DNA from: Nanobdellota archaeon
Lineage (GTDB): Archaea > Nanobdellota > Nanobdellia > Woesearchaeales > UBA9642
Direction of reading: 5' to 3'
DNA length: 56,296 nt
Assembly: GCA_041305085.1 (NCBI GenBank)
Contig: JBFYMA010000021.1
Coordinates: 1-56,296 of the forward strand
Both the position numbers and the translations under genes were made by a program. Below the pieces are notes generated by a model. That model did not search any database and had not been told where the DNA came from. It saw only the letters and a list, made by a program, of their open reading frames with translations. Positions 1-56,296 of this stretch are shown here, one piece after another. Within the stretch, counting starts at the first letter, position 1. Every line of letters starts with the position of its first letter.

Positions 1-114
1 ATTACTGGCATCCCTCTGGGATATTACTGGCTCGCAATCTTGTAAGGCATATTTTTGGAATTGAAGAATTTTGCACTAAAGTGTGGGGTATTAAACCCCT
101 GCGAAATTTTCAAT
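1..114 (+). repeat. Dispersed structured repeat, copy A (5' part cut by window edge)
   Basis: GGCATCCCTCTGGGATATTACTGG..TTTTTGGAATTGAAG aligns by eye with copies C and B. The 3' palindromic module at 60-114 (ATTGAAGAATTTTGCA..GGGGTATTAAACCCC..TGCGAAATTTTCAAT) matches copies D and E. Confidence 0.7.
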
Positions 115-174
115 AAAAAAATTGTGTGCATGCTGGCTGGAAAAGGTGTCAACAACACTCAAAAATAGGCAGGT

Positions 175-660
175 TTATTCTTTTTTTTCTTCTGCTGCTT
201 TAGAGGCTGGCTTGGCTTTTTGCGCAGGCTTTTGTTTTGGCTTCTGCAGGGTTGGCTTTTTCTTCTGGGCTGGCAAAGCACTTGGTGTTTCTTCTGCCTT
301 ATCAACTTGTTTTGCGGGCTTTTCAACAGGCTTTTCTGCTTTTTTGGCTTTTGAAGGCTCTTTTTCCGGCTTTTGCTTCTGCTTTCTCTGCTTTTTTGGC
401 CTTGCAGGGCTCTTTTTTGGCTTTGTCTCCCTGAGCTCTATTCCAAGCTCCTTAAAAGCGTTCGATATTTCTGAGAATTTTGCATTTTTGGAAATTTTTA
501 ATACAGAATCCAAAGGCTCAAGGTGCTTTACATTGACCTTTCTTCTCCTTGTCTGGCCGTCTATTATGACTGTTTTGCTGTCTACAACATCTATGATTAT
601 GCACTTCTTGTTGCTGTCCCTGCCAGCAGTCTTTACACAAAGCCTTCCTATTTCAAACAT
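175..660 (-). CDS. rpl14e: 50S ribosomal protein eL14 with ~85-aa K/P/E-rich C-terminal tail
   Basis: KOW-type N-terminus MFEIGRLCVKTAGRDSNKKCIIIDVVD..GQTRRRKVNVKHLEP. It sits next to eL34, as in archaeal clusters. Confidence 0.85.
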   Translation of the reverse strand: MFEIGRLCVKTAGRDSNKKCIIIDVVDSKTVIIDGQTRRRKVNVKHLEPLDSVLKISKNAKFSEISNAFKELGIELRETKPKKSPARPKKQRKQKQKPEKEPSKAKKAEKPVEKPAKQVDKAEETPSALPAQKKKPTLQKPKQKPAQKAKPASKAAEEKKE

Positions 661-720
661 TTTTTCTCCTCCTTTCCTCTCTTTAGAACAACAGTGTCAC
701 CAGCTGTCTTGAGAGAAAAT

Positions 721-987
721 CTATTGTCTTGCTGATTGCTTTATCTTCTGCCTTGCACAAGCGCTGCAGAGCATTCCTCCAAATGGCCTTTCGGGCCTCT
801 TCTTGGTCTTTGGCATGTTCTGCATCTTTACAGGCCTTTCGCTTGCTGTGCCTTTCAAAGGCTTTTTGCAGCCAGCACAGTGGGCCTTTTGGGGCTTTCT
901 CTTGGTGTAATGAATAACATTTCTGTTCCCAGGAGTCACCTTTTTGACCTTTCTGAAAGTCCTGTTTCTTCTGCTTGGTCTTGGCAT
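721..987 (-). CDS. rpl34e: 50S ribosomal protein eL34
   Basis: RRNRTFRKVKKVTPGNR N-terminus plus a CAGC...CSAC zinc-ribbon pattern typical of eL34. Confidence 0.9.
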   Translation of the reverse strand: MPRPSRRNRTFRKVKKVTPGNRNVIHYTKRKPQKAHCAGCKKPLKGTASERPVKMQNMPKTKKRPERPFGGMLCSACARQKIKQSARQ

Positions 988-1026
988 ACCCCTGAGAAAT
1001 TATGAGTTATTTATAAAGGTAATGGT

Positions 1027-1770
1027 TCAATAAACCTTGAACAGCTTTCTCAAAAATATTGAGCCAAGGATTGAGATGATTATATAAGTCCAAAGCCAGT
1101 TTAAGCCCCCCAGAATAGGAACTCCTCTAATAGGCTTTGTGGACTCCAGCCCAACTTCTATCTGTTTAAGGTCCGAGTTCTTGTCGCCTTTTTCTATGGG
1201 CTCTTCATACTTCCACTGGTTTGTTACAAAAATCTTCTGCTGATAGAACTCCTCGTTATAGGTATAGTTGACAATATACTCTCCACCGACTCCTTTGAGC
1301 TTCCAAACCACTTTTTCTGCAGCTGGCTGTGTTGCATTGGAAGTCATAGCTAATTGCAATCCTTCAGGAACCTGTATTGTTATGCTTCCCTGGGCTGTGT
1401 CCTTGAATTCTGCAACTATGGAAAAAACCTGTCCAGGAGCAATCTGCTCAAACCCGAAATGCGAGTTCATCCAGCTGAAAATTATGATTAAAGGGATAAA
1501 AGTGTAAAGCGTTACCCTGAAAGACTGCTTCATGTACTCCATATTGACTTTCATAAGCTTTTGGTTTATCTCCATGGCCTTTTTCTGGTTGGACATGTTT
1601 TTCTTGTATTCCTTCTGGAGCTCTTTCTGGGAATCCTTGAGCTCTTTCATCTTTTTCTGGTTTGTTGTATACTTGTAGATAAGAGTTACAAAAACAGTTA
1701 TTGCCACAGAAATAAACGCAATGGCCAGTATTGGAGGCCATGTCAGCAAAAATATGTTGTCCAAAACCAT
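1027..1770 (-). CDS. DUF106/EMC3-like membrane protein (archaeal YidC/Oxa1-like insertase) with extra C-terminal domain
   Basis: TM helix, then a K/E-rich coiled segment (KKMKELKDSQKELQKEYKK..QKLMKVNMEYMKQSF), then a TM helix. It holds the conserved position beside eL34/eL14 in archaeal r-protein clusters. Confidence 0.7.
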   Translation of the reverse strand: MVLDNIFLLTWPPILAIAFISVAITVFVTLIYKYTTNQKKMKELKDSQKELQKEYKKNMSNQKKAMEINQKLMKVNMEYMKQSFRVTLYTFIPLIIIFSWMNSHFGFEQIAPGQVFSIVAEFKDTAQGSITIQVPEGLQLAMTSNATQPAAEKVVWKLKGVGGEYIVNYTYNEEFYQQKIFVTNQWKYEEPIEKGDKNSDLKQIEVGLESTKPIRGVPILGGLNWLWTYIIISILGSIFLRKLFKVY

Positions 1771-1866
1771 AAAAGCTCAGGGATTGCACATTTTTTATAA
1801 AGGTTGTGGAATTAAAGCATTCAAAAGCATAATTTTATATATCCTAAGCTGGTTCAAAATAGTGAA

Positions 1867-2430
1867 ATGGGGATTGTGGAAAAAGCCAAGAATTTCTGCA
1901 TGGATAAAGTTAAAGAATTTGGCTCAGACCCGTATAGGCTGAAAACACACCTTCCTGAAGTGGAAAAATGGGCAAAATTTATTACAAAAAAGCTTCCAGA
2001 AATTGATAAAGAAATAATTTTTCTTGCTGTATGGCTTCATGACTCAGGTCACTATCCTGTTCCTACAGAAATAGACCATGCTGTCAGAAGCGAAAAGCTG
2101 GCAAAAGACTTTTTGGAAAAAGAAATGTATGATTCTGAAAAGGCAAAAAAAGTTCTTCACTGTGTCCTATCCCATAGATGCAAAGATGTTATGCCTGAAA
2201 CAAAAGAGGCAAAGCTTTTTGCTTTTATAGACTCTGCAAGCCATATGACTGATGCTGTGTATGCAGAAATTGCCAGAGATCACGGGAGGGATGTAGCCTT
2301 AGCAAAGCTCGAAAGGGATTACAGGGATTTGCATTATTTTCCTGAAATAAAAAAGGAATTGCTTCCGTTATATTCTGCATGGAAAAGACTTCTGGAAGAG
2401 TTTGAGCGCGTTAACATGTTTTTGAGTTAA
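1867..2430 (+). CDS. HD-domain metal-dependent phosphohydrolase
   Basis: WLHDSGHY (H..HD) motif and a downstream SHR..D pattern. Confidence 0.7.
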   Translation: MGIVEKAKNFCMDKVKEFGSDPYRLKTHLPEVEKWAKFITKKLPEIDKEIIFLAVWLHDSGHYPVPTEIDHAVRSEKLAKDFLEKEMYDSEKAKKVLHCVLSHRCKDVMPETKEAKLFAFIDSASHMTDAVYAEIARDHGRDVALAKLERDYRDLHYFPEIKKELLPLYSAWKRLLEEFERVNMFLS

Positions 2431-2508
2431 AGTTCACAGGAATAAGAAATTTCAAAAAAACAAAAAAACTCTGAATAGCCAAACTATTCAGAATACATTC
2501 AAGAATTA

Positions 2509-2775
2509 TCATTTCATTGCATTCAGTACCTCTTCTGACCAGTCATCTTTTGACGTGCCTGAAAGAGGAAGTCCTGTGGGCATCATATTTTTAGGCACAT
2601 GTTCAGGCCCTCCCAAGGCTTTGCTGACTTTCTTTCTTATGCACTGATTCTGCTTGTCTCCTTTGCAATACATATTTACAAGGCCCTTCAGAGCCAATTT
2701 CCTACTCTCATCATTTTCATATGCCTTTACAAAAGCGCAAGTAGCTAGTTTTTCGCAATCTGCCAATATAGTCAC
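2509..2775 (-). CDS. Small Cys-rich hypothetical protein
   Basis: 88-aa ORF with a C-x5-C ... YC-x7-C pattern and a VPKNMMPTG motif. I recall similar small proteins in anaerobes but cannot name a family. Confidence 0.45.
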   Translation of the reverse strand: MTILADCEKLATCAFVKAYENDESRKLALKGLVNMYCKGDKQNQCIRKKVSKALGGPEHVPKNMMPTGLPLSGTSKDDWSEEVLNAMK

Positions 2776-2846
2776 CTCAAATAGTTGTTTAGTCTTTTTC
2801 TCAGTTGCGATGTTTTTAAATATTAGTTCTATAATCAGAACTTCTT

Positions 2847-3215
2847 ATGGCAAAAAAGAATATTTGCTTAATATTAGATTATTATTATTTTCTTGGAAAT
2901 AAATGGAGCTATCCAATTCTTTTTCACATGGATGAAAAAAAGAAATATTCATTTGATGAGTTTATATTTATTAGTAAAAGAAAAATCAGCAGATCTCTCC
3001 TAGCTGATTTTCTGAAGAATGCTGTTAAGTTATCTATACTTAATAAAGACAAAGGAAAATACTCTCTAACAAATCTGGGAATGAAACTAAAAAATGAATT
3101 TCTTGTAATAAGAGATATTTTGATTAGTGAAAACAAGTGCTCAAACGACATCTGTTGTTCAAAATCTTTGGTAGCAAAGCAAAGAGTCATCTCTGTTAAC
3201 TCAAAAAAAAATTAA
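2847..3215 (+). CDS. HxlR-like winged-helix transcriptional regulator
   Basis: GNKWSYPILFHM..YSFDEF...ISRSLLADFLKNAVKLSIL..Y.LT..G matches the HxlR-family pattern (G.KW...IL). Confidence 0.6.
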   Translation: MAKKNICLILDYYYFLGNKWSYPILFHMDEKKKYSFDEFIFISKRKISRSLLADFLKNAVKLSILNKDKGKYSLTNLGMKLKNEFLVIRDILISENKCSNDICCSKSLVAKQRVISVNSKKN

Positions 3216-4429
3216 AAAGAAGTATGCACAGCCTGGCCGCGGACTCTTCCGTGCCTGGCAAATCCTCCCTGCCTTCTTGGATTTGCTTTCAATTCGCCTA
3301 TTCCTACAGGCTTGACCTGCTGCAGATAAGGCTTCTGCACTCTTTTTATGTTGAATTCCCTGTACTCTGTCATGACCCTTGAAAAGCTGTCATGGTCGCA
3401 GTCTGCCAAAAAATTGACTGCCTTGCCCTTTTCTCCAGCCCTTGCTGTCCTTCCTATCCTGTGAACATAATCCTTTGGATCCTTGGGAATTTCATAGTTG
3501 TAAATATGGGAGACATTCTCAATATGAAGGCCTCTGGCAGCAACATCTGTGCAAACCAGCACTCCTGCTTTTGCTCCGTTGAACATTTTTAGTGTGCTTG
3601 TTCTCTTGTTCTGTGAAAGTCCTCCATGAATTGCTATTGCATTTATCTTGTTTGACTTCAGATTTTTCTCAATAAAATCTGTCATTTTTCTTGTGTTGCA
3701 GAAAACCATCACCAATCCTTTTCTTTCCTTTTGAAGAAGGTTGACCAGCAAAGAAATTTTCAGATGCTTTGGAATATCGTAATAGATCTGCTCCAGTTTT
3801 GACGGGTCGACCTGGTTCCGGGCTGATGCGCTTACAGGATTGTTCATGTATTTGTTGGCCAATTGCTTCACTCTGGGAGATATTGTGGCTGAAAAAAACA
3901 ATGTCTGCCTGTTTTTCGGGCAGGCTCTTATAATTTTTTCAACATCATCTATAAACCCCATATCAAACATCCTATCTGCCTCATCCAAAACAAGTATTTT
4001 CACATTTTTGGTGTTTATTGTTCTTCTGCTTAAATGGTCTAAGAATCTTCCCGGAGTTGCAACCACAACGTTTGTTTTTGGCAACGCTGAAATCTGCTCG
4101 TTTATTGATACTCCGCCGTAAACCGCCAGGATATTAAGCCTTTTGTGCTGGGAAAGAGCCTCTAAAGAATCCTTAACCTGTAGTGCAAGCTCTCTTGTTG
4201 GTGTAAGAACTACTGCCTGCAGCCCTGCTTCTCTGGAAACATTTTCTGCAATGCTGCAACCAAACGCAAGTGTCTTTCCAGAGCCTGTTGCAGACTCTCC
4301 AATAACATCTTTTCCCAAAATTATTTGTGGTATAGACCTTTCCTGGATTGTTGTAGGCTTTGTAAACTCTAGCTTTTTTATCGTTGCCTTTAAACTGCTG
4401 CTTAAATTAAAATCTTCAAATGTATTCAT
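3212..4429 (-). CDS. DEAD-box ATP-dependent RNA helicase
   Basis: Q-motif region, SATGSGKT (motif I), PTRELA, VLDEADRM (DEAD), SAT, and HRIGRTARAG (motif VI). Confidence 0.95.
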   Translation of the reverse strand: MNTFEDFNLSSSLKATIKKLEFTKPTTIQERSIPQIILGKDVIGESATGSGKTLAFGCSIAENVSREAGLQAVVLTPTRELALQVKDSLEALSQHKRLNILAVYGGVSINEQISALPKTNVVVATPGRFLDHLSRRTINTKNVKILVLDEADRMFDMGFIDDVEKIIRACPKNRQTLFFSATISPRVKQLANKYMNNPVSASARNQVDPSKLEQIYYDIPKHLKISLLVNLLQKERKGLVMVFCNTRKMTDFIEKNLKSNKINAIAIHGGLSQNKRTSTLKMFNGAKAGVLVCTDVAARGLHIENVSHIYNYEIPKDPKDYVHRIGRTARAGEKGKAVNFLADCDHDSFSRVMTEYREFNIKRVQKPYLQQVKPVGIGELKANPRRQGGFARHGRVRGQAVHTSF

Positions 4430-4588
4430 TCTTTTTTCCTCGTTATTTTACTAGCACCCGCCTAGAAAAAGCGAAATGTTCAGATACTGAAGCAAGTGCT
4501 CTCTCGTCGTCAGCTATGCCTATCTTTCTGAAGCATCAACCCCTTTATAAAGCTTTCGGTTCTTACCACTGGTTGGGGACTATGAACC

Positions 4589-5995
4589 CTAACTCCCACC
4601 CATAAACTTCCGCATCACAGGATTCATATCCATCATGTGCTGTCTGGCTATGTCTTCGTAAAGCCTGTATATTATCATCACTGTAAGAAGTATTCCTGTT
4701 CCTCTGCTGAGTGCTCCAGAAAGGTCTGCTACTGCTGCAAGGAAGCCTATTGAAAGCCCTCCCATTATTGTCAAAGGGGTAATATATCTTTGGAGTATTC
4801 TTTCAAGCACTCTCTGGTCTCTTCTGAAGCCAGGTATCTGAAGTCCTGATGACAGCATCTGTTTTGCCTGGCTTTTTGCATCCAGCCCTGCGCTCTGAAC
4901 CCAGAACCAGCTGAAAAGCACTGCTCCTCCCATCATTATTGCCAGATATCCAAGAGCCTGCAAAACCTCTGTGCCTGTCAGAGTTCCTCTTATTATCAGC
5001 TCCACAAAGTGTGCTCCTCCAAATGTTCCATTAATCCAGCCAAGGCTGTTGGCATCTGCTCCAAACAATGATGTAAACAATTGGACGTTTGCAAGCAGTG
5101 CTGCTATAAGAATTACTGGAATGTTGCTTGTGTATAAAAAATTCAAAGGCCATCTTATTCCATGTCCTCTGACTCTTCCAAAGCTTAAAGGCAGCTCAAC
5201 TTTCATTGATTGTGCATATACAGAAAGTGCAAACACCAGCACTGTTGCAAGTATTGCTGCAATTGCCAGTGCAAAATCCTGGGATACTCCGTTTGCAAGG
5301 GCATAAAATATCACCCATACCTTTCCAACAGCCGCATCTGCTCCAAAAGGATAGCCAAATAACCCTACTCCTGCTCCTCCTGCTGCTGCAGAGCTAGTAA
5401 AAGGGCTTAATAACCCTACAAATATCTGTTTGCTGACTCCTGCTGCAATAAAGAGACTTATTCCGCTTCCAAAGCCCCATTTTGTTGTCAGCTCATCCAT
5501 AAGCATTATAAGCATGCCTCCTACTATGAGCTGGACTATGAGCACCAGCTGAAAATTAAAATATGCGCTTGTTCCTAAGTATTGCTGTGGAGGGTTAAGG
5601 CCCCCCATAAAAACATATATTCCTGCCTCAAGTATTATGAAAAGAATAGACATGACTTTTTGCAGCGCCTGAAAATCCCTTTTTCCTTCAGGCTTTGTAA
5701 GGTCAAACCCAAGAATTCCTGTTCCATTCAAAAGCTGCAGAACTATGCTTCCTGTAACTATTGGCCCTATTCCCAGTGTAAGGAGGCTTCCGAAGCTTGC
5801 ACCCAAAAGGACTTCAAGCTGCTCAAACCTGAACTTGTTTGCAGGATCAAGCCCTATCAAGGGAATTGCGCTCAGAACAAAAAATGCAACAAGTATTATC
5901 AGCGTCCACTTTAGCTTTTCCTTAAACGAAAGCCTTTTTTGTGTCGGCCCCTGCACTTCAGGAAAATTGTTGCTTATCGTATGGTACCAGGCCAT
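4589..5995 (-). CDS. secY: Preprotein translocase subunit SecY
   Basis: 468-aa multi-TM protein directly downstream of uL15, with SecY-like loops (GIGPIVTGSIVLQLL, LQIPGFR). Confidence 0.95.
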   Translation of the reverse strand: MAWYHTISNNFPEVQGPTQKRLSFKEKLKWTLIILVAFFVLSAIPLIGLDPANKFRFEQLEVLLGASFGSLLTLGIGPIVTGSIVLQLLNGTGILGFDLTKPEGKRDFQALQKVMSILFIILEAGIYVFMGGLNPPQQYLGTSAYFNFQLVLIVQLIVGGMLIMLMDELTTKWGFGSGISLFIAAGVSKQIFVGLLSPFTSSAAAGGAGVGLFGYPFGADAAVGKVWVIFYALANGVSQDFALAIAAILATVLVFALSVYAQSMKVELPLSFGRVRGHGIRWPLNFLYTSNIPVILIAALLANVQLFTSLFGADANSLGWINGTFGGAHFVELIIRGTLTGTEVLQALGYLAIMMGGAVLFSWFWVQSAGLDAKSQAKQMLSSGLQIPGFRRDQRVLERILQRYITPLTIMGGLSIGFLAAVADLSGALSRGTGILLTVMIIYRLYEDIARQHMMDMNPVMRKFMGGS

Positions 5996-6018
5996 TTTTT
6001 GTGAAAAATTTTTTATGA

Positions 6019-6486
6019 TTATTCTTTTTGCACAGGAGCTTTTTCAGGCTTCTTCTGCTTTTGCTTTTCCAAAAACTTGCCCCCTGCTTTTTTTATCTTT
6101 TCTTTGGCATTTTCCGATAGGTTGTCTGTTTTTATAAAATATGTTTTTGTTGGCTTGCCCTGGGACAAAAGTTTCCAAGGTTTTCCCATGCTTACTTCAA
6201 AGAACCCTTCATTCTGGATTATTATTTTTCTGGCTGATAAAGATTCAAACCCTGATTCCAGCTCTGCAATAGACATTGTTAGCGGTTTCTGGTTTATTGG
6301 CTTAAAAACAGGCCCTGAAAAGTATTTCTCCTTCCAATAGGATGGCTTTTTCTGGTCTGCTCTTTTTCCAGATCCTGCATTACCCCTTCCTCCTCTGTGT
6401 CCTGCGCCCCTTCTCTTTTTTTTGGCACCTCCACCGTGAGTATGGGATCCTCTCATCCTTGAAACTTTTTTTCTTTTTCTCTGCAT
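6019..6486 (-). CDS. rpl15: 50S ribosomal protein uL15
   Basis: Gly/Arg-rich N-terminus SRMRGSHTHGGGAKKKRRGAGHRGGRGNAG. Its operon position is before secY. Confidence 0.93.
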   Translation of the reverse strand: MQRKRKKVSRMRGSHTHGGGAKKKRRGAGHRGGRGNAGSGKRADQKKPSYWKEKYFSGPVFKPINQKPLTMSIAELESGFESLSARKIIIQNEGFFEVSMGKPWKLLSQGKPTKTYFIKTDNLSENAKEKIKKAGGKFLEKQKQKKPEKAPVQKE

Positions 6487-6493
6487 TTTAAAA

Positions 6494-6949
6494 TTACACC
6501 ATTTTTTTTATCAGGCTGTTTATTTTGCTGCCCCTGTAGCCAAGGGCACCTCCTTTTGAAAAAGGCTTTTTTATGCCTTTCCTTTCAAATCCTCCTTTTG
6601 GAGGGTTGAGCCTGAATGACTTATATGATTTTGAGCTGTATTCCTGCTTATTCCTTTTTTCTGCCAAAATTTTAAGAGTTTCGTTATCTATTTCCCCATA
6701 TGCTATGTAATCCTTGACCTTGTTGAGCATTCCTTTATTTGCCTGGCTCTGCTGCATCACTGTGCAGGAATTCTTGCTGAAAAGCTTTAGCATTTTGAGT
6801 GTGTCCTTTATAGGAGTTTTTACCCTGACCATTCCCCTGACGAGTATTGCTGCCAGCAATTGCTTTCCTGAATCAGTATCCTGGTTTGCTTTCTGTTCTT
6901 TTTTTTCCTGTTTTTTGGCAGGTGTTTGCGGTTTTGTTTCCTTTTTCAT
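6494..6949 (-). CDS. rpl30: 50S ribosomal protein uL30
   Basis: ILVRGMVRVKTPIKDTLKMLKL core. Its operon position is between uS5 and uL15. Confidence 0.9.
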   Translation of the reverse strand: MKKETKPQTPAKKQEKKEQKANQDTDSGKQLLAAILVRGMVRVKTPIKDTLKMLKLFSKNSCTVMQQSQANKGMLNKVKDYIAYGEIDNETLKILAEKRNKQEYSSKSYKSFRLNPPKGGFERKGIKKPFSKGGALGYRGSKINSLIKKMV

Positions 6950-7716
6950 TTTTGTTCAACAATTATTGGCTGCTCTATTGTTTTTGTTGTGTGAAGCCTC
7001 TGAAGGGCCTGCATCACTGCTTTAACAAGGTTTATTTTATTTTTTGTCTGACCTTTTGTTTTTGTCCAGATATCTGTTATTCCTGCAAGCTTCAATATCT
7101 TGGCAACTTCTTTTTCACAGACAAGCCCTTTTCCCCTTGGGGCAGGAATGAGTCTTATGACTACACTTCCGCATTTTCCTTCAACTGCAAAAGGTATTGA
7201 GTGCTCCTCTTTTATCCTTGATTCCCAGCTTCCGCTGCCTCTTTTTATCTTTATAAGGTTGAGCTTTGCATTTCTTATTGCCTTTTCCTTTGCAGGAACA
7301 GTCTCTTTTGATTTTCCAAATCCCACTCCCACTATTCCGTTTCTGTTTCCGATGACTGCCATTGTTGAAAACTTTGGCTTGTTCCCTTCTTTTGTTTTTT
7401 TCTGGGTTTGCCTGAATACCCTTCTTTGGCCTCCGCCAAATTTTCCTTTTGACTGTCCTATAAGCAAAAGCTCTGTCTCTATTTCAGGAAGCAAAATGTC
7501 TGTTATCTCTGGCTCAAGTATCTTAAGACCCTGCGAAAGTATTGTGTCTATATTGGTTATTTCAAAGTTTTTTACTTTTTTTCCAAGCTCTGTTTTAGGC
7601 TTCCAGCCATCTACAACTCCAAGCTTTACTTTTTGTTCTTTTAAGTGAGTGGCTTCTTCTGGATTTTCAGGAGCATCTTCTGCGGTTTGTTTTTGATTTT
7701 TTTGCTGTTTTTTCAT
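6946..7716 (-). CDS. rps5: 30S ribosomal protein uS5
   Basis: GGGQRRVFRQTQKKT..FSTMAVIGNRNGIVGVGFGKSKETVPA..A core. Confidence 0.95.
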   Translation of the reverse strand: MKKQQKNQKQTAEDAPENPEEATHLKEQKVKLGVVDGWKPKTELGKKVKNFEITNIDTILSQGLKILEPEITDILLPEIETELLLIGQSKGKFGGGQRRVFRQTQKKTKEGNKPKFSTMAVIGNRNGIVGVGFGKSKETVPAKEKAIRNAKLNLIKIKRGSGSWESRIKEEHSIPFAVEGKCGSVVIRLIPAPRGKGLVCEKEVAKILKLAGITDIWTKTKGQTKNKINLVKAVMQALQRLHTTKTIEQPIIVEQK

Positions 7717-8276
7717 TTTGCTAACACTTTTGTTTTTATTTCCTCAACTTTTTTTACCAGGGCTCCAAAATCAACGTTTTGGTTTCTTTGCTTGGAAAAA
7801 TTTTTTGTTGTTTTTTTGCTGTATTCTGATATGTGGTTTCCCAAAATTCTTTCCTGCGCAGGAAATGTTTCCTTGCCAATTGCAATTTTGAGGCCTGCAT
7901 CTACTGCGCCTTTTGCAACTGCATAAAGCCTGGATCCTTTTATTGATCTTTGCATACCTATATCAACAACTGCCTCACTTATTTTGTGGCTCAATGCCTG
8001 CTTTCCCACCATCAGACCAAGAAGGTATGCTGCAGGGATGTTTTTTGCAGAATAATTCCAGCCGTATGCTTTCCTAAGCGAGGAAGAGGACATATTTATT
8101 ATGGTTTTATCTCCATTCATCTCATAGATTGCAATCTGTGCAGTAATCTGGGTGTTTGACTTTCTTATGACCAGCCTTGGCTTTTTGCTCAGCAGGAGCT
8201 TAAGCCTCTTTGCATAGTCTGTCTTTCCTGTCCTCTTTCGTTTATACCGCATAACCGGTTTTTTTCGCGAAGTCAT
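7713..8276 (-). CDS. rpl18: 50S ribosomal protein uL18
   Basis: RKRTGKTDYAKRLKLL..PRLVIRKSN..I.AQI pattern. Confidence 0.93.
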   Translation of the reverse strand: MTSRKKPVMRYKRKRTGKTDYAKRLKLLLSKKPRLVIRKSNTQITAQIAIYEMNGDKTIINMSSSSLRKAYGWNYSAKNIPAAYLLGLMVGKQALSHKISEAVVDIGMQRSIKGSRLYAVAKGAVDAGLKIAIGKETFPAQERILGNHISEYSKKTTKNFSKQRNQNVDFGALVKKVEEIKTKVLAK

Positions 8277-8285
8277 TTTAAGTCA

Positions 8286-8744
8286 TTATTTTTTTGTTTT
8301 GCTGAATAAGTTATTTTCTCCAATATATATTTTCATGTGTGTTCTGCTTCTGAAAAATCCACCTTTTGCTTTTGAGAGAAGGGATTTGTAGGTTTCCCTT
8401 GTTATGAGCTGCTTCTGCTTTATTTCGTTCAAAAAAGCTCTTTGAACCCTTATTTTGCTCATCCATATTTTTTTTGAAGGAACTCTTGATGTTGGTTTTC
8501 CTTTTCTGGAGCCAGCCCCTTTTCTCAACCCTTTTCTTTTCTGAAGCTTTATTTTTGTAGCCCTTACTTTGGATATTCCTTTTTTAGGCTTTTTTTGTAT
8601 TATCCTGTCTGCAATCAAAGACTTTATATCCCTCTTGGTTATGGCTTCTTTTATCTCTTCAAGGCTGTTCTCATCAAACAAAACCCTGTCTGGAGAGCAC
8701 TTGAGTATTTGTGATGCCAACCTTTTTTGAACCTTTAAATCCAT
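8286..8744 (-). CDS. rpl19e: 50S ribosomal protein eL19
   Basis: MDLKVQKRLASQILKCSPDRVLFD N-terminus. Confidence 0.93.
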   Translation of the reverse strand: MDLKVQKRLASQILKCSPDRVLFDENSLEEIKEAITKRDIKSLIADRIIQKKPKKGISKVRATKIKLQKRKGLRKGAGSRKGKPTSRVPSKKIWMSKIRVQRAFLNEIKQKQLITRETYKSLLSKAKGGFFRSRTHMKIYIGENNLFSKTKK

Positions 8745-8755
8745 TTTTGATCAAC

Positions 8756-9322
8756 TCATTGCATATCTTTTTTTGTCAATAACTTGTCTTTTTCCTGTTT
8801 TTCTGCATTTTTTCTGTCTTCTTCGCTGAGCTCTTCTTCGTTTTCTTTTGGCTTTTCCTCTTTTGCCTGCTTTTCTTTTTTCTTCTTTTTTTCTTCGGAA
8901 ATTTTCTGCTTGCTCTGCTTTTCAAGCTTTCTCTGCTCAAGCTTTTTGAAAAAAGCCTCTGCATCAATGTTTTTTATTTTCAAGTTGAGCTTTTTGGCTT
9001 TTTCTATAATTGCAATTATTTTTTTTGCTCCTGTGCCTGAAGACACTATTATTGCGGAGCCTGAACTAAGCCCTTCAAGGTCTTTTTCTGATTTTACAAA
9101 AAACATTTTGTTTCCTTCTGAATCAAGGCCTCTTAATGACCTGGGTGTTCCATAGCCAGCATTGACGCTTTTCCTGTAACCCCTTAGTTTCTCTCTCATT
9201 TTTGAGTGCAGCCCTTTTGGCTTTCTCCACTTTTTTGCAAGCTTTTTCTTTTTATGGGCATCCTGCCTTGTGAATCTTGGAAGCTTTTTCTTCATTTCCT
9301 TTTTTTGTTCAATAAGAGTCAT
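8756..9322 (-). CDS. rpl32e: 50S ribosomal protein eL32 with K/E-rich C-terminal tail
   Basis: FTRQDAHKKKKLAKKWRKPKGLHSKMR..GY core. Confidence 0.9.
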   Translation of the reverse strand: MTLIEQKKEMKKKLPRFTRQDAHKKKKLAKKWRKPKGLHSKMREKLRGYRKSVNAGYGTPRSLRGLDSEGNKMFFVKSEKDLEGLSSGSAIIVSSGTGAKKIIAIIEKAKKLNLKIKNIDAEAFFKKLEQRKLEKQSKQKISEEKKKKKEKQAKEEKPKENEEELSEEDRKNAEKQEKDKLLTKKDMQ

Positions 9323-9328
9323 ATTTGT

Positions 9329-9874
9329 TCACATCTTTTTTCCGTCTTTTTCTATTATGTATATTCCATCCTGAAATATTCTTTTGTCAAAATTTGCCCT
9401 TTTTGTAAGCTTTTCCATTTCACTGGCTATCTGCCCTGCAATTTCTTTTTCAGTGGAGCTTATTACTATTATATCTCCTTCAATTTTTACATCTGCACCC
9501 GGTTTCAGCTTCAGGGTTCTTGGGACTTTTTCTCCTAAAAAGTTTTTTACTTCCAAAACATTGTTTTTTATGGCCACACTCATTGGAAAGTGCCCTGAGC
9601 ATATCTTGAGCCTGTATGTGTGCCCTTGTGTTACCCCCTTGAACATGTTTTCAAGGTGTGCTTTGTATGTGTGGATAAGCATTTTTTCCCTTTTGGAAGG
9701 CTTTTTAGCAGTGAAAGATATGCTGCCGTTTTCCACCCCAAAAATTATTCTGGGGGTTGTAATTTTTCTGGTTATTTCTCCTTCGGATCCTTTTACTTTA
9801 ATAGTATAATTATTAAATTCTACACTGCATCCTTCAGGTATTTTCATTTTTTCTGTAAGTGTCTGTGTTTTCAT
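9329..9874 (-). CDS. rpl6: 50S ribosomal protein uL6
   Basis: IPEGCSVEFNNYTIKVKGSEGEITRKI and a duplicated uL6 fold pattern. I moved the start to Met44 of the tracked ORF (ATG 9874), which abuts the uS8 stop; the longer ORF would overlap uS8 by 128 nt. Confidence 0.9.
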   Translation of the reverse strand: MKTQTLTEKMKIPEGCSVEFNNYTIKVKGSEGEITRKITTPRIIFGVENGSISFTAKKPSKREKMLIHTYKAHLENMFKGVTQGHTYRLKICSGHFPMSVAIKNNVLEVKNFLGEKVPRTLKLKPGADVKIEGDIIVISSTEKEIAGQIASEMEKLTKRANFDKRIFQDGIYIIEKDGKKM

Positions 9875-9875
9875 T

Positions 9876-10277
9876 TTAGTAGCAATAGCACAAAAGCTTT
9901 CCTCCAATTCCCTGCTGTTTGGCCTGGGTATGTGTGAGCAATCCTTTGTTTGTTGAAAGCAAAAGCAACCCCATATCTTTTGCAGGAAGGAACCTCTTTT
10001 CAAACTTTACAAAGTCCTGTTTTGTAACTGAAAACCTTGGCTTTACAACTCCTATCTTATTTATATTGCCAAGAAGGCTTATTTTCAGAAGCTTGTTTTT
10101 TCCATCCTCTATCTCTTCAAAGCTTCCAAGGTATTTGTTTTCCTGAAGCATTGACAATAGTTTTTTTATAAGCTTGGAGTTGTACCTAACCAAAACCTCT
10201 TTTTTTCCGTTTCTTTCGCTGTTCATTATGTTAGACAGGACCGCTGCCAGTGTATCATTCAAGCTCATTTTTTGCAC
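9876..10277 (-). CDS. rps8: 30S ribosomal protein uS8
   Basis: DTLAAVLSNIMNSERNGKKEV N-terminus and a GGKLLCYCY end. Confidence 0.93.
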   Translation of the reverse strand: MQKMSLNDTLAAVLSNIMNSERNGKKEVLVRYNSKLIKKLLSMLQENKYLGSFEEIEDGKNKLLKISLLGNINKIGVVKPRFSVTKQDFVKFEKRFLPAKDMGLLLLSTNKGLLTHTQAKQQGIGGKLLCYCY

Positions 10278-10508
10278 CTAGCTGTATTTTTTAAAACCTA
10301 TTTCCTTTGATATTTCCCTGAAGCACTGCCTGCACAGGTTAACCCCATACTTGCCTATGTGCGCTCCGGTTCTTCCGCACCTCGAGCATTTTTTGGTTGA
10401 TTCTCCAAACTTTCTTGGCTTTGAAAGGTTGTGTTTTTCAAATTTCTTCAGCTTGGCAGACTTTTTGCCTATCTGCTTCAATACTTTTTTTGGATCGCTC
10501 GCAGTCAT
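10278..10508 (-). CDS. rps14: 30S ribosomal protein uS14 (zinc type) with N-terminal extension
   Basis: [25 protein letters not shown] zinc-knuckle core. Confidence 0.92.
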
Positions 10509-11017
10509 TCTTGTTCACCGATTTTTGTATTAAATTTTTCTTTGAAGTAATTTATTGCCTCTTCCTGTGATATTTGGTGGCTCTTCCCTATTCTGGAAGG
10601 CTTCAGCCTTCTCTTCTTCACCCTGAATCCCTGCCTTGTCAGGGTTATGCATATCTGCAGGCCTATAATTCCTATTTCCGGCTCGTATTTAACGCCAGGT
10701 ATGTCTATGTACTCTTCTATGCCGAAAGACACATTTCCATTGCTGTCAAAGTTTTCCTGGCTCAAAGAATTGTCCTTGGCTGCAAGAAACCTTTTCAGGA
10801 GGTCATCAACATTTTGTCTCATCGTAAGCTTGCATCCTATCGGAAGCCCCGGCCTCAGTCCCCATGTTGCTATCCTTTTGTTGGTTTTGGTCTTTACAGG
10901 CTCTATGCCTGTTATGTGCTTCAGAAGAGCAACTCCTTTATTTAACTTAGCTTGGTCTTTTCCTGCACCAACGTTCAATGTTATTTTCTCTATCCTTATT
11001 TCCTGCATCTTGTTCAT
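10505..11017 (-). CDS. rpl5: 50S ribosomal protein uL5
   Basis: [13 protein letters not shown]...GIEP..T pattern and operon order. Confidence 0.93.
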
Positions 11018-11018
11018 T

Positions 11019-11678
11019 TTATTCTACTGCAAAAAGGTATTTCTTTCTTGTTTCAAAGGTTTTTCCCTCTTTTTCAAGGGCTGCTGTGCTTCCTTTGAGT
11101 TCCACAAGCTTTGCCCTTATTCCTATATTTTTTCCGGCATATACAATGACATTTGCGCCTTTTTCAAGAGGTATTTTTTTCACTATTTTTTTATCCTCAA
11201 TATTTATTATGTATGTGTCTCCTATTTTGTGGAATTCTTTCTTTTCTTCCAGGATATTCAGCCCTCCTAAAAAGTTCAGCTGGGTCTTGCCTTTTATAAA
11301 AGATTTTTTCAGGAGTTTTGCCATTTTGTGCTTGGCGTTCTTCTTGTCCAGATCTTCCAGCTTCAAAAATCCTTTTTCGTCAAGAGTGAATATGATATGC
11401 TTATCTATTGAAGGGATGCTTATTATGTCCATGAATCCAGCGATAAAATCAGGGTTTGAAATTCTTTTTCCGTTAACCAAAACCTCTTTTTCATGGAGTA
11501 TGTTTCTTACCTCCTTTGAGGTTTTTGCCATTGGCCTGAGTTCCTTGAACAGGGTCATCATGCTGGTTCCAAGCATAAGGCTGTGGGCTCCAGGGTTTGG
11601 TCTTCTTACAAACGTGTTGTCCTTTCTTTGTATTTTCCAATTTTTTGGGGCATTAATCCTTTTTATGTGCCTTTTCAT
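11019..11678 (-). CDS. rps4e: 30S ribosomal protein eS4
   Basis: MKRHIKRINAPKNWKI N-terminus, characteristic of eS4. Confidence 0.93.
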   Translation of the reverse strand: MKRHIKRINAPKNWKIQRKDNTFVRRPNPGAHSLMLGTSMMTLFKELRPMAKTSKEVRNILHEKEVLVNGKRISNPDFIAGFMDIISIPSIDKHIIFTLDEKGFLKLEDLDKKNAKHKMAKLLKKSFIKGKTQLNFLGGLNILEEKKEFHKIGDTYIINIEDKKIVKKIPLEKGANVIVYAGKNIGIRAKLVELKGSTAALEKEGKTFETRKKYLFAVE

Positions 11679-12073
11679 TGTTTTACCTTTTCCTGCTTTT
11701 GTCTGAGTTTTTCCATTCTTTTTTTGTCATCTGTATTAAGCTCTGTAACCAAAACATTTGAAGGATTTATTGGATATCTTGCTTTTGAGCCATCTTTTTT
11801 CTGTATCTCTGCCTTTGCCACAAAAATTTTTGACTTTTTGAGGTTTACAGACTCTATTTTTCCTTCTATTTTTGCAAACTGCCCCCTCATTATTTTTACC
11901 TTGTCCCCTGTTCTTACTCTGATTGTTCTTCTACCATATTTTTGCCTGAGCTCTTTTGAGAGATGGACATTCAAAAAACTTGATTTTACGTGAAGTGGCG
12001 CATTAAATCTGTACTTTCTCTGCTTTCTTGGCTGTTTGCTTGAGTTCCAGGTTTTTGCGAATTTCTTTTTCAT
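11675..12073 (-). CDS. rpl24: 50S ribosomal protein uL24
   Basis: KOW segment IRVRTGDKVKIMRGQFAKIEGKI. Confidence 0.92.
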   Translation of the reverse strand: MKKKFAKTWNSSKQPRKQRKYRFNAPLHVKSSFLNVHLSKELRQKYGRRTIRVRTGDKVKIMRGQFAKIEGKIESVNLKKSKIFVAKAEIQKKDGSKARYPINPSNVLVTELNTDDKKRMEKLRQKQEKVKQ

Positions 12074-12077
12074 TTTT

Positions 12078-12479
12078 TTACACCACTATGTTTGCAACCT
12101 TGCCTATGGCAGGCCACTTTTCAACGACTTCTTTTGCTATAGGTCCTTTGAAAATTGTTCCTTTGGGGTTTCCTTTTTTGTCCTTTACCACCACAAGGCT
12201 GTTGTCTTCAAACTTTATTCTTGTGCCGTCTGGCCTTCTATACTCTTTTTTCTGCCTCACTATGACTCCCATCACAACAGTCTTTCGCATGTCCGGTTTG
12301 CCTTTTTTTACAGTTACAGCAACCAAATCCCCTATTCTTGCAGAGGGTATTCTTCCTTTCACGGTCTTGTGGCCAAACACAGCCAAAATCTTCACCCTTT
12401 TTGCTCCTGAGTTATCGCAAGGGTCCAGGTAGCATCCAAGAGGCAGGCATTTTGGTATTTTGGCTTTTATTGCTTTCAT
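12078..12479 (-). CDS. rpl14: 50S ribosomal protein uL14
   Basis: CDNSGAKRVKILAV...RIGDLVAVTVKKG core. Confidence 0.95.
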   Translation of the reverse strand: MKAIKAKIPKCLPLGCYLDPCDNSGAKRVKILAVFGHKTVKGRIPSARIGDLVAVTVKKGKPDMRKTVVMGVIVRQKKEYRRPDGTRIKFEDNSLVVVKDKKGNPKGTIFKGPIAKEVVEKWPAIGKVANIVV

Positions 12480-12480
12480 T

Positions 12481-12780
12481 TTATTTTAATACCTCAACAA
12501 CTGTGAAGTTTTTTGTTTTTGAAATTGGCCTGGTTTCCATTATTCTTACTTTATCTCCTTTTTTGGCATCTATTTCCTTAGGATTGTGTGCTTTTACTTT
12601 TGTTCTCTTAAATTCATATCGCTCATATTTTTTCATGTATTTTCTCCTGTTCCATTCAACTGTCACGGTTTTCTGCATCTTGTCGCTTACAACTATTCCC
12701 ACAAACTCCCTTCCTCTCGTCGAGATGGGTTTTTTCCCTATTGTGATGCTTTCTTTTTTTTGGTTTTTTGGAGTTGTCAT
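12481..12780 (-). CDS. rps17: 30S ribosomal protein uS17
   Basis: [16 protein letters not shown]....Y..KY.RY...K..KAH core. Confidence 0.93.
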
Positions 12781-13001
12781 TTTTTTATCCTTTCTTCCGG
12801 TCTTTTGATGATTTTATTTCCTTCAATTTTTTTATTCTCTATTATGAACGTGTGATTTCTTTTCAGGATTGTTTTTGTTTTTTTTTCTGTTTTGACTTTG
12901 AAAGTGCTTTTTGTCTCTTCTATGATTATTCCTTTTGTTTTTCTTTTTTCCGGGTCTGTTATCTCTACATGCGACCCTATGAACTCTTGAGCATTTTCCA
13001 T
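12777..13001 (-). CDS. rnp1: RNase P protein component 1 (Rpp29/Pop4), short form
   Basis: [30 protein letters not shown] pattern. It sits between SUI1 and uS17, as in euryarchaeal clusters. Confidence 0.8.
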
Positions 13002-13004
13002 GTT

Positions 13005-13310
13005 TTATCCGATGTCTATTGTTTCGGGTGGGAATCCCTCGTCAACCAAGGCTTTCCTTATATTTTTCAGGTGGTCTCCCTGAAGTTCGACATATGTTTC
13101 CTTTGCCGTTCCCCCGCATGCAAACTTGTTTTTCAGTTTCTTTACAAGGTCTCTTAGGTTTACATCTTTGCTAAACCCTTCGACAAGCGTGTATTTTTTT
13201 CCGAACTTTTTCTTTATTATCTTTGCAGTTATTTTCTGCTTTTCCTTGGTTATGGTTTCCCAGACTCCCAGGTCTTTTGGAAGACCTGTTATTGGGTCTA
13301 TTTCAGCCAT
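13005..13310 (-). CDS. Translation initiation factor aIF1 (SUI1)
   Basis: KKYTLVEGFSKDVNLRDLVKKLKNKFACGGTAKE..VELQGDH SUI1 core. Confidence 0.9.
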   Translation of the reverse strand: MAEIDPITGLPKDLGVWETITKEKQKITAKIIKKKFGKKYTLVEGFSKDVNLRDLVKKLKNKFACGGTAKETYVELQGDHLKNIRKALVDEGFPPETIDIG

Positions 13311-13506
13311 TTTTGGTTTTTGTTTGTTCCTGTTCTATTTTTTTTATTCTTGAAAGTATTTTTTTAAAGTTCTTTATCATGTGGGGGTTCTTTGGATTTG
13401 TGCCCGTAGCCACCTGAGATCTCAGCTTCATAAGCTCCAGTGTTGCTTCGCTTTTCTTTTTCTCAAGATCTTCTGCACTCAGTGATTGTAGTTGTTTGAA
13501 TTTCAT
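13303..13506 (-). CDS. rpl29: 50S ribosomal protein uL29
   Basis: LSAEDLEKKKSEATLELMKLRSQVATG pattern and operon order. Confidence 0.9.
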   Translation of the reverse strand: MKFKQLQSLSAEDLEKKKSEATLELMKLRSQVATGTNPKNPHMIKNFKKILSRIKKIEQEQTKTKNG

Positions 13507-14243
13507 TTTTTATCTGTCTGCTTTGTTTTTTTTGACGACTTCTTTGGCTTTTCAGAAGATTTTCTTTCTTGAGAGCCTTTTTCACCATCTTTGTCTTCAT
13601 GAGAGTTTTCTGCAGGCTCATCTGTCTCTTCAATTGCTGTTTCAGGTTTTTTCAGCAGCTTTATCTTGTCAGGAAGCTTTGTTGTCTTTGGCAGGATGCT
13701 TACTTTTATTCCTATTACCCCTGTTTTCAGCTTGGCAACTGCATAAGCTTTTTTAACTCCTGATATTGCTATGTCTCCGCATTTTTTCAAATATCCCTGC
13801 CAGAATCTCCATGATCTGGCCCTTGCGCTTGGGATTTTTCCTGAGATAAGTATCTCAACACCCCATGCCCCTGCATTCATGACCTCCCCCATAACTTTAT
13901 GTCCTATTCCTTTGAATCTCTGGCTGCCGTATCTTTCAAGGCTGTTGGCAATTATTTCCGCAACAATTCCTGCATCTGCATATATATTTTCCACTTCTAT
14001 AAGCTCTATTTGGGGGTTTTCAAGGTCAAACTTCTGCTTCAGCTCTTTTGTAAGGCGTGTTATGTTTGCTCCGCTCTTTCCAACAATCAGCCCGGGTCTT
14101 GATGCGCAAATTATTATTTTTTCTCCAAGCGGTGTTTTCTGGAGTTTTGTATAGCTGTGCCCCACATTTGAAAGGTTGCTTGTTATGTATTCCTGTATTG
14201 CAAATTTTTTCAGGTTCTGCTTTATGAATTGTCTTTCTATCAT
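13503..14243 (-). CDS. rps3: 30S ribosomal protein uS3 with K/E/S-rich tail
   Basis: KH-domain segment (RPGLIVGKSGANITRL) and the uS3 C-domain. Confidence 0.95.
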   Translation of the reverse strand: MIERQFIKQNLKKFAIQEYITSNLSNVGHSYTKLQKTPLGEKIIICASRPGLIVGKSGANITRLTKELKQKFDLENPQIELIEVENIYADAGIVAEIIANSLERYGSQRFKGIGHKVMGEVMNAGAWGVEILISGKIPSARARSWRFWQGYLKKCGDIAISGVKKAYAVAKLKTGVIGIKVSILPKTTKLPDKIKLLKKPETAIEETDEPAENSHEDKDGEKGSQERKSSEKPKKSSKKTKQTDKK

Positions 14244-14244
14244 T

Positions 14245-14985
14245 TTATCCCATCAATTTTTTTTCAGCTTGCTTTTCGGGCTTAACTTCTGGAGCTTTTT
14301 TTTCTGTCTTTTTTATTTGTACGTCTTTGATCTTTTCTGCTGCGCCTGGTTTGTGTGATTCCAACTGCTTTTCCTGTTTTTCTTTTTGAGGCTCCTGTTT
14401 CACATTTTTTTCTTCTTTTATTTTTGTTTTTTGTGAGACCTCTTTTTCAGCAGCTGCTTTTTCAGGTTTTTTGTCCTGCTTTTTTTCTGGCTCATTTTCC
14501 TGGACAACTATTTCAACATGGCTTCTCTTCATCTTTATCCTGCTCTGCCTTCCATAGTGCCACGGCTGGGATGCTCTCTGGACGACAAGTCTGCTTATTA
14601 GTAGGTCCTTTGCGCTGAGCCCTTTGTCCTGAGCATTGGACTCTGCGGATTTTATAAGATCCAAAAATATCTGGCATGCCTTTACAGAGTATCTTCCGCT
14701 CGCCATGGGCCCTTTTTTGTGTCCTGGGCCGTTTGTAAACCTTTTGTAAGGAATTGCTGTTGTGAGACTTATGGCATCCTCTAAAATCTTTTTAGCTCTT
14801 GCTGTATGTTTCCCTCTTATTCTGTTGGCTATCTCTACGCTTGTCTTTGTGGATATGCTGACATCCCTTGCAACTGCTTTTGCAGAGTCCTGTTCAATCG
14901 TTTTTGTTGCGTATCTGTATTGCGCCATTTTTGTTTTTTTGATTTTTTCTTTTCTATTTATTATTTTTCCGCCTGATGCTGGCAA
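14245..14985 (-). CDS. rpl22: 50S ribosomal protein uL22 with ~80-aa K/E-rich tail
   Basis: AKAVARDVSISTKTSVEIANRIRG core. The true start may be MAQYRY (ATG 14928) rather than 14985. Confidence 0.92.
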   Translation of the reverse strand: MPASGGKIINRKEKIKKTKMAQYRYATKTIEQDSAKAVARDVSISTKTSVEIANRIRGKHTARAKKILEDAISLTTAIPYKRFTNGPGHKKGPMASGRYSVKACQIFLDLIKSAESNAQDKGLSAKDLLISRLVVQRASQPWHYGRQSRIKMKRSHVEIVVQENEPEKKQDKKPEKAAAEKEVSQKTKIKEEKNVKQEPQKEKQEKQLESHKPGAAEKIKDVQIKKTEKKAPEVKPEKQAEKKLMG

Positions 14986-14993
14986 TTATCTTT

Positions 14994-15374
14994 TTATTTA
15001 ACTGAAACATTGGAACTACTCCTTGTAGCTCCTACTCCTGGAGCATTGTGGCCAACCTTTGACCTTGTCAATGAGTACTCGCCCAGATAATGGCCTATCA
15101 TCTCTTCCTGTATAATCACAGACACGAATGTTTTTCCATTATAAATGCTTATTGTTTTCCCGACCATGAATGGTAATACAACCATATCGCGCGAATGTGT
15201 TTTGGCACGCGGCTTTATTTTTAATGTCTGAATCAGCTTTTTCTTTTCAGGAGACAACCCTCTTTTTATTGCTCTTCTCTGTCTAGATGGAAAAAGTTCT
15301 GCAATCTCATCTATAGACATTGCCTGCAGTTCTTCAAGAGTCTTTCCTTTGTATGTAAAAATTTTTTTTGCCAT
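14994..15374 (-). CDS. rps19: 30S ribosomal protein uS19
   Basis: [31 protein letters not shown] core. Confidence 0.95.
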
Positions 15375-15378
15375 TTTA

Positions 15379-16104
15379 TTATTGTCCTGTGCTCACTCTT
15401 CCCTTCCTCCTTCCTGTTCTTCTAGGCCTTATATATCCAACATTTCTTCCTGGAGGCGCGTTTTTTGGAGCGGGCCTGGCTTTTGACTTTCTTGATGTTC
15501 TTTTGTTTCCAAATGGGTGGTCCACTGCGTTCTGGGCAGATCCTCCTATCTTTGGATAAAGCTTGTTTTTTGCCTTGTACTTGTAAAATGCCTTTCCTGC
15601 CTTTATCAAAGGCTTTTCCATCCTTCCTCCTCCTGCAACTATTCCAATGGTTGCTTTGCACATTGGATGGAATGCTTTTTGCTTTTTTGAAGGGAGCTGG
15701 ATGCTTACCTTGTCAGATGTTTTTGAGACTATCTTTGCAAATGTTCCTGAGCTTCTGACAAACTTTCCTCCGTCTCCCGGAACTCCTTCTATGTTGTATA
15801 TCATTGCTCCTTCAGGAACATCCTTTAGGCAGAGGGAGTTTCCTGTTTCAGGCTTTGCCTCATTACCTATACTTATCTGCTCGCCTACCTTTAACCCTTC
15901 AGGTGCTATCATCAGTCCTGTCTGGTTGTTAGGGAACCTTAGTCGTGCAAGAGGGGCAGAGTGTCCTCTGCATTTTATAAAGTCAACAACAAGCGCTGTT
16001 GAATATTTTGTGCTTGTTTTTGCCTCTCCCTTGTATTTGAAAGATGGCGCCCTGTATGTTGGGCTTCCTTTTCCTCTGGCCTGTTGGATGAGTGTCTTTC
16101 CCAT
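15379..16104 (-). CDS. rpl2: 50S ribosomal protein uL2
   Basis: [14 protein letters not shown] and [12 protein letters not shown] motifs. Confidence 0.96.
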
Positions 16105-16114
16105 TTTTTTACCT

Positions 16115-16363
16115 TCACATCATTCCCATTTTGGTGGCTATATCAAGTGCAGGGGTTTCAGAGCTGAATGTTATATATGCCCTTTTTTTTCCGTTCTTGT
16201 CTATAAGTGTTCTTATTTTTAGTATTTTTGCACTGAATATTTTTTCCAGCTCTGACTTTATCTCTTGTTTTGATGCTTTTCTTTCAACTACAAATATGAG
16301 CTTGTTTTCTGATTCCATCATTCGTATGGATTTTTCTGTTGAAAGCGGATGGCTTACTATCAT
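16115..16363 (-). CDS. rpl23: 50S ribosomal protein uL23
   Basis: HPLSTEKSIRMMESENKLIFVV pattern and operon order. Confidence 0.92.
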   Translation of the reverse strand: MIVSHPLSTEKSIRMMESENKLIFVVERKASKQEIKSELEKIFSAKILKIRTLIDKNGKKRAYITFSSETPALDIATKMGMM

Positions 16364-17328
16364 TTCTTATCCTCTGTTTTTTTAGCAGGCGTTGTGCTTG
16401 CTTTTTTTGGTTTTATTGTTTTTTCAACAGGTTTTGTTTTTTCTGTCTTAATCATTTGAGCTTTGTCCTGTTTTTTCTGTTTATTTTCTGAGGATTTTTT
16501 TGAAACAGGCCTGATGCCTCCTTCCATAAACAAATGCCTATTTTCCAAAACACCTATTGCTGGCTCTGTGTAAAGAGTAAGCCTTCCTGGATGTGTTCCC
16601 GGTGCAAGCTGGCTGCAGGTTATGTTTTGTATCTCCACAACTTCACAGCCCTTTATGTTTCTTGCAGATCTTGACAAAGGACAGCTTTCTGAAACAACTA
16701 TCAGTGGGCCTTTTTTATCCTTGTATTTTCTTCCCCTTGACTTCCCTTTTCCTGCCCTTATTTTTCTCTGCTTTGCCCTCTCAAGTTCTTTGCCAAACCC
16801 CAAAGTGTTCAATGATTCAAAAAATGATTTTGTTTTTCCTATCTTTTCAAACTCTGCTGAAAGCAAAAATGGATAGTTATCTGGAAAAAGATGGTTTCTT
16901 TTTTGCAAAAATGTTTTCTGGAGTGTTGCTGAAAGTGCGCTCTTTATTGCTTTTTGAAGCTCTCTATTGTTGATTTTCAACTGGAAGTCCTTTTCAGGCT
17001 TTGGAGGGTGGGCTCTTCTTCCTTTGACTGTTCCTGGCGCAAATGCTGCTTCATAATTGAACTGTGTTCCTCTTCTGGACATAACTTTTCTTGGTATTCT
17101 TGAAGCTCCCCTACCGTATGCTCCCCTATAGTCCCTTCTTCTTTTGCTGAGCCTTACACTTGCATTTTTTCCAGCCATGCTGTATGCTCCATAGGGCTGC
17201 CTGTCATTTATCTGCTGGGCAATCACAGCTCTTTCGACAAGATCAGTTCTTACAGTTTCCCTGAACTGTACAGGCAACTCTTTTTCGCCAATCTTTTCAT
17301 TTTTTGGGTTGTATATTGCGAGCTTCAT
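16360..17328 (-). CDS. rpl4: 50S ribosomal protein uL4 with K-rich tail
   Basis: Operon position between uL3 and uL23, plus a RRGTQFNYEAAFAPGTVKGRRAHPPK core. Confidence 0.92.
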   Translation of the reverse strand: MKLAIYNPKNEKIGEKELPVQFRETVRTDLVERAVIAQQINDRQPYGAYSMAGKNASVRLSKRRRDYRGAYGRGASRIPRKVMSRRGTQFNYEAAFAPGTVKGRRAHPPKPEKDFQLKINNRELQKAIKSALSATLQKTFLQKRNHLFPDNYPFLLSAEFEKIGKTKSFFESLNTLGFGKELERAKQRKIRAGKGKSRGRKYKDKKGPLIVVSESCPLSRSARNIKGCEVVEIQNITCSQLAPGTHPGRLTLYTEPAIGVLENRHLFMEGGIRPVSKKSSENKQKKQDKAQMIKTEKTKPVEKTIKPKKASTTPAKKTEDKK

Positions 17329-17338
17329 TTTGGTTATT

Positions 17339-18313
17339 TTATCTTCCCTGCTTTGACCTTGTACTTATATAATCTATCTGAGGCGCCTCTTCAGAGGTTT
17401 TTGTCTGCCTCATTGCCTTTGTAAGGATTACAAGCCTTTTTCTTGAGCCTCCAAGCGATCCTTTGACAAGCAGAAAAGTGTTTTTTATTTTTCCGTATTT
17501 CAAAAACCCTCCTTCAGGATTTATCTCCTCAGGATTGCTGGAAATCCTGAATATCTGCTTGTTGTATTCTGTTCTTTGGTGAAAACCTGTCTGGCCTGCA
17601 TGAGGAACCCTGAACATGTGCCATCTTGTGTACCAGACGCCTATTGCTCCGGGGTTTCTTCTTGATTTTTCTGTCTTGTGCCTTTTCAGGTCTATGCCAA
17701 ACCTTTTTACAGGCCCTTGGAGCCCTTTGCCTTTTGTTACTGCGTGCGAATCAACATACTGGCCTGGCTTAAACACCTGCTCAATTGTTATGTCCTTGTC
17801 TATGTTGTCTTTTACAAACTTTATCTGGTCCTCTTTTTTTCCTGAAAGCTTTATTTCAAATATTTCAGGCCTTTTTTTCAGTCCCACAAGCTTTGGCTGG
17901 GTGTGTACAAGCACAGACAATATTTCAAAGTCCTCAGGCTTTATTTCTCCGAACTGCTTCTGGTTTTTTGGAACAATCATCTTTCTGGATAGCTCTTTTG
18001 TCTTTCCCACAAAAAACTCTTTTGCAGGCTGGAGCTTTCCTGAAATGTTTTTTTTGTAAATCCTTACTGAAACAATTTTTATAGGAGGGCATTCCACCAC
18101 TGTTACAGGAGAGGAAACCTCTTCTCCTTTTGTCAAAGAATTTTTTTCTGTATCTGTATAAACAACATGCGTCATTCCTGCCTTGTACCCTGGAAACCCT
18201 GACAATGGAAATTCTGAAGCCTGCCAAGTCCTTATTCTTGGATACATTCTTTTAGCCCTTTTCCTAGGCCAAAACTGCATGGTTCCGCTTCTTGGTGTGT
18301 GTGGGGTTGGCAT
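17339..18313 (-). CDS. rpl3: 50S ribosomal protein uL3
   Basis: PRSGTMQFWPRKRAKR N-terminus and FPGYKAGMTHV; it is the first gene of the cluster. Confidence 0.95.
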   Translation of the reverse strand: MPTPHTPRSGTMQFWPRKRAKRMYPRIRTWQASEFPLSGFPGYKAGMTHVVYTDTEKNSLTKGEEVSSPVTVVECPPIKIVSVRIYKKNISGKLQPAKEFFVGKTKELSRKMIVPKNQKQFGEIKPEDFEILSVLVHTQPKLVGLKKRPEIFEIKLSGKKEDQIKFVKDNIDKDITIEQVFKPGQYVDSHAVTKGKGLQGPVKRFGIDLKRHKTEKSRRNPGAIGVWYTRWHMFRVPHAGQTGFHQRTEYNKQIFRISSNPEEINPEGGFLKYGKIKNTFLLVKGSLGGSRKRLVILTKAMRQTKTSEEAPQIDYISTRSKQGR

Positions 18314-18492
18314 TTTTTTAGCTTGTCTTGTTTAGATAGTTCTATCTGCTTTTTTGTATGCATCATAAACAGCCTATTTGAAACCTTTTTGAGAATACAA
18401 GCGTCCACTCGTACTGAAAAGGCTCTTTTCAGGCTCGTGTATGGGTTAAATTTGCACTAAATTTAACGATGTTTGGAGGAAAAATAAGGTAT

Positions 18493-19965
18493 TTATAAAT
18501 GTTTGGGTTGGTTTGTGGCCTGTGTAGACTCTAAATTTGATTTGTTTTTTTGCTTTGCTTCCTTTTTTGCCTGCTTCTGCTGCTTTTTTATGAGAAAAAT
18601 TCTTTTCTTTACATACTGCAGCGGATTCTTGATGTTTTCCTTCTCCATCTCTCCTGAATAAACTCCAAGGTCTGTATAATACGCCTTATTATCATATCCT
18701 GGTGGTGTTGTCTTGGATTTTTTGTTTTTGTAATACCTGAGCTGACCTTTTATGTATGTCTCCCTCAGCGGCTCAGTATTTTTTTTGTTCCACTCATAGA
18801 TTCTTTGCTCTATTTCTTCATAGCTCCAGCCAACATTTGACAAAAAAGTTATGAGGATAAACACCCCTCTTTTTCTTCCATCCTCCAGTCCAAAGAGGAG
18901 CTTTTTTATGCTTGGTGGAAAGAATTCTTCAGGAATTTTCTGCAGGTCTTTGTCAAAGTAATCCTCCAAAGGCTTTGCTTTGCTTTTTTCCTGCAAGTTT
19001 TCTATCTGTGGGGCAAAGTCATAAGCTTCTCTTAACAAAATAGATGCTTCCCCTTTTTCGCAGGTTTTTCTTTCAATGAATTTGTGCTTAAAAGATGCAT
19101 TTTCAGGCTTTGCCTCTTGTTTTTTGAACTGGAGAATTTTTTCAATATCGACGGGCGTTGATACCAGCCCTGATTTTTCGTGCAATGAATATGGCATCCT
19201 GTACATGTGCCTTGAGCTTATGAGAATTGTGTCTATGGCAAGGAAAGGCTCTATGTTAAGCACAGGCATCTTGTTTCCTGACCTGTCTTCCCTGTATTCT
19301 ATAACATTTTTGTCATTGATTTTTTTGACAATGTTCTGGATTTCTCCTTTTTCAAGCTTTGTAAGCGCTTCTGTAACTGGCTTTTTTATGGATTCTTTTA
19401 TCAGAAGAGCTATTCTCTGGGGAACTTCTGGAAAAAGGTTTTTTGTGTGCTGCTGACCTATTTTTTCTGGAAAAGCCTCCCAAGGCACTGCAACATGGAA
19501 TCCTTTGTTTCCTGAAAATTTGGCAGTTATGCTGTTGACTTTATAGTGCTTCAATGCTTTTATTATGTAATGAGTTGCTATTTTGCTGTACTCAAAAATC
19601 TTGCAGTCCACATCTATTATAAGATCCCATCCTTTTCTGAGGCTATCCAGCTCCTCTCTTCTCATGCCTGGCTTTAATGCCAAAGGATTTTTCCACAGCT
19701 CTTCGCTTGCATGAAAGCTGCTGACGCCTTTTTTTGCCAGCTCCAACACGTCGTTTGGATAGTTGAGAACATCAGGCCTTCTTCCCATTCCCTGCTGAAA
19801 CCTTACAGCAACCTCTTTATCCTTTGCATGCCTTACTAGCTCTTCCTGGACTTTTTGCTGCTTGTAGAATGACAGTGACTTTGCAATAAACATTGGAGAG
19901 AGTAAACCCTCCATATTTATATGGGTTTGGGTGATGATTGAGGTTAATAATTTAACAGGGAGCAT
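18493..19965 (-). CDS. priS: DNA primase, PriS catalytic domain fused to a PriL C-terminal-like domain
   Basis: AEP motifs DLIIDVDCK (DxD) and FSGNKGFHVAVPW (sGxGxH). The C-terminal FPPSIKKLLFGLEDGRKRGVFILITFLSNVGWSYEEIEQRIYEW resembles the PriL-CTD block. The true start is possibly MFIAKS (ATG 19893), about 25 nt after a TATAAATA box. Confidence 0.85.
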   Translation of the reverse strand: MLPVKLLTSIITQTHINMEGLLSPMFIAKSLSFYKQQKVQEELVRHAKDKEVAVRFQQGMGRRPDVLNYPNDVLELAKKGVSSFHASEELWKNPLALKPGMRREELDSLRKGWDLIIDVDCKIFEYSKIATHYIIKALKHYKVNSITAKFSGNKGFHVAVPWEAFPEKIGQQHTKNLFPEVPQRIALLIKESIKKPVTEALTKLEKGEIQNIVKKINDKNVIEYREDRSGNKMPVLNIEPFLAIDTILISSRHMYRMPYSLHEKSGLVSTPVDIEKILQFKKQEAKPENASFKHKFIERKTCEKGEASILLREAYDFAPQIENLQEKSKAKPLEDYFDKDLQKIPEEFFPPSIKKLLFGLEDGRKRGVFILITFLSNVGWSYEEIEQRIYEWNKKNTEPLRETYIKGQLRYYKNKKSKTTPPGYDNKAYYTDLGVYSGEMEKENIKNPLQYVKKRIFLIKKQQKQAKKEAKQKNKSNLESTQATNQPKHL

Positions 19966-19975
19966 ATTTGCAAAA

Positions 19976-19985
19976 TTTTAAATAT
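19976..19985 (+). promoter_or_regulatory. Putative TATA box for the GHKL-ATPase operon (leaderless-type spacing)
   Basis: TTTTAAATAT lies about 25 nt upstream of ATG 20006. Confidence 0.35.
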
Positions 19986-20005
19986 GCTGAAAATGTCCTG
20001 ATTTT

Positions 20006-21991
20006 ATGGGAGCTTCAGGCACAGACATAGAAGAGATTATCAATCAATACAAAAACAGACCTATGAAAAGGACTGTAAGCAAAGAATTGCCTGACACTAT
20101 GGGTGATTTAGTGATTCAGAGTTTTGTTGGTGCCATAAGCAAATTACAGAAAAATTCTTATGATGCAGGAGCCCATTTTGTAAAAATTAAGTATGTTCCG
20201 GAAAAACTTCTTTGTATCAGTGATGATGGGCGAAGTGTTGTTCCAAAAGAAATTGAAGATGAAGTTCTGTGTATGGGTGAAAGCCACAAGAAAAAGAAAA
20301 AATTTTCTGAAGATGGGCGGGCATATCTTGGAAAGCATGGAATAATGATGATTGCTGTTAAAAAGCTTGCAGAATATCTACAATTTGATGCCAGAAAGAA
20401 CGGAATACATACAATTATTGAAGAAGATTTGAAACTGCCTCTTACTCTTGACAAGGAAATAGTGCCAAAATTAGTTGAAAGATGCAATCCTGAAGAACAC
20501 GGCACCATAATAACTCTCAAAGGTTTGAGATTTTCAGAACAGGATGTAAGTGAAAAAGACCTTATCCAGAGGCTTGAATGGGAAGCCCCTTTAGACCCTG
20601 AAGATTTCAGAGTTTATGTAAATGATAAGGAGGTAAAATCAAAAATTATTGAAAAAGCTATTTCTCCTTTTAGTGTTAATTTTGAAGGCAAACATTGTGG
20701 AAAAGTTGAAGGAATATTATATCTTACCAGCAAACCTGCACAGCATTATGGCATAAGAATAAGAGTTAATAAGGGAGGCATTGGAAGACCTGATGAGCAC
20801 CAGGCACTGTTAACAAAAGGTTTCAAATACGGAACTGGAGGAAAAATTATAGGAACTATTAATGTTGACGGGCTTGATTCTACAATAATATGGGGCAGAG
20901 AAGGATTTGTAAAAGATCATCCTGCATACAGGGAGTTTTTAACTAATGTGAGAGAACATATAAAAGAAATTAATAACTTTGCCAGCAAGTACGAAGAAGA
21001 TACCAGAGAAAAAAGGGTTGGACAGAAAATAGGAGATATATTAAAAAACATAAAAAAAGCCGCGCTCAAGCCAGAAATTCCTGAAGTCAACCAAGAGACA
21101 CAAATTGTTCTTCGGCAGTTGGAAGACAGAAACAACCCAGGAGAATACAAAAAAGAGAGTAATGTGATTATTTTAAACGAGGACTATCCTGGACTAAGGC
21201 ACTTGCCTACAATGACTCTTGCCCAATACGGAAAAATTGTTGAAAATATATTTGTAGATGTTTTGGCAAGGTCAAGGGTCTCGAAGACAAGCAGGGGCAA
21301 ATGGAACAAGTATGAGACAGAAATGGCGCAGTTGTGGGATTTATTGAGAGTACAGCCAATAAAAAAGCCAGGGTCTGTTTTTGGCTATCTTTATCAAAAC
21401 AAAATATACACAATTTCAGAGCTTTCAAAAGTCAAGGGAGTAAATACAGGAACAACAAAATACCTTGTGGATACAGGATTTTTGAAAATTGAAGGTGAAG
21501 GAATAGTGGGCAAAGAGTATCAAGAGAAAGAAAAGCTTTTGAATGGAATGCTTACTTTGTATGATTTTGTGGATGCTCAAGATTTTACTTCGACAGGCAT
21601 GTATGCAGCTCTTGACAGAGCTTTTGAAATTCTTGAGGCTGCAAAAAAAAATATCCGAATAAGCCCGTTTGTAAGGGTATTTGAAAACGGAAAAACTAGT
21701 TGTTACCTGCTGGAAAGCGTCTGTCTAAAAAGATTTACTGAAATGTTTTTCAAAAGCGGGAAAAGAGGCTCTAATCTTAACGAAACAATAATCCAAAGAT
21801 TTGAAGAATTACAGAGCGAGTATGGAACAATGAGCTCTGCAGGGCACAGCGTAGGGCTTTCTGTCTCAAAAGTCTCTTCTGTTGTTGATTATGCAAGAAA
21901 AAACAATCTTCCAATAAGACTAAATGCCAATAAAATAAGTTTTGCAGATTTTATCGCAGCTTTCCAGCACCAAAGAGGCAATAGGTTTTAG
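20006..21991 (+). CDS. Divergent GHKL (MORC/HATPase_c_3-like) ATPase-fold protein with C-terminal HTH-like modules
   Basis: The ordered motifs are KLQKNSYDAGA (NxxDA), ISDDGRS (G1), LGKHGIMMIAV (G2) and GTIITLKGL. The C-terminal half has excisionase/MerR-like HTH patterns (IYTISELSKVKGVNTGTTKYLVDTGFLK). Confidence 0.6.
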   Translation: MGASGTDIEEIINQYKNRPMKRTVSKELPDTMGDLVIQSFVGAISKLQKNSYDAGAHFVKIKYVPEKLLCISDDGRSVVPKEIEDEVLCMGESHKKKKKFSEDGRAYLGKHGIMMIAVKKLAEYLQFDARKNGIHTIIEEDLKLPLTLDKEIVPKLVERCNPEEHGTIITLKGLRFSEQDVSEKDLIQRLEWEAPLDPEDFRVYVNDKEVKSKIIEKAISPFSVNFEGKHCGKVEGILYLTSKPAQHYGIRIRVNKGGIGRPDEHQALLTKGFKYGTGGKIIGTINVDGLDSTIIWGREGFVKDHPAYREFLTNVREHIKEINNFASKYEEDTREKRVGQKIGDILKNIKKAALKPEIPEVNQETQIVLRQLEDRNNPGEYKKESNVIILNEDYPGLRHLPTMTLAQYGKIVENIFVDVLARSRVSKTSRGKWNKYETEMAQLWDLLRVQPIKKPGSVFGYLYQNKIYTISELSKVKGVNTGTTKYLVDTGFLKIEGEGIVGKEYQEKEKLLNGMLTLYDFVDAQDFTSTGMYAALDRAFEILEAAKKNIRISPFVRVFENGKTSCYLLESVCLKRFTEMFFKSGKRGSNLNETIIQRFEELQSEYGTMSSAGHSVGLSVSKVSSVVDYARKNNLPIRLNANKISFADFIAAFQHQRGNRF

Positions 21992-21993
21992 AG

Positions 21994-23568
21994 ATGATAA
22001 AAAAAGGAGACATATTCGAAGAGATAATTCAAGGAAATCTTTTAAGCGTTTTTTCTATTGATGATCTTGTCAGAAGAGGGGTTAATGAAGCAACAATCAG
22101 GGGCTTAAAGCAGGACAAAATACAAAGAATCAATGGAAACCAGAATTCATTTCTTGGGGCACTTATATTAAATTATTTGATCAGGAAAGTTCCATTTTAT
22201 CAAATAAAAAAAGAAGAAAATTATGTTTCTGCACTTGAGCTTTCACTGGCGCTGGAAATTTCGCTGGAGAAACTCCTAAAAGCAAAGTCAGGAAATAAAA
22301 GAATTGCTAAACTAATTAAAGTGAAGGGAGAACAGGATTACTATATTAATATAAAAGATTTGCATCTCGCTTTAGGGCACAGCAATCCATTAGTTTCTTA
22401 TACACAAAATGATGATCAAGGCGTGTATATTATGAGGGTTCACTCTCTTCCATCAAAGCCTTCTGAAACAGAAAAAATAGCAAATACTAAAGAAATTGAG
22501 AAGACTGGCCAGTTAAAAGAGTCTGAAGAACTGAAAGAAAGACAAGAGCTTATTCAAACTGAAAAACCTCCAAAACACATACCAAAATCCTTTCCTGTTC
22601 CAACTAATACAGAGATCAGGCCAGGAGCAGAGCTATTGACTAATGATGAGAAGCAAAGAAAAGCAGAGAGAAACTTTTATAGATTTAAAGCACAAAAAGC
22701 AAAAGAAGAGCGTGCAGGAGGATCCGGCGCACTGGGATTAAAAGTTGCAAGAGTTGTAAAGTACGAGCCTGTACGAGGCGAGCTTATCCACCCAAACTGG
22801 GAGTGTCCTATTCCTGATGGCTGTAAAGAGCTCAAAGTTTATTATCATCCCATAGAAATAGTCAGTGTTTTCAACATTGATGAAAAAGATTTAATAAATC
22901 AAATAGCTTTTAAAAGAATTCCCTCAAGATTTACTCCTGAAGGGCAGGCGCTTATTCTAAGCTCAAAAGAGCTGAGCAATTATGTCAGTCAAAAAACCAG
23001 GTTTGAAAACATCCAGCCTGAAGGCTTTAAGGTTCTTTTTGGTTTGAAAAAAAGCGAAGAATCTAACAGAAGCCTCTCTGGCTATGGTCTAAACTTAGTT
23101 GTTCCTTTCAAAAGAAAAATAAATATCCGCATAAGCAAACGACCGGAAGATGACAAGTTTTTTCATATTAATGAAAGAGAATATGGGCATGTTTCTGAAG
23201 AAAAGATTAAGCTGGATGAAAATTTCTGGAACTTTTTAAGCACAAATGACAGCTCTCTGCGGGCTCAGGCACATGTTTATGAACCTGGAAAAGTTCTTGA
23301 TCTTGAGCTTGCAGCAAGGTTTTTCAATGGAGATATGCAGTACAAGCCCAAGATAAAACTCATAGACTCAAATGTTCTGCAAAAAATGGTTCAAGAAGGC
23401 ATTTGTGACCTTGATCTGGCGCTGGCAGGAGAGTTTGGAGAACAAAAAATAGAAAATGGCTTTGACATAGAAAGGCTTTATAGGATAAAGAAATCCTTTT
23501 CCCAAGACTATCTGAGAGATTTGTTAGTTAATCACAAACTCAGAGAATATTTTGAGTCCTGTTATTAA
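21994..23568 (+). CDS. Hypothetical protein, operon partner of the GHKL ATPase
   Basis: Its start is 2 nt after the upstream stop. I recognised no catalytic motifs. It has three HTH-like segments and a K/E-rich linker. Confidence 0.6.
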   Translation: MIKKGDIFEEIIQGNLLSVFSIDDLVRRGVNEATIRGLKQDKIQRINGNQNSFLGALILNYLIRKVPFYQIKKEENYVSALELSLALEISLEKLLKAKSGNKRIAKLIKVKGEQDYYINIKDLHLALGHSNPLVSYTQNDDQGVYIMRVHSLPSKPSETEKIANTKEIEKTGQLKESEELKERQELIQTEKPPKHIPKSFPVPTNTEIRPGAELLTNDEKQRKAERNFYRFKAQKAKEERAGGSGALGLKVARVVKYEPVRGELIHPNWECPIPDGCKELKVYYHPIEIVSVFNIDEKDLINQIAFKRIPSRFTPEGQALILSSKELSNYVSQKTRFENIQPEGFKVLFGLKKSEESNRSLSGYGLNLVVPFKRKINIRISKRPEDDKFFHINEREYGHVSEEKIKLDENFWNFLSTNDSSLRAQAHVYEPGKVLDLELAARFFNGDMQYKPKIKLIDSNVLQKMVQEGICDLDLALAGEFGEQKIENGFDIERLYRIKKSFSQDYLRDLLVNHKLREYFESCY

Positions 23569-23575
23569 GATCAGT

Positions 23576-24505
23576 TTACATACTCTCCAGAATCTTAATC
23601 CTTTCATCAATTGGAGGGTGGGTTGAGAACATGTTGTTGAGCCAGGACTGCCTTTTTCTCAAAGGGTTTTCAAGATATAGATGTGCTGTTGCCTTGTTTG
23701 CAGTATCCACCACTGTATCTGTATCATTCTTTATCTTTTTGAGCGCTCCTGCAAGCCCTGGAGGATATCTGGTTAATTTTACTGCTGTTGAGTCTGCAAG
23801 ATACTCCCTCCTTCTGCTAAGCGCAAGTTTTATCAGCTGTGCTATTATTGGGGCAAGTATTGCAAGAGCTATTGCAATCACAATAAATATTATCTGCGCC
23901 TGCCCTCCTCCGCTGCTTTTGCTGTCTCTTCTTCCTCCGCCCCAGAGAAAGCTTCTGAACATTATGTCGCTGAAAAGAACCACAACACCCACCATGACTG
24001 CCACCAACACCATAAACCTTATGTCATAGTTTGCTATGTGGCTCATCTCGTGGGCAATCACTCCTTCAAATTCCTGCCTGTTCAGCTTTGTCCTTGCGCC
24101 ACTGGTTACTGCAATGCTTGCATGTTTTGGGTCTCTGCCTGTTGCAAAGGCATTTATTGAATCCTCTTTTATTATGTAAATCTTCGGCATTGGAGTTCCT
24201 GCAGCTATTGACAGCCCTTCCACAGTGTTCCAGTAAAAAGGGTCGTCTTTTTTTGTTATGGGTTTTGCGCGGCTGGTTGCAAGAACTATTGAATCCCCTG
24301 AATAATAGCTTACAAGAGTCCAGATTATTACTATAAAGAATGCTATTATTAGTATGGAAATTGTGTACTCTGGTGCAAATGCCTGGGCAAATACATATCC
24401 CAGCAACAGCACAAAAATTGAAAAAATAAATACAAGAAAAAAGCTTCCTATCTTATTCCTGCTTATTTCCCTGTAAAAGTCTGTTGTTGCAAATGCCTTG
24501 TTCAT
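23576..24505 (-). CDS. htpX: HtpX-like M48 zinc metalloprotease
   Basis: HEMSHI (HExxH), N-terminal TM helices, and a C-terminal FSTHPPIDERI motif. Confidence 0.93.
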   Translation of the reverse strand: MNKAFATTDFYREISRNKIGSFFLVFIFSIFVLLLGYVFAQAFAPEYTISILIIAFFIVIIWTLVSYYSGDSIVLATSRAKPITKKDDPFYWNTVEGLSIAAGTPMPKIYIIKEDSINAFATGRDPKHASIAVTSGARTKLNRQEFEGVIAHEMSHIANYDIRFMVLVAVMVGVVVLFSDIMFRSFLWGGGRRDSKSSGGGQAQIIFIVIAIALAILAPIIAQLIKLALSRRREYLADSTAVKLTRYPPGLAGALKKIKNDTDTVVDTANKATAHLYLENPLRKRQSWLNNMFSTHPPIDERIKILESM

Positions 24506-24523
24506 TTTAAAAAATAAAAAAAT

Positions 24524-25078
24524 CTAAAACTTTACCTGGACATTCTCCCTTTCTTTTCCCTCTGTCTTGAAGAACTCCTGCTCCTTGAAGTTAAACATTC
24601 CTGCAATTATGTTTCCTGGGAATTTCTGTATTCCATCGTTAAACCTCAACACAGAGTCGTTGTAAAACTGCCTTGCATAGGATATCTTGTTTTCTGTTCC
24701 AGACAGCTCTTCCTGAAGCTGCATAAAGTTCTCGTTTGCCTTAAGGTTTGGATAAGCTTCTGCAACTGCAAACAGGCTTTTCAATGCTCCTGCAAGCATG
24801 TTGTCTGCCTCTGCCTTCTGGGCAAGGGTCTTTGCCTGCCCCATCATGTTCCTGGCCTCTGTAACCATCTGGAAGGTTTCCTTTTCATGCTTTGCATAAC
24901 CTTTGACAGTCTCCACAAGGTTTGGTATAAGGTCAAACCTTCTTTTTAATTGTACATCAATCTGGCTCCAGGAATTCCTTATCCTGTTTCTAAGTGTTAT
25001 AAAATAGTTGTAGGTTCCTATAATATATATAAGAATTATTACAACAATTATGAGTATGATCCAAAGTGCTAGTGCCAT
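24524..25078 (-). CDS. lemA: LemA family protein
   Basis: N-terminal TM helix, [34 protein letters not shown], and [11 protein letters not shown]; the LemA-HtpX pairing is classic. Confidence 0.92.
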
Positions 25079-25198
25079 TTTTTCCCTCCTGAATGTTTTG
25101 ATGGCTGTAAAAGGTGTGCGTTTATAAATTTTGTTAAGGAAAAATAGCTATTAATGTTATGAAAAATTTTATTAATTCCTGAGCATTCCCCAAACAGT

Positions 25199-25555
25199 AT
25201 GGCTTCACTAAAGCAATTTCAGGAACACTGCAAAAAAACTGCAAAAAAGTTTGAGTCAAGGGAAAAAGAGATAATGACTTGGGGATTGGGAATAAGCGGA
25301 GAGGCTGGTGACCTTGCAGGCTGCATCAAAAAGACATACGCCCACGACAACGACCAGATAACAGGCATAAGGGAAAACATTGGGGACATGATGTGGTATG
25401 CTGCAATGGTCTGCAATTTCTATGGCTGGGATTTTGAGGAAATCCTGGATGAAAATATTGACAAGCTCAAAAAGAGGTATCCAGAAGGCAAATTCACAAC
25501 AGAAAAAGCCAAAAGAGGAGGCACCAGGATTGACTGGAACGAGCAAACCAAATAG
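25199..25555 (+). CDS. MazG-like nucleoside triphosphate pyrophosphohydrolase
   Basis: GLGISGEAGDLAG..K and IGDMMWY..M patterns, with a KL.KRYP end. Confidence 0.75.
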   Translation: MASLKQFQEHCKKTAKKFESREKEIMTWGLGISGEAGDLAGCIKKTYAHDNDQITGIRENIGDMMWYAAMVCNFYGWDFEEILDENIDKLKKRYPEGKFTTEKAKRGGTRIDWNEQTK

Positions 25556-26147
25556 CCTTCTTCCTTTTGTTGAGGAGGCAACTGTTGAAGAATATATTTC
25601 AAAAGTGCAGAATGCATGGCAAGGGGACCATTACACAGACTTTATTCTTCATATTGGCAAGAGTGTTGAGGAAGAAAATTTTAATGTTTTTTTAATAGCT
25701 CAAGCGTACCTGCAAAACTCTGAAAGTAATCTTTCCTGCCTTGAGCTTGGCTATGTTACATTCATGGCGCTGAATGAAAGCGGCAAGCTGCCAAAAGTTT
25801 CGGAAAAAATTTATGCAGACTCTTTTTTAAGGTTTGGTGCCCACAAGAAGTTCCAAAGCCACTTAATAACTGTTCAGGAATCTTTGCAAATGAACAACGA
25901 ATTCCTAGCAACACTTTTTCACAATGTTGATTATAACTCAAAAAGGTGTGCTTTGCACATTTACGGGGCGCTGGAAATGCAGGCACTGACTGATTATAAA
26001 AAAATTTCCAAAGCTTCAGCAGGACAAAAAGTGCTTGCCGATGAGGCAGAGTACTTTCAGGGAGACCTTAGGCTAAATGCAGAAATAGCATTTCTTACAG
26101 GAAACGGCCAGTTGGCAGCAAGAATCAGGGATGCGCAAAAGAAATGA
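25530..26147 (+). CDS. Hypothetical protein (start uncertain)
   Basis: The tracked ORF starts at 25398 but would overlap mazG by 158 nt. In-frame alternatives are TTG 25530 and GTG 25605. I recognised no family. Confidence 0.45.
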   Translation: MTGTSKPNSLLPFVEEATVEEYISKVQNAWQGDHYTDFILHIGKSVEEENFNVFLIAQAYLQNSESNLSCLELGYVTFMALNESGKLPKVSEKIYADSFLRFGAHKKFQSHLITVQESLQMNNEFLATLFHNVDYNSKRCALHIYGALEMQALTDYKKISKASAGQKVLADEAEYFQGDLRLNAEIAFLTGNGQLAARIRDAQKK

Positions 26148-26159
26148 AAGTTTATTCTA

Positions 26160-28343
26160 TCAGCCATCCCACTCTTCTTCAAAGAGCTCTTTCAGAGTCT
26201 TTGCTTTTTTTGGGCCGATAAGCTCAACTTTTTTGAGCTCTTCTTCATCTGCATTGATAATTCTTTTTATTGTTTTGAATTCTTTTAAAAGAGGCTTGTT
26301 GAGTGTTCCCCCAATTCCTGGAAGGCTGGCAACTATGTATTCCTGCTGCTCTTTTTTTGTCAAAGGCTTTGCGCTGTGTGCTGTAAAAGGAGTTATTCCA
26401 GAAGCATTTTCTCTTTCGCTTATCACTTCAAGTATATCTGCTGTTTCTTTGGAGTTTTTTGTCTGCAGCAAAGGTATGCCGTAGCTCACTGTTATTGCTG
26501 CGATCATTCCTTGTATTGCCTTGTGGCTTATTTTTCTTACTCCATAGATATCTTCCATTCCCTGCACTATTATTAACGGCCTGGGATACTGTTTCAGGTT
26601 TTTTGCCTGCCCCAGCAGTCTGCCATCAATTATTGAGTCCACAAAGTCTTGAACTGTCTTGTACTCTACAACCACATCACTGCTCAGCAAATAATCCCCT
26701 ACTTCGAGCTTTGATAGCTCTATTGTGAACCCTCTGTCTGCAAGGATTTTTAATGGCTGGGAGTTTTTTTCCCTATAGTCTGCAACAATTTTTATCTGCT
26801 CTTTTTTTCCCACAAAATCTTTGAGAGATTCTTTGAAAGGGTTTTTTTCAAGGATCTGCTTAGCCCTGATTATTGAGCTCTGCATTCTTTTTTCCTTTCT
26901 GAGAGCCACCCAGTGGTATGCCTCATCTCGCGTGTCTTTTGTTGAAAGTACTATTACTTTTCCTTTTTCCAGCCTTCCAGTTCTGCCGCTTCTCTGGATT
27001 TTTCTTATGGCGCTGGGTATAGGCTCATAGAACACAACAAGATCCACCTGTGGTATATCCAGTCCTTCTTCTCCGACACTGCTGCTAACCAATATATGAA
27101 ATTTTCCTTTTCTGAAATCTTCAATTATTTCCTTCTGCTTTTTCTGGCTCAGCCCTGTATCTTTTTTTTTCTGCTGGCCAATAAAAAGCTTTGACTGAAA
27201 ACCGCCATCATTCAGCATACCTGTTATTTTTCCAGCCATATCCCTGTATTGGGAAAAAATAATCATCTTTCTTTCCGGGTTTTTTTCCGCAATCTTTCTT
27301 ATTATCTCCAGCTTTGGATGCTCAATTTTTTTTTCTATAGCCGCATCTGCTTTTATTAGTGCAGACCTGAAATTTATATCTTTTACAAGATTTTGTGTTG
27401 CTTTTATTTTTCCGCTGTTGGCCTCTGCCTGAAGCTTGTTCAAAAATTCTTTCAGCGCAGAAACATCCTGTGTTTCTATAAGCTCCAGTGCATGGTGCAG
27501 CTTCAGTGCTTCTGCAATCAGGCTTATGCTTTTCAGAATCTCAAAATTCTTTTCTCCCTGTGCTATTTTGCTGTGCAGTGCTCCCTGCAGGCTTAAAAGA
27601 TCTGTTTTATTGTAGTTGCCCGCAGACCCGTACAGATAGCCGTGCTTGCTTACCTCTGCAAGCTTTGAGTTAAAGGAGTCCTGCAAAAACTTCTTTATCT
27701 CCCTGAACTCTTTCGGAAGCATAACAGATATTTTTTTAAAGTCGACGTTCTGGACATAGGGCTTCACATCAGGGCTTTCAGTTGTTCTTAATTCTATATC
27801 CTTTATGAAAAGATTATTTGCAACTTCTAGGATTTTTTCAGGGCTGTCCCCTGGGCTGGCAGTAAGTGCAAGTATTCTTTCATGATCTGCCTGCCTATGG
27901 TATTGCTTTGCAAGAAATACATAGGAGTAATTTCCTATAGCCCTATGCGCCTCGTCAAAGCCAAAAAGGCAGACATTCTTAAGGCTTATTTTTCCTGATA
28001 ATACATCATTTTCCAGCCCTTGGGGTGTTGAAAAGATTATTCTGGAGCTTTCCCAAAGTTCTTTCCTTTTTTCAGGGCTTATCATGCCTGTGAGCACTGC
28101 CATTTCTTTTTCATCCACATCTAAATGCCTTTTAAATACCATAAGATATTGCTCTATCAGCGGCCTTGTTGGCCCTATAAATAATATTTTTGATTCTGGA
28201 AAATTCTTCAGCCTGTGGGCTGCAAGCATAAGGAATATTGCTGTTTTTCCCATCCCTGTTGGAAGGACGACCAGGCAGTTTTTTTGGCTTGCAGTATGAA
28301 ATATTGTCTGCTGGTACAGCCTTGGAGAAAATTCTTTTAGCAT
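26160..28343 (-). CDS. hef: Hef-type helicase/nuclease (SF2 helicase + ERCC4 nuclease + HhH2)
   Basis: LPTGMGKT, FDEAH and QRSGRTGR helicase motifs. The ERCC4 block is IVADYREK..VGDYLLS..VVEYKT..D. The C-terminal HhH is LPGIGGTL. Confidence 0.9.
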   Translation of the reverse strand: MLKEFSPRLYQQTIFHTASQKNCLVVLPTGMGKTAIFLMLAAHRLKNFPESKILFIGPTRPLIEQYLMVFKRHLDVDEKEMAVLTGMISPEKRKELWESSRIIFSTPQGLENDVLSGKISLKNVCLFGFDEAHRAIGNYSYVFLAKQYHRQADHERILALTASPGDSPEKILEVANNLFIKDIELRTTESPDVKPYVQNVDFKKISVMLPKEFREIKKFLQDSFNSKLAEVSKHGYLYGSAGNYNKTDLLSLQGALHSKIAQGEKNFEILKSISLIAEALKLHHALELIETQDVSALKEFLNKLQAEANSGKIKATQNLVKDINFRSALIKADAAIEKKIEHPKLEIIRKIAEKNPERKMIIFSQYRDMAGKITGMLNDGGFQSKLFIGQQKKKDTGLSQKKQKEIIEDFRKGKFHILVSSSVGEEGLDIPQVDLVVFYEPIPSAIRKIQRSGRTGRLEKGKVIVLSTKDTRDEAYHWVALRKEKRMQSSIIRAKQILEKNPFKESLKDFVGKKEQIKIVADYREKNSQPLKILADRGFTIELSKLEVGDYLLSSDVVVEYKTVQDFVDSIIDGRLLGQAKNLKQYPRPLIIVQGMEDIYGVRKISHKAIQGMIAAITVSYGIPLLQTKNSKETADILEVISERENASGITPFTAHSAKPLTKKEQQEYIVASLPGIGGTLNKPLLKEFKTIKRIINADEEELKKVELIGPKKAKTLKELFEEEWDG

Positions 28344-28424
28344 AGAATAAAGAAAAGCTGCTTTGTATAAATAATTTTGCTAAGAGAATGCCCAGTAAAT
28401 CAAGAAAAAGAAAAAAGAATGTTT

Positions 28425-28586
28425 TTATCTCTTCTTCTTTTTCTTTTTTGCAGGTTTCTTTTTTGAGGCTTTTCTTTTCTTGCCGCCTCTGGCCATTTTT
28501 GCCCTTGAAATATCTCCGTTTTTGTCAACAAAGTACAAGTACCCTGCCTGCTTCTTCACTCCTACTTTTGCAACCTTTTCCGCCAT
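28425..28586 (-). CDS. Small basic protein (53 aa), absent from the ORF track
   Basis: Hand translation of the minus strand gives MAEKVAKVGVKKQAGYLYFVDKNGDISRAKMARGGKKRKASKKKPAKKKKKKR. I recall the GYLYFVDK.GDI.RAKM core from small archaeal proteins but did not verify it. Confidence 0.55.
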   Translation of the reverse strand: MAEKVAKVGVKKQAGYLYFVDKNGDISRAKMARGGKKRKASKKKPAKKKKKKR

Positions 28587-28655
28587 AAAAAATCACCCCT
28601 CAGTTATGCTGCAATTCTGGAATTATTAGTATATAAATATTGTGTTTTTAGAGAG

Positions 28656-29375
28656 TCAGCCGGACAATTCCCCTTTTTCTATCTGGACAAAGAAAAACGC
28701 AGTCAGTATTATAGCTATAAACAAAGGAATTATTATAATGAACAGCTTTGTAAACAGCACAAGCACAGAATATGTTAACACAAATATAAACATGAAACAA
28801 TAGACTATTCTCGAGTTTGCAAAAATCTTTATGCCTTCAAATGTTGGTATGGGGAGCACTGAAAAAAATGCCAGCATCACACAAATCATTGTCAGGTATG
28901 AAAAAAGCTCGTTGTCTGTAGAGGAAAAAAGTATCTTGAGTATTATGACAAAAACTATATACACTATTATGCTTGTTATGGCCACTTTTGACATGTCCCT
29001 GTAATTCACTCCCTGGCTGAACCTTTTTCCAAGGCTCGTCCTGGGGTTGTGCTCAAGATTTACTTCTCCTGGAGAAAGCAATGGTATAAGCCCAAAAGAA
29101 AAAAAAGATATTGCGAGAGATATGCCCATTCCAGGAATTGTGTTGGAGAATTTTCCCTCATAGCCGAGCTTTTTTGCAATCTTTTTCTGCAAAAACCTGG
29201 CAAAAAATGTCACTATCCCTGTAAAGAGGACTGTTGTTATAAAAAGTGCTGCACCTGTTGCAAGGTTCAGGTCTGTTGTCCTCCACTTGAAAAAAAAGAA
29301 CACCAGTGAAAGGGAAAGCGTTGTAAGCAGGAATTTTTCAAGCTCCTTTGGCTCAAAGACGGGCTCTTTTGTCAT
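28656..29375 (-). CDS. Multi-pass membrane protein, degenerate site-2 protease (M50)-like
   Basis: ARFLQKKIAKKLG occupies the position of HExxHxxxAxxxG, and VLPIPTFEGIKIF the position of NLLPIPPLDGGKI. The catalytic residues are replaced. Confidence 0.55.
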   Translation of the reverse strand: MTKEPVFEPKELEKFLLTTLSLSLVFFFFKWRTTDLNLATGAALFITTVLFTGIVTFFARFLQKKIAKKLGYEGKFSNTIPGMGISLAISFFSFGLIPLLSPGEVNLEHNPRTSLGKRFSQGVNYRDMSKVAITSIIVYIVFVIILKILFSSTDNELFSYLTMICVMLAFFSVLPIPTFEGIKIFANSRIVYCFMFIFVLTYSVLVLFTKLFIIIIPLFIAIILTAFFFVQIEKGELSG

Positions 29376-29452
29376 TATAGCATATTTATGCTGGTTGTTT
29401 TTATATGTTTTTGTTTTTAGGGGAAATTATTCTTCTTTGTCTTCTCGTATTT

Positions 29453-29553
29453 ATAACAAAAATTTGCCTGATTACTCATGGGCTCGCCCTATCCTCAACC
29501 CAAAAGCAAGGGATTCCTGCTTGGAATTTCTTCTTTCAGTAGAGCTTTTCAAT
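29453..29553 (+). repeat. Dispersed structured repeat, copy G
   Basis: It starts with ATAACAAAAATTTGCCTGATTACTC (compare copies C and E) and ends with TTGGAATTT..GCTTTTCAAT. Confidence 0.65.
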
Positions 29554-29580
29554 AAGTGGAAAAGATTGGTGCTAATGCTT

Positions 29581-30105
29581 TCATTTCACAATCGCCCAGA
29601 CCATATCATTGAGATACTTGCCGTCTTTACATTTGTTTTTTCTCAACACCCCTTCAAGTTTAAATCCTGCTTTTTCCATGACTCTTGCAGACGCTTTGTT
29701 GAAAGTTCTGCACCAGCCTTCAAGCCTTTTTAGTTTGTATTTTTTAAAAGCATATCTTGTTACTATTTTCAAGGCTTTTGTGGCAATGCCTTTTTTTCTG
29801 AACTTTGGATGTATTCCGTAAAATACATTTCCTCTGTGTTCAAAGAATTCTTGGTTAAGTTTATCCACCCCTACCCAACCTGCAAATTTATCACCTACTT
29901 CAATAGCAAAAGTTTCTCCGGTTGGTTTTTTCCCTTTTGATTCTTTTATTTTTTGGATTATTTTCTTTTTTACTTCACCTAATGTTTTCGGGACAGACAT
30001 AAACCCCTTTTTTGTCTTATTATCTTTCCAACATTCAAAATATTCATTTGCATCAGACAGCTTGATAGGTCTTAGTACAAATTCTTTGGATTTTATCATT
30101 TTCAT
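29581..30105 (-). CDS. GNAT family N-acetyltransferase (RimJ/RimL-like)
   Basis: FRKKGIATKALKIVTRYAF (acetyl-CoA motif A) and N.ASARVMEKAGFKLEG. Confidence 0.88.
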   Translation of the reverse strand: MKMIKSKEFVLRPIKLSDANEYFECWKDNKTKKGFMSVPKTLGEVKKKIIQKIKESKGKKPTGETFAIEVGDKFAGWVGVDKLNQEFFEHRGNVFYGIHPKFRKKGIATKALKIVTRYAFKKYKLKRLEGWCRTFNKASARVMEKAGFKLEGVLRKNKCKDGKYLNDMVWAIVK

Positions 30106-30223
30106 TTTTCACACCAATCTCTTTTTGTGAGTTGCATCTTTCATAAATCTCTGTGCTTGTCTTAAATTATCTGCCAATTATTTTGCTAATTTATAAATTG
30201 TTTTGTTTATGATTTTCAGCCCA

Positions 30224-30955
30224 TTAAAGAGTCTCGAACTTTGGGCTTTCAAACATTTTTTCCAGAATTTGGTTCATCCCCTCTTTGTGTCCTGCTCCTA
30301 CAACTGCAAGAATCTTTTTGTCGGGGTTTTTAGATGCCAAAGCATATAGATTTCTTGCCATGTGCTTGTTTCTGTCATGAACCAATACCTTGTAAACTGT
30401 TGGGTAATCCTTTTTGAGCTTTTCCATCACTATTGTTATCAATTCTCGTTCTGGGACCTTGGAAAGGTTTATCCTGAACTCTTGCTTTTTCGAGAAAGGG
30501 CTTAAGAGCAGTTCTTTTACAAACCTGAAGCGCTCTTTCCAAGTAATTTTTTTTAGTCCCTTAAGGGTCTGCTGTATTGGCCTGTCGATAAAGAATATCT
30601 CTGAGTTGTTTTTTCCTGCCAGTTTCACTGCTTCCAGCATCTCACTTCCGGGCTCTATTCCAACAATACTTCCAAGCTTTTTCTGGACAAATCTTCCTAT
30701 GAGTGCGAACAAAAAGCCTGGAAGGCCTATCTGCGGAAGCGCTTTCAGGCTTATGGTCTGCTTTTGCTTTGATGCCAGTGCGTGAAACCTCTGGATGTCC
30801 AATTCAACGCAGACAATGTCCGGAGAATTTACAAAAGCTTTTTTTATCTCATCTATGGACTCTTTTGAAATGTGTGATGTTCCAATGATTGTTATATTCT
30901 CCATTTCTGAAAAGAAAAATTGTTTGTTTTTAAAAGGATTGTTAATTGTTAACAT
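30224..30955 (-). CDS. TraB/PrgY family protein
   Basis: IIGTSHISKESIDEIKK....PDIVCVELD and AVVGAGHKEGM motifs. Confidence 0.8.
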   Translation of the reverse strand: MLTINNPFKNKQFFFSEMENITIIGTSHISKESIDEIKKAFVNSPDIVCVELDIQRFHALASKQKQTISLKALPQIGLPGFLFALIGRFVQKKLGSIVGIEPGSEMLEAVKLAGKNNSEIFFIDRPIQQTLKGLKKITWKERFRFVKELLLSPFSKKQEFRINLSKVPERELITIVMEKLKKDYPTVYKVLVHDRNKHMARNLYALASKNPDKKILAVVGAGHKEGMNQILEKMFESPKFETL

Positions 30956-31050
30956 GGATATTCTTTGCTGCTCGTCAGAGTAAGTCTCTCATGATGGCAC
31001 TCACCTGGCTCTGCCCGGCAAAAACCCTCCAAAGGAGAGCAAACCAAATC

Positions 31051-31645
31051 ATGACAAAGGTGTCTTATTTTTCCAGAGCATGCCCGGCAAACAAAAAAAT
31101 CAACACCCAGTATATTATCTTTCCGGCAGAGTCAGACAGGCAGAAGCTGAACAAAACAAACCTAAAAATACTAAAACTTTTGTCCAGTGATGCACGAATT
31201 CCTATAATAAAAATAGCCTCAGCGGCCAAAATAACAAAAATGCTGCTGCTCAGACTTATCCCAAACCTAAAGGTTAGGGTACAGAGCAACAGATGTTGCA
31301 GGTATCACTCTGTGATATTTCACCTTCGCTAATGGAAGGCACATTTTTGGAATTTAAAATTTAGGATACCAGTACTTCAAAGTGAACTTTCTGCTCAACA
31401 ATGTTGCAAAGGAAAAAGAAAAGCTTTTCAGAGGTTATATAAAATTCCATCCTAACATAATATACGACGACCAGGTGCTTGGAGGAGACGACTTTGAAAT
31501 AGAAGTACAGGCAAAAAATTCAGAGCAGCTGAGAGAAATTCTTCTGGATATAAAAAAAAGGTTCTCTTCAATAATCAAAAGCCAGTCAATAAGCCAATTC
31601 TACAAAGAGCACAAATACTTGTTTATGCTAGAAATAGAATATTAA
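31051..31645 (+). pseudogene. Lrp/AsnC-type regulator split by repeat copy B
   Basis: The N-terminal HTH piece is LNKTNLKILKLLSSDARIPIIKIASAAKITK. The C-terminal piece NLGYQYFKVNFLL..DFEIEVQAKNSEQL is in another frame. Stops are TAA 31330, TGA 31313 and TAA 31355. Confidence 0.6.
31231..31387 (+). repeat. Dispersed structured repeat, copy B (inside the split Lrp/AsnC gene)
   Basis: ATAACAAAAATGCTGCTGCTCAGACTTATCCCAAACCTAAAGGTTAGGGTA is near-identical to the start of copy D. It has the internal CCTTCGCTAATGGAAGG hairpin and a TTTTTGGAATTTAAAATT core. Confidence 0.75.
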
Positions 31646-31673
31646 AAAAGCAGAAAAAATTAAACTCAAAAAT

Positions 31674-32480
31674 CTACACTCTTGCCTGTTTGGCGTTCTG
31701 CCACGAGTCTTGAAACATGTCGTTGAGTGCTTTTGCAAAGTATTTTGTGTTTACCCAGACTGCATAATCATAGCCAGGATGGACTTCTTTGTCATCCATA
31801 AGCATGAACAAGACTTGGTTCTGGTCTGCCATGCAGAACCTTGCATCAATCTTTTCAAGGTTTTTTATCTCTGCAAACTTTTTAAGCTCTTTAAGAGTTT
31901 CTTGGGGCATCTTTGAAATTGGTGCAGCTATCTTTATGCTTACGCCATTATCCTTGGCCTTTTTAAAAGCCTTTTTCAGGTAATCGCTTTTTCTCTGCAA
32001 TCCTTCTTCTGTTGTTACAATAAGCACTTCTTTTTGTGCATTGCTTATCATGTAATCTATGTGATTATATATGCTATCCCTGCTTTTCAATGAGCCGGAA
32101 ACTTCTGAAGGTTCAACCATATCTATGCCTTTTGTGTGGAGCGCTGTAAGGTCTTCAAGAATCTGGCTTTGCTTTACCTCATCAAGGTGCTTTTCCTGGT
32201 TCTCAAGGTCTTGCTTTATCTTTTTCTTTACCCTCTCTATGACTTCTGTTGGAGGTATTGCAATATATTTTATTGGCTTTCCAAGCTTCATCAATATAAA
32301 ACCCTTTTTCTCGAGGCTTTCAAGAATATCATATGCCCTGCTTCTTGGCACATTTGCTATGTCGCTGAGCTCCCCTGCAGAGCTTACTCCCCTGCTAAGA
32401 AGTGCTGTCCATATCTTTGCTTCGTAGCTGTTAAGCCCGAAGTCCTTGAGTTTTTTGATGAAGTTTGGTTGTACAATCAT
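31674..32480 (-). CDS. TrmB family transcriptional regulator
   Basis: FGLNSYEAKIWTALLSRGVSSAGELSDIANVPRSRAYDILESLEKKGF N-terminal wHTH plus a TrmB-like C-domain. Confidence 0.85.
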   Translation of the reverse strand: MIVQPNFIKKLKDFGLNSYEAKIWTALLSRGVSSAGELSDIANVPRSRAYDILESLEKKGFILMKLGKPIKYIAIPPTEVIERVKKKIKQDLENQEKHLDEVKQSQILEDLTALHTKGIDMVEPSEVSGSLKSRDSIYNHIDYMISNAQKEVLIVTTEEGLQRKSDYLKKAFKKAKDNGVSIKIAAPISKMPQETLKELKKFAEIKNLEKIDARFCMADQNQVLFMLMDDKEVHPGYDYAVWVNTKYFAKALNDMFQDSWQNAKQARV

Positions 32481-32616
32481 TTTTTACTCCTCCACAATGA
32501 ATATTATTAACTACAGAAAGAAATTATGATTTATAAACATTTCGTTTTTATATTACTGTGTGGTGGTGAATTTATTTTGTTATAGATATATTATGATAAA
32601 TGTGATTTTTATGAAA

Positions 32617-32823
32617 ATAACAAAAATGCACCTGATTACTGATAGGTTCACCCTGTCCTCTACTTTTAGGTCGAGGTGTAGGGCAATCAAAGATTGCTGG
32701 CATCACTCTGTGATATTACTGACTCACAATCTTCTCAGGCGCATTATTGGAATTGAAAATTTCGACCTGAAGGTAGGTGTATTCAACCAATAAAAATTTC
32801 TCCTTTTAGTCAAAATTTTCAAT
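32617..32823 (+). repeat. Dispersed structured repeat, copy C (longest)
   Basis: It has the ATAACAAAAATGCACCTGATTACTG start, the GGCATCACTCTGTGATATTACTGACTCACAATCTT block shared with copy A, and a TTGGAATTGAAAATTT..GGTGTATTCAACC..AAAATTTTCAAT end shared with copy F. Confidence 0.75.
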
Positions 32824-32832
32824 GAACAAGTG

Positions 32833-32856
32833 ACCCTTTGATTTCCTCTGGAAAAG
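32833..32856 (-). promoter_or_regulatory. Origin recognition box (ORB), inverted orientation
   Basis: The reverse complement CTTTTCCAGAGGAAATCAAAGGGT has the dyad TTCC-N3-GGAA plus a G-string, and is 20/24 identical to the ORB at 33434. Confidence 0.7.
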
Positions 32857-32967
32857 ATTTTGTTGAACCTGATACTACCACACACAACATAGTTTTAATA
32901 ACAAACAAAGTTAATCTGTTATTTTTTAGGCAAGTATTTAGTTTTATTTTTTTAATAATTATAACAT

Positions 32968-33105
32968 ATAACAAAAATGCTGCTGCTCAGGCTTATCCCC
33001 AACCTCAAGGTAGGGGTATTGCGCCTTCGCTAATGAAAGGCGCAATATTGGAATTGAAAATTGCGCACTAAAACGAGGGGTATTCAACCCTGCACAATCT
33101 TCAAT
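32968..33105 (+). repeat. Dispersed structured repeat, copy D
   Basis: It has the ATAACAAAAATGCTGCTGCTCAGG start, a perfect 10-bp hairpin ATTGCGCCTT/AAGGCGCAAT, and the 3' module ATTGAAAATTGCGCA..GGGGTATTCAACCC..TGCACAATCTTCAAT. Confidence 0.75.
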
Positions 33106-33360
33106 AATAATACACATATTATATCACACACCATGTTTAACATATAATTTATTATTAATAATTAAAGATATATATTGTATACTATATAATAAACAAGTAA
33201 TAATAATATAATATAATATAATAACAACAAATTAATTTCAATATAGAAAATTTTTCTTATTTTTTTAATTTTTCATAATTATATTTTATAATATAATATT
33301 TACAATATATAAATAATAAAATATATTTTGTAATTTTATTGAAGTTGTTTTTTATATTGG
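33106..33360. other. AT-rich duplex unwinding element (DUE) of a replication origin
   Basis: About 250 nt that is almost pure A/T with TAATA microrepeats (for example ATAATATAATATAATATAATAA). It is bracketed by inverted ORBs and lies upstream of orc1/cdc6. Confidence 0.65.
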
Positions 33361-33433
33361 AAAGGCTGTTCTGTTGTTTGCTTTTTCTAAAAACTTAAAT
33401 CCTTGCAAGAACATCTCTAACCTTAAAAAAAGA

Positions 33434-33457
33434 GGTTTCCATAGGAAATCAAGGGGT
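33434..33457 (+). promoter_or_regulatory. Origin recognition box (ORB)
   Basis: GGTTTCCATAGGAAATCAAGGGGT has the dyad TTTCC-ATA-GGAAA followed by the GGGGT G-string, which is the classical archaeal ORB layout. Confidence 0.75.
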
Positions 33458-33525
33458 AGTATATGTTTTTAGAATGCTATTTGCAATGAGCTATTTTCCT
33501 TCATATATTTTAAGAACCAAAAATA

Positions 33526-33533
33526 TTTATATA
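33526..33533 (+). promoter_or_regulatory. Putative TATA box of orc1/cdc6
   Basis: TTTATATA lies about 25-30 nt upstream of ATG 33558, which is leaderless-type spacing. Confidence 0.4.
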
Positions 33534-33557
33534 CCTTTGTTTCCTCTGGAAGTGAAA

Positions 33558-34766
33558 ATGGCACAAAACCTTCAAAACTTTTTCGAAAAATTTCTAAAAA
33601 AAGAATCATTATTCCTCAATAAAAAAGCCCTTCAAAGCTCTTATTTTCCAAACGAAATAGATCATAGAGACACCCAGATAAACAAAATAGCAGAAATACT
33701 TGCACCAGCATTAAGGCTGGAAAGGCCATCTAACTTGTTTATTTATGGAAAAACAGGTACAGGAAAAACACTTTCAGTAAAGCATACAATAAATCAGCTT
33801 ATTGAGATGGCTAAAAAACAAAGCATAAGCCTGAAGGCCATATACATAAACTGCAAACTAAAAAAAATTGCAGACACAGAATATAGGCTTATTGCAGAAC
33901 TGGCAAGATTTTTTGGAAAGGCAATACCATCAACCGGCCTACCAACAGACGAAGTCTACAACATTTTTTACAAAGAGCTGGACTCAAAAAAGCAGACAAT
34001 AATACTTGTGCTGGATGAAATAGACCAGCTTGTTAAAAAAGCAGGAGACCAGATAATATACAACCTTACAAGGATAAACCAAGATATGCAGAACGCAGGC
34101 CTTGCAATAGTGGGAATAAGCAATGACTTAACATTTTCTGACAACCTTGATCCCAGAGTAAAGAGTTCATTGAGTGAAGAGGAGCTTGTTTTTCCTCCTT
34201 ACAACGCCCTACAAATACAAGATATACTTCTTAAAAGGTCAAAGACAGCTTTTAAAAAAGAGTCTTTAGAAGATGGAGTAATACAGAAGTGTGCTGCCTA
34301 CGCTGCAAGGGAGCACGGAGATGCAAGAAGGGCGCTTGACTTGCTAAGGGTGGCAGGAGAGCTTGCAGAAAGAAGGGATTCTGAAAAAATTGAAATAAAA
34401 GACCTTGATGAGGCTGAAGAAAAAATTGAAAGAGACCGATTTTTAGATATTGTGGAAACTCAGCCAAAACAGTTCCAGGCAGTCCTGCATTCAATAATGC
34501 TTCTCTCAGAAAGCCAAAAAAACGGATTGTATACAGGGGATGTTTATGAGCTTTATAAAAAAATATGCACAAATACTGCGCTAAGGCCACTCACCCAGAG
34601 AAGGGTTAGTGATGTTATTGCAGAGCTGGACATGCTTGGCATATTAAATGCAAGAGTCATAAGTAAGGGAAGGTACGGAAGAACCAAAGAGCTCAGAATG
34701 GCAATACCCTCTCCAATAATTCCTAAAATAAAAAATATTTTGGAAAAAAACCTGGATTTAAAATGA
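33558..34766 (+). CDS. cdc6: Orc1/Cdc6 replication initiator
   Basis: Walker A YGKTGTGKT, Walker B LVLDEID, GDARRALDLLR (sensor 2), and a C-terminal winged helix. I set the start at MAQNLQ; the tracked 33474 start would run over the promoter. Confidence 0.93.
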   Translation: MAQNLQNFFEKFLKKESLFLNKKALQSSYFPNEIDHRDTQINKIAEILAPALRLERPSNLFIYGKTGTGKTLSVKHTINQLIEMAKKQSISLKAIYINCKLKKIADTEYRLIAELARFFGKAIPSTGLPTDEVYNIFYKELDSKKQTIILVLDEIDQLVKKAGDQIIYNLTRINQDMQNAGLAIVGISNDLTFSDNLDPRVKSSLSEEELVFPPYNALQIQDILLKRSKTAFKKESLEDGVIQKCAAYAAREHGDARRALDLLRVAGELAERRDSEKIEIKDLDEAEEKIERDRFLDIVETQPKQFQAVLHSIMLLSESQKNGLYTGDVYELYKKICTNTALRPLTQRRVSDVIAELDMLGILNARVISKGRYGRTKELRMAIPSPIIPKIKNILEKNLDLK

Positions 34767-36331
34767 ACTTTTCTGAACTGGTAAAAAAAAACCTCGAAAA
34801 AGGAATACTGACAAGCCCCGACCTGTTAGGAAAAGATGTTGAAGAGGCAAAAGATTCTGAAAAAGTAGTTGTTTTAAGCCCTGAATTTGTAAAAACCCCT
34901 GTTGCCAGCAAAGAAATAGATTGGAAAGAGTTTGATAAGGCAAAGGTTTTGCTGGAAAAAAACAAAGATCCGAAAATGTACAAAAGATTTCTGGAAATAA
35001 TCGAGACAACAACACCTAAAGAGCCTCCTGCCCTGCAAAAAAAAACAGAAATAATCTATTCTTATAATGAGCCTTCAAGAAAAAGGACTTTTGAGGATTT
35101 TGTAGGCTATTTTAATTCAAGGTTTAGGGAAATAAGCGACATGCTGAAAGCCAGAGCAGAGCTGCAGCGCGCAACTTCCATAAGCAGGGTTCTTCAAAAA
35201 AAGGAAAAATCCTCTGCAGCAATAATAGGGCTTATTTATGAAAAATCAACCACAAAAAACGGAAACATACTTCTAACAATTGAAGACCCGACAGGATTCA
35301 TAAAGGCGCTTGTGAGCAAAAACAAGCCTGAAATATTCCAGATTGCAAAGGATGCCTGCCTTGACGAGGTTGTTGGAATAGAGGGCACATACGATAATAT
35401 ATTATTTGTTAATAATTTTCTTCTTCCGGATGTGCCTCTGACAAAGGAGTACAAAAAGTCACCAAATGAGGAATATATGGTAATAGTAGGAGACCCCCAG
35501 GTAGGAGGCAAAAAATTTCTTGAAAAAGAGTTTACAAAGCTCCTTCTTTGGCTTAACGGAAAAGTTGGGAATGATGAGCAGAAAAGAATTGCCTCAAAAG
35601 TAAAATATGCTATTTTTCCAGGAGACCTTGTTGAAGGCGTAGGAGTTTATCCAGAGCAGGAAAAAGATCTTGAAATAATGGACATCCAGGAGCAGTATGA
35701 GAAGTTTGCAGAATACCTGAGGCAGATACCTGAAAGCATAGAAATAATTCTTTGTCCCGGAAACCATGATGCAGGAAGGCTTGCAGAGCCCCAGCCATTG
35801 TTATACAAGGATTTTGCAAAGTCGTTGTGGGAAATGCCAAATGTCACAATTGTAAGTAACCCTTCTATTGTAAGAATAGGAAAATCAGAAGGTTTTGACG
35901 GCTTTGATATTTTATTATACCACGGAGCATCAATGTTTTACTATGCAGGGGAAGTTGATAGTATAAGATCGAGAGGAGGAATATTAAGGGCAGATTTGAT
36001 AATGAAATATTTTTTGCAGAGAAGGCATCTTGCCCCAACACACGCTTCTACTGTTTATATTCCCGAACCTGAAAAAGACCCTCTAGTTATATCAAAAGTT
36101 CCAGACTTCTTAATAACAGGGCACGTTCACATAGTTCTTTCGTCAAACTACAGAAACACTACACTGATAAATGCAAGCGCGTGGACAGGAATAACAGAAA
36201 ACCAGATAAGAAGAGGTCTGGAGCCACAGCCGGCCAGGCTTCCAATAGTCAACCTAAAAACAAGGGAAGTAAAGATTATGAACTTTTTGGGAAAAGAAGA
36301 AGCAGAAAGAATAAGAAAAAAAGAAGTCTGA
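34763..36331 (+). CDS. polB: DNA polymerase D small subunit (DP1)
   Basis: Calcineurin-like phosphoesterase motifs VGDPQVGG, PGDLVEG, CPGNHD and TGHVH, preceded by an OB-fold region. Its ATGA start overlaps the cdc6 stop. Confidence 0.93.
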   Translation: MNFSELVKKNLEKGILTSPDLLGKDVEEAKDSEKVVVLSPEFVKTPVASKEIDWKEFDKAKVLLEKNKDPKMYKRFLEIIETTTPKEPPALQKKTEIIYSYNEPSRKRTFEDFVGYFNSRFREISDMLKARAELQRATSISRVLQKKEKSSAAIIGLIYEKSTTKNGNILLTIEDPTGFIKALVSKNKPEIFQIAKDACLDEVVGIEGTYDNILFVNNFLLPDVPLTKEYKKSPNEEYMVIVGDPQVGGKKFLEKEFTKLLLWLNGKVGNDEQKRIASKVKYAIFPGDLVEGVGVYPEQEKDLEIMDIQEQYEKFAEYLRQIPESIEIILCPGNHDAGRLAEPQPLLYKDFAKSLWEMPNVTIVSNPSIVRIGKSEGFDGFDILLYHGASMFYYAGEVDSIRSRGGILRADLIMKYFLQRRHLAPTHASTVYIPEPEKDPLVISKVPDFLITGHVHIVLSSNYRNTTLINASAWTGITENQIRRGLEPQPARLPIVNLKTREVKIMNFLGKEEAERIRKKEV

Positions 36332-36362
36332 ATGAACTTTAAAATAATATATTTGAAACAAA

Positions 36363-39300
36363 ATGAATGCCAGCCCAAGAATTCAGCAATATTTTGACAA
36401 GCTTGAGAAGGAGTGCAAGCAGGCGCAAAAGATTGCAGAGGACGCAAGAAAAAAAGGGTTTGATCCTGAGGAAAACGTAGAGATAAGCCTGGCAAAGAAT
36501 ATGGCAGAGCGGGTAATAGGAATAATATCAATAGTTTCCCCCCAGATAAAAGGGTCTGGCGCAGACAAAAGAATTCTGGAGCTTGAAAAGCAGTACGGGA
36601 TACTGGACTGGAGGGTTGCTTTTGTTATAGCAGAAGAGATTGCCAGGGAAAAATTCTGCAAGTTTCAGGACCAGAAAGAGGCCATAGAAGTGGGCATAAG
36701 GACAGGGTTTGCATATGTTACAGTTGGTGTTGTAAGCAGCCCGCTTGAAGGGTTTACAAGCATGGAGATAAAAGACAGGTTGGATAATAAGGGAAAATAT
36801 TTTTGCCTGAATTTTTCCGGCCCTATACGAAACGCAGGAGGCACAGCCGCATCGGTCTGTGTGCTGATAGCAGATTATGTAAGGAAAAAGTTTGGATTTG
36901 AAAAATATGACCCAACTGAAAAGGAGATCAAGAGATGTTTTACAGAAATAGAGGATTACCACAATTTTGTTACAAACCTGCAATACTTTCCCAGCCAGGA
37001 CGAAGTTGAATTTCTCTTGCAGCACATGCCTGTTGAAATATCAGGAGACCCAACAGAAAAATATGAAGTCAGCAACTACAAAGACCTGCCAAGAATTCCT
37101 ACAAATAAGCTCAGAAGCGGCTACTGCCTTATCCATAGTTCCTGCATCCCTTTAAAAGCACCCAAGCTTTGGAAAAACCTTGCAAAATGGGGTAAAGAGT
37201 TCAGCATGGAAGACTGGGATTTTATGGAAGATTTTCTTTCTGTCCAAAAAAAGGCAAAGGCAGAGGGAAAAAAGGGCAAAAGCGAAAAAGTTACTCCAGA
37301 CTATACCTATATCAAGGATCTTGTTGCAGGCAGGCCTGTCATTGGATACCCTTTGAGGTCTGGAGGATTAAGGCTGAGGTATGGCAGAGGCAGAGCATCT
37401 GGATATTCTGGAAACTCAATACATCCTGCAACAATGCATGTGCTGAATGATTTTTTTGCAACAGCCACCCAGCTCAAAGTTGAGAGGCCGGGAAAAGCAA
37501 CCAGCATCACTGCCTGTGACTCTCTGGACGGCCCTATAGTAAAATTGCATAATGGGGATGTGCTTCTCTTAAGTACAGAAAGACTGGCAAAAAGGCACAA
37601 AAAGGATGTTGCAGAAATACTTTATATGGGTGATATGCTTGTGAACTATGGGGACTTTTTCAACAGGGCCCACATACTCGTGCCTCCTGGATATTGCGAA
37701 GAATACTGGATCCTGGAGCTTGAAGAGGCAGCAATAAATCTTTTTGGAACGCTCGACTTTGACAAGCTGTCAGACCTGCTTGACATAAGCACAGAGGACT
37801 TGGAACTGCTTTTTACCAAGCCCATCAAGACAAACATTTCTGCAAAAGCAGCGCTTAACATTTCCAAACGAACAGGGGTTCCGCTAAACCCTAAATATTC
37901 CTATTACTGGACCAGTATCAGCAAACAGCAATTAGTATCCCTTCTTGAATGGCTTGAAAAGGCGAGTATAATAAAAGAAGACGAAAAGATCCAAAAAACA
38001 ATTCTTCCAAAGTCAGATGCAAAAAGAGTTTTGGAGCTAATAGGAATGCCTCATTTGTTCATCAATCAGGAATATATACTTATTGATTCAAACCACTCAA
38101 CTGCACTTCTCGCAAGTTTTGGTATAACTGAAAAAAAGGATGTTTACAGATCAAAGGCAATTGTTGAAAGATTGAGAAATGATAATGTTCTTGAGCTGGT
38201 AAACAGGCTTTCAGAAGTAAAGATAAAGGACAAGGCAGGAATATTTATAGGGGCCAGGATGGGGCGGCCTGAAAAAGCCAAGATGAGAAAGATGACTGGA
38301 AGCCCGCACGTGCTTTTTCCTGTTGGCCAGGAAGGAGGAGTTATGAGATCTTTTCAGTCAGCCCTTGAACAGGCTAAAGTGACATCTGATTTTCCAATAT
38401 TTTTCTGTCCGAACTGCAAAAAAGAGACAATAACAAGCGTCTGCGAGGACTGCCACAAAAAAACAGTCAGGAAAAAACATTGTGTTGAATGTGGAACAGT
38501 TGATTCCTGCCAGCATGAGGAAGACTATGAAAACCCTTACAGCAAAGTACAGTTCTACAAGCGCAGAACAATCGACATCAAGCATTATTTTGCAAAAACC
38601 ATGCAATATCTTGAACTTGATATCCACCCAGACCTGATAAAAGGAGTGAGGGGCACAAGTAGCAAGGATCACACATGCGAGAACCTTGCAAAAGGAATAC
38701 TGAGGGCAAAGCACGGCATAAATGTAAACAAGGACGGGACAACAAGGTATGACTCTAGCGAAGTGACCCTTACACATTTTAAGCCAAAAGAGATAGGGAC
38801 AAGTGTCGAGAAGCTTAAAGAGATGGGTTATGAAAGGGATATTTACGGCCAGCAGCTGGAAACAACAGAGCAGATATTGGAGCTTTTGCCCCAGGACGTT
38901 GTGCTGCCAGCTTGCTTAGAGGCACCTGACGAGCCCTGCGATGAAATACTTTTCAGGACTGCCAATTTCATAGACGATCTTCTGGAAAGATTTTATAAGC
39001 AAAAGCCATTTTACTGCCTGAAATCAAAATCAGATCTTATTGGCCAGCTCATAATAGGATTGGCACCGCACACAAGCGCAGGAATCCTTGGGAGAATTAT
39101 AGGGTTTTCAAAGAACCAAGGATATATGGCGCATCCGTTTTTTCATGCAGCAATGAGGAGGGATGTTGATGGGGATGAAAGCTGTATATTTTTGCTTATG
39201 GATGGATTTCTTAACTTTTCAAAGCACTACCTTCCAAGTAGCAGGGGATCAACGATGGACACTCCTCTTGTCCTTACATACTACCTTAACCCCGCAGAAG

Positions 39301-39920
39301 TTGATGATATGGCCTTTGACGTTGACAGGGTTTGGAGGTATCCTCTGCAGTTTTATAGGGCTTGTGAAAGCTACACAATGCCTTGGGACATAAAAATTGA
39401 AAGAATAAAGGATGTTTTGGCCACTCCTGCGCAATTTGAAGGAATGGGATTTACACATCACACATCTGATTTTAACACAGGGGTTTTCTGCAGCCAGTAC
39501 AAGCTTTTGCCAAGCATGCAGGAAAAGCTGCAGGGACAGATGGATCTTGCAGTAAAGCTAAGGTGTGTTGACCAGGCAGATGTTGCAAGGCTCGTGATAG
39601 AAAAGCATTTTATAAGGGATATAAAAGGAAATTTCAGAAAATTCTCCCAGCAGCAGTTCAGATGTGTGAAATGCAATGAAAAATTCAGGAGGCCTCCTTT
39701 GCAGGGAAACTGCATAAAATGCGGAGGGAATATAATATTTACCATAAGCGAAGGATCTATCCTCAAATACTTGGAGCCGAGCCTGAACATTGCAAATGCA
39801 TTTAACATCCCAATATACCTCAAACAAAGCCTTGAGCTTCTAAAAAGGCAGATCGAGAGCTATTTTGGCAAAGATGCTGAGCGCCAGGAAGGATTGGGGA
39901 AATGGTTTGAGGAAGGATGA
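36363..39920 (+). CDS. polC: DNA polymerase D large subunit (DP2)
   Basis: 1185-aa protein with the conserved blocks GPIRNAGGTAA, GRPEKAKMR and HPFFHAAMRRDVDGDE and Cys-cluster zinc fingers. No intein-sized insertion is present. Confidence 0.95.
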   Translation: MNASPRIQQYFDKLEKECKQAQKIAEDARKKGFDPEENVEISLAKNMAERVIGIISIVSPQIKGSGADKRILELEKQYGILDWRVAFVIAEEIAREKFCKFQDQKEAIEVGIRTGFAYVTVGVVSSPLEGFTSMEIKDRLDNKGKYFCLNFSGPIRNAGGTAASVCVLIADYVRKKFGFEKYDPTEKEIKRCFTEIEDYHNFVTNLQYFPSQDEVEFLLQHMPVEISGDPTEKYEVSNYKDLPRIPTNKLRSGYCLIHSSCIPLKAPKLWKNLAKWGKEFSMEDWDFMEDFLSVQKKAKAEGKKGKSEKVTPDYTYIKDLVAGRPVIGYPLRSGGLRLRYGRGRASGYSGNSIHPATMHVLNDFFATATQLKVERPGKATSITACDSLDGPIVKLHNGDVLLLSTERLAKRHKKDVAEILYMGDMLVNYGDFFNRAHILVPPGYCEEYWILELEEAAINLFGTLDFDKLSDLLDISTEDLELLFTKPIKTNISAKAALNISKRTGVPLNPKYSYYWTSISKQQLVSLLEWLEKASIIKEDEKIQKTILPKSDAKRVLELIGMPHLFINQEYILIDSNHSTALLASFGITEKKDVYRSKAIVERLRNDNVLELVNRLSEVKIKDKAGIFIGARMGRPEKAKMRKMTGSPHVLFPVGQEGGVMRSFQSALEQAKVTSDFPIFFCPNCKKETITSVCEDCHKKTVRKKHCVECGTVDSCQHEEDYENPYSKVQFYKRRTIDIKHYFAKTMQYLELDIHPDLIKGVRGTSSKDHTCENLAKGILRAKHGINVNKDGTTRYDSSEVTLTHFKPKEIGTSVEKLKEMGYERDIYGQQLETTEQILELLPQDVVLPACLEAPDEPCDEILFRTANFIDDLLERFYKQKPFYCLKSKSDLIGQLIIGLAPHTSAGILGRIIGFSKNQGYMAHPFFHAAMRRDVDGDESCIFLLMDGFLNFSKHYLPSSRGSTMDTPLVLTYYLNPAEVDDMAFDVDRVWRYPLQFYRACESYTMPWDIKIERIKDVLATPAQFEGMGFTHHTSDFNTGVFCSQYKLLPSMQEKLQGQMDLAVKLRCVDQADVARLVIEKHFIRDIKGNFRKFSQQQFRCVKCNEKFRRPPLQGNCIKCGGNIIFTISEGSILKYLEPSLNIANAFNIPIYLKQSLELLKRQIESYFGKDAERQEGLGKWFEEG

Positions 39921-39935
39921 CTAGAGGGGTTTTCT

Positions 39936-40814
39936 TCAGAATATTATTGGAGTAACAAAGACTTCCAGCAATGCAGCAACAACGAGCAAAATAAGGCTGG
40001 TAATAAGAAGGTCTGCAGAATCCAATACTACATGTTCAAATTTTCTGCTTCCAAAATCGTGCCTTATGACTGCTATTGATATTATTCCGCCTGCAAGCCC
40101 AGCAGTGAAATATGCTAGTATTTCAGGAATGCCGTGTATCGCATATCTGAACAGCCCAGTAAGGAATGTTTCAAAATATTTTGAGGCTGCGCTGGCTCCG
40201 ATGAGTGTAGCTGCTTCTGCAAGCCCGCTTCTTAAAATGTTGCCTATAGCAGTCCCGATAATGCTTGCATTCCACATGAGAATAAATATTGCTCCTGTTC
40301 CATAGACAAAAGAAAAAAGTATGCAGAACACCAAAACCTTTAGGTTGTTGAGGAAAATGTTTGTCAGTGCGCCAAATGCGCCGCTTGCATAGCCAGTAAC
40401 CATGCCCACTATGTGGCTTTTTACAGAATTAGGGTTTATTGTGTTTAATGTGGATATTTGGGATTCAAATAAAGAGCTTATGGTTGAGGGAGGAAGTATT
40501 GTGTACCAGAGCGCAAGGCCAAAAGTGACTCCTATAAACAAATACATAAAAGTTGCCAAAGCCTTTGCGTGCTCTTTAAGCAATACTTTCTCTTCAAGGT
40601 CTGTGAGATCCTTTTCTTCCTCCCTCTTTATAACAGAATATGCAAGAGGAATGCAGCCCAGGGTTACAAGAAAAACCATTATAAGGCTTGCATATGTCCG
40701 AAAAATCCATAACCCTAAAAAGCTCCCGACACTGGCGAGTATGAAACCATAAAATATAAGTTTCCAAGCCTTGTTTTCAGGCCTTAACGTGTCTATAAAA
40801 CCTTCAAGCACCAT
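39936..40814 (-). CDS. SpoIIM-like (DUF95) membrane protein
   Basis: Multi-TM protein with the signature AIHGIPEILAYFTAGLAGG. Confidence 0.75.
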   Translation of the reverse strand: MVLEGFIDTLRPENKAWKLIFYGFILASVGSFLGLWIFRTYASLIMVFLVTLGCIPLAYSVIKREEEKDLTDLEEKVLLKEHAKALATFMYLFIGVTFGLALWYTILPPSTISSLFESQISTLNTINPNSVKSHIVGMVTGYASGAFGALTNIFLNNLKVLVFCILFSFVYGTGAIFILMWNASIIGTAIGNILRSGLAEAATLIGASAASKYFETFLTGLFRYAIHGIPEILAYFTAGLAGGIISIAVIRHDFGSRKFEHVVLDSADLLITSLILLVVAALLEVFVTPIIF

Positions 40815-40902
40815 TGCTTAAACATTAAAAATTTGGTTTAAATAGTTTTCGATGAGAAAAACAACAGGCACATTTAAATAGTATTCATTTTTCCTTTAAT
40901 AT

Positions 40903-41316
40903 ATGAATCTTGACTATGAAAAGCTTTTGGACAGGGCAAAGGAAAAGCTTCCAGAAGTCGAGGAATCCTCAGAAAGATTTGAGATTCCCAATGTTGTTGG
41001 CCACCTGGAGGGAAGCAAAGTTGTTATCAGCAACTTTTTGCAGATAGCCCAGGCACTCCAGAGAGACCCCAAACATCTATTGAAATATGTTCTGAGAGCT
41101 CTGGCAACTCCTGGAGAGATAAAGAAAAACTTTTTGATAATGGGCTCAAAGGTTTCCAGCAAGGCAATAAACGAAAAAATTGAAGCTTATGCAAATGAAT
41201 ATGTTTTTTGCAGGGAGTGCGGCAAGCCTGACACAAAGCTTGTTAAAGAAGGAGAATTCCTTTTTCTGAAGTGCCAGGCCTGCGGTGCAAAGTACAGCGT
41301 AAGGTCAAAAATTTAG
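40903..41316 (+). CDS. eif2b: Translation initiation factor aIF2 beta subunit
   Basis: LLDRAKEKLPE..ERFEIP N-terminus and the C-terminal zinc ribbon CRECGKPDT.L...G....LKCQACGA. Confidence 0.92.
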   Translation: MNLDYEKLLDRAKEKLPEVEESSERFEIPNVVGHLEGSKVVISNFLQIAQALQRDPKHLLKYVLRALATPGEIKKNFLIMGSKVSSKAINEKIEAYANEYVFCRECGKPDTKLVKEGEFLFLKCQACGAKYSVRSKI

Positions 41317-41351
41317 AAAGATTTTTTAAGAAAAGCGCATATTATTTTTTT

Positions 41352-41621
41352 GTGAAAACGCTCAACATAACTGTTTTTGGACGAGTACAGGGAGTCAGCT
41401 ACAGGCATTTCTGCAGAAAAACTGCGCAGCAACTAGGAATAGCAGGCAGCGCAAGGAACAGCAATAATGGAACAGTAAGAATAGTTGTCCAGGGAAACCA
41501 AAAAGCGCTTGAACATTTTATCGTGTGTCTCAGAAAAGGTACAGAGCATTCTAGAGTCGAAGATTTGGAAATAACTGAAACAAAACTTGAAAGACTGGAG
41601 TGCTTTGAAATAGAGCATTAA
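41352..41621 (+). CDS. acyP: Acylphosphatase
   Basis: VFGRVQGVSYRHF...A..LGI.G.ARN..NGTV.IVVQG signature. I chose the GTG 41352 start to avoid overlapping the eif2b gene. Confidence 0.85.
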   Translation: MKTLNITVFGRVQGVSYRHFCRKTAQQLGIAGSARNSNNGTVRIVVQGNQKALEHFIVCLRKGTEHSRVEDLEITETKLERLECFEIEH

Positions 41622-41624
41622 CAC

Positions 41625-41840
41625 TTATTCTTTTTTCAGTACACTCCTGGATACATTAACAAAGCTTTTCATACTTTCGTAGAGTTCGTCAAACATCTGC
41701 TGCTCCTGTGGATCAAGCTGGTAGACAGCAACATCGTTGTCAATCTTGTCAAAGATGGTAGTCATTTTGTTGGCATGCATGATCACTTCATAAAGATGCC
41801 TTTTTAAATCCTGTATTCCCTTCTCTACCATAAAAAACAC
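41625..41840 (-). CDS. Hypothetical small helical protein
   Basis: 71-aa ORF with coding-like composition; I recognised no family. Confidence 0.4.
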   Translation of the reverse strand: MFFMVEKGIQDLKRHLYEVIMHANKMTTIFDKIDNDVAVYQLDPQEQQMFDELYESMKSFVNVSRSVLKKE

Positions 41841-41932
41841 CTCAAATATTTGATAAGCTATAAAAAAAATAGTTATTTAAAAAATTTGCGGAATATAGGT
41901 ATTGGTGGCTGGAGAATATGCAAAAAAAATTT

Positions 41933-42131
41933 ATTGAAAATTGAGAATTAAAGTGCTGGGTATTCACCCCTGTGCAATTTTCAATTCTAAGAGATGCCTG
42001 AGCATTTCTTGAACCGAAAATTTTCGATTTCCTTGTTCCAAAAATGCGCATTCCATAAGCAAATGAGCAATAATTCCTCCTTTAGGCAGGGACATGGTAA
42101 GCATATGATTACTCAGGCGAATTTTTGTTAT
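41933..42131 (-). repeat. Dispersed structured repeat, copy E (3' module loop inverted relative to 5' part)
   Basis: On the minus strand it starts ATAACAAAAATTCGCCTGAGTAATC. The module at 41933-41985 reads ATTGAAAATTGAGAATTAAAGTGCTGGGTATTCACCCCTGTGCAATTTTCAAT on the plus strand. Confidence 0.7.
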
Positions 42132-42143
42132 TTAAGCCATTTG

Positions 42144-42722
42144 TCACTGCACCATGCCAAATTTTTTGTTTTTAGCAGTCCTTTTTACAAAATTGTTAAG
42201 GCTTTTTTTAAATGCTTCGTGGTTGTGTCTTCTCTGACTCTCAATATATCCAATTCTGACCCGTTTATAGCTCTCAGGAAAAGCAATAAAATTTTTCCAT
42301 ACCTCAGAGTTTTCCTTTAGTGCAGCCAGTATGTCTTTGGCAATCACAAACTTTTCTTTCTTTTTTTTGTCAAAAAATCTTGACACTGCCTTTAACCCAT
42401 AGGAAGTCATTCTTTTTTGCTTTATCATAATTCTGATTCGTTCCTTGTTCATTTCAGAGACAGGGCTTTTTGGATTTCTTGGAGTAAATCTTTGGGCAAA
42501 CATCTTATCATCTATTTTCTTGGCAGTGCTGTCTATCCAGCCATAGCACAAAGCCTCTTCAACAGCATCGTTGTAAGCAATTCTTGGCTTTTTGGATGCT
42601 TTGTTGTAGTAAACAAGCCAGATTTCTCTTTTCTTTTTGTGGTTTTTGGCAAGCCACTTCCTCCAGGCATTTCTTTCTTTGACATAGAGTTTTTTCCCTA
42701 TTTTCATGTTTATAAGAATCAA
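42144..42722 (-). CDS. YdeI/OmpD-associated (OmdA) family protein
   Basis: WRKWLAKNH....EIWLVYYNK.......Y.DAVEEALCYGWIDS N-domain and a C-terminal AFPESYKR.RIGYI. Confidence 0.8.
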   Translation of the reverse strand: MILINMKIGKKLYVKERNAWRKWLAKNHKKKREIWLVYYNKASKKPRIAYNDAVEEALCYGWIDSTAKKIDDKMFAQRFTPRNPKSPVSEMNKERIRIMIKQKRMTSYGLKAVSRFFDKKKKEKFVIAKDILAALKENSEVWKNFIAFPESYKRVRIGYIESQRRHNHEAFKKSLNNFVKRTAKNKKFGMVQ

Positions 42723-42816
42723 ATAAATAATTTAAATGGTTTGTGGTGATTTGTCCAATGAGACTTTGTTACATGCAACCCTATTATTTATAAAAAGAAG
42801 AACCTTTCTGCAGGTC

Positions 42817-43545
42817 ATGGTTTTGGAGAGAATTGATCCTTACTATGATTTATCTGTTGCAAAGTTGTGCAGGTTTGCACACATAAAAAGATATGAAATG
42901 GCATTAAATTATATTAAAGATACAGACAGTGTGTTGGATGCAGGATGTGGTTTCGGGTATGGAACTGAACTTCTCTCGAGGAAAGCAAAGAGAGTTGTCG
43001 GGATGGACGAATCTGCAGAAGCCATATCTGTTGCTTCTAAAAGGCACGACAGAAAAAATATTGAATATGTTGTGGGGGATTTATTGACTGTCGACTTATC
43101 TGAACTGGGCATTTTTAATTCAATAACTTGTTTTGAAGTGGTAGAACACGTCAGGCATCCTGAAAGAATTATAGAAAACTTGCGAAAAAATATTTATCCA
43201 GAAGGATTTTTGATGCTGTCTACTCCAAATGGAAACATGCCATATATCAACAATCCACACCATGTAAAGGAATATACAGAAACAGAGGTAATGCTTATGC
43301 TTGAGAAAGCAGGATTCAGGACGGAATATGTTTTTGGCCAGTATCCTTTGTTTGGAAGCATGGCTTCTTTTGCAAACAAGATCAAAGGAAAAAGTGCGCC
43401 TGATGGCGGAATCAGAAGATCCGGAGGGCTCGTGAGTGCTATTCCTTTGGTTCCAGGAATATTTTCAAATTTGTACTCTGGAAAAATTGCAAGAAAAACC
43501 TCGAGGCAATTGTTTTACGTTGCTAGGCCAGCAAATAATATATAA
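42817..43545 (+). CDS. Class I SAM-dependent methyltransferase
   Basis: VLDAGCGFGYGTELL motif I and F.VVEH. I set the start at MVLERID (ATG 42817), with a TTTATAAAAA box about 25 nt upstream. Confidence 0.85.
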   Translation: MVLERIDPYYDLSVAKLCRFAHIKRYEMALNYIKDTDSVLDAGCGFGYGTELLSRKAKRVVGMDESAEAISVASKRHDRKNIEYVVGDLLTVDLSELGIFNSITCFEVVEHVRHPERIIENLRKNIYPEGFLMLSTPNGNMPYINNPHHVKEYTETEVMLMLEKAGFRTEYVFGQYPLFGSMASFANKIKGKSAPDGGIRRSGGLVSAIPLVPGIFSNLYSGKIARKTSRQLFYVARPANNI

Positions 43546-43767
43546 AATTTATAAACAATCTTTCTTTCCTTTTCTTTATGATGGTCGTTAAAGGAGATTG
43601 GGACAATCCACAGGATGAATGGAACGCAAAAACAGAAGCATTTAAAAAGGGAGCACTATTTCTTGGTGTAATAATCAGGACATTATCACTCTTGTCTTGT
43701 AAGCTGGGTCTTTATGATTCAAGTTTGACTATTTCTGATTAACACTAAAAAAACGGAGCGTTGAAAA

Positions 43768-43989
43768 ATGAAACAAAACTTTAGAAATTCCGAAAGAGGA
43801 TTCAGGCCTAGAAATTTTGATGGTCGAAGCCAAGGAGGCAATAGGAGCCAGGGAGGCCCTCCAAGAGAGATGCACAAGGCAATCTGTGCAGAATGCAAAA
43901 AAGAATGCGAAGTTCCATTCAAGCCCAGAGAGGACAGGCCAGTTTACTGCAGGGAGTGCTACTCCAAACACAAGCCTCAAAGGTTTTGA
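43768..43989 (+). CDS. CxxC-x17-CxxC zinc-ribbon protein with R/G-rich N-terminus
   Basis: CAECKKECEVPFKPREDRPVYCRECY, counted as CxxC-x17-CxxC. Confidence 0.75.
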   Translation: MKQNFRNSERGFRPRNFDGRSQGGNRSQGGPPREMHKAICAECKKECEVPFKPREDRPVYCRECYSKHKPQRF

Positions 43990-44003
43990 GCTGAGATTTG
44001 CTG

Positions 44004-44165
44004 ATGATTTGTAAAAATTGCAATGGCAGGCGCATAAAAAGCCGAAGAAATTATTCTCATGGCAAAAAATCGAAGCCAGTAACAAGTTTAATCTGCAAAG
44101 ACTGCGGCTCATCAGATATAGATGCTGCTTCAAACAGCAAAAAAAGGAGGAATTTCAGGCATTGA
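44004..44165 (+). CDS. Small basic zinc-ribbon protein (53 aa), absent from the ORF track
   Basis: Hand translation gives MICKNCNGRRIKSRRNYSHGKKSKPVTSLICKDCGSSDIDAASNSKKRRNFRH (CxxC-x24-CxxC). Confidence 0.5.
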   Translation: MICKNCNGRRIKSRRNYSHGKKSKPVTSLICKDCGSSDIDAASNSKKRRNFRH

Positions 44166-44169
44166 ACAA

Positions 44170-44301
44170 ATGGCAGACTACAAAACAATAAAATATTGTG
44201 CCCTTTGCAAAAAGAACAAGTTTGTAGTTGACAAAAATGATCCAAGAAAAAGGTACTGTGATGAGTGCCAGAAAATGATTGACAGGGCGCGAAATGATTG
44301 A
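44170..44301 (+). CDS. Small zinc-ribbon protein (43 aa), absent from the ORF track
   Basis: Hand translation gives MADYKTIKYCALCKKNKFVVDKNDPRKRYCDECQKMIDRARND (CxxC-x16-CxxC). It starts 5 nt after the previous stop. Confidence 0.5.
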   Translation: MADYKTIKYCALCKKNKFVVDKNDPRKRYCDECQKMIDRARND

Positions 44302-44315
44302 ACGGAGGAAATAAA

Positions 44316-44528
44316 ATGAAAGGAACTGTAAAATTTTTTAACAGCATGAAAGGATTCGGATTTATATCCGGAGAAGATGGCAAAGAGTACTTTGTCCACC
44401 AGACAGGGCTGAAGGAAGGAGTTGCTTTGCAGGATAATGATGCTGTAGAGTTTGATGTAGAGCAGGGAGACAGAGGACCAAAGGCCGTAAATGTAGGCAA
44501 GGAAACAGTAGATACAACTGAGGAATAA
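44316..44528 (+). CDS. csp: Cold-shock domain protein (Csp)
   Basis: MKGTVKFFNSMKGFGFI (RNP1) and YFVHQT (RNP2-like). GGAGG lies 8 nt upstream of ATG 44316. Confidence 0.9.
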   Translation: MKGTVKFFNSMKGFGFISGEDGKEYFVHQTGLKEGVALQDNDAVEFDVEQGDRGPKAVNVGKETVDTTEE

Positions 44529-44594
44529 AATCTGTCAAATGCTTTTTTTGCTATATTTTTTTTATTGACTCAAAGTAGAATATGCCCTTTTTTG

Positions 44595-44745
44595 CGATTT
44601 TCAAAAATTTTTGTTATTGAAAATTTTGACTAAACAGAGAAATTTCTATGAGTTGAATACCTAGACATTTAGGCCTAGCAAAAATAATCGCCAAAGAAAT
44701 AGATAAGAACCTTCCGCTTACTGAGAGTGATTACTAAGTTTTTAA
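44595..44745 (-). repeat. Dispersed structured repeat, copy F, with a second 5'-boundary motif abutting its 3' end
   Basis: The minus strand reads ..CTAGGTATTCAACTCATAGAAATTTCTCTGTTTAGTCAAAATTTTCAAT, directly followed by AACAAAAAT (44607-44617). Its 3' half matches copy C. Confidence 0.65.
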
Positions 44746-44796
44746 AAGTACAAAAGCAAATAAGTTTATAAAAGCAGCAAAATTCAACAACTTTCT

Positions 44797-45450
44797 ATGC
44801 TAAAAGCAGTCATATTTGATATGGATGGGGTGTTGATTAACTCCACAGAATACACTTGGCAGTCTTTCAATACTGTGCTAAAGCAGTTTGGAGCAAAGTT
44901 TTCTAGCAGTGATATAAAAAAATATTTAGGTGTTTCACTGCAGGATAAATGGCAAATATGGAAAAAGAAATATGGCATTACTGGATATGATGTGGACAGC
45001 TTTTCCAGAAAAGCAACTGAGATTGAATTTAAGCTTATGAAGAAAGAGTTAAGGCCAAGTGGTGTTTTAAATAATTTTTTGCAGAGTTTGAAAGAGAAAG
45101 GGTTAAAGCTTGCAGTGGCAACCTCAAGCAACAGGGAAAGGGTTGAGAAAATTCTTGAGATGCTTGAAATAAAAGGTTTTTTTGAAGCACTGGTTACTGC
45201 AGAAGATGTAAAAAAAAGCAAGCCAAACCCTGAAATATTTCTAAAAGCCGCAGCAAAATTAAAAACTTCTCCGGAAAACTGTGTTGTTTTTGAGGATGCT
45301 GTGAATGGAATAGAAGCAGCCCGAAAAGCAGGAATGAAAGTTGTTGCTTTACAGACAGAGTTTCACTCCAAAGAAGAGCTGAAATATGCTGAAAAAATAA
45401 TAAGAAATTTTTCGGAAATTGATGCTGAAACCCTTGAGAAGATGGTTTGA
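44797..45450 (+). CDS. HAD-superfamily hydrolase (beta-phosphoglucomutase-like)
   Basis: IFDMDGVLINS (DxDG motif I), VATSS (motif II), and K..PNPEIFL..A....FEDAVNGI.AA..AGM (motifs III/IV). Confidence 0.88.
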   Translation: MLKAVIFDMDGVLINSTEYTWQSFNTVLKQFGAKFSSSDIKKYLGVSLQDKWQIWKKKYGITGYDVDSFSRKATEIEFKLMKKELRPSGVLNNFLQSLKEKGLKLAVATSSNRERVEKILEMLEIKGFFEALVTAEDVKKSKPNPEIFLKAAAKLKTSPENCVVFEDAVNGIEAARKAGMKVVALQTEFHSKEELKYAEKIIRNFSEIDAETLEKMV

Positions 45451-45602
45451 TTCGGGCTAATAACTTATAGATAATAATTGTTGTATGGGATTCAATAAGA
45501 TACTTTTTTTCAATTTTCTTAAAGCCCGCCACAATCCATGTAGCAGCATTTGTTGTTTATAGAGTGCTGCGTTGCCCTAATCATATTTAAATGCTTTTGA
45601 AG

Positions 45603-46058
45603 TTAAGGCTTTGGTTTATAAAGCTTCCATTTCTCTACGTATTTAACTATTTCTTCAAGAATTTTATCAAAATTGTTTATTGTCACAGTTTCTTCTGAGC
45701 CATATGCTCCATATTTTACACAGACTTTATCTTTCTGGACATCAACGTCCACCTGAAGAATGGCGGGAGGAATGCTTGCAGTTTTATCAGGAACCCAAAC
45801 CAGCACTGAATGAATCGCGCCATCTTTTGGATTTTGGGACTGAACTTTGATTTCTCCAAGATTTTTTGATGGAACTTCTTTTTTTAGTGCTGGTTCATAT
45901 ATTAGGTTATAAACCTTATTTCTTTTTGCAGCATCAATTAATGCCTTAAATAACCTTGCACCCAATTCATTCTGTTTTTGCTTATTTGCAGTTATAGAAG
46001 AAAGCTTAGCAGCTTCTTCTTGCTTTTTTTTCTTTGAGCCCCAGTTGAACAACCCCAT
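45603..46058 (-). CDS. Hypothetical protein
   Basis: 151-aa ORF; I recognised no motif. Confidence 0.45.
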   Translation of the reverse strand: MGLFNWGSKKKKQEEAAKLSSITANKQKQNELGARLFKALIDAAKRNKVYNLIYEPALKKEVPSKNLGEIKVQSQNPKDGAIHSVLVWVPDKTASIPPAILQVDVDVQKDKVCVKYGAYGSEETVTINNFDKILEEIVKYVEKWKLYKPKP

Positions 46059-46215
46059 AAGTATCGCCTGTTAACATTTTTGGTGTGTTTTTAGATTAAG
46101 CAATATAAAAAACTTGCGTTTTGTGCCCTTGAATAGTGAGAAAAAATTAATTTATTGAAAACTGTGTTATAACAAAAAAGAATTATTTATAAACAAGAAT
46201 TTTTTTCTGTCAACC

Positions 46216-46791
46216 ATGGATAGGCAGTTCGCTGAAAGACTGGTTAGAGAATTGGCAAAGCACGGAGCAATCGTGGTTCCTAACAATAAATTATTCTTAG
46301 ATGAGCTTATTTCTACAGATATTCCTGAATCTTCAAGGTTTTATGAAGCTCTTCCTAATAAACCTTATCGGGTGGAAGAGGATGGGCGTATGCATTATCT
46401 TTCTTTAAGAAGGGTTTTAAGGAACAGGAATGCAATGGATTACAAGTTGTCTGAATTGAAAAAGGCTTATGAGTCAATAGGTGCGCTTGTCGGAGCGTAT
46501 TCTTCAGATGCCTTGACAAGAAATCTGAGGGCGAATCTTGCTTTGCTTGAAATGATGAGCAATTGCGAAGAGCCGTTTTCGCTGTTGGGAAAATTCAAAA
46601 CATACGATTTTGAAAATTCCAAACAAAGTGTATTTGTGGTATCGCGCCCTGTTCTGATTATTCCAGGAGCAAAGGATGCTGAGCCAATCCTTAGTTGGGA
46701 AGAGGCAAACACTAGCTATAAGAAGGAAGTGAGGCTGGGCTTTTTTTCAGCAGAAAAGATAATCAAGCCAAGAGAGTACTTTTCTTGTTAG
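46216..46791 (+). CDS. Hypothetical protein
   Basis: 191-aa ORF; I recognised no motif. Confidence 0.45.
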   Translation: MDRQFAERLVRELAKHGAIVVPNNKLFLDELISTDIPESSRFYEALPNKPYRVEEDGRMHYLSLRRVLRNRNAMDYKLSELKKAYESIGALVGAYSSDALTRNLRANLALLEMMSNCEEPFSLLGKFKTYDFENSKQSVFVVSRPVLIIPGAKDAEPILSWEEANTSYKKEVRLGFFSAEKIIKPREYFSC

Positions 46792-46867
46792 CTTCACAAA
46801 TTCTTAAGGCATATTAACTGGCCAAGCCATTCCAAAGATTTTTAAATAGAATTCATATAAGCAAAGC

Positions 46868-47953
46868 ATGGATAAAATAGCAGAATTGTTAAGAAACAGC
46901 AAAGAAGTCATTCAGGACTGCTGCAAGCCAAATGGGGCAATCGTTGCTGTGGATTCTTCAAAAAAATATTTTCCAAAAGAAGCCAAATACTACAAGTTTG
47001 TCTGGCCGAGAGATGCTATGTATACATGCATTGCAGCCAGAATACTGGGATTGAATATTCAGGAAAATTTTTTTCAGTGGTGCACAAAAGCAGAGGGATG
47101 GAACAGGACAGGGCTGTTTTATGAGAAGTATTTTGTTGATGGCAGGAAGGCAAGGCCTAATTTTCAGCCAGACCAGACAGGAAGCGTGCTTATGGCTGTT
47201 TTTGATTATTATACTCACAGCAAAAAAAATTGGAATAAATTTGAAAGGCTTGTTACAAAATCTGCGAACGGCTTGTGCAAAGTTTGGAACAAAGATCATT
47301 TCAAGCTGGTTACTCAGGATCTCTGGGAGGAGAGGTTGTGTTTTCCTGATTTAAAAGAACATTTTACATACTCTTTGGCGGTTTGTGCGAAAGGCTTGGA
47401 ATGCGCTAATAAGCTAATACCCAACAAATTGTGGGAAAAAACCTCGAAAGAGATGAAAACTGTGCTGCTGAATAATTTTAAGGCAAATTTTTACCGCTCA
47501 TTTGGAAAAATAAATGATGAAAGAGTTGATGCCTCCTTGTTAGGCATTGTCTGGCCTGCAGAAATAGTTTCTCCCAAGGACAGGAGAATGAGGAAAACTG
47601 TTGAGATGATTGAACAAAGAATTGTAAGGGATTTCGGGGTTTTCCGCTATGAAAACGATGAATATGATGGCTGGATGTATAAAAAAGATGTTCACAGAAA
47701 AAAAGGCGCAGGATACTGGCCTTTGCTGAACTTCTGGATGGCTGTTTATTATCTTGAATATGGAAACAGGCAAAAAGCCTTGAAATATTACAATAAGGTC
47801 TTGAAGGATTTGGATGGGAAAAAATATATCCCTGAGCAGATATTTGACAACAAAGTTCAGGTCGGAGTATCTCCGCTCTGCTGGTCCCATTCAATGTTTG
47901 TGATAGCTTCAGACCGTCTGGGATATGTTCAGGAAAGAGTCAGAAAAGTTTAA
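46868..47953 (+). CDS. Glycoside hydrolase family 15 (glucoamylase-like catalytic domain)
   Basis: YKFVWPRDAMYT, FQPDQTG, QDLWEER and YWPLLNFWM motifs, typical of the GH15 (alpha/alpha)6 barrel. Confidence 0.85.
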   Translation: MDKIAELLRNSKEVIQDCCKPNGAIVAVDSSKKYFPKEAKYYKFVWPRDAMYTCIAARILGLNIQENFFQWCTKAEGWNRTGLFYEKYFVDGRKARPNFQPDQTGSVLMAVFDYYTHSKKNWNKFERLVTKSANGLCKVWNKDHFKLVTQDLWEERLCFPDLKEHFTYSLAVCAKGLECANKLIPNKLWEKTSKEMKTVLLNNFKANFYRSFGKINDERVDASLLGIVWPAEIVSPKDRRMRKTVEMIEQRIVRDFGVFRYENDEYDGWMYKKDVHRKKGAGYWPLLNFWMAVYYLEYGNRQKALKYYNKVLKDLDGKKYIPEQIFDNKVQVGVSPLCWSHSMFVIASDRLGYVQERVRKV

Positions 47954-47979
47954 TAATGGCCAATATTTTATTATAGAAC

Positions 47980-48693
47980 ATGTGGATAAAAAAACAATCC
48001 GATAAATTTAAAATCCCTAATTATAGTAAAGAATATTTCAGGAAGCCAACAATTCTTAAATTGTTGGGCAATGTTAAAGGGAAAAAACTTCTCGAAGTTG
48101 GCTGCGGGAGTGGCTATTGGACAAGATTATTTGCAAAAAAGGGAGCGATTTGTTCCGGGATAGAACTGAATAAGAATCAATTAAGAATTGCTGTTGAAGA
48201 AGAAAAATATAAGAATTTAGGGATAAAGTACTATTTAGGAAATGCTTCAAACATATCAATGATTGAATCTAATTCTCAAGATGTTGTTTTCATAGAATTT
48301 TTGTTGCTGGAGATAAAAATGAAGTCTTTACTGAAAAAAACTTTTGCAGAATGCTTTAGGGTTTTGAGAAAAAATGGATTATTGTTTATCAGTGATATGC
48401 ACCCATTTGATCCATTTTTTGATAAAAGGTATAAGTTGCCAGATAGATTTAATTATTATTCAAGCGGAGACCAATTTGTGGCAATGGCTACGCAAACAGA
48501 CGGAACCAAAATAAGATTTACAGACCATCATTGGACATTTGAAGATTATTTTAATACCCTGACTAGTTCAGGTTTTATTGTTTTTGAATTAAGAGAGCCG
48601 AGGCCTTCAAAATCACTAATAAAAAGAATGCCTTACTTTGCTTACAGAGAATTTCTTCCTAAAACCCTGATGATAAAGGCAAAGAAGACATGA
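47980..48693 (+). CDS. Class I SAM-dependent methyltransferase
   Basis: LLEVGCGSGYWTRLFAKKG motif I. Confidence 0.85.
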   Translation: MWIKKQSDKFKIPNYSKEYFRKPTILKLLGNVKGKKLLEVGCGSGYWTRLFAKKGAICSGIELNKNQLRIAVEEEKYKNLGIKYYLGNASNISMIESNSQDVVFIEFLLLEIKMKSLLKKTFAECFRVLRKNGLLFISDMHPFDPFFDKRYKLPDRFNYYSSGDQFVAMATQTDGTKIRFTDHHWTFEDYFNTLTSSGFIVFELREPRPSKSLIKRMPYFAYREFLPKTLMIKAKKT

Positions 48694-48829
48694 TATTTCT
48701 CAATGTAATAAATTATGTGACTTTGTTTTTGTTATGCTTTCTCTTATAAGAAGGATTTTATTACACTGTTATCTATAAAAGATAATAAAATTCAAAAAAT
48801 ATAAATAAGATGTTTGCTAACTTAATTTT

Positions 48830-49081
48830 ATGCCCAGAAAAGAACTAGCAACAGGTGTGGCGCACAAAGTGCCTGCAGATTTGAAAAAAGCTCTGACTTC
48901 CTCCTCCAAAGTGCAGGAAGCATGGAACGGCCTCACTCCATTAGCACGTAATGAGTGGATATGCTGGGTTATATCTGTTAAGAGAAAGGAAACAAGAGAA
49001 AACCATATCGGGAGAGTATGCACAGAGCTTCTCGAAGGAAAGCGTAGGCCCTGTTGTTGGCCTGGCTGCCCCCATCGCTGA
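48830..49081 (+). CDS. OmdA/YdeI C-terminal domain protein
   Basis: VPADLKKAL.....V.EAWNGLTPLARNEWICWVISVKRKETRENHI, ending in CCWPGCPHR. Confidence 0.75.
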   Translation: MPRKELATGVAHKVPADLKKALTSSSKVQEAWNGLTPLARNEWICWVISVKRKETRENHIGRVCTELLEGKRRPCCWPGCPHR

Positions 49082-49345
49082 AATAATTGAGAAAAAATCT
49101 TTACTTTTTTGAGAACTCCTGCTTGCTTTATTATTATGCAGCAAGACCATCCCGAGGGGATACAAGAAAAGCTTTGCTTTTCTGGAAGGTATGCTCATTG
49201 CATTCATTACCCAACACCCTTTGTCTATTGAGCTATACTGTTTGATAGGCTTCGCCGGAAAAAGCGCTAACTACATTTTCAACGCAGCAGTTTTCCTTTC
49301 AAAATATTTATATATCCTGCGCAACTTAATGTTTTTATGGTCAAA

Positions 49346-49558
49346 CTAATCGCAATGGGTGGCGAGGAGAATTTGACTTTCTTGGGAGAATATGAAAAGA
49401 AAATCAGAGAATCCTCCTTGGATATTGTAATCCATTGCTTTTAGGTTGTGCTTGGCTTTTGTAATGTGTTCCTCTGAAAGCTTGTCGCTTGGCTTTATTT
49501 TGGTCATTCTTGATTTTTTTGCAAGACACCAGTCAAGCTTTTTCTTATGCATTGACAT
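49346..49558 (-). pseudogene. HEPN-domain antitoxin/toxin fragment (truncated)
   Basis: Only about 70 aa remain of an expected ~130. It overlaps the upstream NTase gene by 14 nt as MNT-HEPN pairs do. Downstream minus-strand frames hold HEPN-like debris (NECNEHTFQKSKAFL). Confidence 0.5.
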
Positions 49559-49817
49559 TTTTTATGACCTCCAAAAATACTGATTCTCCCTTCAATATTA
49601 CTCCTTCCTTAATCAGAGAAATTATGGCTTCTTTTCCTTGTTTAATCTCATCTATCAAGTCATCTTTTTTTAATATCAATGGCACAATTGGCTTTGTCCT
49701 GATCTTGGTGAGTTCAAGACAGAACTCTTTAACTTTCTTAGCCTGACTTGTAAGAAACAATACATCAACATCATTGAATGCTTTACTTTTTAAAACTGAG
49801 CCAAAAAGGATGATCAT
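49545..49817 (-). CDS. Minimal nucleotidyltransferase (MNT), possibly 5'-truncated
   Basis: ILFGSVLKSKAFNDVDVLFL (GS..x..DxD). The frame stays open and protein-like for 53 codons upstream of ATG 49817 without any ATG/GTG/TTG. Confidence 0.65.
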   Translation of the reverse strand: MIILFGSVLKSKAFNDVDVLFLTSQAKKVKEFCLELTKIRTKPIVPLILKKDDLIDEIKQGKEAIISLIKEGVILKGESVFLEVIKNVNA

Positions 49818-50210
49818 TTCTGCATGCTCAAATTTGGTAATCTCGTCAGCATATACTTTTGCATATCCTTTCAGTTCCCTTTTTTCTGCAAGGAGCAGCA
49901 GCTCACATATCTTGACAGCTTCGGGGTTGTTTAGGTTAAGTTTGTAGTGGCTTGCACCAGGGTATATCAGTCGAATGATCTTCTATGTAGAGCATGATTT
50001 AGCTGATGGGAGAAATCCTGGAATTAGAATGCTTCAAGTAAGAAGATGCTTAAATTCTGAGGATTATTACAGAGAGGTATTCAAAGGAGAAAATTGTGAA
50101 GAAGCCCAAAATTATCGTGCATTAGGTAAGAAATTGGATGAAGCATTAAAACTACTTGTGTAAGTTGTTAGCGCCGACCCTTTCTAGATATTAGCATTTT
50201 TTTCAATTGC

Positions 50211-50234
50211 AATTAACATCCGCGCTGTTATACG
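50211..50234 (+). repeat. Collapsed copy of the attC-like palindrome family
   Basis: AATTAACATCCGCGCTGTTATACG is the left-arm start and right-arm end of the 54562-54697 element with the centre missing. Confidence 0.5.
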
Positions 50235-50295
50235 TTTTTTCTGCAAGAAAAAATGCCGAAGCGAAGCGTAGGCACAGTATGACGCAGGGTAGCGA

Positions 50296-50982
50296 CTAAT
50301 CTAAAGACAACCTATAAACCACATATGTCCATTTATCAAAAGTTTCTTGCTTAACAACTTTTGAAGAAAAAATACTATTTGAGATTAATTGTTCTAAATA
50401 TTTTAGATCTCCTGATGAGGAGAATACAAGTAAAATTCTTCCATTTTCTTTGAGATAATTTTTTACTTCACTAAAAAATTTATTTAATGTTGAATAATTT
50501 TCATCTAATTCTCCTCTTTCTAAAATATCTCTTGGTTTAAACCATCTGAAAGGGGGATTAAAAATTATTAAATCAAATTTTTCTTCAATATTTGAGAATA
50601 AATCGCTTTCAAAAATTGTTATTGTATTTTCTAAATGATGGTGTTGAACATTCAATTTGGCACATTCTAATGCTACTGGGTTGATATCAACAGATATTAC
50701 TTCTGATGCTTTCTCAGCAGTAAATATCCCTTGAATTCCTGTACCAGTTCCTAAATCTAGAACTTTATCACCGTCTTTAGTTTCATCTTTTACGGCTTGA
50801 GCAAGAAACTTTGAATCTTCAAAAACTGGAGCAAATAATCCTGGTAAAACAATAATTTCTTTGCCAAGAACATTCACTATCTGTTTTTCTTTTATTGCTT
50901 TAAGTTTTTGATAAACTTCTATTTGCCAGATTCTTCTCTCTTCTATTTCTTTTTCTGAGAGTAACGGTTTATAGGTTGTCAT
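50296..50982 (-). CDS. HemK/PrmC-like methyltransferase (NPPF motif)
   Basis: VLDLGTGTGIQGIF (motif I) and DLIIFNPPF (motif IV). Confidence 0.85.
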   Translation of the reverse strand: MTTYKPLLSEKEIEERRIWQIEVYQKLKAIKEKQIVNVLGKEIIVLPGLFAPVFEDSKFLAQAVKDETKDGDKVLDLGTGTGIQGIFTAEKASEVISVDINPVALECAKLNVQHHHLENTITIFESDLFSNIEEKFDLIIFNPPFRWFKPRDILERGELDENYSTLNKFFSEVKNYLKENGRILLVFSSSGDLKYLEQLISNSIFSSKVVKQETFDKWTYVVYRLSLD

Positions 50983-51039
50983 AATATCAAATAAAATAAG
51001 GTATTATATAAAATTGTCGCCACCCGAGTAATATTGCAC

Positions 51040-51136
51040 ATAACATCAGGGATATACAAAGTTTTTCTGGAACGAAGTGGAAGAAAAATTTGGGAGAGGG
51101 ACGAGCCGAGCCCGAACTGTATATCCTTTGTTATAC
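51040..51136 (+). repeat. Imperfect palindromic element E1 (attC-like architecture)
   Basis: The left arm ATAACA-tcag-GGATATACA pairs with the right arm TGTATATCC-tt-TGTTAT(AC). The centre carries GGAACGAAGTGGAAG. Confidence 0.65.
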
Positions 51137-51229
51137 GTCCCGACGACTGAAAGGAGGAGAGCGTAGAAGTCGGGCATGAAGCCAAAAAACACAGAAACAC
51201 CCTAATTTCTTGTCAGTATGCCCGATTGT

Positions 51230-51370
51230 ATTTAACATCGCGATTAACCGAAGTGCTGAGTTGAGCTGGCTCAGGCAGCCCTGAGACACGAGCTGAAAAT
51301 TTTATTTGGATGGAACGAAGCGAAGCTACGAAGTGGCGAGCGAAGTGTAGTTGGTTAAGCCCTGTTAAAT
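51230..51370 (+). repeat. Imperfect palindromic element E2 (attC-like architecture)
   Basis: The left arm ATTTAACA-tcgcga-TTAACC pairs with the right arm GGTTAA-gccc-TGTTAAAT. The centre carries GGAACGAAGCGAAG. Confidence 0.65.
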
Positions 51371-51515
51371 CCTTCCGACTACGAAGTGGGAGGAATTGCG
51401 AAGCAAAGTCGGAAAAGAGAGCGTTCCTTCAAATGAGCGAAGCGACACATCAAGAACAAGAATTGAGGGGGACATTTTGTAGTCGTCGTTTATGTTAGTT
51501 GTTAGGGGGCGGGCG

Positions 51516-52499
51516 TTATTTACTAAGTTTAAGCAAATTCTTAAATCCTGGAGTCCACTCATCCGTTATCATCAACACAGAATCTACAGTCCTTATCACA
51601 AAAGGGAATTCTTTTTTTAGATTTTCAATTATTTCATAATATTCTTGATAACTGCTTACAACTATTTCCGGTTCTATCTGCCATATATTTCTGATGTAGT
51701 AATGGATATTTGGTATATTAGACAAATATGTCAGAAATTTTGATTCATCTTCTTTGGTGTATTTGTCTAGTTTGATTATTGCCTTATACAGTTCTAATCC
51801 GATCACATTAAGATTGATTCCTATTCTATACTGGATAATTATGCCTTTCTGCTCTAATTTCTTTAGTTTGCCCCTTACAATTATTGCTGTTGAATTGACT
51901 TTTTTTGCAAGCTCGTTTATTGGCATTCTTGCATTGTTTACTATCTCTCCTAAAATAGAATAATCTAGTTCGTCCAATTCGTTGTTGACTACCTCTCCTG
52001 CAAACATCGTTGGAGGTACAATCTCATTTGTAAAATACATTTTTGCGTATTGTTTTACATCTATCAAGCTATCTCCATATTCTTGAGTGATTATTCTTTG
52101 GAAGTTTGACAATATCTCATTTTTAAGTTTGTAAAATTCGTAGTCATTTCTTGAAAAAACTCCAAAAATCAGATCCCATGAACCAGAACACTCTCCCATC
52201 CAATAGACAATTCCTGCTGATTTCAGATAATTGAATAATTTTTGTTTCTCTTCAGGGATATTTCTAAGTTTGAGATAAATCTTGTATATTTTGTATCCCA
52301 TCTTATGCGGATTAAAAGAAGCATTAAAGCTTGTTATCACTCCTCTTTTTTCTAATTGACTGATTCTATATTCTACAGCTTGTCTTGATTTCATGACTTT
52401 TTTAGCTAAGACTGTGGTGGGAATTCGACAGTTTTTATCTAGTTCTGCAAGTATCTTTCTGTCTGTTTTATCTAGCTTAATCTTGGTTATTTCTATCAT
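51516..52499 (-). CDS. Tandem (double) Lrp/AsnC-type transcriptional regulator
   Basis: Two HTH units (LDKTDRKILAELDKNCRIPTTVLAKKV..; LDELDYSILGEIVNNARMPINELAKKV..), each followed by an Lrp-like ligand domain. Confidence 0.85.
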   Translation of the reverse strand: MIEITKIKLDKTDRKILAELDKNCRIPTTVLAKKVMKSRQAVEYRISQLEKRGVITSFNASFNPHKMGYKIYKIYLKLRNIPEEKQKLFNYLKSAGIVYWMGECSGSWDLIFGVFSRNDYEFYKLKNEILSNFQRIITQEYGDSLIDVKQYAKMYFTNEIVPPTMFAGEVVNNELDELDYSILGEIVNNARMPINELAKKVNSTAIIVRGKLKKLEQKGIIIQYRIGINLNVIGLELYKAIIKLDKYTKEDESKFLTYLSNIPNIHYYIRNIWQIEPEIVVSSYQEYYEIIENLKKEFPFVIRTVDSVLMITDEWTPGFKNLLKLSK

Positions 52500-52616
52500 T
52501 TATTAGCATATATAATAATAAATATATAAATTTTATCATTTATGCTTAAAAAATAGTAAATACTTTGATATATTTGATTATATCTACTAAGTAGTAACAA
52601 TAATGAGGTAATCAAA

Positions 52617-53792
52617 ATGACAAATATAAGTGTTCAAAATGGAAGAAAAAAGCTTGAGGAAAGGATTGAGAGAGCAATCCAAGAATCGGGAGTAAAATTA
52701 CCTGAAGGCCCACATGAGAATTACATACAAGGTTGGTGGTTTGAGGATGAAAAAATTAGAGAAGCTAATAAAAAAGGAAACTTACTTACTTTAGATCTTG
52801 ACATCGGAAACTACTGTGATTTAGCTTGTAGTTTCTGTTTTTCAAACACACAAAGTCCAGATCATGATTCTTATGTGACTAAAACAACTGAAAGAATCAA
52901 AAATATTATTGATGAAGCAGTTGAACTAGGTCTAAAAACAATAAAGATTGTTGGAGCTGGAGAGCCTTTCTTGTTTAAAAATCTGATCAACATAATAGAA
53001 TATGCACAAGAAAAAGGCGTTCAGTCTGTTGTTTTTACAGGTGGTCATGTAATCGGAGATGATAATTATGCCCGAAAGGTCTATGGGCATGAAGGAATTA
53101 CATCTGGAGCGGATTTAGCTAGAAGATTGAAAGATGCAGGAGCTTCAGTAATTGTCAAGTACCTCACCTTTGATGATAAACTCCATACTAGGATGGTTAA
53201 TCCAAAGAGAGAAGGATATGATTATACAAGAATGAGAGATAAAGGTCTTATGAATTTGATAACAGCAGGATTGAATGCAGAAGAAGAATCAAGATTAGGC
53301 GTAGATTGCTTAATGATGAGGGAAAATTATAAAGAAGCTGTAGAATTGTTCAGTTTCTTTATCAAATACAATATTTTTGGAGTGTTCAACACAAGCATGG
53401 ATTGTGGTAATACACAAATGGATCTTAAAAATCCATCTGTATTAAGCAAAGATGAAGCATTAGGGGTTGCAACAGCATTATACAAATACTGTATTGAGCA
53501 TGATATACCTTTTGATAAAAGAATCTCTCCATACTTTTGCAGTAGAGTTTGCTCTCAATTGAATCATGGTATGTTTGTTGGAGATAACGGAGAAGTAAAA
53601 GCATGCCCCGGGGGTCCAAAAATTGGAACTTACCAAAAAGGAAACTTAAGAGAGATATGGGAAAACAACCCAGTCAGAGTTAAATATAATTGTGTAGTTG
53701 GACATGAATGCATCTCAAGATGTGGAAAAACTTATCATGCAGATTTTGAGCAAAAAGTCAAAAAACAGTTAGAATGTGGTTCAAGTGAGTAA
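52617..53792 (+). CDS. Radical SAM protein with C-terminal Cys-rich (SPASM/twitch-like) domain
   Basis: CDLACSFCF (CxxxCxxC), a GAGEPFL glycine motif, and C-terminal cysteines C..VCSQ...GEVKACPG...C....ECISRCG. Confidence 0.85.
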   Translation: MTNISVQNGRKKLEERIERAIQESGVKLPEGPHENYIQGWWFEDEKIREANKKGNLLTLDLDIGNYCDLACSFCFSNTQSPDHDSYVTKTTERIKNIIDEAVELGLKTIKIVGAGEPFLFKNLINIIEYAQEKGVQSVVFTGGHVIGDDNYARKVYGHEGITSGADLARRLKDAGASVIVKYLTFDDKLHTRMVNPKREGYDYTRMRDKGLMNLITAGLNAEEESRLGVDCLMMRENYKEAVELFSFFIKYNIFGVFNTSMDCGNTQMDLKNPSVLSKDEALGVATALYKYCIEHDIPFDKRISPYFCSRVCSQLNHGMFVGDNGEVKACPGGPKIGTYQKGNLREIWENNPVRVKYNCVVGHECISRCGKTYHADFEQKVKKQLECGSSE

Positions 53793-53858
53793 TGCAGAGA
53801 TATGAGCGGTTGATTAAAAACTAATTTTTTCTTTTTTTATTTATTACGAGGTGAAAAA

Positions 53859-54518
53859 ATGACTGTAAAAAAAATATTTTGGGAAAACCCCTATTTGAAA
53901 GAGTTTAAGGCAAAAGTAATTAGTGTTAGTGGAGATATGATAACTTTAGATAAAACAATCTTCTATGCCTTTACAGGAGGGCAATCTTCTGATTTAGGAA
54001 CAATTGGCGGTTTTGATGTCATAGAAGCTAAAAAATATGGAAATGAAATTTTGTATGCGCTTAAAGATCATACATTAAATGCAGGAGATAATGTAATAAT
54101 TAAAATTGATTGGGAAAAAAGATATAAGATAATGAAACTCCATTTTGCTGCAGAGATAATATTGGAATTAGTCTATCAGAACTTCAGTAGGCCTGAAAAA
54201 ATAGGGGCAAACATCACTTCTGAAAAAGCAAGACTTGATTTTATATGGAATGGAAACATATCCGAAATATTTCCAGAATTAATCAATAAAGCGGCCGAAA
54301 TAATAAATGCAGACTTGCATATAAAAAGTGAATTCAGTGACGAAAAGAACGAAAGAAGATACTGGCAGATAGACAGCTTTGCTAAGGTAGATTGTGGTGG
54401 CACTCACATCAAGAAAACAAGAGAGATAGGAGAGATTTCACTAAAAAGAAAAAGTTTAGGCAGCGGAAAAGAAAGGATTGAGATATACCTCACGCCCCAC
54501 CATAGTTTCTTCGTTTAG
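53859..54518 (+). CDS. AlaX-like alanyl-tRNA synthetase editing-domain protein (variant zinc motif)
   Basis: TIFYAFTGGQSSDLGTI N-domain, MKLHFAAEII in place of HxxxH, and VDCGGTHIKKTREIG (CxxxH). Confidence 0.75.
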   Translation: MTVKKIFWENPYLKEFKAKVISVSGDMITLDKTIFYAFTGGQSSDLGTIGGFDVIEAKKYGNEILYALKDHTLNAGDNVIIKIDWEKRYKIMKLHFAAEIILELVYQNFSRPEKIGANITSEKARLDFIWNGNISEIFPELINKAAEIINADLHIKSEFSDEKNERRYWQIDSFAKVDCGGTHIKKTREIGEISLKRKSLGSGKERIEIYLTPHHSFFV

Positions 54519-54561
54519 AAATATCCCCCCTTCCGTTTCGTTAGCTCTCTTTTCCGATTGT

Positions 54562-54697
54562 ATTTAACATCGCGATTAAGAGAAGTAAATCCGAAGGATT
54601 TATTTCCCCGAACTTTTCCTCGCGAATGAAATGAGCAGAGCTGAAAAGTGAGGGCGTAGCGTAGTGCAACGGAGCGGAGTTTTAATCGCTGTTATAT
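54562..54697 (+). repeat. Imperfect palindromic element E3 (attC-like architecture)
   Basis: The left arm ATTTAACA-tc-GCGATTAA pairs with the right arm TTAATCGC-TGTTATAT. The 26 nt at 54554-54579 are identical to 51222-51247. Confidence 0.65.
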
Positions 54698-54866
54698 TCT
54701 CCCGATAGGGATTGAGTTTTAGTGCAACGTCCCGAAGGGAAAACTCAAAGTCGTCGTGTGTATAGTTTTCTCGGGAGGTTGCCGCCGCCTTTTTTGTTTC
54801 TTTTTTTCTAAAAAAGAAAATAATATTTGGGGGGGGGAAGTGCCTGTTATAGAAAGTTATTTATAC

Positions 54867-54885
54867 TAAAACCTCATATTTAAGG
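54867..54885 (+). promoter_or_regulatory. 19-nt palindromic motif TAAAACCTCATATTTAAGG, copy 1
   Basis: It repeats with 1 mismatch at 55540-55558. The core inverted repeat is CCTCA-TATT-TGAGG in copy 2; here the downstream arm reads TAAGG. Confidence 0.35.
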
Positions 54886-54888
54886 TAT

Positions 54889-55542
54889 GTGTGGATTGCC
54901 AGAATAAAAATCAAGCATGATTGTGTGATTGGAAACAGATGTGAGAAATTTGGAGTTACTACAACCGGAACGCCATTTAATGTTTTCGTAGAAAAAGGGG
55001 TAACTCATTCTCCACAAGTTCAGACTTTACAGGGTGACGAAAAAAATATTAAGGATTTTATTGATGATATAAAGAAAGATAAAAGAATTACTCATCTTGA
55101 AGTTGAAGGGAATACTATATTTTTTATTGAAATTAGGAAAGAAAAAATACCTGCAACATTTCATCATATAAAACTTATATTTGTAAAACCTGTTTTTGTG
55201 GATAAACAGGGTTATGAATATTGGGAAGTTTCTTCTTGGAAAAAGTCAATACTGACTGATTTTATAGCGAATATGGAGAAGGAAGTTGGAAAGGTTGACG
55301 TTCTTAAGATTGAAGAAACTAAACTGACAGATATTTATTTTGCTCATCTTCTTCCAAAATTGACTTCTAATCAAAAGAGGGCTATTGAATTGGCGTTTGA
55401 AAATGGGTTTTATGCTTGGCCTAAAAGAACAGATCTGGGTGAATTGGCTAATATAATGAAAGTATCTGTTCCAACATATAGAGAGCATTTGAAAAGAGCA
55501 GAAGAAAAATTAATGCCTGATTTGATTAAATCTATTAAGTAA
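54889..55542 (+). CDS. HTH_10 (bacterio-opsin-activator-type HTH) family regulator
   Basis: The C-terminal LTSNQKRAIELAFENGFYAWPKRTDLGELANIMKVSVPTYREHLKRAEEKL matches the HTH_10 pattern. The start is GTG. Confidence 0.8.
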   Translation: MWIARIKIKHDCVIGNRCEKFGVTTTGTPFNVFVEKGVTHSPQVQTLQGDEKNIKDFIDDIKKDKRITHLEVEGNTIFFIEIRKEKIPATFHHIKLIFVKPVFVDKQGYEYWEVSSWKKSILTDFIANMEKEVGKVDVLKIEETKLTDIYFAHLLPKLTSNQKRAIELAFENGFYAWPKRTDLGELANIMKVSVPTYREHLKRAEEKLMPDLIKSIK

Positions 55543-55558
55543 AACCTCATATTTGAGG
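55540..55558 (+). promoter_or_regulatory. 19-nt palindromic motif TAAAACCTCATATTTGAGG, copy 2
   Basis: It overlaps the stop codon of the HTH_10 gene and lies about 40-50 nt upstream of the flavin reductase start. Confidence 0.35.
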
Positions 55559-55596
55559 GCAAAATTAAATATACTTATTCTATAAACTACTTCATA

Positions 55597-56124
55597 GTGA
55601 TTAAAATGCAAATAACAAAACCTGAAAATATGAAAATAGGAGTTGTGCCAGGACCAAAGTTTGTAACACTTGTATCCTATGGCACTATGGAAAATCCTGA
55701 TATTGTTACTGTAAGTTATGTAGGTCAAATTACTGATAGATTGATGTATGTTTCTTTAAGACCATCAAGACATAGTAATCAAATTTTAAGAAGTAGTGGG
55801 CGATTTGCTATTAACTATATTGGATCAGATTTGGTAAAAAAAGCTGACTTCTGTGGGATTTATTCAGGAAGAGACACTGATAAATTCAAAGAAAGTGGAT
55901 TGAATTTAGATTTTGATCAAGAAATACCAATGATTTCTGAATCTCCTCTTAGTTTAGAATGTGTATTAAAAAACATAACTAGAATTGGAGAGCATGATGT
56001 TTTCTTTGGAGAAGTCAATAAAGCCATTAGAAGAAAGGAAGAATCTAGCTGGCTTTATCACGATAATTTTGAGTATTTTGGAAATGGTCATCAACTAGGG
56101 GGTTTATTTCAAATAGGAAAATGA
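55597..56124 (+). CDS. Flavin reductase-like (FMN-binding split-barrel) protein
   Basis: Its size and the VSL.PSRHS...I...G.F.IN / HD.FFGEV patterns are typical of the flavin reductase-like domain. ATG 55606 is an alternative start. Confidence 0.65.
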   Translation: MIKMQITKPENMKIGVVPGPKFVTLVSYGTMENPDIVTVSYVGQITDRLMYVSLRPSRHSNQILRSSGRFAINYIGSDLVKKADFCGIYSGRDTDKFKESGLNLDFDQEIPMISESPLSLECVLKNITRIGEHDVFFGEVNKAIRRKEESSWLYHDNFEYFGNGHQLGGLFQIGK

Positions 56125-56296
56125 CAAGTGTAGAAGAGATTATAAGAAAATTTGGAACGCCTCTTTATGTTTATGAGGAAGATAGAATTAGTGATAACTA
56201 TAAATTGATTGATGGTTCAATTCCATACCAAAATAAAGAAATCCATTATGCTGTTATGTGCAACAGCAACAGAGTGATTCTTAAAATAATCAGAGG
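56121..56296 (+). CDS. PLP-dependent Orn/DAP/Arg decarboxylase family protein (N-terminal fragment, runs off window)
   Basis: Hand translation gives MTSVEEIIRKFGTPLYVYEEDRISDNYKLI....IHYAVMCNSN, which matches the FGTPLYVY...Y..L....I.YA.K.N N-terminus of group IV decarboxylases. Its ATGA start overlaps the upstream stop. Confidence 0.7.
   Translation, partial: MTSVEEIIRKFGTPLYVYEEDRISDNYKLIDGSIPYQNKEIHYAVMCNSNRVILKIIR

What the first reader, a model, noticed from the sequence alone, without database searches (positions are those of the whole stretch)
20006..23568. Orphan two-gene operon: divergent GHKL/MORC-like ATPase fused to HTH modules, plus a 524-aa partner built from similar HTH-like modules
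The first ~190 aa of ORF 20006-21991 carry Bergerat-fold motifs in the canonical order: KLQKNSYDAGA (NxxDA), ISDDGRS (G1), LGKHGIMMIAV (G2) and GTIITLKGL. The general-base Glu four residues before the Asn is Lys here, so ATP hydrolysis may be altered or lost. The C-terminal half contains at least two segments with the excisionase/MerR-type HTH pattern: IYTISELSKVKGVNTGTTKYLVDTGFLKIEG and GLSVSKVSSVVDYARKNNLPIRL. The second ORF starts 2 nt after the first stop. It has no catalytic motif I recognise. It repeats the same kind of segment three times (FSIDDLVRRGVNEATIRGLKQDKIQRI; YVSALELSLALEISLEKLLKAKSG; IEIVSVFNIDEKDLINQIAFKRIP) around a K/E-rich linker. Prokaryotic GHKL ATPases of this flavour are mostly known from restriction and defence islands (the paraMORC context). 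This pair has no nuclease or methylase neighbour. It is wedged between the primase and htpX-lemA with 40-nt and 7-nt gaps, and its composition looks host-like. It could be a new defence module or a chromatin or replication-associated DNA clamp. I know of no described system with this domain combination.
Basis: partly seen in the sequence, partly recalled or inferred. Interest (0 to 1): 0.7.

Follow-up and report, generated by a model that had tools for sequence, protein, structure and literature searches.

The report
Archaeal MORC-like ATPase and adaptor pair
The two genes are real and form an operon, but they are not orphans: they are a divergent copy of an undescribed gene pair in DPANN archaea that joins a MORC/MutL-type ATPase to an adaptor protein which in most relatives carries a bacterial-type sigma-70 module, and this may bear on the open question of what partners the odd sigma factors of these archaea.

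Summary
Both ORFs sit exactly where stated. ORF1 residues 39-167 pass Pfam's cut-off for HATPase_c_3, and a confident AlphaFold model matches the GHKL+S5 modules of MutL, MORC2/3, Hsp90 and GyrB. The Glu-to-Lys change is real.

"Orphan" is wrong. An exhaustive HMMER search finds 69 clusters with E<1e-30, most aligning end to end. In 14 of 18 non-redundant family loci the next gene encodes a partner with a conserved ~125-aa N-domain. Ten partners continue into sigma-70 regions 2-4. One is annotated [quoted passage not shown].

ORF2 shares only the N-domain. Its C-terminal ~300 aa has one relative, beside ORF1's closest homologue, and no detectable sigma similarity. None of 81 control loci with generic GHKL genes has the N-domain.

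ORF1 is also degenerate in the ATP site (E46K, D55G, G77S, M78V, R257G). Its first C-terminal HTH-like segment shows weak but consistent MerR/excisionase-type signal. The idea that ORF2 is built from the same modules is not supported.

There is no defence-system match, no conserved defence neighbourhood and no viral or plasmid copy.

Best reading: an ATP-gated DNA clamp or regulator with a swappable adaptor. I found no prior description.

The parts
19976..19985 (+). A/T-rich TTTTAAATAT element about 26 nt upstream of the ORF1 ATG. Possible archaeal TATA box, which would imply a leaderless or near-leaderless transcript. Inferred only.
   Evidence: Sequence read. Spacing judged from general knowledge of archaeal promoters. 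Not tested.
20006..21991 (+). ORF1, 661 aa. Member of a conserved ~620-680-aa GHKL-S5-HTH protein family found in DPANN/Woesearchaeota-type archaea.
   Evidence: ORF. (69 clusters with E<1e-30, aligned over aa ~18-659). (43-member alignment A1). (member named 'ATP-binding protein [Candidatus Woesearchaeota archaeon]').
20063..20590 (+). GHKL (Bergerat-fold) ATP-binding domain, aa ~20-195, with a degenerate active site: E46K, D55G, G77S, M78V. N50, D73, G75, G109, G112, G166 and T167 are kept.
   Evidence: Pfam HATPase_c_3 above cut-off. PDB profile hits MORC2 1.5e-10 and MutL 2.4e-9. Column counts.
20591..20920 (+). S5-fold transducer-like domain, aa ~196-305. The family motif 'GIHVYVNGRRVGDP' reads 'GIRIRVNKGGIGRP' here (R257G). 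The near-invariant Arg298 is kept.
   Evidence: AlphaFold model, mean pLDDT 88.9. Foldseek: MutL NTD TM 0.58, MORC3 0.54, MORC2 0.51, GyrB 0.51 over ~330-390 columns..
20921..21397 (+). Long helical linker (aa 306-354) followed by a family-specific alpha/beta region (aa ~355-464) of unknown fold.
   Evidence: Secondary structure of the model. No PDB or Pfam match.
21398..21580 (+). First MerR/excisionase-type winged-HTH-like segment, aa ~465-525 (IYTISELSKVKGVNTGTTKYLVDTGFL...).
   Evidence: Sub-threshold but convergent hits: HTH_17 9/24, MerR_1 7/24, MerR 5/24. PDB MerR 3gpv E 0.01, Cox 4lhf E 0.02. Strand-helix-helix-strand pattern in the model.
21812..21976 (+). Second HTH-like segment, aa ~603-657 (GLSVSKVSSVVDYARKNNLPIRL...), apparently a diverged repeat of the first.
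   Evidence: hhalign of segment A against segment B: probability 72%, E 3.5e-5. Helix-helix-strand pattern in the model.
21994..23568 (+). ORF2, 524 aa. Adaptor/partner gene that starts 2 nt after the ORF1 stop.
   Evidence: A full-length homologue lies next to ORF1's closest relative (L086; E 2e-33, aa 6-514).
22006..22368 (+). Partner N-domain, aa ~5-125. This is the only part shared with the sigma-type partners of related loci. Fold unknown. Proposed docking domain for the ATPase (inferred).
   Evidence: Pairwise E 2e-13 and 2e-11. HMM hit 2e-45 and presence in 14 of 18 family loci. Absent from 81 control loci. No Pfam or PDB hit.
22369..22668 (+). Poorly conserved K/E-rich linker of ORF2, aa ~126-225.
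   Evidence: Gappy, low-identity stretch in the ORF2/L086 alignment. Composition read from the translation.
22669..23535 (+). ORF2-type C-terminal module, aa ~226-514. Unknown function. It takes the place of the sigma-70 regions 2-4 found in most relatives.
   Evidence: Conserved with the L086 partner only. No Pfam, NCBIfam, PADLOC or PHROG hit. No meaningful PDB hit. hhalign against the sigma part: probability 0.15%.

Best explanation
The locus is a diverged copy of a conserved two-gene module of DPANN-type archaea.

Gene 1 encodes a MORC/MutL-type GHKL+S5 ATPase. Enzymes of this kind dimerise through their N-termini on ATP binding and act as clamps or switches. Here the ATPase is extended by a helical linker and two MerR/excisionase-like winged HTHs, so it probably binds DNA itself.

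Gene 2 encodes an adaptor whose conserved ~125-aa N-domain is proposed to dock on the ATPase. The adaptor's C-terminal module is exchangeable. In most relatives it is a sigma-70 region 2-4 module that recognises promoter-like DNA.

I propose that the pair acts as an ATP-gated DNA-bound clamp or regulator that the adaptor targets or reads out, controlling transcription or local chromatin.

In this window both halves have drifted. The ATPase has lost its general base and other ATP-site residues, so it probably binds ATP poorly or cannot hydrolyse it and acts as a static scaffold. The adaptor carries an unknown ~300-aa module instead of sigma.

Shown: the family, the conserved pairing, the domain make-up and the active-site degeneration. 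Inferred: physical interaction, DNA binding, clamp action and regulatory output.
For: - ORF1 is a GHKL protein, and its model matches the GHKL+S5 modules of MutL, MORC2/3 and GyrB.
- The family has full-length members with an intact ExxxN...DxGxG...GxxG site in nearly all of them.
- 14 of 18 non-redundant family loci have an N-domain partner directly downstream, with overlaps or gaps of 0-4 nt: 10 sigma type, 2 ORF2 type, 1 N-domain only, 1 cut by the contig end.
- 0 of 81 control GHKL loci have the N-domain.
- The sigma parts are genuine: Sigma70_r2 6e-17 and r4 5e-16, SigA structures 7e-46, and an NCBI name.
- The C-terminal module of the partner varies or is missing while the N-domain and the whole ATPase stay conserved, which fits an adaptor model.
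- There is an HTH signal in ORF1's C-terminal half.
- Neighbourhoods differ from locus to locus and are mostly housekeeping genes.
- From established knowledge: GHKL+S5 ATPases (MutL, GyrB, Hsp90, MORC) work as ATP-driven dimerising clamps, and Glu-to-Ala or Glu-to-Gln changes of the general base abolish hydrolysis but not binding.
Against: - There is no direct evidence for an ORF1-ORF2 interaction, for DNA binding or for any effect on transcription.
- All HTH hits are below the family cut-offs.
- The N-domain and the ORF2 C-terminal module have no recognisable fold. The only ORF2 model had pLDDT 33.
- 4 of 18 loci have no adjacent partner.
- Sampling started from the ATPase side, so I do not know how many N-domain or sigma genes occur without the ATPase.
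- The degenerate ATP site may mean that the window copy no longer works like its relatives.
- Archaeal origin is shown for the window, L082, L083 and L094. It is not shown for L087 and L090, which carry the most canonical sigma partners.
Confidence: 0.4

Rival explanations
1. Partner-switch regulator of the archaeal sigma-like proteins. The GHKL protein is primarily a regulator of the sigma-type partner, acting like an anti-sigma factor, a holdase or a loader. It would bind the partner's N-domain and release or activate it in an ATP-dependent way. The window pair would be a derived version in which the regulated protein is no longer a sigma.
For: - The ATPase and sigma genes are tightly coupled in 10 of 18 loci.
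- The N-domain sits where region 1.1 lies in primary sigmas.
- GHKL-fold anti-sigma factors exist: SpoIIAB and RsbW, and the related CapK (PMC13373217).
- Castelle et al. 2021 found sigma-70 genes prevalent in Woesearchaeota but no anti-sigma factor and called their control unclear (PMC8204110).
Against: - The ATPase is of the MORC/MutL type with an S5 domain and its own HTHs. It is not the small HATPase_c_2 kinase type, and there is no STAS partner.
- The ATPase stays full length and conserved where the partner lacks sigma (window, L086, L101) or is absent (L091, L098, L105). That is unexpected if its only job were to control a sigma.
- Nothing shows that the sigma-like proteins act with archaeal RNA polymerase.
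Confidence: 0.22
2. Anti-virus or anti-plasmid defence module of the paraMORC kind. The GHKL+S5 ATPase would sense or loop foreign DNA, and the partner would be a variable sensor or effector.
For: - Prokaryotic MORC and paraMORC ATPases are mostly found in restriction-modification contexts (Iyer et al. 2008, PMC2292703).
- The best NCBIfam and PADLOC matches are the N-terminal GHKL parts of BbrUII/HgiDII-type restriction enzymes.
- Family members are fast-diverging (25-32% identity), the partner C-terminus is exchangeable, and distribution is patchy.
- L082 has an integrase and an MmeI-type R-M gene 4-8 kb away. L105 has a ParE/MazE pair and a LAGLIDADG gene nearby.
Against: - No nuclease, methylase, helicase, TIR or other effector domain is present in either protein or conserved nearby.
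- PADLOC gives no system-level match, and ORF2 hits nothing.
- Neighbours are mainly housekeeping genes: primase, ribosomal proteins, HtpX, EF-1alpha, GluRS.
- A sigma-70 module is not a typical defence effector.
- The window ATPase lacks its catalytic Glu.
Confidence: 0.13
3. Functionally decayed relic. In this genome the pair has lost its original activity (dead ATPase, sigma module lost) and persists without a specific role, or with a minor structural one.
For: - ORF1 deviates at 9 of the 48 most conserved family columns, 7 of them in the ATPase domain, against 0-3 for most of its closest relatives.
- ORF2 lacks any sigma signal.
- L099 shows that family genes can decay: its GHKL gene is split into two ORFs.
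Against: - Both ORFs are intact and long (661 and 524 aa) with tight coupling retained.
- ORF1 keeps 39 of 48 conserved positions, including the whole C-terminal architecture, and folds confidently.
- The ORF2-type C-terminal module is conserved over ~290 aa in a second, distant genome whose ATPase has a canonical ATP site. The module is therefore under selection and is not a by-product of decay.
Confidence: 0.1

Closest known systems
Prokaryotic MORC and paraMORC GHKL+S5 ATPases (Iyer, Abhiman & Aravind 2008, PMC2292703)
   Same: N-terminal GHKL domain followed by an S5-fold transducer and a family-specific C-terminal extension. Pfam HATPase_c_3. MORC2 is the best PDB sequence hit, and MORC2/3 are among the best structural matches. 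The family motif 'GIHVYVNGRRVG' resembles the MORC signature GhXhhpXXRhl.
   Different: No link to restriction-modification, helicase or nuclease genes. The C-terminal extension carries HTH-like modules. The conserved partner is a sigma-70-type or other adaptor protein. The S5 and C-terminal profile alone does not retrieve MORCs. The window copy lacks the catalytic Glu and the motif's Arg.
MutL N-terminal ATPase (LN40) and the Hsp90 and GyrB ATPase modules
   Same: Same two-domain GHKL+transducer architecture: TM 0.58 to B. subtilis MutL NTD and 0.51 to GyrB 43K. Sequence profile hits to MutL at 2e-9. By analogy, the same ATP-driven N-terminal dimerisation would be expected.
   Different: No MutL C-terminal dimerisation/endonuclease domain, no Toprim domain, and no Hsp90 middle or C-terminal domain was detected. 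Alignments to full-length Hsp90 have rmsd 12-19 A.
GHKL-fold anti-sigma kinases SpoIIAB/RsbW and the CapK-CapS pair (PMC13373217)
   Same: A GHKL-fold protein encoded next to, and presumably acting on, a transcription factor. In relatives of this locus that factor is a sigma-70-family protein.
   Different: Those are small HATPase_c_2 kinases without an S5 domain, and they phosphorylate STAS-domain antagonists. Here the ATPase is MORC/MutL-like, 650 aa long, has its own HTHs, and no STAS protein is involved.
Sigma-70 family factors (SigA/RpoD type), including the sigma-70 genes reported in Woesearchaeota (Castelle et al. 2021, PMC8204110)
   Same: Partners of most family members carry regions 1.2, 2 and 4. 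Two of them keep the WWIRQ signature. One is annotated as a Woesearchaeota sigma-70 factor.
   Different: All carry the extra N-domain. ORF2 of this window has only that N-domain and no detectable sigma region.
BbrUII/HgiDII family restriction enzymes (NCBIfam NF050001)
   Same: Best NCBIfam match, E 5e-15, over the N-terminal GHKL part (ORF1 aa 44-212 against profile positions 25-205).
   Different: The score of 55 bits is far below the family cut-off of 550. Only the ATPase domain matches, and there is no nuclease part.

Membership tests
GHKL (Bergerat-fold) ATPase superfamily | Sequence and fold match to the ATP-binding domain | tested here: met
   Pfam HATPase_c_3: 39.8 bits against a cut-off of 25. 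Found in 43 of 43 family members. Foldseek probability 1.00 to MutL, MORC, Hsp90 and GyrB.
GHKL (Bergerat-fold) ATPase superfamily | Intact catalytic and ATP-binding motifs (motif I Glu and Asn, DxGxG, GxxGxG) | tested here: not met
   The window has E46K, D55G, G77S and M78V. N50, D73, G75, G109 and G112 are kept. Relatives are canonical: Glu in 38 of 43, and Gly at the position of residue 77 (Ser in the window) in 42 of 43. The window protein is a member by fold but probably not an active hydrolase.
MORC family sensu Iyer et al. 2008 | GHKL domain followed by an S5-fold domain | tested here: met
   The model (pLDDT 88.9) aligns over ~375-390 columns with MORC3 (TM 0.54, rmsd 5.0) and MORC2 (TM 0.51, rmsd 4.7).
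MORC family sensu Iyer et al. 2008 | MORC-specific GhXhhpXXRhl motif in the S5 domain | tested here: inconclusive
   Family consensus 'GIHVYVNGRRVG' fits most positions but not the polar position or one hydrophobic position. The window has 'GIRIRVNKGGIG' and lacks the Arg. The S5 and C-terminal profile retrieves no MORC from PDB.
paraMORC families 1-5 | Conserved neighbourhood with R-M methylases, nucleases or SF-II helicases, or a fused nuclease or TIR domain | tested here: not met
   No such domains in either protein, and none conserved around 18 family loci.
MutL | C-terminal dimerisation/endonuclease domain | tested here: not met
   PDB profile hits to MutL cover only profile positions 26-91. 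The C-terminal profile hits nothing.
Anti-sigma GHKL kinases (SpoIIAB/RsbW/CapK) | Small HATPase_c_2 kinase domain with a STAS-domain partner | tested here: not met
   No HATPase_c_2 or STAS hit for ORF1, ORF2 or family members. Architecture compared with PMC13373217.
Sigma-70 family (for ORF2) | Regions 2 and 4 | tested here: not met
   No Sigma70 hit at E<=10. hhalign of the ORF2-type C-terminal region against the sigma part of partners gives probability 0.15%. Partners in 10 related loci do meet it.
New GHKL-S5-HTH plus N-domain-adaptor pair (defined here) | ORF1 aligns end to end with the ~650-aa family, including the family-specific C-terminal region | tested here: met
   HMM E 4e-198 over aa 15-660. 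phmmer hits cover aa 18-659. The C-terminal region is absent from 81 control GHKL loci.
New GHKL-S5-HTH plus N-domain-adaptor pair (defined here) | The downstream gene starts within a few nt and encodes the ~125-aa N-domain | tested here: met
   ORF2 aa 5-125 gives HMM E 2e-45. The gap is 2 nt. The same layout occurs in 14 of 18 loci.
Known anti-phage defence systems (PADLOC-DB 2.0) | Match to a system component beyond a generic domain | tested here: not met
   Only a weak match to the N-terminal GHKL part of REase_II models (E 5e-5) for ORF1, and nothing for ORF2.

The most novel reading that the evidence does not exclude
The GHKL-S5-HTH ATPase is the missing dedicated partner of the sigma-70-like proteins of DPANN (Woesearchaeota-type) archaea. 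Together they would form a transcription or chromatin control system that combines a MORC-like ATP-gated DNA clamp with a bacterial-type promoter-recognition module inside an archaeal cell. The adaptor's N-domain would be a new docking domain that lets different output modules be plugged onto the same ATPase: sigma, the ORF2-type module, or none.
Probability: 0.3. Interest if true: 0.8.

Novelty: new variant of a known kind. Interest (0 to 1): 0.6.

Why it matters
Archaea initiate transcription with TBP, TFB and TFE, not with sigma factors. Castelle et al. 2021 (PMC8204110) reported sigma-70 genes as prevalent in Woesearchaeota, found no anti-sigma factors, and called their control unclear.

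A conserved, translationally coupled MORC/MutL-type ATPase next to these sigma-like genes gives that question a concrete candidate partner that can be tested. The open points are whether the two proteins bind each other, and whether they act on DNA, on archaeal RNA polymerase or on chromatin.

It also extends MORC-like GHKL+S5 ATPases in prokaryotes beyond restriction-modification contexts, and it defines a new ~125-aa adaptor domain with exchangeable output modules.

The window's own copy is the odd one out, with a dead-looking ATPase and a non-sigma output. That makes it a natural experiment on what the module does without ATP hydrolysis and without sigma.

Tried and rejected
- **Word-indexed homologue searches.** ORF1 gave only one N-terminal GHKL hit and ORF2 gave nothing. 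Repeating with the family profile was swamped by generic GHKL proteins. These false-orphan results were overturned by the exhaustive HMMER search.
- **P0002 (L001) as a relative.** It shares only the GHKL domain, and its neighbours are unrelated to ORF2.
- **Genome-collection scan with the full family alignment.** I reused them as a negative control.
- **Metagenome scans.** The ORF2+L086 alignment found no relatives. The 15-sequence C-terminal alignment was too diverse to give a pattern.
- **Single-sequence AlphaFold model of ORF2.** Mean pLDDT was 32.6, so it was unusable and I did not fold-search it.
- **ORF2's C-terminal region as a degenerate sigma.** The shared 'RIP' motif in alignment A2 suggested it, but hhalign gave probability 0.15%. 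Rejected for lack of evidence, although the alignments are shallow.
- **Partner N-domain as a copy of ORF1's HTH modules.** No profile similarity.
- **Hsp90-like full-length architecture.** The alignments are long but have rmsd 12-19 A and TM ~0.33. Not supported.
- **Viral or plasmid origin.** No family hit in IMG/VR, in phage or plasmid records or in BFVD beyond generic GHKL folds. The only PHROG hit covers the N-terminal GHKL part.
- **Literature.** Five searches found no description of a GHKL/MORC and sigma pairing in archaea.

Full report

ORF1 (20006-21991, +, 661 aa) and ORF2 (21994-23568, +, 524 aa) are exactly as described. The ORF1 stop (TAG, 21989-21991) is followed by 2 nt and the ORF2 ATG. 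On one side, 40 nt away, lies a divergently transcribed gene with DNA_primase_S and DNA_primase_lrg domains in one 490-aa protein. On the other side, 7 nt away, lie convergent Peptidase_M48 (HtpX) and LemA genes.

Further neighbours are a ribosomal-protein operon, a MazG-like gene and a Hef-type helicase/ERCC4 nuclease, so the window is archaeal. From my own knowledge, a fused primase is typical of DPANN archaea. GC over the pair is 0.356-0.372 against about 0.38 for the window. An A/T-rich TTTTAAATAT element lies about 26 nt upstream of the ORF1 ATG. This could be an archaeal TATA box for a leaderless transcript, but that is inference only.

**2. ORF1 is a GHKL+S5 ATPase with a damaged active site**

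- Residues 39-167 match Pfam HATPase_c_3 (E 5.5e-10, 39.8 bits, cut-off 25).
- NCBIfam and PADLOC match only the N-terminal GHKL part of BbrUII/HgiDII-type restriction enzymes, far below the family cut-offs.
- An AlphaFold model built on a 43-member family alignment is confident (mean pLDDT 88.9).
- Foldseek aligns its first ~350 residues with two-domain GHKL+transducer modules: B. subtilis MutL NTD (TM 0.58), MORC3 (0.54), MORC2 (0.51) and GyrB (0.51). Full-length Hsp90 alignments are poor, with rmsd 12-19 A.
- With the family profile, the best PDB sequence hits are MORC2 (1.5e-10) and MutL (2.4e-9), over the ATP-binding domain only.

That column is Glu in 38 of 43 members, and Lys occurs only in the window. 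The window protein also deviates at D55G, G77S and M78V (the DxGxGM box), R257G in the S5 motif 'VNGRR', and four further positions. That makes 9 of the 48 most conserved columns, 7 of them in the ATPase domain, whereas most of its 20 closest relatives deviate at 0-3. Asn50, Asp73, Gly75, the G2 glycines and Arg298 are kept.

From established knowledge of MutL, GyrB, Hsp90 and MORC mutants, loss of the general base abolishes hydrolysis. Together with the G77S change in the adenine pocket, I infer a hydrolysis-dead and perhaps ATP-binding-impaired protein.

**3. ORF1 is not an orphan**

The word-indexed searches suggested it was. The exhaustive HMMER search found 381 relatives at E<=1e-3 and 69 at E<=1e-30. 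The best ones are 620-680 aa long and align over residues ~18-659 at 25-32% identity. One is annotated 'ATP-binding protein [Candidatus Woesearchaeota archaeon]'.

The family-specific region beyond the S5 domain comprises, in order:

- a long helical linker (aa 306-354);
- an alpha/beta region;
- two segments with a strand-helix-turn-helix-wing pattern.

The first of these two segments (aa ~455-530) gives sub-threshold but convergent hits: HTH_17 in 9 of 24 members, MerR_1 in 7 and MerR in 5, plus MerR regulators and P2 Cox in PDB. It is related to the second segment (hhalign probability 72%, E 3.5e-5).

**4. The pairing is conserved, and the partner is usually a sigma-70-type protein**

Contig look-ups and a metagenome scan with a family-specific sub-alignment gave 18 non-redundant family genes with readable downstream DNA (duplicates resolved). 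I classified the downstream genes with HMMs built here.

| Gene directly downstream of the ATPase | Loci |
|---|---|
| N-domain plus sigma-70 regions (one locus has two such genes in tandem) | 10 |
| N-domain plus ORF2-type C-terminal module (window and L086) | 2 |
| N-domain only (161 aa) | 1 |
| N-domain, cut by the contig end | 1 |
| No adjacent partner | 4 |

In the 14 loci with a partner, that gene overlaps the ATPase gene or starts within 0-4 nt of its stop.

The sigma parts are genuine:

- Sigma70_r2 scores 6e-17, r4 5e-16 and r1_2 6e-8 in P0183.
- SigA structures match at 7e-46 over residues 73-426.
- phrog_351 'RNA polymerase sigma factor' matches at 4e-57.
- One partner is 'sigma-70 family RNA polymerase sigma factor [Candidatus Woesearchaeota archaeon]', with an accession number adjacent to that of its ATPase.

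Region 2.1-2.2 and the region 4.2 HTH are conserved in all sigma-type partners. The WWIRQ signature survives in only two.

As a control, 81 loci with generic HATPase_c_3-type genes from the first, unspecific genome scan contain no N-domain and no family C-terminal region.

Archaeal origin is supported for L082 (thermosome), L083 (NCBI label) and L094 (eEF1A-type elongation factor). It is undetermined for L087 and L090.

**5. What ORF2 is**

Residues ~5-125 are the shared N-domain, with pairwise E 2e-13 and 2e-11 to sigma-type partners. The rest is a K/E-rich linker followed by a ~290-aa module.

That module has exactly one detected relative: the gene next to P0004, ORF1's closest homologue (E 2e-33 over aa 6-514). 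P0004 keeps a canonical ATP site, so the ORF2-type module is not merely a by-product of ATPase decay.

The module has no Pfam, NCBIfam, PADLOC or PHROG hit and no meaningful PDB hit. It shows no profile similarity to the sigma part. The N-domain has no Pfam or PDB match and no similarity to ORF1's C-terminal region. The claim that ORF2 is built from ORF1-like HTH modules is therefore not supported. The single-sequence model of ORF2 was unusable.

**6. How it most likely works**

Shown:

- a MORC/MutL-type GHKL+S5 protein with probable DNA-binding HTHs;
- a tightly coupled partner gene with a constant N-domain and an exchangeable C-terminal module.

Inferred:

- The N-domain docks the partner onto the ATPase.
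- Like other GHKL+S5 proteins, the ATPase dimerises on ATP binding and acts as a clamp or switch on DNA.
- The partner's C-terminal module, usually a sigma-like promoter-recognition unit, targets or reads out that switch.

The ATPase stays full length and conserved where the partner has no sigma module or is absent. I take this to mean that the ATPase is the core of the system and not merely an anti-sigma factor. A partner-switch role remains the main rival.

A defence role is less likely. No effector domains are present, there is no PADLOC system match, neighbourhoods are not conserved and are mostly housekeeping, and no viral or plasmid copies were found.

In the window, the degenerate ATP site and the non-sigma adaptor suggest a derived, probably hydrolysis-independent version. 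Full decay is unlikely, because both long ORFs are intact and the ORF2-type module is conserved in a second genome.

**7. Comparison with what is known**

Iyer et al. 2008 define MORCs by GHKL+S5 plus a GhXhhpXXRhl motif. They define paraMORCs by the same architecture in R-M contexts. This family meets the architecture, has a near-match to the motif, and does not meet the R-M context. The S5 and C-terminal profile alone does not retrieve MORCs. I therefore file it as MORC/MutL-like, not as a MORC.

The anti-sigma kinases SpoIIAB and RsbW, and the CapK-CapS pair, are GHKL-fold proteins next to transcription regulators, but of a different branch and with STAS partners.

Castelle et al. 2021 reported sigma-70 genes as prevalent in Woesearchaeota, with no anti-sigma factor found and the control mechanism 'unclear'. 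Five literature searches found no description of this pairing. The held library is incomplete, so absence there is not proof.

**8. Verdict**

The 'orphan' label and the 'similar HTH modules' idea are wrong. The locus turns out to be a divergent member of an undescribed, conserved ATPase-adaptor module that mostly pairs a MORC-like ATPase with archaeal sigma-70-like proteins.

Novelty: a new variant of known kinds. Interest: 0.6. The family-level finding is more interesting than the window copy itself, and every mechanistic step beyond domain content and gene linkage remains inference.

Noticed in passing
L083:3130-4376 (also L084, and L085:2586-3832): About 6 kb upstream of the ATPase-sigma pair, the same Woesearchaeota contig carries a 319-aa HATPase_c_2 protein followed by a 96-aa DUF4325 protein. 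This is the SpoIIAB/RsbW-like kinase plus STAS-like antagonist layout, a second possible sigma-control module in a lineage for which no anti-sigma factors were reported.
   Followed up: no
L106:7991-10380 (same lineage as L097:1682-3432): Two sigma-type partner genes, each with N-domain plus sigma regions, lie in tandem after one ATPase gene. One ATPase may therefore serve several adaptors.
   Followed up: partly
L101:1160-1642: The partner is reduced to the N-domain alone (161 aa) directly after the ATPase gene. This supports the view that the N-domain is the constant, essential part of the partner.
   Followed up: partly
L099:1405-3410: The family ATPase gene is split into two overlapping ORFs (203 and 497 aa) and has no partner. 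It may be a frameshifted pseudogene or an assembly error.
   Followed up: no
L083:15034-15393 and L089:8101-8583: SET-domain (lysine methyltransferase) genes lie 1.6-3 kb downstream of the pair in two otherwise different loci. This may be coincidence or a chromatin-related link.
   Followed up: no
window:18493-19965 (-): A single 490-aa protein carries both the small-subunit (PriS) and large-subunit (PriL) primase domains. This fused primase points to a DPANN-type archaeon.
   Followed up: partly
window:1-56296: No tRNA gene and no Rfam family at gathering score were found in the whole 56-kb window. Several stretches have low GC (0.28-0.31) at about 33-34 kb, 50-51 kb, 52-53 kb and 55-56 kb.
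   Followed up: no
window:25199-26147 (+): A MazG-like ORF (25199-25555) overlaps by 158 nt a 249-aa ORF (25398-26147) that has no Pfam hit. The second gene probably starts later than listed, or one of the two is not real.
   Followed up: no
L087:2381-3664 and L090:2940-4229: These two partners keep a near-canonical primary-sigma signature (WWIRQ, regions 1.2/2/4). The other sigma-type partners are much more diverged. The host domain of these two contigs was not established.
   Followed up: partly
literature (PMC12647753): A 2025 study reports two rpoS-like sigma genes on DPANN viral genomes, one on a prophage. I did not test whether those carry the N-domain or sit next to a GHKL gene.
   Followed up: no

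What the first reader, a model, noticed from the sequence alone, without database searches (positions are those of the whole stretch)
32617..33105. Seven-copy family of structured 100-200-nt repeats with pairing-preserving variation and a quasi-palindromic 53-nt end module
The copies are at 1-114(+, cut), 29453-29553(+), 31231-31387(+), 32617-32823(+), 32968-33105(+), 41933-42131(-) and 44595-44745(-). The five copies with a readable 5' end (B, C, D, E, G) share a sharp 5' boundary (A)ATAACAAAAAT; copy A is cut by the window edge and copy F starts differently. Behind the boundary a nested hairpin is kept although its sequence differs. In D it is CCCC-aa-CCT-ca-AGG-ta-GGGG. In B it is CCC-aaa-CCT-aa-AGG-tta-GGG. 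In C it is CCCT-gt-CCTC...GAGG-tgt-AGGG. In E it is TCC-ctg-CCT-aa-AGG-a-GGA. B and D add a second hairpin: CCTTC-gctaatg-GAAGG in B, and a perfect 10-bp ATTGCGCCTT/AAGGCGCAAT in D. Copies A, D and E end in a ~53-nt module, ATTGAAAATTG..GGGGTATTCAACCC..CAATTTTCAAT; C and F carry a longer variant and B a degenerate one. Its arms are inverted repeats (11/11 bp in copy E) around a GGG(G)-TATTCAA-CCC(C) mini-hairpin. In copy E the loop of this module is flipped relative to the 5' part. In copy F the 3' end abuts a second boundary motif (TTTTCAAT|AACAAAAAT, 44607-44617), like a head-to-tail junction. The copies lie in either orientation relative to neighbouring genes. One lies inside a gene and two lie beside the origin ORBs. 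The window encodes no transposase, RT or Cas protein. Conserved pairing with divergent sequence points to a structured RNA or a protein-recognised DNA hairpin, such as a MITE-like element or a recombination or inversion substrate, rather than duplication debris.
Basis: seen in the sequence. Interest (0 to 1): 0.65.

Follow-up and report, generated by a model that had tools for sequence, protein, structure and literature searches.

The report
Hairpin mini-transposons flanking an archaeal origin
The repeats are real copies of a small gene-less mobile DNA element in a tiny DPANN archaeon; each follows the word TTAT and their direction flips at the replication origin, as expected of elements copied as single-stranded DNA at the replication fork, not of an RNA gene.

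Summary
I found an eighth, a 52-nt ends-only copy. The family is mosaic, 52-207 nt long, 65-90% identical and non-coding.

- TTAT precedes six of the seven intact left ends; the seventh has TCAT.
- All six intact right ends finish in TTAT, and the flanks beyond are unrelated.
- One copy sits exactly behind the terminal TTAT of another.
- All five copies left of the ORB/cdc6 origin put this strand on the minus strand. All three to the right put it on the plus strand. It is therefore always on the lagging-strand template, whatever the direction of neighbouring genes.
- A hairpin domain abuts each end.
- The "intragenic" copy replaces 29 codons of a dead Lrp-like gene.

The best reading (about 0.55) is a PATE-like non-autonomous element of the IS200/IS605 type, moved in trans by a Y1 transposase. 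No evidence supports an RNA gene. This is a new member of a known kind and of moderate interest.

The parts
1..112 (-). Its right-end part is lost at the contig start. It keeps the left-end hairpin module. TTAT (plus-strand ATAA, 113-116) precedes it on the minus strand.
29453..29551 (-). It is a short degenerate copy between the GNAT stop and the start of a 239-aa gene. The right end ATTTTTGTTAT is intact. TTAT flank at 29552-29555.
   Evidence: not significantly structured
31231..31357 (-). The right end is intact and the left-end hairpin module is missing. It replaces 29 codons of an Lrp/AsnC-like pseudogene (31051-31230 plus 31358-31645).
32617..32821 (-). Full-length long variant, 10 nt from the left ORB. 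Its flank is TCAT (32822-32825). A 13/15-bp long-range stem closes the right-end domain.
32968..33103 (-). Full-length and the best-structured copy. It lies between the left ORB and the AT-rich unwinding region. TTAT flank at 33104-33107.
   Evidence: ssDNA z = -5.95
41935..42131 (+). Full-length, with the interior of the left-end hairpin inverted relative to the other copies. TTAT flank at 41931-41934. Its right end lies 13 nt from the stop of the OmdA-like gene.
   Evidence: (D1)
44618..44749 (+). Long-variant left end with a decayed right end. It is inserted exactly 3' of the terminal TTAT of copy 8.
44566..44617 (+). Copy 8 (new). A 52-nt ends-only element, TTAT|TGACTC...CAAAAATTTTTGTTAT|. 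TTAT flank at 44562-44565.
32833..33457 (.). Replication origin. It has inverted ORB boxes at 32833-32867 and 33423-33457 around an AT-rich region of about 220 nt (33106-33330), upstream of cdc6/orc1 (probable start 33558). The cumulative GC-skew minimum falls here. Element orientation switches here.
   Evidence: (I13)

Best explanation
The repeats are a lineage-specific family of non-autonomous, hairpin-ended mobile DNA elements of the IS200/IS605 ('peel-and-paste') type. That makes them PATE-like elements.

On its active strand an element reads TTAT | left-end hairpin | TCC | right-end hairpin domain ending in TTAT |.
- The left-end hairpin has arms ATTGAAAATTG/CAATTTTCAAT and a loop that carries a GGGTTGAATACCC mini-hairpin.
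- The right-end domain is closed by CAAWAATGCGCCTGA/TCAGGYGCATTTTTG and holds a variable set of inner hairpins.

Inferred mechanism. A Y1 HUH transposase encoded elsewhere binds the folded ends on single-stranded DNA exposed on the lagging-strand template. It excises the strand as a circle and pastes it 3' of a TTAT, with no target duplication. Because every element ends in TTAT, it creates a new target, which gives tandem and nested copies.

Later decay explains the mosaic. This decay includes core deletions, loss of an end, template-switch inversion of a hairpin interior and exchange of modules.

Shown here: the boundaries, the TTAT rule, the tandem junction, the replication-linked orientation, the hairpins, the gene disruption, and the absence of the copies from a relative's origin.

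Inferred only: the enzyme, the single-strand intermediate, and any present-day activity.
For: 1. The ends are sharp and unlike each other, TGAAAAT... and ...ATTTTTGTTAT, and the flanks are unrelated. The six exact ATAACAAAAAT 11-mers in the window all lie at element ends.
2. TTAT lies immediately 5' of the left end in 6 of 7 copies, with TCAT in the seventh. Even if the AT is counted as element sequence, TT in front of it has a background probability of 0.11, which gives p about 1e-5. All six intact right ends finish in TTAT.
3. TTAT always has the same polarity relative to the element. A duplicated target of a double-strand transposon would show no such rule.
4. Copy 7 starts exactly after the terminal TTAT of the 52-nt copy 8.
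5. Orientation follows replication. The five copies left of the ORB/cdc6 origin have the active strand on the minus strand, and the three copies to the right have it on the plus strand. [quoted passage not shown] Local transcription does not explain this. The active strand is sense to the neighbouring genes for copies 1 and 2 and antisense for copies 3 and 6.
6. Hairpins abut both ends. For copy 5 as ssDNA, z = -5.95.
7. A 52-nt ends-only derivative exists. Terminal-only 52-bp PATEs are described in Haloquadratum (PMC3119063).
8. Copy 3 interrupts an Lrp-like gene at ...AAK|. An intact orthologue reads AAA|ATA ACA CCA at that point, so the predicted ATAA/TTAT target is present.
9. A relative with 75% identical Cdc6 has the same TraB-TrmB-ORB-cdc6 layout without copies 4 and 5.
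10. Published rules fit. The IS608 left end inserts 3' of a tetranucleotide and targets the lagging-strand template (PMC5027513). PATEs have no terminal inverted repeats, carry near-terminal palindromes and make no duplication (PMC3119063). TTAT is the adjacent motif of the IS200/IS605 element ISDge10 (PMC11589281).
Against: - No Y1 transposase or TnpB was found in the 56-kb contig. About 40 ORFs were scanned against Pfam. Earlier notes on a second contig mention only an IS5-like DDE element.
- The flanking word and the element's last four bases are both TTAT. Sequence alone therefore cannot exclude a 4-bp target duplication.
- No exact empty site was obtained, and no two copies are more than 90% identical. 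There is thus no sign of recent movement.
- The left-end hairpin begins at the cleavage point, whereas IS608 has a spacer of about 19 nt.
- The family was not found in any other genome: not in the relatives' loci, the plasmid and phage collections, or the collection scans with 5'-end patterns (the module pattern was run on viral contigs only).
- The orientation statistic rests on seven events in one contig.
Confidence: 0.55

Rival explanations
1. It would duplicate a preferred 4-bp target, TTAT.
For: TTAT flanks both sides of the elements, which is formally what a 4-bp duplication looks like. After removing TTAT, the extreme ends TGAAAAT and CAAAAAT (the reverse complement of the other end) agree at 5 of 7 positions. 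A DDE transposase exists in the genome according to note e1-1265408, which I did not check.
Against: Beyond those 5 bases the ends do not match: 8/15 for copy 5 and 6/15 for copy 4 by direct reading. There is therefore no real terminal inverted repeat. TTAT is not palindromic, yet it always has the same polarity relative to the element (6 of 6). The strict link between orientation and replication direction (7 of 7) has no explanation under double-strand transposition. The 4-bp duplications I recall for IS5-group elements have the form YTAR, which TTAT does not fit; that is from memory and was not checked.
Confidence: 0.12
2. A REP/REPIN/BIME-like system. The hairpin modules would be maintained vertically and copied by a single domesticated Y1 (RAYT-like) enzyme, possibly with a host role such as transcript ends, protein binding sites or origin architecture.
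For: The make-up is modular and mosaic like BIME and BOX repeats. The copies are old and divergent, with hand-read compensatory pairs. The location is mostly intergenic. Four copies lie within 4 kb of the origin and two flank an ORB. The same single-strand chemistry would give the same TTAT and orientation rules.
Against: No GT[AG]G foot and no inverted doublets of one unit are present. The units are 50-200 nt, not 20-40 nt. One copy destroys a gene. RAYT-type enzymes are described only in bacteria in the survey I read (PMC6006769). No such gene lies in the contig.
Confidence: 0.15
3. A family of structured small RNA genes, or RNA elements acting within transcripts. One version is an omega-RNA-like scaffold carried by the right-end domain for a TnpB nuclease acting in trans.
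For: Several copies fold well: z = -3 to -4.7 as RNA. A few compensatory pairs can be read by hand. Published PATEs often carry omega RNAs (PMC10055086). The right-end domain of about 85-150 nt is of a comparable size.
Against: Rfam gives no hit at the gathering threshold or at E <= 1. RNAalifold finds no supported covariation. The two strands fold about equally: summed energies of -250 and -261 kcal/mol. The flanks are unrelated, so there is no shared external promoter. Two copies are unstructured. Copies are truncated, nested and mosaic. On the strand that would carry a guide, a T5 run sits 6 nt before the boundary, and from general knowledge that run should terminate archaeal transcription. 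Compensatory changes in DNA palindromes can also arise by template switching.
Confidence: 0.08
4. Substrates of a site-specific recombinase or invertase, that is, a switch in which the 53-nt module is flipped on purpose.
For: The interior of the left-end hairpin is inverted in one copy of five, between 11-bp inverted arms.
Against: No recombinase gene is present in the contig. Only one flipped copy was seen. The module has no coding or promoter content to switch. Replication template switching in a quasi-palindrome produces the same outcome.
Confidence: 0.04

Closest known systems
PATEs (palindrome-associated transposable elements) of Haloquadratum walsbyi and other gene-less IS200/IS605 derivatives (PMC3119063; PATE-like elements of Geobacillus, PMC10055086)
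   Same: They are too short to code, lack terminal inverted repeats, and carry palindromes at or near both ends. A short fixed word lies at the left boundary and a conserved terminal oligonucleotide at the right. The families are heterogeneous and mosaic. Core-deleted ends-only versions of about 52 nt exist, and copies nest in one another.
   Different: No full-length parent element or Y1 transposase has been seen for this family. The left hairpin starts at the boundary itself. The adjacent and terminal words are identical (TTAT). The host is a DPANN (Woesearchaeota-type) archaeon, for which I found no published description of such elements. The nearest is a MITE census that notes a high MITE density in one Woesearchaeal genome (PMC11602168).
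IS608 / ISDra2 (IS200/IS605 family, Y1 HUH TnpA)
   Same: The left end lies 3' of a specific tetranucleotide, and the active strand is on the lagging-strand template (PMC5027513). The ends are hairpins, and no inverted repeats are present. TTAT is a known adjacent motif in the family (ISDge10, PMC11589281).
   Different: These are autonomous elements of 1.3-1.8 kb with tnpA and tnpB. Their flanking and terminal words differ from each other (TTAC and TCAA in IS608, from memory), and their hairpins are subterminal.
REP / BIME / REPIN elements with RAYT transposases (bacteria)
   Same: They are dispersed intergenic hairpin modules that combine into mosaics, with a tetranucleotide at the foot of a hairpin and presumed single-strand processing by a Y1 enzyme.
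   Different: The REP foot is GT[AG]G. The units are 20-40 nt and come as inverted doublets. They are described in bacteria only. Here the two ends differ and are directly, not inversely, tagged with TTAT.
SMR-A small mobile repeats of Haloquadratum (PMC3119063)
   Same: The 53-nt module has prominent inverted arms, shows no duplication, and sits in the terminal palindrome region of a PATE-like element, in either orientation.
   Different: No solo copy of the module was found in the window. It is more simply read as the left-end hairpin itself.

Membership tests
PATE / non-autonomous IS200/IS605-type element | Too short to encode a transposase; non-coding | tested here: met
   The copies are 52-207 nt and differ by indels, and no ORF is shared among them.
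PATE / non-autonomous IS200/IS605-type element | No terminal inverted repeats at the extreme ends | tested here: met
   The ends are TGAAAAT... and ...ATTTTTGTTAT. Only 5 of 7 bases agree after removing TTAT, and 6-8 of 15 further in (direct reading).
PATE / non-autonomous IS200/IS605-type element | Palindromes or hairpins at or near both ends | tested here: met
   The left-end hairpin has 11-15 bp arms. The right-end domain is closed by a 13/15-bp stem in copy 4 and a 10/11-bp stem in copy 6, ending directly at TTAT. Copies 2 and 8 are degenerate.
PATE / non-autonomous IS200/IS605-type element | Left end inserted 3' of a fixed tetra- or pentanucleotide, with no target duplication | tested here: inconclusive
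   TTAT precedes 6 of 7 left ends (p about 1e-5), and the target is present at the orthologous gene site. Because the element also ends in TTAT, a 4-bp duplication cannot be excluded from sequence.
PATE / non-autonomous IS200/IS605-type element | Active strand preferentially on the lagging-strand template | tested here: met
   All 8 copies (7 independent events) switch strand at the ORB/cdc6 origin. One contig only.
PATE / non-autonomous IS200/IS605-type element | Ends shared with a full-length element that encodes a Y1 HUH TnpA in the same or a related genome | not testable with these tools
   None was found in the contig.
PATE / non-autonomous IS200/IS605-type element | Demonstrated mobility (strain-specific insertions with exact empty sites) | tested here: inconclusive
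   Relative L112 lacks copies 4 and 5 at the origin, and one gene is disrupted. The flanks are too diverged for a base-exact empty site.
Classical MITE (DDE transposase) | Terminal inverted repeats matching those of a resident transposon | tested here: not met
   No terminal inverted repeat extends beyond 5 bases. The IS5-like element on the other contig could not be read.
Classical MITE (DDE transposase) | Target-site duplication | tested here: inconclusive
   TTAT is present on both sides, but always in one polarity relative to the element. Copy 4 has TCAT against TTAT.
REP/REPIN with RAYT | Short (20-40 nt) palindromic unit with a GT[AG]G foot, usually as inverted doublets | tested here: not met
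   The foot word is TTAT, the units are 50-200 nt, and the two end domains are not inverted copies of each other.
Known structured RNA family (Rfam), including transposon-associated RNAs | Covariance-model match | tested here: not met
   There are 0 hits at the gathering threshold over the window. At E <= 1 over the copies there is nothing except a chance miRNA-hairpin hit at 24.7 bits against a gathering score of 90.
Known structured RNA family (Rfam), including transposon-associated RNAs | Statistically supported covariation and a discrete transcript | tested here: inconclusive
   RNAalifold found 0 pairs with compensatory support in 4-5 sequences. Three compensatory pairs can be read by hand. 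Transcripts could not be tested.

The most novel reading that the evidence does not exclude
This may be a single-strand ('peel-and-paste') transposon family that is coupled to the archaeal replication fork. The orientation of its copies would then mark replication direction and origin position in an uncultured DPANN archaeon. The family may persist with no resident transposase in a genome of about 1 Mb, or be served by a single domesticated Y1 enzyme, which would make it the archaeal counterpart of REPIN-RAYT systems. A bolder variant is that the right-end domain is an omega-RNA scaffold used in trans by a TnpB with a TTAT adjacent motif.
Probability: 0.2. Interest if true: 0.65.

Novelty: new member of a known kind. 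Interest (0 to 1): 0.4.

Why it matters
DPANN archaea have some of the smallest cellular genomes, yet about 1.9% of this contig is selfish hairpin DNA, including two copies inside the replication origin.

If the single-strand reading is right, three things follow:
- The lagging-strand coupling shown for bacterial IS608 and ISDra2 would extend to an archaeal (PCNA/PolD) fork.
- Copy orientation would give a cheap in-silico marker of origins and replichores in metagenome-assembled archaeal genomes.
- It would help explain why assemblies of these organisms break where they do. This contig ends inside a copy. No copy was seen at the contig ends that relatives show upstream of cdc6.

The result also warns annotators not to call such repeats small RNA genes. 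The split Lrp gene here is dead and is not an intron-bearing gene.

Tried and rejected
- Genome-contig scan with a degenerate 5'-end pattern.
- Metagenome-contig scan with ATAACAAAAATNNNCCTGAKTAMT. Five hits, all chance, with no similarity beyond the pattern.
- Viral-contig scans. No hits, or an unrelated phage gene.
- Plasmid and phage collections in distant mode. No match.
- The look-up of encoding contigs for the window's own proteins. Not on record.
- Relatives' cdc6 loci L109-L112. No copy found. Three of these contigs are too short to be informative.
- Sequencing-run tools.
- Strand choice from folding energy or G-T asymmetry. No clear difference between strands.
- RNAalifold on the left-end modules and on hairpin 1. 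The alignments of mosaic copies are poor and no covariation was supported. I also gave slightly wrong coordinates for one sequence.
- The idea that the repeat 'reads like the missing gene segment', or derives from the Lrp gene (note e1-4348883). Local alignments of all copies to two orthologous genes score at chance level (z between -0.7 and 0.7). Rejected.
- An intron reading of the intragenic copy. Rejected because 29 codons of the gene are missing and the gene is also truncated at its N-terminus.
- Weak BLAST hits at 1476-1500 and 20660-20686. These are coding sequence, not copies.
- Similarity of the module to CRISPR repeat ends (ATTGAAA) and to tRNA arms. Considered from memory only, with nothing to support it. 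ARAGORN found no tRNA.
Full report
**Setting**

The window is a complete 56,296-bp contig: the window's own Cdc6 is listed with a longest contig of 56,296. It comes from a Woesearchaeota-type DPANN archaeon, since the Cdc6 homologues are named Woesearchaeota or Nanoarchaeota.

The contig carries a replication origin. Two inverted ORB boxes lie at 32833-32867 and 33423-33457 (pair I13). They bracket an AT-rich stretch at 33106-33330, upstream of cdc6/orc1 and the PolD subunits. The cumulative GC-skew minimum falls at 32-34 kb. Relatives keep the same ORB motif in front of cdc6.

Yes. Pairwise blastn-short E-values are 1e-5 to 1e-19, and there are no comparable hits elsewhere in the window.

With that key, all the quoted hairpins, the 11/11 arms and the flipped module are correct.

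The family is a mosaic:
- There are two types of 5' region. The copies at 29453, 32617 and 42131 share one type, and 31231 and 32968 share the other (90% over 51 nt).
- The inner hairpins are optional.
- The 3' module comes in a short form (copies at 1, 32968 and 41933), a long form (32617 and 44618) and a degenerate form (29453).

Together the copies make up about 1.08 kb, or 1.9% of the contig.

**The boundaries read on the other strand**

- TTAT lies immediately 5' of this left end in the copies at 1, 29453, 32968, 41935, 44618 and 44566. The copy at 32617 has TCAT. The copy at 31231 has lost this end.
- Even if the AT is treated as part of the element, TT in front of it has a background probability of 0.11, so 6 of 7 gives p about 1e-5.
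- All six intact right ends finish in ...ATTTTTGTTAT. The six exact occurrences of its complement in the window are exactly these ends.
- Beyond TTAT on the left and beyond the last T on the right, the flanks are unrelated.

It is a 52-nt ends-only element at 44566-44617, itself preceded by TTAT. The copy at 44618 sits exactly 3' of its terminal TTAT. So the element carries, at its own end, the word behind which the family lies. That accounts for tandem insertion.

**Architecture**

On the active strand the layout is TTAT | left hairpin | TCC | right-end domain ending directly at TTAT |.
- The left hairpin has arms of 11-15 bp and a loop with a GGGTTGAATACCC mini-hairpin.
- The right-end domain is closed by a long-range stem. 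It is 13/15 bp in the 32617 copy, 10/11 in 42131, 8/11 in 31231 and 7/11 in 32968 (direct reading, supported by the folds).
- The best copy folds as ssDNA with z = -5.95. The short copies at 29453 and 44566 are not significantly structured.
- Neither strand is clearly favoured energetically.

Three compensatory pairs can be read by hand: C-G to T-A in hairpin 1 of two copies; ATCCC/GGGAT against ATCAC/GTGAT; and G-C to T-A in the mini-hairpin. RNAalifold finds no supported covariation in the few, poorly alignable sequences. Palindromes can also self-correct by template switching, so this is not evidence for RNA.

The interior of the left hairpin is inverted in one copy (family D1). The simplest cause is a template switch between the 11-bp arms.

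**Orientation**

The active strand is on the minus strand for all five copies left of the origin. It is on the plus strand for all three copies on the right. In both replichores that is the lagging-strand template.

Copies 7 and 8 count as one event, which leaves 7 of 7 in the predicted direction (one-sided p = 1/128).

Local transcription does not explain the pattern:
- The active strand is sense to the flanking genes for the copies at 1 and 29453.
- It is antisense for the copy in the Lrp remnant and for the copy at 41935.
- The other copies lie between divergent genes.

**The 'intragenic' copy**

Orthologues show that 29 codons (ITPKTVASRIKELEKKKVIIGYRTMFDLEK) are missing between ...IASAAK and LGYQYFK... 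and are replaced by the 127-nt copy. The gene also lacks its N-terminal half. It is a pseudogene, not a gene with an intron or an in-frame insert.

At the junction an intact orthologue reads AAA|ATA ACA CCA, so the predicted ATAA/TTAT target is present there.

This is not supported, because copy-to-gene alignments score at chance level.

**Relatives and databases**

A relative with 75% identical Cdc6 has TraB-TrmB-ORB-DUE-ORB-cdc6 without the two origin copies, the GNAT gene or the Lrp remnant. Closer relatives (84-89% identity) are on short contigs that break just upstream of cdc6.

Nothing related was found elsewhere:
- Rfam;
- the plasmid and phage collections;
- viral contigs;

My genome contigs pattern was too loose and returned only chance hits.

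No transposase domain occurs in about 40 ORFs of the contig.

**Interpretation**

Several features together match the published rules for IS200/IS605 single-strand transposition and its gene-less derivatives, the PATEs (PMC5027513, PMC3119063, PMC10055086):
- a fixed word 5' of one end, always in the same polarity;
- unlike ends with no terminal inverted repeats;
- hairpins at both ends;
- tandem insertion behind the element's own terminal word;
- a 52-nt ends-only derivative;
- the active strand on the lagging-strand template.

TTAT is a documented adjacent motif in that family (PMC11589281).

I therefore read the repeats as a PATE-like family moved in trans by a Y1 transposase, with confidence about 0.55.

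The main weaknesses are these. The enzyme is unseen. The adjacent and terminal words are identical, so a 4-bp duplication cannot be excluded from sequence. There is no exact empty site. The copies are old, at 65-90% identity.

The rivals, with their confidences, are:
- a DDE-type MITE (0.12), disfavoured by the lack of inverted repeats, the fixed polarity of TTAT and the replication-linked orientation;
- a REP/RAYT-like domesticated system (0.15), which would use the same chemistry but has a different anatomy;
- an RNA gene or omega-RNA scaffold (0.08), for which there is no positive evidence and against which a T5 run sits 6 nt before the boundary;
- an invertase substrate (0.04).

**Novelty**

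I found no published description of IS200/IS605-type gene-less elements in DPANN archaea. The closest is a MITE census that notes a very high MITE density in one Woesearchaeal genome (PMC11602168).

Earlier unchecked notes of this scan describe similar hairpin repeats in this and other Woesearchaeota genomes. One of them gave me the TTAT lead, which I tested here.

The kind of element is known, the family is new, and the origin-centred switch of orientation is the most useful new point.

Noticed in passing
window 46140-46185: The plus strand reads ...AATTTAT|TGAAAACTGTGTTAT|AACAAAAAAG. This is a 15-nt stretch that starts like the family's left end, ends in GTTAT and is preceded by TTAT. It is on the strand predicted for the right replichore. 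It could be an extreme ends-only remnant or chance in AT-rich DNA.
   Followed up: partly
window 31051-31645: An Lrp/AsnC-like gene is a pseudogene. Its N-terminal half is absent, because orthologues continue more than 80 residues upstream, and 29 codons of the HTH region are replaced by a repeat copy. An intact two-unit paralogue lies at 51516-52499.
   Followed up: yes
window 1-114 and loci L109-L111: The contig starts inside a repeat copy. Three relatives' contigs break 205-489 nt upstream of cdc6, in or next to the origin region. Repeats may limit assembly in this lineage.
   Followed up: partly
window 28600-32500 against L112 6900-9400: The region left of the origin is variable. The relative has the 239-aa gene, TraB and TrmB back to back. 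The window has in addition a GNAT acetyltransferase, the Lrp remnant and three repeat copies.
   Followed up: partly
window 33474-34766: The longest cdc6/orc1 ORF (430 aa) is probably too long. All close homologues are about 402 aa and cover 93% of it, so the start is near 33558, just after a conserved TTTGTTTCCTCTGGAA motif.
   Followed up: partly
window 41640-41830 (minus strand): An unlisted ORF of about 63 aa (MVEKGIQDLKRHLYEV...) lies between the acylphosphatase gene and the repeat copy at 41935. It is below the ORF-list cut-off I used.
   Followed up: no
window 33233-33256; L110 140-160; L112 about 9530 and 9695: A short motif, TTTCAATATAGAAAAT, recurs inside the AT-rich origin region of the window and of two relatives. 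It may be an origin-specific element besides the ORBs.
   Followed up: no
window 29400-33110: Four of the eight copies lie within 3.7 kb on the left side of the unwinding region, and one abuts it. This may be an insertion hot spot where DNA is often single-stranded, or simply the most intergenic part of the contig.
   Followed up: no

What the first reader, a model, noticed from the sequence alone, without database searches (positions are those of the whole stretch)
50164..54840. AT-rich gene modules separated by GC-richer imperfect palindromes with integron attC-like architecture (possible cassette array without integrase in view)
From about 50.2 kb the coding sequence becomes visibly AT-richer than the rest of the window. 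The gaps between gene modules hold related GC-richer elements. E1 (51040-51136) pairs ATAACA-tcag-GGATATACA with TGTATATCC-tt-TGTTAT. E2 (51230-51370) pairs ATTTAACA-tcgcga-TTAACC with GGTTAA-gccc-TGTTAAAT. E3 (54562-54697) pairs ATTTAACA-tc-GCGATTAA with TTAATCGC-TGTTATAT. A collapsed copy lies at 50211-50234 (ATTAACATCCGCGCTGTTATAC). Each element is two short stems split by an asymmetric bulge. In E1 and E2 the stems enclose 60-100 nt of variable sequence that shares GGAACGAAG(C/T)G motifs. The outer ends read ATTTAAC (which fits RYYYAAC) on the left, and GTTAAAT, GTTATAT or GTTATAC (which fit or nearly fit GTTRRRY) on the right. This is the R''-L''...L'-R' layout, bulged pairing and size range of integron attC sites. 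26 nt are identical between 51222-51247 and 54554-54579. The modules delimited are a HemK-like MTase, the Lrp/radical-SAM/AlaX trio, and the HTH_10/flavin reductase/decarboxylase set. A decayed MNT/HEPN pair lies just upstream. Toxin-antitoxin pairs and methyltransferases are typical cassette cargo, and integrons have been reported in archaeal MAGs. Three points argue against this reading: the genes are not co-oriented, one module holds three genes, and no integrase is in the window. REP/BIME-like palindromes and MITE remnants are alternatives.
Basis: partly seen in the sequence, partly recalled or inferred. Interest (0 to 1): 0.65.

Follow-up and report, generated by a model that had tools for sequence, protein, structure and literature searches.

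The report
Xer-linked gene-cassette array in a DPANN archaeon
The palindromes are real junction sites of a row of swappable gene cassettes in a tiny (DPANN) archaeon; the row works like a bacterial integron, but its sites are not integron attC sites and, in relatives, it ends beside the ordinary chromosome-resolving recombinase XerA, a set-up not described in the papers I searched.

Summary
E0 (50206-50236), E1 (51033-51139), E2 (51225-51373) and E3 (54557-54700) are co-oriented copies of one structured element.

I found 271 copies in 133 loci from Woese-/Pacearchaeota genomes and metagenomes.
- Neighbouring copies are co-oriented 137:1. Median spacing is 926 nt, usually with one gene of either orientation between them.
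- The fold is supported by covariation and is specific to the strand that reads ATTG..TAACATC...TGTTA.

The elements are not canonical attC sites. A proxy attC model built from nine validated archaeal attCs finds attC_aadA1 in plasmid R100 but none of the first 42 family copies tested.

The cassette logic is nevertheless integron-like.
- The five bases outside the invariant AACA/TGTT core pair between the two ends of a cassette, not within one element (p = 3e-28).
- Blocks shared between genomes break exactly at TGTTA and at AACAT.
- In 10 of 11 loci a XerA-type tyrosine recombinase without the IntI insert lies just beyond the 3'-most element, co-oriented. It is preceded by a terminal half-site whose left arm complements the start of the last cassette.
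- The left arm ATTGnAywTAA matches the P. abyssi XerA dif arm.

In the window the array runs off the right edge. The closest relative puts the terminal site just after the decarboxylase gene. XerA catalysis is inferred, not shown.

The parts
50206..50236 (+). E0: collapsed junction element. Left arm ATTGCAATTAACATC, 7-nt loop, right arm TGTTATAC. It is the 5'-most (distal) site of the array in the window.
   Evidence: Sequence. CM R1 with filters off gives 21 bits, E = 0.005. It is followed at 50235-50290 by the same downstream module (TTTTTCTGCAAGAAAAAA ... CAGTATGACGCAGGG) as copies in L022, L001 and L008.
50231..51045 (.). Cassette A: MTS-type SAM methyltransferase gene (50296-50982, minus strand) with its linkers.
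   Evidence: Pfam PF05175, 1e-23. Class I SAM methyltransferases form the largest ORF cluster across all the fetched loci, flanks included (22 members in 21 loci). Its end sequences match poorly, so it may be rearranged.
51033..51139 (+). E1: full junction element. Its P2 helix is changed throughout but still pairs (GGGATATACA / TGTATATCC).
   Evidence: CM R1 77.5 bits. Alignment A1.
51140..51224 (.). Cassette B: gene-less 85-nt interval that holds only the hairpin CCCGAC...GTCGGG, probably a remnant.
   Evidence: Sequence. 6 of 122 intervals in the family hold no ORF.
51225..51373 (+). E2: full junction element. Left arm ATTGTATTTAACATC, P2 TTAACC/GGTTAA, right arm TGTTAAATCC.
   Evidence: CM R1 68.7 bits. 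Its left 26 nt are identical to E3.
51368..54569 (.). Cassette C: double-HTH Lrp/AsnC regulator (51516-52499, -), radical SAM enzyme (52617-53792, +) and AlaX-like protein (53859-54518, +). It begins with TGTTAAATCC and ends with GTATTTAACA (9 of 10 complementary).
   Evidence: Pfam. End sequences. Lrp-type and radical SAM genes recur as ORF clusters in the fetched loci (6 loci and 4 loci).
54557..54700 (+). E3: full junction element of the long-interior type, with architecture close to L001 7219-7350.
   Evidence: CM R1 54.2-54.4 bits. Comparison.
54695..56296 (.). Cassette D, cut by the window edge. It starts with TGTTATATTC, then the AGTGCAACG hairpin module (54716-54758), the terminator-like palindrome (54793-54822), HTH_10 (54889-55542), flavin reductase (55597-56124) and the start of an Orn/DAP/Arg decarboxylase (56121 onwards).
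   Evidence: 87.7% identical to L089 3033-3975, starting exactly in the right arm. In L089 the cassette ends with GAATATAACA, a perfect complement of its start, joined to the terminal site. The decarboxylase is named from L089 by Pfam.

Best explanation
The region is the distal part of a chromosomal gene-cassette array of a kind widespread in Woese-/Pacearchaeota (DPANN) archaea.

Junction element. Each junction carries:
- a left arm, ATTGnAywTAA-CATC;
- a large interior that folds on one strand: an 11-bp helix P2 closing a three-way junction of variable hairpins;
- a right arm, TG-TTAwrtnc.

Shown here:
- The elements form co-oriented, clustered arrays.
- The outer arm bases pair between the two ends of a cassette, not within one array-resident element. 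Resident elements are therefore hybrids, and an excised circular cassette would rebuild a complete site with a roughly 10-bp outer stem.
- Blocks shared between genomes break exactly at TGTTA and at AACAT.
- In relatives the array ends, on the 3' side of the folding strand, at a terminal half-site (the last cassette's left arm joined to a conserved palindrome), usually followed by a co-oriented XerA-type tyrosine recombinase gene.

Inferred:
- XerA, or a close paralogue, catalyses insertion of circular cassettes at the terminal site, and excision between junctions.
- It cuts at the borders of a dif-like core whose 6-nt central region (CATC^TG) is interrupted by the hairpin.
- The hairpin must fold, as single-stranded DNA or a cruciform, for a junction to become a substrate.

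In this window the cassettes are: methyltransferase | empty | Lrp + radical SAM + AlaX | HTH_10 + flavin reductase + decarboxylase. The terminal site is predicted just beyond the right edge.
For: Family and structure:
- The exact 18-mer occurs in about 21 DPANN MAGs, and a 21-mer in at least 120 metagenome contigs.
- CM R1 finds 271 copies in 133 loci.
- On 42 copies, 94.7% of cells pair and 12 of 20 pairs show changes on both sides. 0 of 500 shuffles reach these values, and slid controls give 31-51%.
- G.T wobbles outnumber A.C mismatches 72 to 4, and the top strand folds more stably in 40 of 42 copies, p = 3e-8.

Array layout:
- Adjacent copies are co-oriented 137:1. Median spacing is 926 nt, and 92 of 122 intervals hold one ORF.
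- Arrays end sharply.
- In the window, copies occur only in the last 6 kb of 56 kb.

Cassette ends:
- Right flank of element i against left flank of element i+1: 3.17 of 4 bases pair, and 59% of pairs are perfect.
- Same-element pairs give 2.09, a same-locus control 2.0 and random pairs 1.98 (p = 2.7e-28).
- The signal is confined to positions 5-9 outward from the core.

Breakpoints:
- window/L089, L032/L059 and L047/L102 break at TGTTA.
- L032/L059 and L047/L102 break at AAC(A/G)T.

Recombinase:
- The second-largest ORF cluster in the fetched loci is a tyrosine recombinase (PF00589 + PF13495).
- In 10 of 11 loci it lies downstream of the 3'-most element and is co-oriented with it.
- It is XerA-type: NF040815 at 201-239 bits; PDB 4A8E at 4e-33; the IntI models hit in two stretches.
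- Starting from the protein instead, 2 of 3 testable long contigs have arrays only upstream of xerA.

Terminal site:
- Its left arm complements the start of the last cassette 10/10 in 5 of the 7 loci that parsed cleanly, and 9/10 in a sixth. After correcting a mis-parsed cassette start, L102 also pairs 10/10 with one G.T wobble. These cassettes include ones of 2.2-5.2 kb.

dif likeness:
- The left-arm logo (n = 251) is A.93 T.94 T.93 G.64 n A y w T A A. This fits the P. abyssi dif arm ATTGGATATAA (oligo sequence in PMC2958812).

Cargo:
- Restriction-modification systems, ParE, GNAT, metallo-beta-lactamase fold, cupins, methyltransferases.
Against: - No recombinase or terminal site lies inside the window.
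- In the closest relative (L089) the terminal site is followed by an unknown minus-strand ORF, not by xerA, within the 400 nt that remain on the contig.
- One xerA locus (L152) has no element detectable with R1, and one (L014) has the opposite geometry.
- No circular cassette, excision junction or enzyme activity has been observed. XerA involvement rests on position and on site likeness.
- Which border is exchanged is unresolved. In the L032/L059 pair the interior goes with neither flank.
- Window cassettes A and B have poorly matched ends.
- The terminal site is not a clean 11-6-11 dif.
- The metagenome loci include a few duplicates of the same genome.
- The attC test used a proxy model, not IntegronFinder's own.
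Confidence: 0.72

Rival explanations
1. It is a canonical integron fragment (CALIN): true attC sites recombined by an IntI integrase encoded elsewhere.
For: The ends contain AAC...GTT and some copies fit RYYYAAC/GTTRRRY. The array is co-oriented with cassette-like spacing. The cassette-end pairing is the same logic as attC R''/R'. Archaeal integrons, including some in Nanoarchaeota, are published (PMC9668308).
Against: - The proxy attC model R2 hits none of the 42 copies in 182 kb, yet finds attC_aadA1 in R100 at 47 bits.
- There is no unpaired central spacer or single-base-bulge pattern. The 2-nt bulge sits on the 5' arm of the folding strand, whereas in attC the bulges are on the 3' arm.
- ORFs are not co-oriented with the sites.
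- The array-linked recombinase lacks the IntI-specific segment.
- None of six MAG accession prefixes checked appears in the supplements of Ghaly et al..
Confidence: 0.03
2. The elements are selfish REP/MITE/PATE-like hairpin repeats. A single-strand (HUH Y1) transposase copies them into intergenic spacers, and they are co-oriented only because insertion follows the replication strand. The genes between them are not mobile units.
For: - Sub-hairpins are nested in a modular way.
- IS200-type Y1 transposase genes occur in 4 loci.
- Earlier notes describe many REP-like hairpin families in Woesearchaeota, including in this genome.
- The strand-specific fold would suit a single-strand mechanism.
Against: - It does not explain why the outer arm bases pair across a cassette and not within an element.
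- It does not explain why the terminal site's arm complements a cassette start up to 5 kb away.
- It does not explain why arrays stop at xerA with a fixed geometry.
- It does not explain why the same gene block sits in different contexts with breaks at TGTTA and AACAT.
- The Y1 genes show no fixed position.
- Copies are clustered: none in the first 50 kb of the window.
Confidence: 0.08
3. The elements are primarily RNA elements, such as stable 3'-UTR structures, terminators/insulators or small RNA genes. Their DNA-level arrangement is secondary.
For: - The fold tolerates G.U pairs on one strand only and has an invariant G.U pair.
- Unpaired motifs are conserved (ATTTGGGTGGAG, AGTGCAACG).
- T-rich, terminator-like palindromes close several linkers.
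- The elements are GC-rich in an AT-rich genome.
Against: - Orientation is unrelated to the flanking genes (39 same, 53 opposite), so about half would be antisense to any read-through transcript.
- An RNA role does not predict cassette-end complementarity, the link to xerA or the breakpoints.
- There is no Rfam match.
- No transcript data could be obtained.
- An RNA role for the interior could coexist with the recombination role.
Confidence: 0.08
4. Cassette shuffling is real but comes from ordinary homologous recombination between the repeated linkers, with no dedicated site-specific enzyme. The position next to xerA is a coincidence of a variable region.
For: The linkers share 20-30-nt identical stretches that could support recombination. 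No enzymology is available.
Against: - Breakpoints fall at the same two positions, next to the invariant AACA/TGTT core, not spread along the conserved arms.
- The complementary 5-nt outer flanks imply circular intermediates joined at a fixed point.
- The terminal half-site with a constant right part is what a docking site would look like.
- The fixed geometry with xerA holds in 10 of 11 loci.
Confidence: 0.05

Closest known systems
Integrons (IntI, attI, attC cassette arrays), including the archaeal integrons of Ghaly et al. 2022 (PMC9668308)
   Same: - Co-oriented folded palindromic sites separate short accessory-gene cassettes.
- Resident sites are hybrids whose outer bases pair across the cassette.
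- A tyrosine recombinase gene and a simpler docking site lie at one end of the array. The gene is co-oriented with the folding strand, as intI is with the attC bottom strand.
- Cargo is rich in restriction-modification systems, toxin-antitoxin pairs, methyltransferases and GNATs.
   Different: - The sites fail an attC model.
- They have no unpaired central spacer or extrahelical-base pattern. Their bulge is on the other arm, and their interior and left arm are strongly conserved across species.
- Cassette genes point either way and carry their own promoter- and terminator-like linkers.
- The recombinase is XerA-type (about 267 aa) without the IntI additional domain.
IMEX elements that exploit Xer at dif (such as CTX-phi, whose folded single strand forms the site) and xer/dif single modules (XerS-difSL; some archaeal xerA/dif modules), as reviewed in PMC5357621
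   Same: - A housekeeping-type Xer recombinase is the likely catalyst.
- The arm resembles a dif arm.
- The docking site lies next to the xer gene.
- Successive insertions at one site would give co-oriented tandem arrays.
- A folded single strand may present the site.
   Different: - The units here are one- to three-gene cassettes without phage or plasmid functions.
- Each carries a site whose central region is split by a roughly 60-150-nt structured insert.
- Arrays of up to about 7-9 cassettes per fetched locus are the rule.
- No archaeal IMEX has been described, as far as I could find.
rAID-1 clusters of Bacteroidales (Ross et al., bioRxiv 10.1101/471110)
   Same: A XerD-family recombinase gene lies at the end of an array of accessory genes with repetitive intergenic sequences 'reminiscent of integrons'.
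   Different: rAID-1 clusters are bacterial, their genes are co-directional, and their cargo is immunity genes. Their sites and mechanism are not characterised, and no relation to this element family is known.
pdif modules of Acinetobacter plasmids (from my own knowledge, not checked here)
   Same: Gene modules of one to a few genes, in either orientation, are bounded by Xer-site-like sequences and occur in different contexts.
   Different: pdif sites are plain 28-bp XerC/XerD sites that alternate in orientation. Here the sites are co-oriented, split by a hairpin and chromosomal, next to xerA.
REP/REPIN-RAYT and PATE (IS200/IS605-derived) hairpin repeats
   Same: Both are GC-rich intergenic hairpins with a strand-specific fold and nested modular structure. 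Other such families are reported in Woesearchaeota in earlier notes of this scan.
   Different: This family has no consistent HUH transposase partner. It occurs in clustered arrays next to xerA, and its pairing logic runs across cassettes.

Membership tests
Integron attC site | Match to an attC covariance model (as in IntegronFinder) | tested here: not met
   Proxy model R2, built from 9 validated archaeal attCs (Data S9 of PMC9668308), gives no hit on the 42 copies in 182 kb. As a positive control it finds attC_aadA1 in R100 at 47.2 bits, E = 1e-10. IntegronFinder's own model was not available.
Integron attC site | R''/R' boxes RYYYAAC / GTTRRRY, with the AAC/GTT triplets conserved | tested here: met
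   AAC and GTT are invariant in 251 copies. The outer four bases fit the R/Y pattern in some copies only, and pair across cassettes.
Integron attC site | The bottom strand folds best, with an unpaired central spacer and extrahelical bases on the 3' arm of the folded strand | tested here: not met
   The strand that reads RYYYAAC...GTT folds better in 40 of 42 copies, with G.T 72 against A.C 4. The only regular bulge (TC) is on its 5' arm. Folding the 9 true attCs shows the canonical pattern.
Integron attC site | Resident sites are hybrids: the bases after the crossover belong to the next cassette and complement that cassette's own far end | tested here: met
   Cassette-end pairing is 3.17 of 4 against 1.98-2.09 in controls, p = 2.7e-28. 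At terminal sites, 10/10 in 5 of 7 cleanly parsed loci and 9/10 in a sixth; the corrected L102 also pairs 10/10.
Integron (platform) | IntI: a tyrosine recombinase with the IntI-specific additional domain near patch III | tested here: not met
   The array-linked recombinases in relatives are 258-286 aa. TIGR02249 scores 168-220 bits, below its cutoff of 265, and matches in two stretches that skip roughly model positions 168-240. The best family is XerA. The window's own genome could not be searched.
Integron (platform) | Cassette ORFs mostly co-oriented and promoterless | tested here: not met
   In single-ORF intervals, 39 ORFs have the same orientation as the element and 53 the opposite. The linkers carry TATA-like and T-run motifs.
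Xer/dif-based integration (IMEX-like) | A Xer-family recombinase linked to the site | tested here: met
   xerA lies downstream and co-oriented in 10 of 11 loci. Independent xerA loci L153 and L154 have arrays only upstream. This holds in relatives only, not in the window.
Xer/dif-based integration (IMEX-like) | A dif-like core: two 11-bp inverted arms around a 6-8-bp central region | tested here: inconclusive
   The left arm ATTGnAywTAA fits the P. abyssi dif arm at all specified positions. The right arm pairs for only about 8 nt. The central region is 6 nt only if the hairpin is looped out. The terminal site is 11-7-11 at best, with 7-8 of 11 symmetric positions by my manual reading of the sequences. 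No plain dif was found in 230 kb.
REP/RAYT or PATE (IS200/IS605-derived) repeats | Association with an HUH Y1 transposase and dispersed, context-independent insertion | tested here: not met
   Y1_Tnp occurs in 4 of 133 loci without a fixed geometry. Copies are clustered in arrays with sharp ends. Genome-wide spread in the window's own genome could not be tested.
Known RNA families (Rfam 15) | Match at gathering score | tested here: not met
   No hit in the whole window. No tRNA or tmRNA.

The most novel reading that the evidence does not exclude
The junction elements are dif sites whose central region has been split by a structured hairpin. The housekeeping XerA of these archaea then doubles as a cassette integrase. 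The uninterrupted terminal site next to xerA would serve both as the chromosome's dif and as the docking site. The array junctions would be silent as duplex DNA and become substrates only when the hairpin folds on one strand. This would be an integron-type gene-capture system built directly on Xer/dif, either convergent with integrons or a living picture of their Xer-like ancestor. It would be a main route of gene gain in genome-reduced DPANN archaea.
Probability: 0.4. Interest if true: 0.9.

Novelty: new variant of a known kind. Interest (0 to 1): 0.78.

Why it matters
Integrons are the textbook gene-capture platform, and they are defined by IntI and attC. Surveys that require those parts find them in only about 1% of archaeal genomes (75 of 6,718).

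The arrays described here use a plain XerA-type recombinase and a different folded site, so such surveys miss them. Yet one exact 21-mer already recovers at least 120 metagenome contigs. The arrays carry restriction-modification systems, toxin-antitoxin genes, methyltransferases and small metabolic operons in DPANN archaea, whose tiny genomes are otherwise thought to change mainly by loss.

If XerA is the catalyst, three things follow:
- chromosome dimer resolution and gene capture are linked in one enzyme;
- the origin of integrons from Xer becomes testable;
- there is a defined, simple system (one small enzyme, a docking site and a foldable site) for biochemical study.

For this window it also explains the odd GC-rich gaps, and why unrelated gene modules sit side by side.

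Tried and rejected
Searches that found nothing:
- Rfam at gathering score and a tRNA scan on the window.
- Sensitive self-BLAST of the gaps against the window. Only the 33-nt repeat is significant.
- A scan for a plain 11-N(5-8)-11 dif in 230 kb.
- Six MAG accession prefixes (of about 21 DPANN MAGs hit) looked up in the supplements of Ghaly et al..
- A viral-contig scan: one hit, in a giant-virus bin, probably mis-binned.

Tools that were unavailable or returned nothing:
- Exact-protein look-up of window genes, tried in order to extend the contig, found no record.
- As a result I could not do a whole-genome copy count, search the window's own genome for xerA or intI, or look for circular junctions in reads.

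Ideas considered and dropped:
- That the conserved 18-mer belongs to a single-copy RNA gene such as RNase P or SRP RNA. Dropped once multiple co-oriented copies per locus appeared.
- That the element sits in a fixed position relative to gene ends. The flanks show no rule.
- That an integrase lies in window 40-49 kb. None is there.
- That a minus-strand copy lies near 49.0 kb, as weak repeat hits suggested. None was found with filters off.

Technical notes:
- RNAalifold on the MAFFT alignment of full attCs recovered only the R box, so I rebuilt the attC model from arms only.
- One Pfam call failed because I gave wrong coordinates.
- In one search my parser misplaced the L004 terminal site and the start of the L102 cassette. 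I corrected the L102 start by eye.

Full report
**1. The observation**

The 33-nt repeat at 51222-51254 and 54554-54586 (94%, 26 nt exact) is the only significant repeat within the window for these gaps. The gaps have GC 0.42-0.50 against 0.22-0.37 in the neighbouring genes. Pfam confirms the gene modules. Rfam and tRNA scans are empty. Earlier notes of this scan say the genome is a DPANN/Woesearchaeota-type archaeon with other hairpin repeat families.

**2. A large family**

The exact 18-mer ATTTAACATCGCGATTAA occurs in 28 species-representative genomes. About 21 of them are Woese-, Pace- or Nanoarchaeota MAGs. The copies share one plan:
- left arm: ATTG-n-A-y-w-TAACA-TC
- helix P2: GCGATTAAGAG ... 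CTCTTAATCGC
- inside P2: AAGT, a variable hairpin H1, ATTTGGGTGGAG, a hairpin H2, then CGGAAC
- right arm: TGTTA

Further modules follow: an AGTGCAACG hairpin module or a CAGTATGACGCAGGG variant, and often a T-rich palindrome.

E1 is a member whose P2 is changed throughout but still pairs.

A covariance model (R1) found 42 copies in the first set of loci.

On the 42-copy alignment:
- 94.7% of cells pair, and 12 of 20 pairs change on both sides. No shuffle reaches the observed values, and slid registers give 31-51%.
- G.T wobbles outnumber A.C mismatches 72 to 4.
- The strand reading ATTG...TGTTA folds more stably than its complement in 40 of 42 copies, under both DNA and RNA parameters.

**3. 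Arrays**

- Adjacent copies are co-oriented in 137 of 138 cases. The one switch is a head-to-head pair in L089.
- Start-to-start spacing has a median of 926 nt (IQR 720-1320).
- 92 of 122 intervals hold exactly one ORF of 60 aa or more.
- ORFs point either way: 39 same and 53 opposite.
- Arrays stop abruptly. For example, L080 has seven copies in 4.7 kb and then none for 10 kb.
- In the window the four copies lie in the last 6 kb. The first 50 kb has none.

Cargo is accessory:
- an NgoPII-type restriction-modification operon
- a DpnII restriction-modification operon
- a type III restriction-modification pair
- ParE, a GNAT, a metallo-beta-lactamase-fold protein, a pentapeptide-repeat protein, cupins
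- many SAM methyltransferases, an LMW phosphatase, Lrp-type regulators and radical SAM enzymes

Arrays from different genomes share almost no proteins.

**4. Not attC**

Ghaly et al. (PMC9668308) list nine archaeal attCs that IntI1 recombines. Folding them shows the canonical 7-bp R box, an internal loop, and single-base bulges on the 3' arm of the better-folding bottom strand.

I built a model from their arms (R2).
- It finds attC_aadA1 of In2 in plasmid R100 as the only hit in 50 kb: 47.2 bits, E = 1e-10.
- It finds none of the 42 family copies in 182 kb.

In this family the regular bulge (TC) sits on the 5' arm of the folding strand. So the folding strand and the bulge arm cannot both be matched to attC.

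**5. The cassette logic is nevertheless integron-like**

I compared the bases just outside the invariant AACA/TGTT core.

| Comparison | Bases paired (of 4) | Perfect pairs |
|---|---|---|
| Left and right flank of the same element | 2.09 | 8% |
| Right flank of element i, left flank of element i+1 (the two ends of a cassette) | 3.17 | 59% |
| Same-locus control | 2.0 | 9% |
| Random pairs | 1.98 | 7% |

The cassette-end signal has p = 2.7e-28 against random pairs. It covers positions 5-9 outward from the core and then stops. Resident elements are therefore hybrids, and a circularised cassette would rebuild a roughly 10-bp outer stem.

Comparisons between genomes agree:
- The window and L089 share 944 nt at 87.7%, starting exactly in the right arm of E3. 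The sequence upstream is unrelated.
- L032 and L059 share a methyltransferase cassette at 81% that runs from TGTTATACGAG to GTATAAC(A/G)T. The P2 and interior of both flanking elements differ.
- L047 and L102 share a phosphatase cassette at 88%. Its homology starts at TGTTATGTGT and stops right after AAC(A/G)T.

**6. The recombinase and the terminal site**

I clustered 839 ORFs from the fetched loci, flanks included. After methyltransferases, the largest family had 11 members in 11 loci. It is a tyrosine recombinase (PF00589 + PF13495).

- In 10 of the 11 loci it lies downstream of the 3'-most element and is co-oriented with the elements, 128-5255 nt away.
- It is XerA-type. NF040815 scores 201-239 bits (cutoff 220). 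The best PDB match is P. abyssi XerA, 4A8E. The IntI models match in two stretches, because the IntI-specific segment is missing.
- The catalytic R, K, H-x-x-R, H and Y residues are readable in the L101 protein.
- It has thousands of 70-85% identical, 267-aa homologues, so it looks like the lineage's ordinary XerA.

I then started from the protein side.
- L154 (a 284-kb contig) has six co-oriented elements upstream of xerA and none in 10 kb downstream.
- L153 (181 kb) has three upstream and none downstream.
- L152 has none detectable.
- In L151 the contig starts at xerA, so it cannot be tested.

Measured along the folding strand, this is the geometry of attC arrays, attI and intI.

Just upstream of xerA lies a terminal site: a variable left arm (ATTG.A..TAACAT) joined to a conserved 13-bp palindrome, AAGATTATCAATA-N6/7-TATTGATAATCTT, or another palindrome in other lineages. 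Its left arm complements the start of the last cassette 10/10 in L101, L153, L089, L058 and L074, and 9/10 in L115. Some of these cassettes are 2.2-5.2 kb long. L102 also pairs 10/10, with one G.T wobble, once its mis-parsed cassette start is corrected.

**7. Likeness to dif**

The left-arm logo from 251 copies is A.93 T.94 T.93 G.64 n A y w T A A, then CATC. The three outermost bases are conserved although they are unpaired. The dif of P. abyssi that XerA recombines is ATTGGATATAA-TCGGCC-TTATATCTAAA (PMC2958812). The family consensus fits its left arm at every specified position. Cassette starts such as TTATATTC resemble its right arm. If the hairpin is looped out, the central region is CATC^TG, which is 6 nt.

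Reviews state that some single-recombinase systems, and some archaea, keep dif next to the xer gene (PMC5357621). I infer, but have not shown, two things:
- the terminal site is the docking site, and perhaps the dif itself;
- the two strand exchanges flank the hairpin. That would explain why the interior goes with neither neighbouring cassette in the L032/L059 pair.

**8. The window**

The array reads:

E0 | methyltransferase | E1 | empty | E2 | Lrp + radical SAM + AlaX | E3 | HTH_10 + flavin reductase + decarboxylase ...

- Cassette C has matched ends (9 of 10).
- Cassettes A and B do not, and may be decayed.
- Cassette D starts with TGTTATATTC, identical to L089. In L089 the cassette ends with GAATATAACA joined to the terminal site, right after the decarboxylase.
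- The window's terminal site is therefore predicted just past its right edge.
- In L089 the 400 nt after the terminal site hold an unknown minus-strand ORF, not xerA.

**9. What is known**

I found no paper that describes Xer-linked cassette arrays in archaea. The archaeal integrons of Ghaly et al. have canonical attC sites and IntI. The rAID-1 clusters of Bacteroidales are a published bacterial parallel with a XerD-family recombinase. After reaching my reading I looked at earlier notes of this scan. Several agents report the same kind of XerA-linked array in other DPANN genomes. These are unpublished AI notes. My tests here agree with them.

**10. Limits**

I have no copy count or recombinase search for the window's own genome, and no read evidence.
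- The attC test used a proxy model.
- Catalysis by XerA, the cleavage positions and the role of folding are inferences.

Noticed in passing
window 55597-56124; L089 3909-3964: The flavin reductase gene is a clean one-gene insertion or deletion between the window and its 88%-identical relative L089. In L089 the HTH_10 gene is followed directly by the decarboxylase. No junction element lies at its borders, so genes also come and go inside a cassette by another route.
   Followed up: partly
L089 1501-1647 (-) and 1798-1905 (+): This is the only orientation switch among 138 adjacent pairs: two arrays meet head to head at their distal ends.
   Followed up: no
L154 9878-10006 (-): A complete junction element in inverted orientation abuts the xerA start codon, in place of the simple terminal site seen in other lineages.
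   Followed up: partly
H1 of many copies, e.g. L001, L004, L005, L047; L013, L015, L016, L023; window 51290-51300 and 54637-54647: Short sub-hairpins recur inside otherwise unrelated copies, as if mini-hairpins insert into the element's loops. Examples are TTTTGAGGCAACCCACAAAA, CCTCGAAAAAATTCTCCTCGTGAAACAGAGCTGAGAATTTTTTCAGAG and GAGCTGAAAA.
   Followed up: no
window 51019-51032; L006, L001 5685, L047 1465, L102 686: A subset of cassettes ends with the same ...CCCGAGTAAT just before ATTG, although their genes are unrelated. This is a further conserved 3'-end module of unknown role.
   Followed up: no
L015 2699-3130, L043 510-998, L097 207-668, L132 10069-10572: IS200-type Y1 transposase genes lie in or next to arrays in four loci, with no fixed position relative to the elements.
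   Followed up: partly
window 1-114, 29453-29553, 31231-31387, 32617-32823, 32968-33105, 41933-42131, 44595-44745: A different repeat family (ATAACAAAAAT ... TTTTCAAT), noted by another reader, fills gaps in the first 45 kb on both strands. It also starts with ATAACA but does not match model R1.
   Followed up: partly
L005 (labelled Methanocellales MAG) and L030 (giant-virus bin): The family's 18-mer occurs in contigs binned to a methanogen and to a giant virus. These are probably mis-binned DPANN contigs.
   Followed up: no
window 48694-50163: About 1.5 kb just before the array has no intact long ORF. It holds only a sub-threshold Polbeta nucleotidyltransferase fragment (49545-49817, -) and other short frames. 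It looks like decayed genes at the distal edge of the array.
   Followed up: partly
L058 3253-9381: The last cassette before xerA is a 5.2-kb type III restriction-modification system (Res + Mod), bounded by perfect 10-nt inverted ends TGTTAAATGA ... TCATTTAACA. Cassettes can therefore be whole defence operons.
   Followed up: yes
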